Below, in pieces: positions 1 to 32,000 of a stretch of 32,000 nt of DNA. The position numbers and the translations under genes are program-made. Position 1 is the first letter of the stretch. Each line of letters begins with the position of its first letter. Under the pieces are notes generated by a model that was given only the letters and a program-made list of their open reading frames with translations, had not been told where the DNA came from and made no database searches. The DNA comes from an uncultured Candidatus Saccharibacteria bacterium (lineage in GTDB: Bacteria; Patescibacteriota; UBA1384; XYA2-FULL-43-10; 1-14-0-10-43-13), in the NCBI GenBank assembly GCA_964543385.1, contig CAZIYE010000002.1, positions 60,001-92,000 on the forward strand, read 5' to 3'.

Positions 1-50
1 GATTTATTGATAGTAACAGCCATATCTGGCATTACTATCTATTCTACGAT

Positions 51-103
51 TAAAAAAAAATACCCTCCTGACCTTTAATAGGCTAGGAAGGCATTTTATT
101 TTT
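51..103. terminator. Candidate bidirectional intrinsic terminator at window edge
   Basis: A9 run (52-60), then an imperfect hairpin at roughly 63-91 (arms CCCTCCTGACC / GGCTAGGAAGG with bulges, loop TTTAATA), then TTTTATTTTT (94-103). The unit it serves is cut by the window edge and cannot be resolved. Confidence 0.4.
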
Positions 104-413
104 CGTTGGGTTCGCTAGTTCCTTGACCTCTTATTTTGTTAAGAGCTGGACTACCTTGGATTGAGTTTTACCCCAATACATAGAGACGATCCAAAAAAAA
201 TTTTAAAAATCAGGCCGGGAATTAGCGTGGTCTTTATTAAAACAATTCCGAAATAAAATTGTTTTAGCTATTGATGCATTTATCGACGGTAGTTTTAATA
301 TTATTTTGTTTATTATTACAAATCATTATAAATTAATGATTTTTTTCATATTTGCTGAAGACTTATTAAAAAAATTCATTTAAGGTTAATCCAGAAATAT
401 TAGGGATTAGAAA

Positions 414-860
414 ATGAGCAATGACATAAAAGATAATAAACCAGATGAAAAAGAAGGTCTAGTTTCAGAAATAAGTAGCGAAATTTTGGGACAACCACTC
501 AAAAATTTGGAGACTAATGAAATAGAAATATCTTCTGATGAAGACATTGTGAGTGACCTAAGCCAAGATAAAAGAGCAAGCAAAGAAGCAATCTCTGGCA
601 TTAGGTCAGCAATTAATGTTGGGAAAAAGAATACTGATGCTGACCTGGGCGTTGTCTCTAATGACGTTGATGCTGACTGGCAGAATGAGTCAACTTCGGA
701 AGAAGTATCTATGGGGGAGAATCCCACTCCGGATCAGGATCAAGTTGATTCTATATCGAGTTCATGGGGTATGAATTATCATAACCAAGAGGAACTCGAT
801 ATAGAGAAGAAGGTAAAAGGTCTTGAACAGAAAAGAAGAAATGACGATAACACAGAATAA
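414..860 (+). CDS. Hypothetical acidic, Ser/Asp/Glu/Asn-rich low-complexity protein
   Basis: 148-aa ORF with ATG start, preceded by GGGATTAG. No hydrophobic segment. Contains GENPTPDQDQVDSI, which I recall from a family of uncharacterised acidic bacterial proteins (family identity from memory, unverified). Ends 12 nt before lon. Confidence 0.55.
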   Translation: MSNDIKDNKPDEKEGLVSEISSEILGQPLKNLETNEIEISSDEDIVSDLSQDKRASKEAISGIRSAINVGKKNTDADLGVVSNDVDADWQNESTSEEVSMGENPTPDQDQVDSISSSWGMNYHNQEELDIEKKVKGLEQKRRNDDNTE

Positions 861-872
861 GAAAGGAGTAAT

Positions 873-3182
873 TTGTTATTTGGAATAAAAAAATATAACC
901 CACTTGTTTTTATTAAAGACGCAGTAATATTTCCAGATATTCTCGTAGAACTATTTTTTAGCAATAGTTATTGTATAAATGCAGTAAAGAATGCCAAGGA
1001 TGGCATGTTGATTTTGGTAACTCAAAGATCGAGTACGAGTAGTTCTCTTCCTTCGCAACAAGACCTGTTCGAGGTTGGCACAATTGGCGAAATAAAAAAT
1101 ATAATCTATGAAGGGGACAAATTAAGAGTCCTTTTTGAGTCGAAAAGAAGAACGTTCATAGAAAAGATCATAGATAAGAGGACATACTTTGATGCATCTC
1201 ATTCTCTTATTGATGATGATAAAAGTAATGACGATCAAACAGTTGCGCTTACAAAAAACTTAATTTCAAATATTAAAGATTTCGTAAACAAGAATCGTTT
1301 TTTACCCTTAGATATTGCAATAAAAATTTTGTCCCTTGAAGATCCGAACAAAATCATAAATAATTTAATCCCTATTCTTTCAGAGACAATTGAAACTAAG
1401 CAAGATATATTAGAAACTATCGATATAAATGATCGTTTAGCTAAAGCAAACAAGGCAGTATCTCATGCGCTTCAAATTCATGATCTAGAGGAAAAAGTTG
1501 CCCAGCAAACTCAAGAAGAATTATCTAAAACACAAAAAGAAGTTTTCCTCAGGGAAGAGCTTAAAACAATCCAAAAAGAACTTGGAGGAGGGGCAAGCGA
1601 GTATACCGATCTTGAAAGAAAAATCGAAATATCAGGTATGCCATTAGATATAAAAAAAGTCGCCCACAGAGAGTTAAACCACTTGGAAAAAACCCCGTCA
1701 TTTTCACCGGAAGTTTCCTATATCAGGAATTATCTTGATTGGTTGGTCTCTATGCCTTGGATTAAGTATTCTGCAAGTATTATTGATATCGAAGAAGCTA
1801 AGATAATCCTTGATAACGATCATTATGCCCTTGATCAGGTTAAACAACGGATTCTGGAATTTCTTGCCGTGCAATCCAGGGTAGGCAAGATAAAAGGTCC
1901 GATCCTCTGTTTTGTGGGCCCTCCTGGCACTGGTAAGACATCGATAGGTAAGTCAATCGCAAAAGCCCTTGGACGTAAATTTACCAGAGTGTCTCTTGGA
2001 GGTATTAGGGACGAGGCCGAAATTAGGGGGCATAGGAGAACGTACGTTGGGTCAATGCCTGGACGTATAATACAAAGTATTCACGAGGTTGGTGAAAAAA
2101 ATCCAGTATTCATGTTGGATGAAATTGATAAACTGGGGGTCGATTTTAGAGGCGACCCTAGCTCTGCATTGCTTGAGGCATTGGATCCTGAACAAAATTT
2201 TAATTTTTCAGATCACTATCTGGAAGTGCCGTTTGATTTATCTGATGTTTTGTTCATTACAACAGCCAACGTTTTGGAGAATATTCCTGCGCCATTAAGA
2301 GATAGGATGGAGATTATTGAATTTACTGGCTATACACCAGAGGAAAAATTATCGATTGCTAATAAATTCATCTGGCGCAAGATTTCTAAATCTCATGGAT
2401 TGGATACCAGTATTCAAATTGATGATGCGGGGATAACAGAAATTATTAATCTTTATACTCAGGAAGCGGGAGTACGCGGACTCGAAAGAGAGCTTTCAAA
2501 AATTGCTCGTAAGATTGCTCTTTCGATTACTGAAAAAAAAGAAAAAGTAGAAATAATAAAAAAAGATGAAGTGGAAAAATATCTTGGCCAGCCTAAAAAA
2601 ATGGATTGGAAAAAAGAAGTAGAGGGACAAGTTGGAATAGTGGCTGCTTTAGCAGTGACAGAGGCTGGTGGAGAGGTGCTATCAGTAGAAGTTAGCTTTA
2701 TTGATGGAGGTAAAGGTAACCTAATGCTGACAGGACATTTAGGAGAAATAATGAAGGAATCAGCCCAGGCTGCACTCTCTTACGCTAGGACAAAAGTGCA
2801 TTTATTTGGTGTTAACGGCAATTTCTTTTCTGATCACGATGTCCATATTCATGTTCCAATGGGTGCAATCCCAAAAGACGGTCCATCTGCTGGTGTTGCT
2901 ATTGCTTCTGCTTTGCTCTCATCGCTATCAAATAGAAAAGTTGACCCGGAGATAGGTATGACCGGCGAGATTACATTAAGGGGCCGAGTGTTGGGAATCG
3001 GTGGACTTAAAGCTAAAGTTTTGGCAGCTCGCAGGAACGGCTTAAAAAAAATTATTTTGCCGGAGGCAAATGAAGGCGATTTAAGTGAAATAGAAGATAG
3101 ATATAAACAAAATATGCATTTCTTTATAATTAAAACAATGGACGAAGCTTTGCCCATTGTATTTGAAGGAGCTGAACAATGA
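873..3182 (+). CDS. lon: ATP-dependent Lon protease (LonA type)
   Basis: 769-aa ORF with TTG start and SD GAAAGGAG at 861-868. Has a LON N-terminal domain, AAA+ Walker A GPPGTGKTS, Walker B FMLDEIDK, the catalytic Ser motif PKDGPSAG and the downstream Lys in GGLKAK. Confidence 0.95.
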   Translation: MLFGIKKYNPLVFIKDAVIFPDILVELFFSNSYCINAVKNAKDGMLILVTQRSSTSSSLPSQQDLFEVGTIGEIKNIIYEGDKLRVLFESKRRTFIEKIIDKRTYFDASHSLIDDDKSNDDQTVALTKNLISNIKDFVNKNRFLPLDIAIKILSLEDPNKIINNLIPILSETIETKQDILETIDINDRLAKANKAVSHALQIHDLEEKVAQQTQEELSKTQKEVFLREELKTIQKELGGGASEYTDLERKIEISGMPLDIKKVAHRELNHLEKTPSFSPEVSYIRNYLDWLVSMPWIKYSASIIDIEEAKIILDNDHYALDQVKQRILEFLAVQSRVGKIKGPILCFVGPPGTGKTSIGKSIAKALGRKFTRVSLGGIRDEAEIRGHRRTYVGSMPGRIIQSIHEVGEKNPVFMLDEIDKLGVDFRGDPSSALLEALDPEQNFNFSDHYLEVPFDLSDVLFITTANVLENIPAPLRDRMEIIEFTGYTPEEKLSIANKFIWRKISKSHGLDTSIQIDDAGITEIINLYTQEAGVRGLERELSKIARKIALSITEKKEKVEIIKKDEVEKYLGQPKKMDWKKEVEGQVGIVAALAVTEAGGEVLSVEVSFIDGGKGNLMLTGHLGEIMKESAQAALSYARTKVHLFGVNGNFFSDHDVHIHVPMGAIPKDGPSAGVAIASALLSSLSNRKVDPEIGMTGEITLRGRVLGIGGLKAKVLAARRNGLKKIILPEANEGDLSEIEDRYKQNMHFFIIKTMDEALPIVFEGAEQ

Positions 3183-4321
3183 GTAGTTTTAAAATAATAT
3201 GTGTATCGCCTTATCCTCCCCGTCAGTGTGGTATTGCTAACTATACAAAAGATTTAGTTAGCTCGATAAGAATAACAAATCCAGAAGCAAGAGTAGGGGT
3301 GTATGCAATCCATGATCAGGATGGAACAGTAAGTTATCCAAAGGATGTTCGTGATCGTATTCCTTTTGAAAATATTACATCTTATATAAAAGCAGCAGAA
3401 GATATAAACAGCAGTGATTATAACACTGTAATAATCGAGCATGAGTTTGGCTTGTATGGGGGAATAGACGGTTCTCATATATTAAACTTTGTAGATAAAC
3501 TTGAAAAACCATATATCATAACTTTTCATACAATTCTATCAGATCCAGATAAGCGTAAAATTGAGATAGTGAATCAATTAGCAAAAAAAGCATTTGCAGT
3601 AGTGGTAATGGCAGATGAAGCAATTAAAAGATTAAGTGAGATCTATGGCGTAAATAAGGAAAAGATCTACAAGATACCTCACGGTGTTCCTGATATCGCC
3701 TTGGGCAGTGAAGACAAGATTAAGATGAAACTTGGTTTGAGTGGACGAAAAGTTATATCTACATTTGGTCTGATCAGCCAAAATAAGGGCATAGAGTATG
3801 TGATAGGAGCAATGCCAAAAATTATAGAAAAGAATCCAGAGGCCCTTTTTCTTATTATTGGCAAAACCCATCCCATTATTAGGCGTTATCAGGGTGAAAA
3901 CTATAGAGATCAGCTAAAGGCACTGACTAAGAAATATGGAATAGAAAAAAATGTAAAATTTATCAATCGGTATTTGGAGTTTAATGAGTTGATCGAATAT
4001 CTTGTGGCTACTGACATCTATATAACACCGTATTTAGAATCACAACAAATCACATCAGGTACACTGGCCTATGCTTTGGGAGCGGGAAAGGCCTGTATTT
4101 CAACGCCATATGTGTACGCTACAGAAGTTCTAGCGTCTAATCGCGGTTGTCTTGTACCTTTTAAAAACAGTGACAAAATATTTGAAAAAGTATCACTACT
4201 GCTCTCAAATAATAAACTAAGAGAGAGGCTATCAAAAAGGGGATATGATTATAGCAGAAACATGCTCTGGAAAAATGTAGCAATGCATCATTTGGATTTA
4301 TTTTCTAATTCTTTCAAGTGA
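3179..4321 (+). CDS. Glycosyltransferase, GT4-like (GT-B fold)
   Basis: 380-aa ORF. Its ATG overlaps the lon stop (ATGA, 3179-3182), with SD GAAGGAG at 3166-3172. The C-terminal half looks like a retaining GT4 (FGLISQNKGIEY; ESQQITSGTLAYALGAGKACIST resembles the E-x7-E region). Confidence 0.8.
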   Translation: MSSFKIICVSPYPPRQCGIANYTKDLVSSIRITNPEARVGVYAIHDQDGTVSYPKDVRDRIPFENITSYIKAAEDINSSDYNTVIIEHEFGLYGGIDGSHILNFVDKLEKPYIITFHTILSDPDKRKIEIVNQLAKKAFAVVVMADEAIKRLSEIYGVNKEKIYKIPHGVPDIALGSEDKIKMKLGLSGRKVISTFGLISQNKGIEYVIGAMPKIIEKNPEALFLIIGKTHPIIRRYQGENYRDQLKALTKKYGIEKNVKFINRYLEFNELIEYLVATDIYITPYLESQQITSGTLAYALGAGKACISTPYVYATEVLASNRGCLVPFKNSDKIFEKVSLLLSNNKLRERLSKRGYDYSRNMLWKNVAMHHLDLFSNSFK

Positions 4322-4433
4322 TAGTAGCAATATTCAAATGTTATATTAAAAGATAACATCTTTTGTCAAGAAGTCACAAAGAAATGGTAGTATGAAATGC
4401 TTAAAATTATATTAACTAATTGACGGAGACTTT

Positions 4434-4562
4434 ATGACAACAAAGACAGAGCAAAAAAAGGAAAAAGAAACTAAGGGTCGCGGCTGGCATGGCGATTCTA
4501 CGGGCCACGCCAAAGCAGGCCGCCTGGGTGGCAAAGCGAGGGCAAAGAAGAAGGATAAATAA
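4434..4562 (+). CDS. Small KGG-repeat-type stress-induced protein (42 aa), absent from the ORF track
   Basis: Hand translation gives MTTKTEQKKEKETKGRGWHGDSTGHAKAGRLGGKARAKKKDK. SD GGAG at 4425-4428 lies 5 nt before the ATG. The GWHGD..GHA.AGR.GG motif is typical of KGG / general stress peptides. The track ORF 4412-4618 (minus) is its antisense shadow. Confidence 0.6.
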   Translation: MTTKTEQKKEKETKGRGWHGDSTGHAKAGRLGGKARAKKKDK

Positions 4563-4611
4563 TTTTTTATAGCTAGGATAATGCGCTGAATATTTTTTAT
4601 CTTTGTAAGTA

Positions 4612-4640
4612 TTGACAAATGGTAAAAAATAAGTTAGATT
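4612..4640 (+). promoter_or_regulatory. Candidate sigma70-type promoter for the CdaR-like gene
   Basis: TTGACA (4612-4617), a 17-nt spacer, then TAGATT (4635-4640). It lies about 45 nt upstream of the start codon. Confidence 0.4.
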
Positions 4641-4688
4641 ATTTTAACTTTAGAAATAAATACAAATTTAAAAACCTGAAAGGAAGTG

Positions 4689-5852
4689 ATGGTATTCGCA
4701 GAATCTCTTGGGAGGGAGGTTGGCACTTATATTAAGAATTTACTCAATAAGGAAGTTTGTATTGTAGATGGAAAGGGCCAATGTGTTGCATCTCCCAACG
4801 ATGTTCTAAATGGCAAAACTGTAAATCTGCCAGGATTTGTCAATGATTTGAGCTCTCCTAAAGATTATATGGATAATGGTCAGAGTAAAATAATTATTCC
4901 TCTACGCTATCAGTCTAAAAATGTAGCTTATATACTTTTCGACGGTGATTCTAACGAGGTAAAAAACTATTCACTTCTAGTAAAAAGTTTTGCCGAGTTG
5001 CTTGTACAACAATATTATGAAAACAATAAACCTATTCTTGACCCTACTGATAATTTCATTATAGAACTTTTTGAGAATTATAGTCCTAGCGACAAGGCAA
5101 AACATGAGGCTGAGGCGAGAGTGCTGGGTTATGATCTATCCAAAAAAAGATTAGCTATTTCTATCTATTTAGAGGGATTTTGGGATAACTGTCTTCTGGA
5201 TTTAGATCAAGCTAGCTTTGAGCGTGATCAAATAATAAAAAACTGGAAAAGAAATTTAGAGCAATCCATAAATAGTTTTTTCACTAAGAATGCAGATCTT
5301 CTTATAGCCTATGTGGGAAATGATAGGTTTGTCATATTCAAATCAGTCGATGGAAGCGATGAAGAATCAGTCAAAAAACTGCTTAAGAAATCATACAAAT
5401 CTATTTTTGATACTCTTAAAAATCATAGGATCAAGAATATTACAGTTGGATTTGGTAATGCCTATCAATACATTGATGGTTTAATTAGATCCCGTCGAGA
5501 AGCCGATTTGACGTTGGAGCTTGGTCAGAGAATTTGGGGCGATGGACAAAGTTATTACTTTGGTGAACTAGGACTACTTTCAATTCTTGGCGATGGAGAT
5601 AGAGAAAAGAAAGTTGAGTTCTCGGATACTCTGCTGACAAAATTGAAAAATGATGAGTTAAATAAGACACTCGAATCTTTCTTTGAAAACAATCTCAATC
5701 TGACAGAAACCGCGGAGCAGATGGGAATTCACAGAAATACTGTCATATATCGCTTAAATCAGATCACAAAGGTCCTGGGCGCAGATCCTAGAGTTTTTGA
5801 ACAGGCTATGTCAATCAAAATCGCTCTTATTATACGTGGCCTATTTGGCTAA
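4689..5852 (+). CDS. CdaR/PucR-family transcriptional regulator (sugar-diacid-recognition domain plus C-terminal HTH)
   Basis: The track ORF starts at GTG 4686. ATG 4689 has better spacing to SD AAGGA (4680-4684). C-terminal PucR-type HTH: LTETAEQMGIHRNTVIYRLNQITKVLG. The N-terminal region resembles the diacid-recognition domain. Confidence 0.8.
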   Translation: MVFAESLGREVGTYIKNLLNKEVCIVDGKGQCVASPNDVLNGKTVNLPGFVNDLSSPKDYMDNGQSKIIIPLRYQSKNVAYILFDGDSNEVKNYSLLVKSFAELLVQQYYENNKPILDPTDNFIIELFENYSPSDKAKHEAEARVLGYDLSKKRLAISIYLEGFWDNCLLDLDQASFERDQIIKNWKRNLEQSINSFFTKNADLLIAYVGNDRFVIFKSVDGSDEESVKKLLKKSYKSIFDTLKNHRIKNITVGFGNAYQYIDGLIRSRREADLTLELGQRIWGDGQSYYFGELGLLSILGDGDREKKVEFSDTLLTKLKNDELNKTLESFFENNLNLTETAEQMGIHRNTVIYRLNQITKVLGADPRVFEQAMSIKIALIIRGLFG

Positions 5853-5885
5853 GATTTTTAAATCTCTGTAGGGGCAAAAAGAGAT

Positions 5886-5936
5886 ATATATTCAAAATAC
5901 CACCAGAGATTATTCTAGGTGGCATTTTGAATATAT
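5886..5936. terminator. Bidirectional terminator-like hairpin between convergent genes
   Basis: 19-bp arms ATATATTCAAAATACCACC (5886-5904) and GGTGGCATTTTGAATATAT (5918-5936) with one mismatch and a 13-nt loop. AT-rich flanks on both sides. Confidence 0.5.
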
Positions 5937-5959
5937 GGTCTTGTTGTGTTGCTGTTCGG

Positions 5960-7867
5960 CTATCTTGAATTTGCGCTTCGTATGTACCATTCTAATCCAG
6001 CCCAACCAATTAATAGGATAGCCGGGATTATCAGGAAGGAAAAATTATTTTGTTTCGGACTGACAGGATCCATTGGAGTATTAGTCATTGCTATAGTAGT
6101 GATCTTATTGTCTGTATTACTGCTTTCAAATATCTGTTTATCTATTTTACCGTTCTGCGTGACCCTTTCATTTATATCAGTTTTTCTCTTCGTATTAGTT
6201 CTGATTTTCTCTTCACTATTTATATTAATTTGGCTTTTTCCTACTACACCCGACAGGACTTTCTCTGTTACAACGGGCGTGAAGGTGGAGGCATCATCCT
6301 CTTTCTTTATTTTATTTGATAAGTTACCATGCCAATTGCCAAAGATATTGATTATTTTTAGAGTCATCGTACCTGCTTTGTCAGATAAGCTATTCATAAT
6401 ATTAACAACATTTGAATATAGATCGATACTGCCGGTTTTAATATTACCAACAGCAGTGTTATTGCTTATGGTGTTTGTTCCGGTATTGGCATATATTTTA
6501 ACATTATTGTTAGTATCAACATGATTATCTTGCAATAGATTTACGGTATTTGATGATTCGATTGCGTTTGCGTTAGTTGAGTCTGATCCAGTCGTATCAT
6601 TAGCCAAATCTGACTTTGTTTCCAGAGAACCAAATCCGATTGGGGGAGCGTTTGATCCTCCTCCTAGAAATGCCATTGGATTTGCTCCTACTCGGTTGAT
6701 AATGAAATTGCCGGAGTCGACAAGATCAATTGCATCACCGACCCACTCGCCAAAAACATTAATAATATGTAGGGTTCCGGAATCATTGTTGAGCCAATCA
6801 ATATTGTTGCTATTAATATCTGTGCCGCCGGTCATAATATTGCCAGTAACTGTATTGGTAGAGATATCGTTTTTTCCAGTATTGGTGGTATATTCGAGTG
6901 AATTAATAACATTAATATTATTGCTGTGCTCGATATTTATTTCAGTGCTACTACCAATATTGTTGTAATCATATGAGGAGTCTCCAGAACTATTACTTCC
7001 TGCCCTTGGGATTATAATATCAGCATCTAAATCGTTCAGAACATTAATTACACCAACTGACATAATCATATTAGGGTTTACAAAATTTTGCAGATTGATG
7101 AGATTTGTAGCAAGACTTATGTCCCCGGTTGTGATATCTCCGACCTTTGTGTTCTGATCTACATTATTGAGTCCGGTATTGGCATTAATAATTAAATCAT
7201 TATTTGTACCAGCGTTATTATTATCCAAGATACCTATGACATTATTTTGATCAAGTGTATTAATATTGAGTGAATCATTGCCAGTTGTACCGTTGTAAAG
7301 ATTACTCTGCCCTTGAAGTGGAATCGATGTTCCATACATTGCATTATTAGTTAAATCTAGATTCGTCAATCCAGATCCATCGATAGTAGAAGCTGAAACT
7401 TGAGATCCTTCTGCAAATTGACTGTTCGAAATGTTAACAAAGGTGAGGCCTGCATCAATTTCGCCAGTTTCAATCGATCCAACAATAGAATTGTTTCCGA
7501 TCTGGTTAGCTCCAGAGTTTAGGGCGATATTAGCATTGTTGCTAGACGCTATATTAGTATTGTTGTTTTGGCTTATAGCGTTAATATTTTCGGAGTCAGG
7601 GCCGGTATTATAATTAGTTTCGGATATGTTTTCACTTACTGTGGACGTATTGTCTATGGGCACAGTAGTAGTTTCTTCTATTCTGCCAGTTACCATCTCC
7701 GGTCCTGTGATAATCTGGACTCCAGTTGGCACTTGTGGACCGACATCTCCTAAAGTGCCTCTTGTGCTGTCTTCAGCATGAGATAGCCCGTAGGGCAGAA
7801 AAGTAAAAAACATCATCAAAATAATGCTGAATGTTTTTTTTGCGGCTATTAATATAGTTTTTTTCAC
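5960..7867 (-). CDS. Secreted Asn-rich NTG-repeat protein with C-terminal membrane anchor (635 aa)
   Basis: GTG start with SD GGAG 5 nt upstream. Signal peptide MKKTILIAAKKTFSIILMMFFTFLPYGLSHA. About 4 copies of a 70-90 aa module (TGPxSxN ... ANTGxNxxxxNTxxGxIxTGxxD). Two NxFGxWxG motifs. C-terminal hydrophobic helix FSFLIIPAILLIGWAGLEWY followed by a basic tail. Confidence 0.8.
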   Translation of the reverse strand: MKKTILIAAKKTFSIILMMFFTFLPYGLSHAEDSTRGTLGDVGPQVPTGVQIITGPEMVTGRIEETTTVPIDNTSTVSENISETNYNTGPDSENINAISQNNNTNIASSNNANIALNSGANQIGNNSIVGSIETGEIDAGLTFVNISNSQFAEGSQVSASTIDGSGLTNLDLTNNAMYGTSIPLQGQSNLYNGTTGNDSLNINTLDQNNVIGILDNNNAGTNNDLIINANTGLNNVDQNTKVGDITTGDISLATNLINLQNFVNPNMIMSVGVINVLNDLDADIIIPRAGSNSSGDSSYDYNNIGSSTEINIEHSNNINVINSLEYTTNTGKNDISTNTVTGNIMTGGTDINSNNIDWLNNDSGTLHIINVFGEWVGDAIDLVDSGNFIINRVGANPMAFLGGGSNAPPIGFGSLETKSDLANDTTGSDSTNANAIESSNTVNLLQDNHVDTNNNVKIYANTGTNTISNNTAVGNIKTGSIDLYSNVVNIMNSLSDKAGTMTLKIINIFGNWHGNLSNKIKKEDDASTFTPVVTEKVLSGVVGKSQININSEEKIRTNTKRKTDINERVTQNGKIDKQIFESSNTDNKITTIAMTNTPMDPVSPKQNNFSFLIIPAILLIGWAGLEWYIRSANSR

Positions 7868-7884
7868 ATTTACTCCATCCTTTT

Positions 7885-7933
7885 AAGTATTGATGGAATT
7901 GGGGAGATAGTCCCCAAATCCTCATCAATACTT
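7885..7933 (-). other. Nested inverted repeat (stem-loop) between the two paralogous repeat-protein genes
   Basis: Perfect 11-bp outer arms AAGTATTGATG (7885-7895) and CATCAATACTT (7923-7933). Inner 5-bp arms GGGGA (7901-7905) and TCCCC (7911-7915). No U-run follows on the minus (transcribed) strand. Confidence 0.45.
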
Positions 7934-7957
7934 GATTAATAACAAGTTTTTATTTTG

Positions 7958-8839
7958 TTAATTAGCCTGATTTACACCAGTAATATTGATACGAACAGAA
8001 CCGGTTTCAATATCACCAACACTTGTGTTACACCCTATATGGTTATTTCCAGTGTTTGTATTGATATTATAATCATTGTTAATATCGGCACGATTGTTAA
8101 TATCGACATTAACATCTGTCTGAGCATTGATCACATTCTCATTCTCTGAGTTTGGACCAGTGGTATCGTTTGTGAAATCGGCAGATATGCTATTGCCTGC
8201 TATGTTGCCAAGGTCAATCATAGAAGTATTTCCATTAGCAACATTTTTAATATCGGACGAAATATTAATATCACCTGTCGCTATATTCCCCACTACTGTG
8301 TTGTTCTCAACTTCATTACTACCAGTATTTGAGTCGAAGTCGATATCATTTGAGATGTTTGTAAGATTGTCAACCTCGATATTTACGTTACGGTCAAAAT
8401 TAATTATATTTTCATTTTCTGAGTTGTAGCCAGTGAATTCATTGCTTCCGGTAAAGTCAAGCGAGCCAAAGAGATCGCTAAAATCCCAATTGACAGAATT
8501 ACCATCATTTAACTGGTTGTCAAAATTAAGATCAGCTATAACATCACCAGTTTGATAATCTTCAACTATCGTGTTGTTTTCGATTTCACCATTGCCTGTC
8601 TCAACGCTGACGTCGGCATCATTATTAAGAACGGAATTATTATCTACGCTGATATCGTAGTCCATATCGGAGTTTTGTTCCGATATATTCTCTGAGTTTG
8701 GACCAGTTATGTCATTTGAGAAATCGGAATTGACGTTAGCGTAGGCAAGTCCAGTTCCCACTAATAAGACAAGGGCAGAAATTGCGGCAAACGAACGAGC
8801 TAGAGTTAAAAATTTTTTGTTCATTTTTTTCCTTTTCAT
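7958..8839 (-). CDS. Secreted Asn-rich NTG-repeat protein, shorter paralogue (293 aa)
   Basis: Signal peptide with AYA-N cleavage-like site (LLVGTGLAYANV). Three copies of the same module (TGPNSENxxxxxxD...; SNTGSNEVENNTVVGNIATGDI; TNTGNNHIGCNTSVGDIETGSV). No C-terminal hydrophobic anchor. Confidence 0.8.
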   Translation of the reverse strand: MKRKKMNKKFLTLARSFAAISALVLLVGTGLAYANVNSDFSNDITGPNSENISEQNSDMDYDISVDNNSVLNNDADVSVETGNGEIENNTIVEDYQTGDVIADLNFDNQLNDGNSVNWDFSDLFGSLDFTGSNEFTGYNSENENIINFDRNVNIEVDNLTNISNDIDFDSNTGSNEVENNTVVGNIATGDINISSDIKNVANGNTSMIDLGNIAGNSISADFTNDTTGPNSENENVINAQTDVNVDINNRADINNDYNINTNTGNNHIGCNTSVGDIETGSVRINITGVNQAN

Positions 8840-9084
8840 AAAATTTAATTTAATTCACGAACTTTTGTGTATGTTTGTTTGTACACAGGTGGATTAATAT
8901 ATGCCCCCGTGTATCGACCTTCTTTCATTCTAGTATCGAAAAAGAACTTTCCTACATCATATTCCGACAAATCGAAATGATTAAAGAAAAGTTAATTTGA
9001 TATTTTTCATAATTAAATAGCACCCCTTTAGGTGCTAGAAATAGTTTATTAAACAAAGTGAAAATCTAAAAGCAAAGGATGCAA

Positions 9085-9495
9085 ATGAAAAATTGGCGAC
9101 TCATATTAATAATCGTGATAGTAGTTCTCTTTATTGGGGCTTCATTCGTTCTTTTTGCTAAGAAAGGATTAGTATTCTCGGGAAAAAATAATCAAGAAAA
9201 TATAAGACAAGCTATTTTTCTTGCAAACGGACAAGTTTATTTTGGGGAAGTAGAAACAGAAAATAACAGATACCTAATCGTCAGAAGTATCTACTATTTA
9301 AAGGCGCAGGATCAACTAGATGCAAACAATCCGGACAAAAAGATTTCGATTATTAAACTAGGTGATGAGCTTCACGGTCCAGAGGACAAAATGTATATTA
9401 ACAGGACTCAGGTTTTGTTTTATGAAAACATGAGAAAAGACTCAAAAATAAATGAAGCTATTAACAGGTTCATCGAAAATAAAAATAAAATATAA
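9085..9495 (+). CDS. Hypothetical N-terminally membrane-anchored protein
   Basis: The track ORF starts at ATG 9079. The second ATG at 9085 is better spaced from SD AAAGGA (9074-9079). Has an N-terminal TM helix WRLILIIVIVVLFIGASFVLF. I recognise no catalytic motif. Confidence 0.6.
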   Translation: MKNWRLILIIVIVVLFIGASFVLFAKKGLVFSGKNNQENIRQAIFLANGQVYFGEVETENNRYLIVRSIYYLKAQDQLDANNPDKKISIIKLGDELHGPEDKMYINRTQVLFYENMRKDSKINEAINRFIENKNKI

Positions 9496-9519
9496 GATTC
9501 TCTTTATCTTAGATATATT

Positions 9520-9903
9520 CTAGACAATTTCTCTGATTTTGTTCACTACATCCTCGGGAGTATTGAGAGATTTTACCATATAACCTTTTGCTCCCAGAGA
9601 TATTGCCAGCTTTGTATCGCTATCTACGGATTCGCTGCCAACATTTGTTAGCACGAGTACGGGTATATTTTTTGTTGAATTATCGTCCTTTAGCTTTTTG
9701 AGTATTTCGAACCCATTAATATTGGGAAGCAAAACGTCTAAAAGAATGATATCGGCACCTTCGCGTGCCCTTTGCATAGCAATTCTTCCATCAGTAACAG
9801 TCAGAACGCGGAATCCTTCATTTTTTAATTTTTCCTTATACATTTCTACTAGAGATTGATCATCTTCAATCAATATCACTGTTTTTTTCTTTGCTTTTTC
9901 CAT
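9520..9903 (-). CDS. Single-domain response regulator (receiver only, CheY-like)
   Basis: 127 aa. Acidic pocket IEDD, phospho-acceptor context IILLDVLLP, conserved T (VLVLTN) and K (GYMVKS). No output domain. Starts 17 nt after the kinase stop. Confidence 0.9.
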   Translation of the reverse strand: MEKAKKKTVILIEDDQSLVEMYKEKLKNEGFRVLTVTDGRIAMQRAREGADIILLDVLLPNINGFEILKKLKDDNSTKNIPVLVLTNVGSESVDSDTKLAISLGAKGYMVKSLNTPEDVVNKIREIV

Positions 9904-9920
9904 CTTTGTTCCTTTATTAT

Positions 9921-12098
9921 TTATTTTATAAATGAGGGCAGAGTTATGTGAAATGTTGTACCTTTATTTTTCTCACTCTCGACCCAAATATCTCCTTGTT
10001 GCTTGTTAATTAATTTTTTGGCGATAAATAATCCCAATCCAGTACCACCTGCCTTGATCGATAATTTATTTGGGATTCTTACAAATCTATCAAATATCGT
10101 TTGGATATGTTCTTTTCCAATGCCAACACCCGAATCCTTTATAGAAATTATTACTTGGTCATCATTCTTACCGATGGTAATATTAACTTCTCCTTTATCA
10201 TTCGTATATTTTATGGCATTATCAACAATATTTTCAATGGCATGCTTTGTTTTAATTTTATCTGCGTAAATAAGAGTAGATTTCTTCTTGGTGAAAATTA
10301 TATTGATAGACTTTGCTTTGGCCTTTGACCCTAGATTATCAAGAACTTCTAATATGAGTTTATTCACATCAAAGCTTTGTACATTCAGGGCAACCCTATC
10401 TTCTTCTATTCTTAATGTTTCCAATACATCTTCTACAAGATGGGTCAATCTCTCAGTCGACATATATGCTCTGGTAAAATACTTCTCCTGCATGTTGTTT
10501 AATTTTCCAGCGTCACCATGTAGTATCATGCTCAAATAGCCAGCTATAGAGGTTAAAGGTGTTCTTAGTTCGTGAGCAGTTGTAGTTATAAATTCATTTT
10601 TAATTTGTATAAGGTTTTTTTCTTTTGAGATATTACGTAAAACAATAATAATATTCTTACTTATATGAGTGTTGGACTGTAAGGAGGAAAAAGATGCATT
10701 TAGCCATATTTTTTTACCAAATTTATCTGTCATTTCTTCTTCAATAGCCGTATCTTTTGCTTTGTTGACGCTCTTAAAGAAACTATCGATAATAACAGAT
10801 ATTTTTGCAAGCCCTAAGCTATTTAGAAATATATCGTGATAGTCTAGAGCGATAGTATCATGAGCTGAAAGATGGGTGATTTCTTCTATGTATCTATTCC
10901 AGATAATGATTTTTCCTTCTTCATTTATTACAGCAACTCCGTCATTAACATTAGTAATTACTTTATCTAGAAGCTCACGCTCAGCTTCTGATTGGCAAAA
11001 GAGCCGGCTATTCTCAATTGCAAGACCGATCATGCCAGCTAGTATCTGCAAGAATTGAACTTCGGATTCTGAAAATTGCTTAACTCTTTCATAACTAACT
11101 GATAAAACCCCTATTAATTTCTCATTTGGCATAATCGGTATGCAGACAATGCTACCTTCCTTGTCTTTCCCTAGATATGCTTTACTTTTTTTCGTGTCTT
11201 CTACAATAATTGTCTGCTTCTTTTCGGCGCAAAGTCCGGCGATGCCCTGACCATTTTTAAAACTCTTGAAATTTTTTGGTACTGATTCTCCATCAGATCT
11301 TTTAATCGCTTTGATTATGATCTCTGAAGAGGAATTATTTATTAGCCCAATACTTGCAGTATTTGAATTAAAGGCTGCTAATGTTTCATTCACGGCTGAA
11401 TTTAAAATGGTATCCAAATTTCTAACCTTGAATAAAGCTTTTGATAAGTGATATATTAAATCACTTTTCTTATCAAGGAGATAGGAAGGACTAATAGTTT
11501 TTGTAATCAAATTATTTTCTGAAACAAGATTTACTTTTGTTTGTTTTTTGCCTTTTATAACTACATTTTCGATCAAGTATCTAACAGGAACTGTTAAATT
11601 AAGATTAAGGGCTTCTCTCGGTGTAAACCAATTATAACCATCACTTTCTGAGCTAAGAAAAACCTCGACATCCTTTGGCATCTCGAAGCTAAATAAATAC
11701 CATTCATGGATATCAACACCATAACGACAACGGTCACCTTTGATCTCCCCCTTATAAATAAGCTCTACTTCTGGGATGATTATGCCTGTCTCTTCGAGTA
11801 TTTCTCTGCCCAAACTTTCGATAGGGGTTTCTCCCTCTTCAAGATGACCACCTGGCGTTGCCCAGCAATATGGATACATCCGTCTTTTTATAAGTAGAAT
11901 TTTTCCATTATGCCAAATAATAGCTCCTGCCCCTGCATGCTTTATTCCTTCTGGGGTGTTCAACTCTACTACTGGTCTCGAAGTATTATTAGCTCTTTGG
12001 GAGATAGTCATACAAGAATGACAGTAGTAATAATGCCTACCTTTTTTGTTAACTTCTGTAATTTGTTCGCTCTCACATTTTGGGCAATAAAATTTCAT
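9921..12098 (-). CDS. Sensor histidine kinase: Zn-ribbon, Nudix, GAF, PAS, HisKA, HATPase_c
   Basis: 725 aa. CPKC...CHSC (nt 12012-12086). Perfect Nudix box GHLEEGETPIESLGREILEETGI (nt 11781-11849). GAF-like region (GQGIAGLCAEKKQTIIVED...IPIM...GVLSV). PAS-like region (VNDGVAVINEEGKIIIWN). H-box HELRTPLTSI. N, G1 and G2 boxes (DNAIKYT, DSGVGI, GGTGLGL). No TM segment seen, so probably cytoplasmic. Confidence 0.9.
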   Translation of the reverse strand: MKFYCPKCESEQITEVNKKGRHYYYCHSCMTISQRANNTSRPVVELNTPEGIKHAGAGAIIWHNGKILLIKRRMYPYCWATPGGHLEEGETPIESLGREILEETGIIIPEVELIYKGEIKGDRCRYGVDIHEWYLFSFEMPKDVEVFLSSESDGYNWFTPREALNLNLTVPVRYLIENVVIKGKKQTKVNLVSENNLITKTISPSYLLDKKSDLIYHLSKALFKVRNLDTILNSAVNETLAAFNSNTASIGLINNSSSEIIIKAIKRSDGESVPKNFKSFKNGQGIAGLCAEKKQTIIVEDTKKSKAYLGKDKEGSIVCIPIMPNEKLIGVLSVSYERVKQFSESEVQFLQILAGMIGLAIENSRLFCQSEAERELLDKVITNVNDGVAVINEEGKIIIWNRYIEEITHLSAHDTIALDYHDIFLNSLGLAKISVIIDSFFKSVNKAKDTAIEEEMTDKFGKKIWLNASFSSLQSNTHISKNIIIVLRNISKEKNLIQIKNEFITTTAHELRTPLTSIAGYLSMILHGDAGKLNNMQEKYFTRAYMSTERLTHLVEDVLETLRIEEDRVALNVQSFDVNKLILEVLDNLGSKAKAKSINIIFTKKKSTLIYADKIKTKHAIENIVDNAIKYTNDKGEVNITIGKNDDQVIISIKDSGVGIGKEHIQTIFDRFVRIPNKLSIKAGGTGLGLFIAKKLINKQQGDIWVESEKNKGTTFHITLPSFIK

Positions 12099-12226
12099 GG
12101 TAACTAATAACTATTTATAAATGTAATATCTAGTTTAATTGTAAATCAAACGCATTTTTATATGAAAATATAATAATAAACTTAGTTTACACATATTTTT
12201 TTGTACATTATCACAAACAAATCCTA

Positions 12227-12255
12227 TTGACATTCCAATGTATATATTATACAAT
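12227..12255 (+). promoter_or_regulatory. Near-consensus sigma70-type promoter driving the GC-rich island gene
   Basis: TTGACA (12227-12232), a 17-nt spacer, then TACAAT (12250-12255). The implied transcription start lies downstream of the track ORF start at 12238. Confidence 0.5.
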
Positions 12256-12312
12256 ATAAAGTTCTTATTGTCAATAATGGCAATAGAACAAATGCAAAAG
12301 GAGGCTACTGTG

Positions 12313-13179
12313 ATGCGTGACCACGATTCTTTGTCGGACATAATAGCAGTAAATCGTGCAGTAAGAGACAACATAATCGATGAAGCCCCTGACTACCGGG
12401 CTCGGATATTGCCAGATCCCTTGAGGTTCACTATCGAACAAATTCTGGTAGGGATTGAAAAGTTTGTGGTGTTCCTGGGCGATGGTCCAGGGGCTGGCCG
12501 CACCTTTTTCATGGAGCAACTTATGACTCGGTATCCCGATCAAATCGGTATATTGCCGCTTCATATGACGCGTGCCAGAAGGAATGGTGAAATCGAGGGA
12601 ATCCATGGCCATTTCATGGGTCCTAAGAGCAAGCAGGCATTTCGTCATCTAGAGGAGTCTGATTTCTTCTTTCTCTCCTTTCAACTGGGGATTGCAAAAA
12701 GAAAGAAGCTTGCTGGAATTTCAATGCATGACATGAGTTGTGCAATAGATTCAAGCAAGATTTGGCTCATCGATATGCCAGCTTACGCGATACCCCGGTT
12801 CTCTGGGGTATTCAACAGGACAAGGATAGTCCTGGTCACTGCTCCGCCGGTTGATCATTTGCGAAATCTGCGTCGTCGTGGTTTCTCAGATAGTCAGCTT
12901 GCCGATTGCTATTGGCAGAATGAGATTGGCACATGCGAGCCAGTGACCCTTCCCCCGGTACAGCCGATCGTTAATAAGCGGTGTCGTACTGAGGCAAATA
13001 TGGAGCTGCTTCGGGAATTCGTTCTCGACAGCACGCTTCCTAGCACCCATTCTCCTCCCTGCTTGAGCGGGGAGGAGAATGAATCAAATTATATTGGCCC
13101 CGAAAAACGGAGGCCTTTTTTTGGAGAGCGATATAAATTTATTGGCTTTTCATTGTATGTTATCCAAAATTCAGCATAG
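12313..13179 (+). CDS. Guanylate-kinase-like P-loop protein with degenerate active-site motifs, on a GC-rich island
   Basis: Start refined to ATG 12313, 8 nt after SD AAAGGAGG (12297-12304). Walker-A-like GPGAGRT has Arg (12499-12501) where Lys is expected. MTRARRNGEIEGIHGHF parallels the guanylate kinase TTRxPRxGExxGxxYxF. WLIDMP, VLVTAPP and LRRRGFSDS parallel the Gmk D-I-D, IFI-PPS and RLxxRG segments. Confidence 0.6.
   Translation: MRDHDSLSDIIAVNRAVRDNIIDEAPDYRARILPDPLRFTIEQILVGIEKFVVFLGDGPGAGRTFFMEQLMTRYPDQIGILPLHMTRARRNGEIEGIHGHFMGPKSKQAFRHLEESDFFFLSFQLGIAKRKKLAGISMHDMSCAIDSSKIWLIDMPAYAIPRFSGVFNRTRIVLVTAPPVDHLRNLRRRGFSDSQLADCYWQNEIGTCEPVTLPPVQPIVNKRCRTEANMELLREFVLDSTLPSTHSPPCLSGEENESNYIGPEKRRPFFGERYKFIGFSLYVIQNSA
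13096..13122 (+). terminator. Intrinsic terminator lying inside the 3' end of the island ORF
   Basis: GGCCCCG (13096-13102), loop AAAAA, CGGAGGCC (13108-13115, one bulged A), then T7 (13116-13122). The G+C drop to background coincides with it. Confidence 0.5.
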
Positions 13180-13240
13180 TATTTGTAGCCGTCAAGGTCC
13201 TTATTAACATAATAATCAATATTTGTACCAAAGTATAAGG

Positions 13241-13378
13241 ATGATGATGGTGTCTACCAGAATATTTAAATTATTATTGAAGCTTTTTCTGCATATATAT
13301 AATATGTGGCTGGTAGTGAAATTCTTGAAAATAGTTCTAAATAAAAATGGTCATTGTTTATTGTTCGATGCTAAATAA
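13241..13378 (+). CDS. Possible small basic/hydrophobic peptide (45 aa), speculative
   Basis: Hand translation gives MMMVSTRIFKLLLKLFLHIYNMWLVVKFLKIVLNKNGHCLLFDAK. AAGGA abuts a triple ATG. The stop codon lies within the left arm of the 13373-13409 hairpin. No homology evidence. Confidence 0.2.
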   Translation: MMMVSTRIFKLLLKLFLHIYNMWLVVKFLKIVLNKNGHCLLFDAK

Positions 13379-13409
13379 AATAGAGAAGGGAACCTTCTCT
13401 ATTTTATTT
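13373..13409. terminator. Bidirectional intrinsic terminator downstream of rplT
   Basis: Perfect 17-bp inverted repeat AAATAAAATAGAGAAGG (13373-13389) / CCTTCTCTATTTTATTT (13393-13409) with a 3-nt loop. The outer arm portions supply A/T runs on both sides. Confidence 0.6.
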
Positions 13410-13429
13410 ATTCAAGCGTAAAAATAGTT

Positions 13430-13771
13430 CTATTTGATTTTTGCTATAATGGCATCAAAGGCTTTTGGATCACTGACTGTTAGGTCGGATAACATTTTTC
13501 TGTTTATGTCGATCTTGTTCTTAGCCAACTTTTCGATAAATTCAGAATAGCTCATACCATGGACTCTAACGGCTGCATTGATTCTAACTATCCATAAAGA
13601 TCTGAAGGTTCGTTTTTTGACTCTTCTGTCTCTATAAGAATATTGACCAGCCTTAATAATGGCCTGTTTGGCTAATTTGAATACAGATTTTCTGCGTCCC
13701 TGATAGCCTTTTGCTTTTTTCAGGATTTTCTTGTGTTTAGCACGACGTACTGTGCCGGTTTTTACTCTCAT
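13430..13771 (-). CDS. rplT: 50S ribosomal protein L20
   Basis: 113 aa. [27 protein letters not shown] and [21 protein letters not shown] are classic L20 sequence. Confidence 0.95.
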
Positions 13772-13794
13772 TTTTTCTCCAATATGTAGACTTT

Positions 13795-13980
13795 TTAATT
13801 ACTATAAGGCATCATTTTTCTAACTTTTTTTGAATCGCCCTTGCTCAATTCCAGATCTATCTTTGTAGGATTAGACTTGTGTGTCAGGAGGTGGCTTTTG
13901 GCTGATTTCACCCGCAAAACTTTACCAGCTGGGGTAATCTTTACTCTTTTTGCAGTAGCTTTGTGTGTCTTTAACTTCAT
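13795..13980 (-). CDS. rpmI: 50S ribosomal protein L35
   Basis: 61 aa, [21 protein letters not shown]...SHLLTHKS. It sits between infC and rplT in the canonical order. Confidence 0.9.
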
Positions 13981-13996
13981 GATTTTCCTTGATTGT

Positions 13997-14521
13997 TTAT
14001 GATTTCTTTTCTTCTTTTAATGCAGCTAACATTGCTACGATTTGGTTTCCGGCTCTCATCGGTCTATTCTCATAGCCAAGCCCTGCTTTTTCTGCAAACT
14101 TATTGAAAACGCCCATTGCCACATCAGCAAATGCATTCTCCCTTCCTCTTAGTCTCATGGAAACTTTTACCTTGTCACCACTATCGAAGAAGTCCCTAGC
14201 TTGTTTCGCTTTATATTCAATATCGTGATCACCGATCTTAAAAGTCAGTCTTATTTCTTTTAATTCAACTTCTTTTCTTTTGGCTTTGCTTTCTTTTTCC
14301 TTTTTGGCAAGGTCATATTTGTATCTGCCAAAATCCATAATTTTGCATATAGGAGGGCGGTTTGTTGGATTTATCTCAACCAAATCAAGGCCTTTATCAT
14401 GTGCCAAAGCCAAAGCCTCTTTAGTAGATATAGAACCTAAATTACTGCCATCTTCATCAATAACTAATACAGGAGAAAATCTGATTTGCTCATTAGCGCG
14501 AAGATATTTTTCTTTCTTAAT
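13997..14521 (-). CDS. infC: Translation initiation factor IF-3 with non-canonical start codon (ATT, or ATA at 14524)
   Basis: The track ORF (TTG 14413) lacks the IF-3 N-domain. The frame is open upstream to TAA at 14557-14555 and encodes (I)IKKEKYLRANEQIRFSPVLVIDEDGSNLGSISTKEALALAHDKGLDLVEI. No ATG, GTG or TTG lies in that stretch. SD AAGGAG (14536-14531) is 6 nt from ATA and 9 nt from ATT. Confidence 0.9.
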   Translation of the reverse strand: MKKEKYLRANEQIRFSPVLVIDEDGSNLGSISTKEALALAHDKGLDLVEINPTNRPPICKIMDFGRYKYDLAKKEKESKAKRKEVELKEIRLTFKIGDHDIEYKAKQARDFFDSGDKVKVSMRLRGRENAFADVAMGVFNKFAEKAGLGYENRPMRAGNQIVAMLAALKEEKKS

Positions 14522-14571
14522 TATCTTGTACTCCTTTATAAAGTGAAACTCTGCTTAAAATATCACAAAAG

Positions 14572-15369
14572 TTACTTTTGGTCAACAGTTTGTTGGACAT
14601 CTGACGTTGAAAGAGCTGTTCTTTTTCCAACTATAAGTTTAAGATTTTCGTCAGAACTCTCAACTAATTGGGGTGTCTTGGCGATTTGATGGCCGTTGGA
14701 CAATAAGGGGATCTGGGAACTGGTAAATAATCGAAGTGATCGTGCTCTAAAAATAGAATTATCTTTTTCTTTGGTGCTATTAATGCCCAAGAAGGACGAA
14801 AATCTTGACATCGTTGACTCTTTTGGGCTGATGCTTTGCAGGGAAATATCTAAAAAGTCAGGAGCAATTTTGCGCTGATTAGCATGAAAATTAGAGATTA
14901 TTAATTCTTTGGTCTTCGCCTGTACTATATAATCTTTGAATTCAATAGTTATAGCTGTGGGTGCTTTTAGATCTAAATTTAGAGTAGTCATAAAGGCTCC
15001 GCCATTTGCTGTCCGTCCTATTCTCATCTCAGCAATTCGTCTAAATCTCAAATTATCACATGCCTCTTTCCAATTGCGTGTTCCAATTAGGAGAGACAGA
15101 TCATCTGAGGCTTCTATAGGAATAACTCCCATTGCTTCGCTTTTTCCACATAGGGCCCCTGCTATGTCGTTTGCTACTTCATCTCCACCGACGCCGACAA
15201 TAGTATTGTATTTTTTGCTCAAACCAAGCTCGACTAGCTCTTTTGTGCTGTAAGCTGTTGATGGGTAAGTAAATTCTCCTGAGATACCCAAAAATGATAG
15301 ATAATTCTTGATATCTGCGACAAGAGACCTTTTCTTACATTTTTTCAAATCAAAAATGTAATAATACAT
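14572..15369 (-). CDS. Diacylglycerol-kinase-catalytic-domain-like protein (YegS/BmrU-like), divergent
   Basis: 265 aa. NTIVGVGGDEVANDIAGAL aligns with the GGDGT motif (here GGDEV). GVIPIEASDDLS aligns with the PxGTxNDfa motif. Confidence 0.6.
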   Translation of the reverse strand: MYYYIFDLKKCKKRSLVADIKNYLSFLGISGEFTYPSTAYSTKELVELGLSKKYNTIVGVGGDEVANDIAGALCGKSEAMGVIPIEASDDLSLLIGTRNWKEACDNLRFRRIAEMRIGRTANGGAFMTTLNLDLKAPTAITIEFKDYIVQAKTKELIISNFHANQRKIAPDFLDISLQSISPKESTMSRFSSFLGINSTKEKDNSIFRARSLRLFTSSQIPLLSNGHQIAKTPQLVESSDENLKLIVGKRTALSTSDVQQTVDQK

Positions 15370-15396
15370 ACTTTTAGAGTTGGCTAAATATTAAAA

Positions 15397-15825
15397 TTAT
15401 TTCTTGCTAAAGAAGCCATGTTTATCTGCTATGTCATCTACTTTTTCGGTCTCCAAAACAACAGGTTTTATTTCTTCTTTAGCCTTAATTTCTGCATTGA
15501 TCTGATTTGGCATTATGCTTTTTCCAACAAAGATCGCCCCCTCTTTTATTATCAAAGTTTTAGCGTTTACGTCGCCGTATATCTTGCCGGTAGGATTAAT
15601 CTCTAATTTCTCGGTGGCCTCTACTAGTCCTCGTATTTCTCCAGAAGCCTCAATCTTTTTTGCAATTACTGGTCCTTTGATTTGAGCGGTTTCTCCAACG
15701 ATTACATTTTCATCGCTTTTTACTTCCCCTTCAATAGTTCCATTTACTTGGATTGATCCTTTGTTGTGAATATTCCCTTTTAGGGTAACACTTACGCCGA
15801 TGATTGTGTCGACAGCATTCTCCAT
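15397..15825 (-). CDS. Bactofilin-family cytoskeletal protein
   Basis: 142 aa. Repetitive beta-helix pattern: TLKGNIHNKGSIQVNGTIEGEVKSDENVIVGETAQIKGPV...GKIYGDVNAKTLIIKEGAIFVGKS. Confidence 0.85.
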   Translation of the reverse strand: MENAVDTIIGVSVTLKGNIHNKGSIQVNGTIEGEVKSDENVIVGETAQIKGPVIAKKIEASGEIRGLVEATEKLEINPTGKIYGDVNAKTLIIKEGAIFVGKSIMPNQINAEIKAKEEIKPVVLETEKVDDIADKHGFFSKK

Positions 15826-15913
15826 AATTCTCCTTGTAGTTAGTTATAATGATCTAAGCCCATGATAACACAAAGATTAATTTGATAACAATTGTATATA
15901 ACTTTTTATATCC

Positions 15914-15942
15914 TTGATGATGGAGTCGATAAGTGGTATAAT
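15914..15942 (+). promoter_or_regulatory. Candidate uvrA promoter with extended -10
   Basis: TTGATG (15914-15919), a 17-nt spacer ending TGg, then TATAAT (15937-15942). The roughly 27-nt leader to ATG 15976 has no recognisable SD. Confidence 0.5.
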
Positions 15943-15975
15943 TCCAGATATTTCACCAGTAATACTTCGTAATAT

Positions 15976-18798
15976 ATGAATTCAATAAAAATTGTTGGTG
16001 CTAGAGAGCATAACTTAAAAAATATATCTCTTGAGATACCAAGAGATAAGTTGGTTGTTATCACTGGTTTGTCTGGTTCTGGTAAATCTTCCTTGGCTTT
16101 CGACACTATATATGCGGAAGGTCAGCGAAGATATGTGGAATCTCTATCATCTTACGCAAGACAATTTCTTGGTGTTATGGAAAAACCGGATGTCGATAGC
16201 ATAGAGGGGCTTTCGCCGGCAATCTCAATCGATCAAAAGTCGGCTTCAAGAAATCCTCGTTCAACTGTTGGAACGATCACTGAGATATATGATCATCTTC
16301 GGTTGCTTTTTGCTCGAGTTGGAACAATCCATTGTCCATCATGTGGTAAACCTGTTACCAAACAAACGATTAACCAGATTGCCAATCAAATTATTCTATC
16401 TACTAAAGAAACTCGCCGTATTGCTATTCTGGCGCCTGTTGTTGAGGACAAAAAAGGTGAACACAAGGATGTTCTTAGCAAAATAACGAAGACCGGTTTT
16501 TCGCGTATAAGACTCGATGGTACTATTATGGAAGTAGATGAAGCCGAGTCGAAAGAAATGGACAAAAATAAAAAACATAATATTGAGGTTGTAGTCGACA
16601 GACTAATTCTTGAAAAAGATCATGTTGATGAATCCACTAAAAGTCGTCTTTATGACTCGCTAGAAAAGGCTTTGTCTCAGGCAAATGGAAAAGTCATCAT
16701 CCATGATTATGAGTGTAAAAATGATAAGTTTTATTCAGAGCTATTTGCTTGCCCAGATTGTGGTATATCTATGCCAGAGATTCTGCCAAGATCTTTTTCT
16801 TTCAATTCGCCCCATGGTGCTTGTAAAACATGTCAAGGACTAGGTATTAAACAGGAGATCGATCCTCATCTTGTCTTGCCTAATCCAAAACTAACCATTT
16901 CTGAGGGGGCAATTCGTCCATGGGCCAGAAACATTGCACATAGCGGTTGGTATTTTAGAATTCTCGAAAAAGCTGCAGAGAAGCAGGGCGTGGATTTAAA
17001 TATTCCTATATCTAAGCTCTCGAAAGATGATCTAAATTTTATATTATTTGGCGCCGGAGAAGAGTCCTATAATATATCCGGTTATGAAGCAAAGTATGAA
17101 GGTGTAATACCTAATTTAGAGAGAAGATACAAAGAGTCAGAGTCGGACTACGTTAAACAAGAAATCGAAAAGTATATGGTGGTAAGGAAATGTCCCTCTT
17201 GCGGTGGAGCAAGATTGAAGAAGGAACTGTTGGGGGTTAAAATCGATGGTAAAAATATTTCCGAGATATCAAATCAAACTATTGAAGAAGCCCTAAGCTT
17301 TTTTAATCAATTGCCTGATAAACTTGACAAAGAGCAAAGGCAGATTGCTATTTTGATTATTAAAGAAATTAAAGAAAGACTAAAGTTCTTAATTAATGTA
17401 GGTCTTTCATATCTCACAATTGACCGTAATGCTGCTACATTGGCCGGAGGAGAAGCGCAAAGAATCAGATTAGCCACCCAAATCGGCTCTGGTCTAACAG
17501 GAGTACTCTATATCTTAGATGAACCATCAATAGGATTACATCAGCGAGACAATGATCGTCTTCTTCAAACACTCAAGGATCTAAGAGACCTTGGAAATAC
17601 TGTGATTGTCGTAGAGCATGACGAAGATACTATCATGAATGCTGACTGGGTTGTTGATATTGGTCCTGGCGCCGGAGAGCATGGGGGCAGAGTAATCTGT
17701 CAGGGCAAACCATCTGATATTAAAGATTGTGAAGAATCAATCACGGCTCAATATATATTTGGTAAGAAAAAGATCGAGCCACCTAAAGTTAGAAGAACGG
17801 GAAATGGCAATTATCTTGAAATTATAGGGGCTACTGAAAATAATCTTAAGAATATTAATGTCAAAATACCACTAAACACACTTACTAGTGTTACTGGTGT
17901 ATCCGGTTCGGGAAAATCGACTCTCATTAATGACATATTGGCGAAGTATCTTTCAAAAACGTTCCACAGGGCTCGTGTGGAACCAGGAGCTTTTCAAAAA
18001 ATTCTTGGCACGGAATTTCTAAATAAGGTCATTGATATAGATCAATCACCAATCGGAAAAACTCCTCGATCAAATACGGCAACATATACAGGTGTATTTA
18101 CATTGATTAGAGATCTCTTTGCAGCAACAGGAGAAGCGAAGATCCGTGGCTATAAGGCAGGCAGATTTTCATTCAATGTTAAGGGTGGGCGTTGTGAAAA
18201 ATGTCGAGGCGAGGGCGTTTTGAAGATAGAAATGCATTTTCTGCCGGATGTTTATGTGACCTGCGAAGAATGCAAAGGTAAAAGATATAATAAAGAAGCC
18301 CTCGAAGTCATATATAAGGGAAAAAATATTGCAGAAGTTCTGGATATGACAGTCGAAGAATCTCTTATTTTCTTTAAAAATATCCCGTCAATTTATCAAA
18401 AATTGCAGGTTCTTTTTGATGTAGGACTTGGATATATAAAACTAGGACAGCCAGCCACAACTCTTTCGGGCGGAGAGGCACAAAGAATAAAGCTCGCTAC
18501 AGAGCTAGCGCATAGAGGTACCGGCAAAACATTATATATTCTAGACGAGCCAACCACTGGATTGCATTTTGAGGATGTGAAGAAACTGATTGGCGTACTA
18601 TCAGCATTGGTTGATAAGGGCAATACTGTTTTGGTTATTGAACATAATCTTGACGTTATAAAAAGTGCTGATCATCTTATTGATCTGGGACCAGAGGGCG
18701 GTGATGGGGGAGGCCAGGTTATAGGAACGGGTACGCCAGAAGATATTGCAAAGATATCTGCCTCATATACTGGCAAATACTTGCGTAAAATTCTCTAG
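15976..18798 (+). CDS. uvrA: Excinuclease ABC subunit A
   Basis: 940 aa. Two ABC ATPase modules (GLSGSGKSS; GVSGSGKST; two LSGGEAQR signatures). Zn modules: CPDCG...[23 protein letters not shown]...CEECKGKRY. Confidence 0.97.
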
Positions 18799-19829
18799 GA
18801 AATACGACCTCGCTGGATATTTCTATAAAATGTTTCTGAATCATCTTGCTGATATTCAGGAATCGCTATTTTAGTTGATTCTATATAGGACCAAATTTTT
18901 TCCTGAGCCCATAAGTAGCAAATGATGCTTTCTGCGCCACTATTTCTTGATATAGATTTCTCCCTCATTCCATCAAAACAACGTTTAGTTTTGCAATCGA
19001 CCAATTGTCTGTTTAATATGTTGTTACCCCAGAACCATGAAAAATAAAATTTTGCCTCTGATAAGTAGTGATAGTTTGAAGTTATCTCATAAGCCTCAAT
19101 GTTTGCTATCACCTGGTAGGCGATATCTATTGGTTGCTGGTCGTAGAGTGATTTTTTTTGGCCCTGGCGATACCATCCTTTGTTCCCGATTGTTATAGGT
19201 GACGTATTATGTTTAGTTTTTTTATTCAAAAAATCTAACATTGCTAGGCCTGCAGCAAATACATCTTTATCGAAAAAATTTCTATGATATGCAAAAAAAC
19301 TCATAGGTACTATTGCATTTCCATATGTAAGACTGTGTTCGATCCATTCCCATCCTTTTGAAGAATTCTTAACGTAGATTTTTAATAATTTGTTTTGCAG
19401 TATTTTTGCTAGAGTATGGTTTTCTAAGACAGCGCCGATAAGTGCATATGAATTTCCTCTAACGCTTTCAAATCTATTTATCATCGTCTCTATTCTAATC
19501 TGTGAATATTTCGTTTGACTTGTCTTATTCCATAGTGCTAGTGCCCAATATGTTTGGCCAAGCGCATCTTCTGATGGCGATGAAGGAAGGGGATTTCTGT
19601 CTTTGTCATAAAAATTATTGCCACCATCGTTTTCAAGACAATTTTTTAAGAAGTCAAAATAAATCTTTATTAATCCTTTTGGCCCATATAACATAGTAAA
19701 AATCATAGCTCTGGCGGCATCATCTAAGGCGTAACCGTGCTTTTTGTCTATCTTTTTTCCACTAGAATGTTGCCAGATAGAAAAATCATCAGTAAGAAAC
19801 TCTAAATAACTTGTTGAAATACGTTCCAT
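18795..19829 (-). CDS. Hypothetical protein, possibly an alpha/alpha-toroid glycan-active-enzyme-like fold
   Basis: 344 aa. The N-terminal motif WQHSSG...[12 protein letters not shown] and Trp/Tyr-rich helical segments recall proteins that accompany GT4 enzymes (from memory, weak). Its stop overlaps the uvrA stop (CTAG, 18795-18798). Confidence 0.5.
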
Positions 19830-19889
19830 TGTTTATCTTAAATAATTTGTATTAATATAAATAAATAATAATTTAAAGAAAGAGGATAT

Positions 19890-20327
19890 ATGCAAATATC
19901 TAGTTCTGCTTTCGAGAATGGTGAGAAAATCCCTCAAATCTTTACTTGTGATGGTCAAGATATAAGCCCGCATTTGCTCATAAGCGATGTTCCGAGCGAG
20001 GCTCTAAGTCTAGCGCTAATCATGGACGATCCTGATGCCCCCAGAGGAATCTGGACGCATTGGATAATGTGGAATATTCCACCACAGACCATCGATATCC
20101 CTGAGGGAGATTTTGTGGAGGATACTGTTGAGGGGATAAACAGCTCCGGCTCTCAGGGATATTCCGGACCGTGTCCCCAAGACAAAACCCATCGATATTT
20201 TTTTAATTTATATGCCCTAGACACAGTTTTAGATCTGGGGGCTGATGCTGACCTCGAAGAACTGACCGCAGAAATGCAAGGACATATAATTACCGAAGCA
20301 AAGTTTTTTGGCACCTATGGAAGATAG
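19890..20327 (+). CDS. YbhB/YbcL-family PEBP (Raf-kinase-inhibitor-like) protein
   Basis: 145 aa. LIMDDPDAPRGIWTHWIMWNIP and HRYFFNLYALD are PEBP signatures. Confidence 0.85.
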   Translation: MQISSSAFENGEKIPQIFTCDGQDISPHLLISDVPSEALSLALIMDDPDAPRGIWTHWIMWNIPPQTIDIPEGDFVEDTVEGINSSGSQGYSGPCPQDKTHRYFFNLYALDTVLDLGADADLEELTAEMQGHIITEAKFFGTYGR

Positions 20328-20412
20328 AATTGTAATGCTCTCTAAAGATTTTTATTTTGTATTATGTTCATAATTTAGGTACAGGACATATAAATAAAAT
20401 ACAGAAGCTTTT

Positions 20413-20523
20413 ATGTTAGACGGATTTATTTTTTATACAATTATCGCTTGGGTTATCTATGTTCTCTTGGTCACAGTTCTTATTTTAGTGATTTTAGCTC
20501 TACTTAAATATATTAAAGGATAA
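20413..20523 (+). CDS. Possible 36-aa single-TM micropeptide, speculative
   Basis: Hand translation gives MLDGFIFYTIIAWVIYVLLVTVLILVILALLKYIKG. It ends 9 nt before the next gene. No clear SD. Hydrophobic ORFs arise easily in AT-rich DNA. Confidence 0.25.
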   Translation: MLDGFIFYTIIAWVIYVLLVTVLILVILALLKYIKG

Positions 20524-20532
20524 GGTCAAATT

Positions 20533-20955
20533 ATGAATACAGGACTAGATGTTTTTGATACAACAATTGAGAAGTCGAATAAAATCTTGAAATCAATAGA
20601 GCAGGATATGGGTTGGGAAAATCGTCGCAATCAATCATATCTTGCCCTAAGATCTGTATTACATGCCCTGAGAGATCGATTGCCTATAGAAGAGGCAGTA
20701 CACTTCAGCGCTCAATTAACGCCACTTATAAAGGGTATTTATTTTGATGGCTGGGTTCTTCTTGACGTGCCGGTGAAAATGAATAAAGAGGAATTTTTGG
20801 CTTGCATTGGCAATCAATTCAAACTTGATGTGGACGGTGGAATTGAGAAGATGACAAAAATTGTACTCGAAAAAATCTTTGAAGCGATAGATCCAGGAGA
20901 GGCAAATAAAATTATTGCAGCGCTGCCAAAAGATATTGCTAGTATTCTTTGCTAG
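20533..20955 (+). CDS. DUF2267-family protein
   Basis: 140 aa. SYLALRSVLHALRDRLPIEEAVHFSAQLTPLIKGIYFDGW matches the remembered DUF2267 pattern. Confidence 0.7.
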   Translation: MNTGLDVFDTTIEKSNKILKSIEQDMGWENRRNQSYLALRSVLHALRDRLPIEEAVHFSAQLTPLIKGIYFDGWVLLDVPVKMNKEEFLACIGNQFKLDVDGGIEKMTKIVLEKIFEAIDPGEANKIIAALPKDIASILC

Positions 20956-21015
20956 ATATTAAATTACTAGCAACTTTCTAAGTCAACTAGAAGCATAAAT
21001 TGGATATGGGGAGAA

Positions 21016-22086
21016 ATGTTTGGAACAGAAATAAAACTGGCAAAAATTAAAGGGATAGAGATAGTACTTGATATTTCTTGGTTTTGGATATTCATTTTAG
21101 TAGCTCTCTCTTTTTATTTTTCCGTGGAATCTTTAAGCTTTAATACTTTGACTAGAGTTAGTCTATCGGTTATTGCATCATTGTTATTATTTATTTCAGC
21201 ATTGCTTCATGAGCTATCGCATGCATTGATTGCAAAGAGATATGGAATGCCTACTAGAAAAATCACTTTATTCCTATTCGGCGGAGTATCAAATATTACT
21301 GCTGAACCGAAGACGCCATCTGCCGAACTTAACATTGCTCTAATTGGTCCAATTTCTAGCATATTAATTGGCTTAATCTTTATCGCCTTTTATTACATTT
21401 TTGCCGAATATGAACCACTAAAATGGCTATTTATAAACCTTAGCTACCTAAATTTTATGCTAGCTATTTTTAATAGTCTGCCAGCATATCCTTTAGATGG
21501 GGGACGCATATTCCGATCTATAATTTGGAAAAAAATCGGCAATTTGAACAATGCAACAGAATTGGCTGCCGTAACCGGAAAAATTGTAGCTGGAGGCATG
21601 GTCGTCTGGGGTGTGATTCAATTTCTACTCCTGGGTATAATATCTGGATTGTGGCTAGCATTTATCGGAGTATTTATATACAGGTTAGCCGCTTCTAGCC
21701 CGATGCAAACTAGAATAATGAAAAAGATTCAGGGAGTAAGAGTAAAAGATATATACAGACATTATCCGCATTATTATCTGGGGAAGAATATAGAAAAGAT
21801 TATGAATGAAACACAAGATGGGTTGTACGATTACGTAATATTATCGGAAGAAAATATTCGAATTGGTATTCTCCCCGTGGAATTGCTAACTAAAGAAGAT
21901 AGCATTATCTTAGGCGGTGTTATCCCTCTTAATAAACTCAAGGCAGTTGATACGGGGGACGATTTGCTAAAGGCTTTAGATTTGCTAGAAAGAAGTGAGT
22001 ACCCAGTAATTAGAATATTAAAAAATAATGAATTTGTGGGAATTATCTCCATAAATGATATTTTATATTTCGTAAGAGCAGCATGA
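21016..22086 (+). CDS. Site-2 (M50) family zinc metalloprotease with C-terminal CBS pair
   Basis: 356 aa. HELSHAL (HExxH) within a TM helix, second motif NSLPAYPLDGGRI, multiple TM helices, and a CBS-like tail (VRVKDI...; VIRILKNNEFVGIISINDIL). Confidence 0.85.
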   Translation: MFGTEIKLAKIKGIEIVLDISWFWIFILVALSFYFSVESLSFNTLTRVSLSVIASLLLFISALLHELSHALIAKRYGMPTRKITLFLFGGVSNITAEPKTPSAELNIALIGPISSILIGLIFIAFYYIFAEYEPLKWLFINLSYLNFMLAIFNSLPAYPLDGGRIFRSIIWKKIGNLNNATELAAVTGKIVAGGMVVWGVIQFLLLGIISGLWLAFIGVFIYRLAASSPMQTRIMKKIQGVRVKDIYRHYPHYYLGKNIEKIMNETQDGLYDYVILSEENIRIGILPVELLTKEDSIILGGVIPLNKLKAVDTGDDLLKALDLLERSEYPVIRILKNNEFVGIISINDILYFVRAA

Positions 22087-22267
22087 TGTAAACTGCATTA
22101 TAATAATACTGTGGCCGTTATTAAATTGCTCAGTGAAAATAATTATTAGTAATATTAATAAAACCAGAAATAGTATTAATCATAATGAAGTATGGGAGTT
22201 GGTTCAAAAAGTATTTAACTAAATATGAATTATTTGTGAATTGTTGAAAAGTTAACACGGCAAAAGG

Positions 22268-22295
22268 TTGCTAAAATTAGTTACCGTTTTATAAT
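22268..22295 (+). promoter_or_regulatory. Candidate promoter for the FMN-reductase gene
   Basis: TTGCTA (22268-22273), a 16-nt spacer, then TATAAT (22290-22295). This implies a very short leader without an SD before ATG 22312. Confidence 0.35.
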
Positions 22296-22311
22296 TAACA
22301 TTGGCTTTAGA

Positions 22312-22881
22312 ATGGATGATCAGATTAAAATTTTAGGAATCGCTGGTAGCATAAGAGAGGGATCTTACAATAGGATGTTGCTAAAATTTGCCAAGAGTTC
22401 GGCTAATCAGTCACTGGCAAGTATGAATATCTATGATATCGAGAAATTGCCGTTATATAACCAAGACATGGAGCAAAATTTGCCGAACAGTGTTAAAGAA
22501 TTCAAGCAGGCGGTAGCGGAGTCAGATGCGATTTTGATGGTCACCCCAGAGTATAACTATTCAATCTCTGGTGTCTTAAAAAATGCAATTGACTGGGCTT
22601 CGCGACCATTTGGTGATAATTCTTGGGCAGGGAAACCAGTTGCGATAATGGGGGCTTCTACTTCTGGCTTTGGAACGCTTCGAGCCCAGCTTCATTTGAG
22701 GCAAATATTCCTATATCTTAACATGCATCCAGTCGCTGAGCCTGAAATTTATGTTTCTTATGCGGATCAAAGATTCAATAAGAGCGGCGAATTAATAGAT
22801 GATGATATAAGAATGAAAGTCAAAAATTTACTCGATGCCTTGATTATAAAGACAAGGTCAATAAAGGGTCTGTCATGGTAG
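22312..22881 (+). CDS. NAD(P)H-dependent FMN reductase family oxidoreductase
   Basis: 189 aa. ILGIAGSIREGSYNR and TPEYNYSISGVLKNAIDWASRP are typical of the SsuE/ChrR/YieF-like family. Confidence 0.85.
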   Translation: MDDQIKILGIAGSIREGSYNRMLLKFAKSSANQSLASMNIYDIEKLPLYNQDMEQNLPNSVKEFKQAVAESDAILMVTPEYNYSISGVLKNAIDWASRPFGDNSWAGKPVAIMGASTSGFGTLRAQLHLRQIFLYLNMHPVAEPEIYVSYADQRFNKSGELIDDDIRMKVKNLLDALIIKTRSIKGLSW

Positions 22882-22946
22882 AGTATTCGGGGATATAATC
22901 AATCTTTCTAATTGCATTTTAAGCTCAAAAAGCATATGCTTGAGTT

Positions 22947-23864
22947 ATGAATTGGTTTACTATTTCGCTTTTGCCACCAATGATTTGGGCTCTCTCAAAT
23001 CATTTTGATAAATATCTGCTCAACAAATTCTTCAAGAATATAGGTGGCGGTCCACTTATTATATTGACATCCCTTACTGCTCTTATAACTCTTCCTTTGA
23101 TCCTGCTATTTTCTTCAGCTGAGATATCGATGAACGCTCCTGCGATATTAGCTCTGATAGGGCTTGGACTGTTAGGAATGGGCGGCGGACTTCTATATAT
23201 CTATGCTATGAGTAAGGATGATCCAAGTGTCGTCATCCCGCTTTTTCAGATGATTCCAGTATTCAATTATTTCCTAGGTTTAATTTTTCTGAAAGAAACT
23301 CTTTCCACGGTGCAGTTAATAGGATCAGTTCTTGTTATCGGTGGGGCGATATTTCTGACAACTGAGCAAGAAGGAAGAAAGTTTAAAATTAAAGCAGGTA
23401 TATTTTGGGTAATGGCTTTGAATTGTATCCTGCATTCTTTCTTTGACCTATCTTTTAAATATATTGCAAAATCAGAAAATCTTTGGGGGGCAAATTTCTG
23501 GGTTTACTTTGGCATGGCTCTTTTTGGAATAGCCATTTTGATATTCAGCAAGGATTGGCGAAACAAATTTTTTAGTATTTTTAAATACAATAGGACAAAG
23601 ATAATTTCTCTTGGTTTAATTAGTGAAGGCGGTAGCATAGTAGCTAATTTGATATTCAATTATGCTTTGCTTCTTATGCCAATTGCACTTGTTTCAGTTG
23701 TTAGTAACGGTCTCCAGCCATTTTTTGTTCTCTTATTCGGTATTGTTCTAACAGTGATTTTTCCGGAGATCTGTCATGAAAAATTGACAACCAGAAACCT
23801 TGCGCCAAAAATTGCTTTTATTGCAATCATTTTTATTGGTACATATCTTTTAAATATTAAATAA
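22947..23864 (+). CDS. EamA/DMT-superfamily transporter
   Basis: 305 aa with about 10 TM helices and the two-fold EamA-like repeat layout. Confidence 0.75.
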   Translation: MNWFTISLLPPMIWALSNHFDKYLLNKFFKNIGGGPLIILTSLTALITLPLILLFSSAEISMNAPAILALIGLGLLGMGGGLLYIYAMSKDDPSVVIPLFQMIPVFNYFLGLIFLKETLSTVQLIGSVLVIGGAIFLTTEQEGRKFKIKAGIFWVMALNCILHSFFDLSFKYIAKSENLWGANFWVYFGMALFGIAILIFSKDWRNKFFSIFKYNRTKIISLGLISEGGSIVANLIFNYALLLMPIALVSVVSNGLQPFFVLLFGIVLTVIFPEICHEKLTTRNLAPKIAFIAIIFIGTYLLNIK

Positions 23865-23873
23865 GGGAAAAAT

Positions 23874-24623
23874 ATGAAAGTTACAATCTTAGGAAGTGGA
23901 TCATTTATCTCAAGTCTTGACCATTTCGGACCAAGTTATCTCATCGAGCATAATAATAGAAAGATATTGGTTGATGCAGGGCAAGGAACGTCAATTCAGC
24001 TTTTAAAATTAGGGATCAAATTAGAGGATATCGATTACATCTTCATTACGCATTTTCACGGTGATCATAATGCTGATCTACTTGCCTTGTTGCTTTGGCC
24101 AAAAATTGCGCAAAGGCAGGGTATCGAGATTAGCAAAACAATAAAAGTTTTTGGTCAACCAGGTATTAAGCAATTTGTTGATGATGTTTTTTCAGTCTTT
24201 TGTCATACTCCTGGCGGTTTCTACGAAGTCACTGAATTGGAAAATTTTATTCAGATTGAGGGAATTAAAGTTACCGCAATTCCAGTTGTCCATACCGATA
24301 TTCCTGCTGTTGCATATCGGTTTGAATTAAAGGACAAAGTTCTTGTTTTTTCCGGTGATTGTACTCAATGTGATGGAATCAAGAAAGCAAGCAAGGCAGC
24401 GGACCTTTTCATAGTTGATTCATCAAATCCAAAAGAAGTCGAAAACGAATTTCATCTAAATACTATGCAGATAGGAAGGTTATGCGAGGAAAATGGTATT
24501 AAAAAAGTTGTCCTATCTCACCTGACTCATTCCGTGTTCACTAGAGATCTCGTTTCGGAGGTAAAGGAAAATTATTCAGGTGAAGTAATCCTCGCTAAGG
24601 ATTTAATGAGTTTCGAGGTTTAA
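23874..24623 (+). CDS. MBL-fold metallo-hydrolase (RNase Z / beta-lactamase-like)
   Basis: 249 aa. HFHGDHNAD (HxHxDH) motif with downstream D/H ligands (SGDC, SHLTH). Confidence 0.8.
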   Translation: MKVTILGSGSFISSLDHFGPSYLIEHNNRKILVDAGQGTSIQLLKLGIKLEDIDYIFITHFHGDHNADLLALLLWPKIAQRQGIEISKTIKVFGQPGIKQFVDDVFSVFCHTPGGFYEVTELENFIQIEGIKVTAIPVVHTDIPAVAYRFELKDKVLVFSGDCTQCDGIKKASKAADLFIVDSSNPKEVENEFHLNTMQIGRLCEENGIKKVVLSHLTHSVFTRDLVSEVKENYSGEVILAKDLMSFEV

Positions 24624-24627
24624 AATA

Positions 24628-25776
24628 ATGAATGACATATATAATAATGAAATCCGACAAGATAAATTACCAGTAGTAATAATTACTGGATATCCTGGTG
24701 CGGGCAAGACCACTTTGGGGAAGAGATTGTCAGAGAGATTCTGCATACCATTCATCAGCAAGGATGAGATAAAAGAAATAATGTTTGATAGTCTTGGCTG
24801 GGATAATAGGGAGTGGTCAATAAAGTTAGGCTCTGCCAGCTACGATCTAATGTTTTATTTTGCTAAAAAAGTTATTGAATCGAATAAACCTTTTATTCTA
24901 GAAACATTTTTCAGCAAAATAAGCGAAAAAGAAATTACCAATTTAGAGAGAGAGTTTAATATTTATCCTATACAAATTATTTGCTCTACCAGCCCAGATG
25001 TAATTTTAAATAGAGTAAAGGATAGAGTACAAAATGGCGAAAGACATCCCGGCCATGTTGATCATACTAGGTATGATGAACTGGCTGATAAAGTAAAAGA
25101 AGAATACCGACCACTTGATATAGGTGGCTCCATGATGACTATAGATACTTCGGATTTTTGTAGGATAAAATATGATGAGATTTATAATTTTGTAACAAAC
25201 AATCTGTACGGCAAGCCCAATATGAGAGATGACTTGCTAGAAAAATCAATTGGTTTTACTGATCGATCATTTGGCAAGAAAAAACAGCACTTTGTTAAGA
25301 CCCTTCATTGGTTGCTTCAACTAAAGCCCAATGCTGATATGGCTTTCCAGGTAGCTGCCTATACACATGATGTTGAGAGAGCGTTTAAAAAAGCTAATGG
25401 AAGAAAACGTTTAATTTATAAAACCAAGGATGATCTTATAAGACACGAGAAAGATAGCGGATCAATAATGTATGATTTTCTGATAAAAGAAGGAGCAACT
25501 AAATCATTTGCTTCTAGGGTCAACGAGCTAATTTCCTCGCACGAAGAGGGTGGTAGCGCTGATCAAAGTCTTCTCAGGGATTGTGATTCTATCAGTTATC
25601 TAGAAATTAATGCTCCTCGTAATTTGGAATGGCTTGGCGAGGTGCCAGAAAGTGAGATGAGGGAGAAGTTTGACTGGATGTACAAAAGAATCGGATCAGC
25701 TAGAGCTAAGAAAATTGCTAAACCTTTTTATAATAAAGCAGTAGCCATGTTGGAAGAAAAAATAAAAAATAAGTAG
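24628..25776 (+). CDS. Fusion of a P-loop kinase-like domain and a helical DUF4202-like C-terminal domain
   Basis: 382 aa. N-terminal Walker A GYPGAGKTTLGKRL (AAA_33 / small-molecule-kinase-like). The C-terminal 180 aa or so carry AAYTHDVER and LLRDCDSISYLE, resembling DUF4202 (from memory, unverified). Confidence 0.65.
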   Translation: MNDIYNNEIRQDKLPVVIITGYPGAGKTTLGKRLSERFCIPFISKDEIKEIMFDSLGWDNREWSIKLGSASYDLMFYFAKKVIESNKPFILETFFSKISEKEITNLEREFNIYPIQIICSTSPDVILNRVKDRVQNGERHPGHVDHTRYDELADKVKEEYRPLDIGGSMMTIDTSDFCRIKYDEIYNFVTNNLYGKPNMRDDLLEKSIGFTDRSFGKKKQHFVKTLHWLLQLKPNADMAFQVAAYTHDVERAFKKANGRKRLIYKTKDDLIRHEKDSGSIMYDFLIKEGATKSFASRVNELISSHEEGGSADQSLLRDCDSISYLEINAPRNLEWLGEVPESEMREKFDWMYKRIGSARAKKIAKPFYNKAVAMLEEKIKNK

Positions 25777-25777
25777 G

Positions 25778-26425
25778 ATGATTATGAACAAGGTTGGATT
25801 ATTTGTGTTAGGGCTAATAACTCTTGCGTTTGGTATTGGTGCAACATTATATTCACGCTTACCAGATCAAATGGCTTCTCATTGGAATGCTCAGGGAATT
25901 GCAGATGGCACAATGTCTAAACCATTTGCCATTTTTCTGATGCCGCTGATTATGGTTTTTCTATTCATATTTTTATATTTTTTACCAAAATTTGATCCAA
26001 TGAAGGGAAATATCAAAAAATTTTATAAGCAATATTCTGGTTTTATTGTTGTAATGACTTTATTCATGTTTGTTCTATATCTACAAACATTGCTTTGGAA
26101 TCTTGGCACAAGAATAAATCCAATTCTCTTGATGTCAGTTGCTTTTGCTTTTTTGATATATTACCTAGGGATTTTAATTGGCAGCACTGAACAAAATTGG
26201 ACTATAGGTATACGCACCCCTTGGACATTAAGTAATAAAATAGTTTGGGACAAAACTCATAAGTTAGGTGCAAAACTATATAGAATCATTGCTTTTGTTA
26301 CTCTGCTGGGGCTAATATTCCCAAACATAGCTTTCTTATTTTTGATAGTGCCCTTAATGACAGTGAGCTTATTTCTTGTCCTTTATTCGTATCTAGAGTT
26401 TAAGAAAGAAATAAATAATTATTAA
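25778..26425 (+). CDS. SdpI/YhfL-family membrane protein (DUF1648 plus SdpI-like)
   Basis: 215 aa. LPDQMASHWNAQGIADG is a DUF1648-like start. Six or so TM helices. IRTPWTLSN..VW is a typical SdpI motif. Starts 1 nt after the previous stop. Confidence 0.75.
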   Translation: MIMNKVGLFVLGLITLAFGIGATLYSRLPDQMASHWNAQGIADGTMSKPFAIFLMPLIMVFLFIFLYFLPKFDPMKGNIKKFYKQYSGFIVVMTLFMFVLYLQTLLWNLGTRINPILLMSVAFAFLIYYLGILIGSTEQNWTIGIRTPWTLSNKIVWDKTHKLGAKLYRIIAFVTLLGLIFPNIAFLFLIVPLMTVSLFLVLYSYLEFKKEINNY

Positions 26426-26500
26426 TTATTAATTATTAATATTGCTCTTTTTGTGTCCTGAGCGGATAATAAAATTAAATTTAATTATGGAGGAAATAGT

Positions 26501-26977
26501 ATGATTAAAATTGTTTATGCAGTTCTGTTGGGAGTGATTCTTGCTTTTTTTATTGGGTTGGGAATAGAGGCATTTTATCCGACAGAAAAGTATCCCGAAG
26601 CACCAACGGAGGTTCAATATGGCAAGGTTGATGGGGGAAATCTCTCTGCGGATGAAATAAAAGCTCAGCGAGATTTCGATACAAAGGTCAAAGAATTTCA
26701 GGATCGGAACAAGGACCATGCTAAAAACGTCTCACTCGTTGCTATCATCGGTAGCATCATTTATATGATAATAAGCCTTGCCGTTCTAAATAAAAAGGAT
26801 GTCTTCGCAGATGGTTTCCTTATCGGTAGCCTGTTGACCTTGATTTACGGCATAATGCGAGGATTTGAGAGTGACGATAGCAAGTTCCGTTTTATTATTG
26901 TTTCGGTTGGATTGGCGGCTGCGCTTATCCTCGGTTACTTTAAATTCCTGCGCCAAAAAGAAGAGCCAAAGAACTAG
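26501..26977 (+). CDS. Hypothetical 4-TM membrane protein
   Basis: 158 aa. SD GGAGG at 26489-26493. No recognisable motif. Confidence 0.6.
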   Translation: MIKIVYAVLLGVILAFFIGLGIEAFYPTEKYPEAPTEVQYGKVDGGNLSADEIKAQRDFDTKVKEFQDRNKDHAKNVSLVAIIGSIIYMIISLAVLNKKDVFADGFLIGSLLTLIYGIMRGFESDDSKFRFIIVSVGLAAALILGYFKFLRQKEEPKN

Positions 26978-27008
26978 CAAAAAGAAACAATTGAAGCTAT
27001 AAAGCTAC

Positions 27009-27036
27009 AAACGGGCGCCTGTTAAGGCGTCCGTTT
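27009..27036. terminator. Bidirectional intrinsic terminator between convergent genes
   Basis: AAACGGGCGCC (27009-27019), loop TGTTAA, GGCGTCCGTTT (27026-27036). 11 bp with one G-T pair. Confidence 0.6.
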
Positions 27037-27049
27037 GGGTATGTCTCAT

Positions 27050-27823
27050 TTATCTCTCTATTTCCTGTTTACGGAAGAGAAAAATAGCACCCAAAACCAA
27101 GATCAATATTAGGCCCACTGAAGTAAGGGCTGATGGAAGGAAGTCAACGATCTTGCCTTCTAGTATCAGGGCCTTATAATTTGACATTACATAAGTAGGT
27201 GAATAGTCGGAAATTTGTTTAATAAGTCCAAATACAGTGGTAAATAAAATAGATACAAGTAAGGCCATGCCTGCCGCAGTTATCTGATTTTTTGATACAG
27301 TACTAAAAAAGATAGTGACTGCTAAAATCAGGGTTAAAAATATCAGAAGGAAAAATGAGAGCCAGATAAAATTGACAAGACTAAAGCTGCCAAAGAGATT
27401 TAGCGTATAAAGATAAAATACTATCGCAGATGCAATAAAAACCAGCTTGATATACAGCGCGCTGGCAAAGAACTTTGATAACAAGAAGCTGACTCGAGAA
27501 ATTGGTTTGGTCAGTACCAGTTCGAGGGTTTTCTTATTCTTCTCTTCAGCAACAGCTCCGGAAAACATTAATAGAATAACAATCATCCCAAATTGTGCCA
27601 AATTTTTTACCAATTGATCGATGGAATCTTTCCACGTGGGGTCAGGAAAATTGATTGTAAGACCCGGAGTTGCGGGCATAGACTTAAGAATTGTTGGGAT
27701 CAGCTTTGCTAAGATCGGAGAAGAGATAGCTATAAAGGCAAAAACGATCACTAAAATCAGAAACTTCTTAGATCGGTAAATCTCTAATATTTCCTTTTTC
27801 ATCATTGTGTAAAATGAGTTCAC
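27050..27823 (-). CDS. ABC-2-type transporter permease (YxlG-like)
   Basis: 257 aa, 6 TM helices. Start overlaps the stop of the ATPase gene by 4 nt. Confidence 0.8.
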   Translation of the reverse strand: MNSFYTMMKKEILEIYRSKKFLILVIVFAFIAISSPILAKLIPTILKSMPATPGLTINFPDPTWKDSIDQLVKNLAQFGMIVILLMFSGAVAEEKNKKTLELVLTKPISRVSFLLSKFFASALYIKLVFIASAIVFYLYTLNLFGSFSLVNFIWLSFFLLIFLTLILAVTIFFSTVSKNQITAAGMALLVSILFTTVFGLIKQISDYSPTYVMSNYKALILEGKIVDFLPSALTSVGLILILVLGAIFLFRKQEIER

Positions 27824-28746
27824 TTTGCCTCCTTGATCAGATCGATAAATAAATCTTCTACTTCCGGCAGACTAAGTCCATAAGAAAGAACTCCAATCCC
27901 AAATTGTGCAAGAAACTTCAGAGCCAGATTTGATTTAACAGTATCATCGTCCCTTAGCCAGACTTTTAAGTGATTGCCATTTTTTTCTATCTTGGTAGCC
28001 CATTCCTGTTTTTTGAGGTCTGGTAATACCGACTCAGGATCGGAGTCGAATTCTACTTCTAAAATGTTGGTGGCATATTTCTTCTTCAGGTCTGCAAGGG
28101 AAGACACTGTAATAAGTTTACCCTTATTGATGATAGCAACATCGTCGCAGATTCGATCAACATCAGAAAGGATATGTGTTGAAAGCAATATTGTCATTGT
28201 TTTTTTGAGGTTTTCAATAACAGCCAACACCTCGCGTCGTCCTATTGGGTCAAGTGCAGACACGGGCTCATCCATTATTAGGACTTTAGGTTCATTTACC
28301 AAGGCTTGAGCAATACCGAGCCTTTGTTTCATGCCATTTGAATATGCGCTGATCTTTTTGTCTTTTGCTTCGGAGAGATCGACTAGTTTAAGTAGTTTTT
28401 TGATAGTGCTTTCTTTTTCCGTAGTTTTAATCCCAAAAGTATTAGCTACGAATTCCAGATATTCTTTGCCGGTCATCCAATTGTAAAAAGCCGGTTGCTC
28501 TGGAAGATAGCCAAAAAGCTTATTATTTGAAGAATTACCAAATATTATTTCTTCACTTGCAATCGTTATGGATCCGCTGGTGGGTTTGGATAAGCCGACC
28601 AGTATCCGTATGGTCGTTGTCTTGCCGGCACCGTTTGGTCCCAAAAAACCCATAACTCTATTCTCGGCAACATCAAATGATAATCCAGAAACTGCAGTGA
28701 AATTATTGAATTTCTTGGTTAGACTTTGGATCTTTATTGCAGACAT
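27820..28746 (-). CDS. ABC transporter ATP-binding protein (YxlF-like)
   Basis: Start refined to ATG 28746 (MSAIKIQSLTKKF) with SD GAGGA upstream. The track N-terminal extension overlaps the upstream gene out of frame. Walker A GPNGAGKTT, signature YSNGMKQR, Walker B VLIMDEP. Confidence 0.9.
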   Translation of the reverse strand: MSAIKIQSLTKKFNNFTAVSGLSFDVAENRVMGFLGPNGAGKTTTIRILVGLSKPTSGSITIASEEIIFGNSSNNKLFGYLPEQPAFYNWMTGKEYLEFVANTFGIKTTEKESTIKKLLKLVDLSEAKDKKISAYSNGMKQRLGIAQALVNEPKVLIMDEPVSALDPIGRREVLAVIENLKKTMTILLSTHILSDVDRICDDVAIINKGKLITVSSLADLKKKYATNILEVEFDSDPESVLPDLKKQEWATKIEKNGNHLKVWLRDDDTVKSNLALKFLAQFGIGVLSYGLSLPEVEDLFIDLIKEAK

Positions 28747-28748
28747 TT

Positions 28749-28946
28749 CTAATCCTCGCTTCGTCCGGCTAGAAGATAGGCGACAGGCCCGATGATCTCG
28801 CCAATTATTATGATAACAATCCAAATGGCGGGAGAAAGATTCTTGGTCTTCTTCTTTTTTAGCACATCAACTATTGCGTAAATTTGTAAACCAATTTGAA
28901 GCACGATAATTGGCCAAACAAGTTTTAAGATGTCAATGTGATCCAT
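28749..28946 (-). CDS. PLD-nuclease-N-terminal-domain small membrane protein (YxlE-like)
   Basis: 65 aa, two TM helices. WIVIIIIGEIIGPVAYLLAGR is the typical PLDc_N motif. SD GGAGGA upstream. Confidence 0.75.
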   Translation of the reverse strand: MDHIDILKLVWPIIVLQIGLQIYAIVDVLKKKKTKNLSPAIWIVIIIIGEIIGPVAYLLAGRSED

Positions 28947-29052
28947 GCTCCTCCAAATATTATTTATAGCAATATGATATCAAAACTGATAATTTAATGA
29001 AACAACAATCATAAAATATGCTATCATAAGTTGCATAAGAAAGGCTATTACT

Positions 29053-29385
29053 ATGATCACATTTGAATATTTTGAAAAAGTAGATATCCGAGTGGGGAAA
29101 GTTATCGAAATAGATGACTTTCCGGAGGCAAAAATTCCTAGTTATAAAATGAAGATTGATTTTGGTTCGGAAATAGGGGTGAAAAAATCATGCGGAAGAT
29201 ATCCTCAAAATTACAAGAAAGAAGAGATATTGGGTCGACAAGTTTGTTGTGTTGTAAATTTCCCACCAAGACAGATTGGCCCTGCTATTTCAGAAGTATT
29301 GACGCTAGGTTTTACCGATGAAAAGGGCAATGCAATCCTAATTATTCCTGAGAAGGAAGTTCCTCTTGGCGGAAAACTTCATTAA
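29053..29385 (+). CDS. CsaA/Trbp111-like tRNA-binding domain protein
   Basis: 110 aa. FEKVDIRVGKVIEIDDFPEAKIPSYKMKIDFG...SEVLTLG is an OB-fold tRNA_bind pattern. Confidence 0.85.
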   Translation: MITFEYFEKVDIRVGKVIEIDDFPEAKIPSYKMKIDFGSEIGVKKSCGRYPQNYKKEEILGRQVCCVVNFPPRQIGPAISEVLTLGFTDEKGNAILIIPEKEVPLGGKLH

Positions 29386-29400
29386 ATAATAAATATAAGT

Positions 29401-30006
29401 ATGGCTAATGAAATAAAAGATCTTGCAATTTCGAGAGCTCAAGAAATAATAAGCCAGATGAAAGATGTGGCCCACAGTAAGTCCCATATTGAGCAAGTGC
29501 TGATTTATTCAGAACAAATTGCCAAACATTATCCCGAGGCAAACAAAGATATTCTTGATTTAGCTGCATGGTGGCACGATACGGGGAGACTCAATACAGA
29601 TGAAGGTCATGCAGCTAAAAGCGCCGAGATAGCAGCCAAAGAGCTGAATAAAATTGGTATTGATTCTGACACAATTAGCAAAATTTGTTGTGCTATACGA
29701 GAGCATAGTAATAGCGAAGGAATCACCCCGACTACACTAGAGGGAAAAATCTTAAAAGATGCTGATAAGCTAGATTTTCTTACTCCAAAACGCTGGCAGA
29801 TGTGCATTGATGAAAAGCTTGATTGGGCCGTCTTGGTCGGAATCAAAAAGATACCGATTATAAGAAACCATATTTTAAATTTGATAGAATCTAAAGAGAT
29901 TTTCGACTCTCTCTTTTTAGAGTTAAAAGATTTTGTCAGAGACGAAAATTCAGCATTTTTTGAAAAGTATAAGCAACAAGTAATTGATTTAAAAATTAGG
30001 GAGTAA
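29401..30006 (+). CDS. HD-domain phosphohydrolase
   Basis: 201 aa. H...HD...D pattern: SHIEQV, AAWWHDTGR, REHSN, KDADKLD. Confidence 0.75.
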   Translation: MANEIKDLAISRAQEIISQMKDVAHSKSHIEQVLIYSEQIAKHYPEANKDILDLAAWWHDTGRLNTDEGHAAKSAEIAAKELNKIGIDSDTISKICCAIREHSNSEGITPTTLEGKILKDADKLDFLTPKRWQMCIDEKLDWAVLVGIKKIPIIRNHILNLIESKEIFDSLFLELKDFVRDENSAFFEKYKQQVIDLKIRE

Positions 30007-30008
30007 AA

Positions 30009-30791
30009 GTGAAATACAAGGATTTTGCAGTCGAGTTGGCGAAAGAAGCCGGAAAAATAATCAAATCAAATTTTACAATTGGTATGGAAAAGGGCTGGAA
30101 AGGTATCGATGGCCCTGTAACAAAAACGGATAAAGGGGTAAATAGTCTTGTGATAGAATCAGTCAAGAAGTATTTTCCTGATCACAATATCAGAGGAGAA
30201 GAGGAGAGCTATCATGAACAGAAATCTGAATTTCTCTGGGTTTGCGATCCAATTGATGGAACAATTCCTTTTTCGCATGGGTTGCCAGTTTTTATGTTCT
30301 CATTGGCATTAGTTAAAAATGGTGAGCCAATAATGGGTGTTTTATATGACCCAATTTTAGACAAACTTTTCTACGCCGAGAAAGGCCATGGTGCTACATT
30401 AGATGGCAAGGCTATCAAAGTATCAGATCGAGAAACACTAAAGGACAGTGCCGTTGATATAGAAAGTTGGTCAACTGCCAGATATTACGCTCCTGCTCTT
30501 GAGAGGGAAGTATATTCTACCGATGCTCTTCTTGTCCACTATGCTTGCATTACTTACCCTTGCGCTTTAGTGGCAGCAGGAGAGTTCGTGGGCGCAATAT
30601 TTGCCGGCTATACCGAGTGGGACATTGCAGCGGTCAAGGTGATTGTAGAGGAGGCTGGCGGCAAGGTAACAGATCTATTTGGTCAGGAGCAACGTTACGA
30701 CCAAGATATTAAAGGGGCTGTTATATCAAATGGCAAAACACACGATATATTACTTAAAATAGTAAAAGAGGCAATAGCAAAAAATGAATGA
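30009..30791 (+). CDS. Inositol-monophosphatase-family phosphatase
   Basis: 260 aa. GTG start 2 nt after the previous stop, with SD GGGAG. Motifs EEE, WVCDPIDGT and WDIAA. Confidence 0.85.
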   Translation: MKYKDFAVELAKEAGKIIKSNFTIGMEKGWKGIDGPVTKTDKGVNSLVIESVKKYFPDHNIRGEEESYHEQKSEFLWVCDPIDGTIPFSHGLPVFMFSLALVKNGEPIMGVLYDPILDKLFYAEKGHGATLDGKAIKVSDRETLKDSAVDIESWSTARYYAPALEREVYSTDALLVHYACITYPCALVAAGEFVGAIFAGYTEWDIAAVKVIVEEAGGKVTDLFGQEQRYDQDIKGAVISNGKTHDILLKIVKEAIAKNE

Positions 30792-31416
30792 TTTTAAAAA
30801 TATATTAAATCTTTTGCACTTAGCTGAGAAGCTAAAATACGAACTTCGTCATAGTTGGCTTTCTGACGGACGGCAGGAGAGTGTTGCTGAACATAGCTGG
30901 CGAATGGCGCTAATGGTTATTCTATTTAAGTCATATCTAAATGAGGGGTTCAATGTAGAAAAAGCCCTGAAAATTGCCATTGTTCATGACCTAGTTGAGG
31001 CTGAAGTTAAAGATACTCCAGCATTTGATACTAGTAAAGAAGATGAAAAAAAAGAGCTTGAAGAAAAGGCGGCCAAGAATTTTATAAAGGTAGCAGGTGA
31101 TGATATCGGACAGGAACTTTATAATCTTTGGCGGGAGTACGAGGACACCGAAACTTACGAGGCGAGAGTAGTAAAAGCGCTAGGTAAATTAGAAGTTCGC
31201 CTGCAGCATAATGAAGCAGATCTAAAAACCTGGGAGGACGTTGAATTTCCAAGAGCACTTTTCGCCGCCGATAAATTTTGTGATTTTGATGAAGTTTTGC
31301 GTGGTTTTAATGATTTAGTAAAAGACGAATCAAGGTCCAAAATAGTTACTGCTGCAATTAATATCAAAAAAATAGAAGAAGAGGCAGAAGAGCTAAGGCC
31401 AAAGCAAGTTAGATAA
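30784..31416 (+). CDS. HD-domain 5'-(deoxy)nucleotidase, YfbR/HDDC2-like
   Basis: 210 aa. Overlaps the IMPase gene by 8 nt. RHSWLSDGRQESVAEHSWRMALM and AIVHDLVEA are YfbR-family motifs. Confidence 0.8.
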   Translation: MNDFKNILNLLHLAEKLKYELRHSWLSDGRQESVAEHSWRMALMVILFKSYLNEGFNVEKALKIAIVHDLVEAEVKDTPAFDTSKEDEKKELEEKAAKNFIKVAGDDIGQELYNLWREYEDTETYEARVVKALGKLEVRLQHNEADLKTWEDVEFPRALFAADKFCDFDEVLRGFNDLVKDESRSKIVTAAINIKKIEEEAEELRPKQVR

Positions 31417-31423
31417 GGAAAAA

Positions 31424-31966
31424 ATGAAAATTACATTCATTACTGGAAATAAATCAAAAGTAGAGCAACTTAGACGGTTTCTAAAAGTATCAGTTGACCA
31501 TGTCAAGCTAGATCTCGAAGAGATACAATCCCTCAACCTAGAAGAGATAGTAGAAAAGAAAGCAAAGCAAGCGTATGAGATTATCAAAAGCCCAGTTTTA
31601 GTGGAGGATGTCTCGCTCGTTTATACTGCCCTCAACGGCCTTCCTGGGCCATTAATTCGTTGGTTTCTCGAGCAATTGGGTAATGCTGGTCTCTGTCGTC
31701 TTATAAATCATTATAATAAAGATAGGTCAGCTACTGCTAAAGTCGCCTACAGTTATTTTGACGGCAATAATTTACAAATATTCACAGGTGAGATCACAGG
31801 CAAAATCGCGGCTCACCCGAGAGGAGAGAATGATTTTGGCTGGAGTCCAGTTTTTATTCCTGATGGTAGCGATAAAACATTGGCCGAAATGACGCACGAT
31901 GAATATGAAAATTTCTCTATGAGAAAGATTGCTCTACAAAAATTGACAAAATATCTATCAGAATAA
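31424..31966 (+). CDS. Non-canonical purine NTP pyrophosphatase (RdgB/HAM1/ITPase family)
   Basis: 180 aa. ITFITGNKSKVEQ, VEDVSL..ALNGLPG and FGWSPVF are HAM1-family motifs. Confidence 0.85.
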   Translation: MKITFITGNKSKVEQLRRFLKVSVDHVKLDLEEIQSLNLEEIVEKKAKQAYEIIKSPVLVEDVSLVYTALNGLPGPLIRWFLEQLGNAGLCRLINHYNKDRSATAKVAYSYFDGNNLQIFTGEITGKIAAHPRGENDFGWSPVFIPDGSDKTLAEMTHDEYENFSMRKIALQKLTKYLSE

Positions 31967-31968
31967 AA

Positions 31969-32000
31969 AAACAAACGGCGCATATGCCGTTTGTTTTTTT
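31969..32000 (+). terminator. Intrinsic terminator ending the 29053-31966 cluster
   Basis: AAACAAACGGC (31969-31979), loop GCATAT, GCCGTTTGTTT (31986-31996), with the T-run continuing to the window end. Confidence 0.7.

Follow-up and report, generated by a model that had tools for sequence, protein, structure and literature searches.

The guanylate kinase (GK) domains of the MAGUK proteins, among them PALS1/MPP5, PSD-95/DLG4, DLG1 and CASK, no longer possess the catalytic P-loop but retain the phosphate-binding arginines, and serve as ligand-binding modules. The protein considered here is the 288-aa product of an ORF at 12313-13179 (+ strand, stop codon 13177-13179) in a 32-kb stretch of DNA, referred to below as the window, and by sequence the MAGUK domains are its closest solved structures (7m4r and 4wsi, E 5e-4). 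Like them it combines the GK fold and a degenerate P-loop with phosphate-binding arginines, a resemblance of design from which we claim no membership. The MAGUK domains are eukaryotic scaffold domains that occur together with PDZ and SH3, whereas the window protein is bacterial, stand-alone and of a single domain, with no Pfam match to PDZ or SH3, and its orthologs retain a canonical Walker A.

Canonical guanylate kinase (Gmk; PF00625, TIGR03263) has the same fold as the window protein (1gky, E 6.8e-11, TM 0.76) and shares with its family the T-R-x-x-R-x-x-E motif, the Gly of YG[TS], the R-G of the lid and the C-terminal x-x-N strand. The family differs from Gmk in lacking its Tyr (D-Y-H-F), Glu (I-E-[WY]-A), Tyr/Thr (Y-G-T) and Asp (L-D-I-D) and in carrying some 50 additional aa at the N-terminus, and the window copy differs further in having DGPGAGRT where Gmk has GxxxxGK[ST]. 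Phage guanylate kinases (PHROG phrog_1815) are matched by 6/6 family members (E 1.7e-3 to 1.6e-11), but the context of the present gene, with ribosomal protein genes and uvrA, is chromosomal, and a search of IMG/VR gave no relative. A comparison of a different kind is offered by the GC-rich islands that mark structured RNAs in AT-rich genomes, and by selection for mRNA structure acting on synonymous sites (reviewed in PMC3575835). The window gene resembles such islands in the sharp rise in GC over one transcript and in a folding energy far below composition-matched and synonymous-permuted controls, and differs from them in being a protein-coding gene with clear homology, for which the Rfam searches gave neither a defined RNA family nor a conserved fold.

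The reading that we favour, with a probability of about one half, is that the gene is a fast-evolving unit of GK fold, resident at its locus and tied to the operon of a NUDIX-bearing histidine kinase, whose GC richness is its own property and would reflect the structure of its RNA.

Composition and expression signals

Against a GC content of 0.364 for the whole window, the GK-like gene stands at 0.46-0.49, and the region 12201-13200 at 0.43-0.485 in 400-nt windows. The edges are steep: in 100-nt windows the GC is 0.24 at 12200 but 0.48 at 12300, and at the other end it is still 0.52 at 13000 but 0.30 at 13150. The GC-rich island reported in the initial annotation is confirmed by the sliding-window GC and GC3 that have now been computed, the GK-like ORF being the most deviant of the 32 ORFs in the window (GC z 3.3, GC3 z 3.7). 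Given its own amino acids and the synonymous codon usage of the window, a GC3 of 0.323 would be expected and 0.476 is observed (z 5.8); the 31 remaining genes, treated in the same way, range from z -2.1 to +3.2. The excess has two components, the use of Arg for Lys and the use of G-ending codons: about 4 GC points come from a protein rich in Arg and Pro and poor in Lys and Asn, and about 6 points from G-ending synonymous codons.

Translational optimisation is an unlikely source of the high GC3, since the codons in excess end in G and not in C, and are ones that the background seldom uses (CGG, CTG, GGG and CCG); it is also disfavoured by the neighbouring ribosomal protein genes, which have no such GC3 shift. 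An overlapping or antisense gene was ruled out as well, as the open stretches in alternative frames do not exceed those of codon-shuffled controls in 6/6 genes.

Upstream of the ORF lie a near-consensus promoter-like site, TTGACA-17-TACAAT (12227-12255, + strand, 11/12 matches), and a full Shine-Dalgarno sequence, AAAGGAGG (12297-12304, + strand), 8 nt 5' of the ATG at 12313, both of which had been recognised from the outset. In the full transcript this Shine-Dalgarno is predicted to be paired (P unpaired 0.07), a long-range prediction of low reliability. Promoter-like and Shine-Dalgarno motifs are also recognisable by eye upstream of the orthologs. A mirror-image promoter-like site, TTGACA-17-TATAAT (12246-12274, - strand, 12/12 matches), faces the operon of the conserved, divergent neighbour, and the -10 elements of the two sites overlap. 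This operon encodes a Zn-ribbon/NUDIX-GAF-PAS-HisKA-HATPase sensor histidine kinase (9921-12098, - strand) and a response regulator that consists of a stand-alone receiver domain (9520-9903, - strand).

The intrinsic terminator that had been proposed for the gene is recognisable as a terminator-like hairpin GGCCCCG...CGGAGGCC followed by T7 (13096-13122, + strand), but it sits inside the ORF, 55 nt 5' of the stop codon, and not beyond it. The same terminator-like stem is also flagged on the - strand. Another strong hairpin, with 16-nt arms that are 94% complementary (13048-13081, + strand; 15 bp, pairing probability 1.00), is predicted within the C-terminal tail of the ORF, which is modelled with low confidence.

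Relatives, synteny and divergence

The family of the GK-like protein is tiny: six members were found in a search of 1.84 billion representatives, the full-length relatives by phmmer being P0006, P0007, P0008 and P0019. Among 5.8 billion clustered proteins and the same 1.84 billion representatives there was no close homologue, and matches above 34% identity were self-matches only, so that no donor lineage emerged from the comparison that the initial annotation had called for.

Three of the family members lie in settings that can be compared directly with the window. Locus L015 is collinear with the window from Lon to uvrA and carries a 223-aa family member between the histidine kinase and rplT, divergent from the kinase and response regulator genes; at L005 a GK-like gene lies beside rplT, convergent with the rplT C-terminus; and at L003 genes for NUDIX, histidine kinase and response regulator are divergent from the GK-like gene P0007, the identities to the window proteins being 60% for the response regulator, 39% for the histidine kinase, 39% for NUDIX and 29% for the GK-like protein. 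These counterparts exceed their flanks in GC by 8 to 11 points (0.531 as against neighbours of 0.38-0.46 at L015, 0.463 as against 0.381 at L005, and 0.543 as against 0.456 at L003). The excess over the flanks is present at 6/6 loci, although it is small in L006 and L004. G3 is raised by 0.10-0.155 in the GK-like genes, and GC3 given the amino-acid sequence, with its z of 5.8 in the window gene, reaches 4.9 and 2.1 in counterparts.

The kinase neighbourhood was seen at three loci among the six known family members, and the association consequently draws on few, partly related genomes. A genome scan with the histidine kinase, in a collection that excludes the genome of the window itself, returned distant kinases only, and a metagenome scan in which the NUDIX domain was the query yielded 80 NUDIX loci, all generic and all without a family member. 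In the literature we found nothing on a link between NUDIX, GK-like proteins and histidine kinases or on NUDIX-fused sensor kinases, and the search for defence systems with PADLOC gave no match save two weak P-loop hits for P0019.

The GK-like protein is the fastest-diverging one at the locus. Between the window and L015 the neighbouring proteins are 43-79% identical (uvrA 79%, rplT 73%, response regulator 69%), whereas the GK-like pair falls below 25% and goes undetected by BLASTP (E 0.27); within the family, pairwise identities are flat at 24-34% and show no species-like ordering. Divergence of this strength fits both allele replacement and rapid vertical divergence. Under recurrent allele replacement, a conserved position between the NUDIX kinase and rplT would have its GK-like occupant exchanged again and again, by recombination with diverged or GC-richer lineages, and GC-biased gene conversion or incomplete amelioration would hold GC3 high. 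The undetected pair, the flat identities and a GC above the flanks at all six loci are in line with such exchange, but none of the sampled pairs is similar enough to reveal a transfer, and the GC of the gene follows that of its host (46-49% where the genome has 36%, 53% where it has 42%, 54% where it has 46%) and not a single donor value. The window locus is also devoid of repeats, integrase and tRNA, and foreign origin does not predict the sense-biased excess of structure over synonymous permutations that is described below. We consider recurrent replacement unlikely, while keeping it in view.

Fold, motifs and likely activity

The initial annotation had recognised the protein as collinear with guanylate kinase, and profile and structure searches agree. 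The exhaustive phmmer search gave 29 matches, which include canonical GK domains at E 3e-16, and the comparison with a canonical-GK HMM gave 2.8e-16. The AF2 model has a confident core (pTM 0.70, with block-mean pLDDT of 68-95 for residues 41-200, 48 for 201-210 and 72-89 for 211-240). Every one of the best 50 PDB matches found with Foldseek for this model is a GK or a MAGUK GK domain, the best being 1gky (TMt 0.76-0.77 over about 198 aligned columns), and GK is the sole family that the protein resembles. The curated profiles are matched below their thresholds: Pfam Guanylate_kin aligns with residues 52-118 alone (E 3e-5, 24.2 bits, gathering score 25.2), TIGR03263 reaches 20.8 bits against a cut-off of 160.45, and the five other family members likewise score under the curated guanylate-kinase thresholds. 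The N-terminal extension of about 50 aa is specific to the family. At the other end, residues 191-242 model as the strand and helix with which the kinase fold ordinarily closes at its C-terminus, and the C-terminal extension, first put at about 90 aa, shrinks to about 46 aa (residues 243-288, pLDDT < 50).

The Walker A, in which a Lys-to-Arg change had been noticed, reads DGPGAGRT (12481-12504, + strand), and Asp57 additionally replaces the first Gly; in the AF2 model, which has a strand at 51-56 and a helix at 63-73, Arg63 occupies the position of the Walker Lys. This Lys is missing in the window protein alone, the other 10 of the 11 aligned sequences keeping GK[TSD], and its loss is unique to the window copy among the six family members. 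The TRxxRxGE segment and the RLxxRG-type lid are present as described earlier, the former as TRARRNGE (12568-12591, + strand), which is the conserved motif for phosphate binding in the NMP site, and the latter as HLRNLRRRG (12856-12882, + strand). T86, R87, R90 and E93 are invariant across the 11 aligned sequences and G190 of the lid is nearly so; in A1, the alignment of five family members, R189 does not vary.

A different picture is given by the positions that we take to be the GMP contacts of the yeast enzyme (Tyr50, Glu69, Tyr78/Thr80 and Asp98/100). The canonical Y (DYHF), E (IEWA), Y-G-T and D (LDID) are represented in the window protein by G98, L, A134-G135-I136 and I/M, and the corresponding positions are unconserved throughout the family. 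Judged from the alignment, the residues that give canonical Gmk its GMP specificity appear to be lost family-wide. The window copy is probably non-catalytic, although the exchange of the Walker Lys for Arg is no proof that nucleotide binding was lost. Because the Walker A is degenerate and the guanine/GMP contacts appear to have gone across the family, the earlier suggestion of a pseudo-kinase or of an altered specificity appears reasonable to us.

The same features invite the thought that the window gene is a decaying relic, in which the Lys and the first Gly of the Walker motif were lost and a former stop came to be read through into the 3' UTR. DGPGAGRT is found in no other family member, the last 46 codons span the 16-bp hairpin, the terminator and an AT-rich spacer and are modelled as disordered, and the orthologs stop about 20 residues past the conserved Asn, with hairpins straight after their stops. 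An ORF that runs through its own terminator could indeed reflect incipient decay instead of function. Decay is, however, hard to reconcile with an intact frame of 288 codons where the other two sense frames hold 15-17 stops, with the retention of the invariant T-R-R-E residues, with a signal of structure at synonymous sites equal in strength to that of the orthologs, and with strong expression signals that remain unbroken. For these reasons we rate it as distinctly unlikely.

Structure of the transcript

In four genomes the MFE of the GK-like coding sequence lies well below that of synonymous-codon permutations (z -6.2, -5.5, -4.25 and -4.4, with 0/40 permutations reaching the observed energy), and it does so too when the pair span is capped at 100 nt (z -5.0, -6.0, -4.6 and -3.6; 0/60), values that are based on 20-60 permutations and are to be read alongside control genes of which some reach -3. 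Against dinucleotide shuffles the sense strand gives z -5.0, -8.1, -5.3 and -2.95 and the antisense strand -1.4, -4.2, -2.6 and -1.5. Control segments, 25 in number and drawn from the window, range from z +1.3 to -3.45. L006 and L004, which have little GC excess, have no excess of structure. At third positions it is G that is in excess, and this makes G-U pairs possible in the sense RNA only.

The predicted helices form many local hairpins whose positions mostly differ. One nested hairpin is predicted over the stretch that encodes strand beta-1, the P-loop and the beginning of helix alpha-1 (12456-12511, + strand), with helices of pairing probability 0.81-1.00 and an energy of -29.8 kcal/mol as compared to -16.9 kcal/mol for synonymous permutations (z -3.5, 1/300), and L015 has a predicted hairpin in the corresponding position (z -3.3, 0/300). 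It is not a family-wide element, the prediction for L005 being non-significant and none being obtained for L003, L004 and L006.

These observations bear on the possibility that the transcript is itself a functional structured RNA, that is, a dual-function coding RNA with the GC island marking the RNA element. The sense-biased excess of structure in four diverged genomes, the hairpin that covers the codons of the P-loop in both the window and L015, and the G-U pairing open just to the sense RNA would all be consistent with this. Rfam, however, gave no family at gathering thresholds across the whole window and, for 12150-13250, nothing at E up to 1 except two chance-level hits, and the many local hairpins, which mostly do not coincide in position, fit general stabilisation better than one defined fold. 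A dedicated structured RNA seems to us improbable.

Origin of the gene

The initial annotation interpreted the locus as a horizontally acquired single-gene island and asked for a chimeric assembly to be excluded. The latter is unlikely, because two independent Logan assemblies, made from different runs, agree with 100% identity over the locus, and we reject it. As to the former, the recent gain of a self-contained cassette by this genome would be in keeping with compositional boundaries that are sharp at the start codon and the terminator, with the possession of its own promoter, Shine-Dalgarno and terminator, and with zero close homologues among 5.8 billion clustered proteins. Yet the gene is not missing at the same locus in relatives: L015 and L005 have a family member in the same slot and L003 has one beside the orthologous kinase operon, with a like GC offset. 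Mobility genes, flanking repeats and viral relatives were likewise looked for and not found. The lack of an integrase, a transposase and convincing flanking repeats, already remarked upon, holds for the window, where repeats amount to chance-level matches of 12-16 nt; there is no tRNA in the 32 kb that could have served as a target, and a phage origin finds no relative in IMG/VR. At the locus level the transfer reading finds no support. The gene is no recent import, because related genomes hold a GC-enriched, hairpin-rich counterpart by the same sensor-kinase genes, and we give recent gain very little credence.

That the gene is simply the divergent housekeeping guanylate kinase of the organism is very improbable, for although no other family is resembled and the window holds no canonical gmk, the score for TIGR03263 is far below its cut-off, the Walker Lys is missing, the canonical Tyr, Glu, Tyr-Gly-Thr and Asp positions are unconserved, the gene is the fastest-evolving at its locus, and six members only were found among 1.84 billion representatives.

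Discussion

Our preferred reading, that of a fast-evolving unit resident beside the NUDIX kinase operon, would have the GK-like gene be a promoter-to-terminator unit proper to the locus. Its family would have kept the phosphate-binding T-R-x-x-R-x-x-E and the Arg-Gly of the lid while doing without the canonical residues of GMP specificity, and the gene would stay adjacent to, and divergent from, the operon for the NUDIX-GAF-PAS histidine kinase and its response regulator, with overlapping mirror-image promoters. From this arrangement we infer that the GK-fold protein and the kinase operon may cooperate in nucleotide sensing or turnover. For instance, the NUDIX domain might cleave a ligand of the nucleoside di- or triphosphate type, and the GK-fold protein might bind or re-phosphorylate the resulting monophosphate. 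As the Walker A of the window copy now reads DGPGAGRT and the arginines of the NMP site are intact, this copy is most likely a ligand-binding regulator that acts without catalysis, which would have come about by an evolutionary route like that of the MAGUK GK domains.

With regard to the RNA, the G-ending codons would be placed such that the sense transcript folds into many local hairpins. This would point to selection on mRNA structure, which might serve the stability of the message or, alternatively, throttle its translation.

A bolder and doubtful extension is that the locus represents an undescribed bacterial module, in which a fast-evolving GK-fold protein, a pseudo-kinase in some lineages, has a NUDIX-fused GAF-PAS histidine kinase as its partner, and in which mRNA structure is selected across lineages, raises the GC by about 10 points and so mimics a transfer island. 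The RNA structure would then be part of the regulation and might, for example, gate translation or the life-time of the transcript in response to the same signal.

Conclusions

The locus provides a counter-example to a common shortcut, as a single gene that is an outlier in GC and GC3 and has its own promoter and terminator is not automatically a transfer island; the counter-example is founded on counterparts at the same locus with an equal offset and on transcript structure that resembles the product of selection. The loss of the Walker A, unique to the window copy, offers a natural comparison of enzyme and pseudo-enzyme inside one orthologous group, in parallel with the origin of the animal MAGUK scaffolds from guanylate kinase. 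The family constitutes a branch of the guanylate-kinase fold that is rare and unannotated, appears to be without the GMP-specific residues and is genetically linked to a NUDIX-sensor kinase, and this branch points to a nucleotide-linked signalling unit, as yet uncharacterised, in AT-rich bacteria about which little is known.

Reading frame and expression signals

The region 12227-13179 contains one plausible gene, encoding the guanylate kinase (GK)-like protein of 288 aa, which runs on the forward strand from an ATG at 12313 to a TAG at 13177-13179 and is identical to the NCBI protein call (P0001). A Shine-Dalgarno (SD) sequence, AAAGGAGG (12297-12304, +), lies 8 nt upstream of the ATG, and a near-consensus sequence resembling a sigma-70 promoter (TTGACA-17-TACAAT, 12227-12255, +) precedes the gene. 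A perfect TTGACA-17-TATAAT on the opposite strand (12274-12246, -), also sigma-70-like, is directed at the upstream kinase operon. These mirror-image promoters (12227-12274) have overlapping -10 boxes, and the -35 box of each is found downstream of the point where the other starts transcription, a layout in which transcription of the GK-like gene and of the kinase operon would be competing or co-regulated.

The initial annotation had described a self-contained expression unit; promoter and SD are indeed present, but the terminator, a shorter hairpin followed by T7 (13096-13122), sits inside the ORF. So does a 16-bp hairpin in the disordered tail (13048-13081; 16-nt arms CUCCUCCC / GGGGAGGAG), one arm of which is anti-SD-like and the other SD-like. 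Folding of the full transcript, a highly uncertain prediction, pairs the SD of the gene with CUUCCU shortly before this hairpin, at about 13035-13041. Beyond the gene, just past the rplT stop, lies an inverted repeat whose two 18-nt arms match perfectly around a 3-nt loop (13372-13410; TAAATAAAATAGAGAAGG / CCTTCTCTATTTTATTTA), likely a bidirectional terminator, since A/T runs flank it on both sides.

Protein fold and motifs

The Pfam Guanylate_kin model matches residues 52-118 (E 3e-5; 24.2 bits, slightly below the 25.2 threshold), TIGR03263 reaches 20.8 bits where 160 is required, and among solved structures the sequence is matched best by MAGUK GK domains and yeast GK, with E values of about 5e-4 to 4e-3. 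An exhaustive phmmer search of 1.84 billion representatives gave 29 matches, with canonical GK domains reaching E 3.4e-16, and an HMM of nine canonical GKs matched the window protein at 2.8e-16. For an AF2 model built on an alignment of five sequences (pTM 0.70; core 41-242 confident, 1-29 and 243-288 of low confidence), all top 50 Foldseek matches in the PDB were guanylate kinases or MAGUK GK domains, the best being 1gky (E 6.8e-11, TM 0.76). The protein has the guanylate kinase fold, as had been proposed, yet is not a bona fide Gmk, the canonical enzyme.

T86, R87, R90 and E93 are invariant in an alignment of 11 sequences, and the Walker lysine is kept in 10 of them; the exception is the window protein, whose DGPGAGRT bears out the Lys-to-Arg change read from the sequence. 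Strand 51-56 and helix 63-73 of the AF2 model put Arg63 exactly where the lysine would stand, and Asp57 in place of the first glycine. In the same alignment the family shows no conservation where canonical GKs have the DYHF Tyr, the IE[WY]A Glu, the Y-G-T segment and the LDID Asp, positions which we take to be GMP/guanine contacts in the yeast enzyme; this argues that GMP is unlikely to be the specificity of the family. Fold and motif states together lend support to the earlier idea of a pseudo-kinase or an enzyme of altered specificity. The N-terminal extension (about 50 aa, first estimated at about 55) is common to the family and includes a conserved TP[DE][YF] hairpin; the C-terminal one is only about 46 aa long rather than about 90.

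Family members, neighbourhood and divergence

No donor lineage emerged from homology searches: word-seeded searches of 5.8 billion clusters returned no protein but the window's own, and the exhaustive search contributed the relatives P0006, P0007, P0008 and P0019, all full-length and 25-31% identical. A sixth member was obtained via synteny on L015, a 27-kb contig located through the kinase ortholog P0033, with the gene order of the window kept between Lon and uvrA. This 223-aa ORF lies between the kinase gene and rplT, carries GSFCLGKST and TKTRPPRQGE, and matches other family members at BLASTP E 2e-8 to 8e-7 and the phage GK profile at 6e-7. On L003, a 400-kb contig, P0007 divergently adjoins genes for a free-standing Zn-ribbon/NUDIX protein, a histidine kinase of GAF-GAF-PAS architecture and a response regulator made up of a receiver domain only; all three have orthologs in the window, the first two in the parts of the fused NUDIX-GAF-PAS kinase (39% identity each) and the third in its regulator (60%). 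P0008 on L005, a 1-kb contig, is convergent with the L20 C-terminus, as in the window, and a fragment downstream of the L006 member is weakly like the NUDIX C-terminus (E 8e-5). The GK-like gene is a stable part of its neighbourhood, the conserved unit comprising the GK-like gene, NUDIX, kinase and regulator.

On L003 a terminator hairpin (8780-8800; GAGCAGGA-GTAA-TCCTGCTC, then T5) has the stop codon of the GK-like gene in its loop, and about 70 nt past this terminator is a tRNA-Gln(TTG) (8867-8941), so that the neighbourhood on that side differs from the window, where rplT is found. The infC gene of the window (13997-14413, -) is listed with a TTG start, unusual start codons being frequent in infC, and has 138 aa; its L015 ortholog has an annotated length of 178 aa.

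Between the window and L015, identity is 79% for uvrA, 73% for L20, 69% for the regulator and 43% for the kinase, and for the GK-like proteins, by far the fastest-diverging products of the locus, BLASTP finds no significant match (E 0.27). The ORFs at 5960-7867 (-, 635 aa) and 7958-8839 (-, 293 aa), neither with a Pfam match, share 34% and 42% identity with their L015 counterparts and are therefore the next fastest-evolving genes; in the 635-aa gene, mRNA structure is also moderately in excess over the initial 735 nt (z -2.6 to -3.3). Identity across all pairs of the GK-like family is 24-34%, which would fit very rapid vertical evolution. An exchange of GK-like alleles at a fixed locus is also compatible with this range, and with a window/L015 pair that BLASTP misses beside so similar a uvrA; the two readings were weighed on six sequences only.

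The orthologs end about 20 residues past a conserved Asn, with hairpins right after their stops, whereas the window ORF runs through its own hairpins and terminator, and for this reason its last 46 codons are probably read-through of a former 3' UTR. This read-through and the Walker A changes leave room for early decay of the window gene; its frame is intact, however, while the other two sense frames hold 15-17 stops, and neither the invariant residues nor the synonymous-site signal has been lost.

Composition and transcript structure

GC content is 0.47-0.485 across the gene (400-nt windows) as compared to 0.364 for the whole window, climbing at the start codon and dropping at the terminator. 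The gene deviates more strongly than any other of the 32 window ORFs (GC z 3.3, GC3 z 3.7), and the single-gene GC-rich anomaly first counted by hand is thereby confirmed. The GC predicted from the amino-acid sequence alone, with the window's synonymous usage, is 0.412 against a background of 0.370, because the protein has more Arg (9.0% vs 3.7%) and Pro (6.9% vs 3.1%) and less Lys (3.5% vs 8.3%) and Asn (3.8% vs 6.3%); the observed value is 0.476. The synonymous part of the excess is a GC3 of 0.476 where 0.323 is expected (z 5.8; the other 31 window genes give z -2.1 to +3.2), gained chiefly as G (0.26 vs 0.16) at the cost of A (0.19 vs 0.32). Elsewhere in the window, three further small genes show mildly raised GC and GC3: the PEBP-family gene at 19890-20327 has GC 0.45 and GC3 0.40, the 158-aa ORF at 26501-26977 has GC3 0.42 (z 3.2 given its amino-acid sequence) and the flavodoxin-like gene at 22312-22881 has GC3 0.40.

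Horizontal acquisition of the gene as an island, the origin favoured by the initial annotation, is unsupported at the level of the locus, as counterparts at the same locus share the GC offset. Family genes and their flanks or neighbours have GC of 0.46-0.49 and 0.36 in the window, 0.531 and 0.38-0.46 in L015, 0.463 and 0.381 in L005, 0.543 and 0.456 in L003, 0.373 and 0.334 in L006, and 0.652 and 0.628 in L004; the offset tracks host GC, with no common donor value, a result that the initial annotation had itself listed as evidence against transfer. GC3 given the amino-acid sequence is likewise raised in L015 (z 4.9) and L003 (z 2.1), with G3 higher by 0.155 and 0.10, respectively. An assembly chimera is ruled out, because the window locus is reproduced exactly in two independent assemblies.

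The transcripts of the window, L015, L005 and L003 genes are more structured than dinucleotide shuffles in the sense direction (z -5.0, -8.1, -5.3 and -2.95, respectively; antisense -1.4, -4.2, -2.6 and -1.5) and than synonymous-codon permutations, which preserve protein, codon usage and GC3 (z -6.2, -5.5, -4.25 and -4.4). Coding-sequence stability is 32-45 kcal/mol beyond these permutations, and 0 of 40 match the observed energy in each of the four genes. The excess persists when pair span is limited to 100 nt (z -5.0, -6.0, -4.6 and -3.6; 0/60 permutations match) and thus sits in local hairpins. Under synonymous permutation, control segments (25, from 19 window genes) gave z +1.3 to -3.45 with no energy difference past -19.6 kcal/mol, and L006 and L004, whose genes have little GC excess, show no structure excess (z -0.4 and -1.1). 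A nested hairpin is predicted over the beta-1/P-loop/alpha-1 codons of the window gene (12456-12511; -29.8 kcal/mol, z -3.5), with one in the corresponding position of L015 (z -3.3) and another, not significant, in L005. Since structure exceeds that of synonymous permutations, no Rfam family matches the window GK-like region and no conserved overlapping ORF was found in the GK-like genes, the GC and G3 excess is best explained as gene-intrinsic and tied to RNA structure; as for the purpose of the structure, the simplest proposals are that it stabilises the mRNA or throttles translation.

Possible function

The sensor kinase (9921-12098, -) has an N-terminal CxxC...CxxC zinc ribbon and a NUDIX domain fused to GAF-PAS-HisKA-HATPase. 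The fusion is also present in L015, and in L003 the Zn-ribbon/NUDIX is a separate gene (7227-7784) overlapping the start of the kinase gene (4753-7230) by 4 nt; literature searches returned no description of such a NUDIX-fused kinase. Profile searches find the NUDIX domain to be MutT-, NudB- or RppH-like, which suggests a nucleoside-polyphosphate pyrophosphohydrolase, and a protein of GK fold would bind or phosphorylate a nucleoside monophosphate. The window copy, whose P-loop has Asp57 and Arg63 but whose NMP-site arginines are intact, probably binds its ligand without catalysing phosphotransfer, much as MAGUK GK domains do. The GK-like gene is a variant within the guanylate-kinase-fold superfamily with a conserved RNA-structure signature, and we infer that its product and the NUDIX-GAF-PAS kinase act jointly on a nucleotide-type signal.
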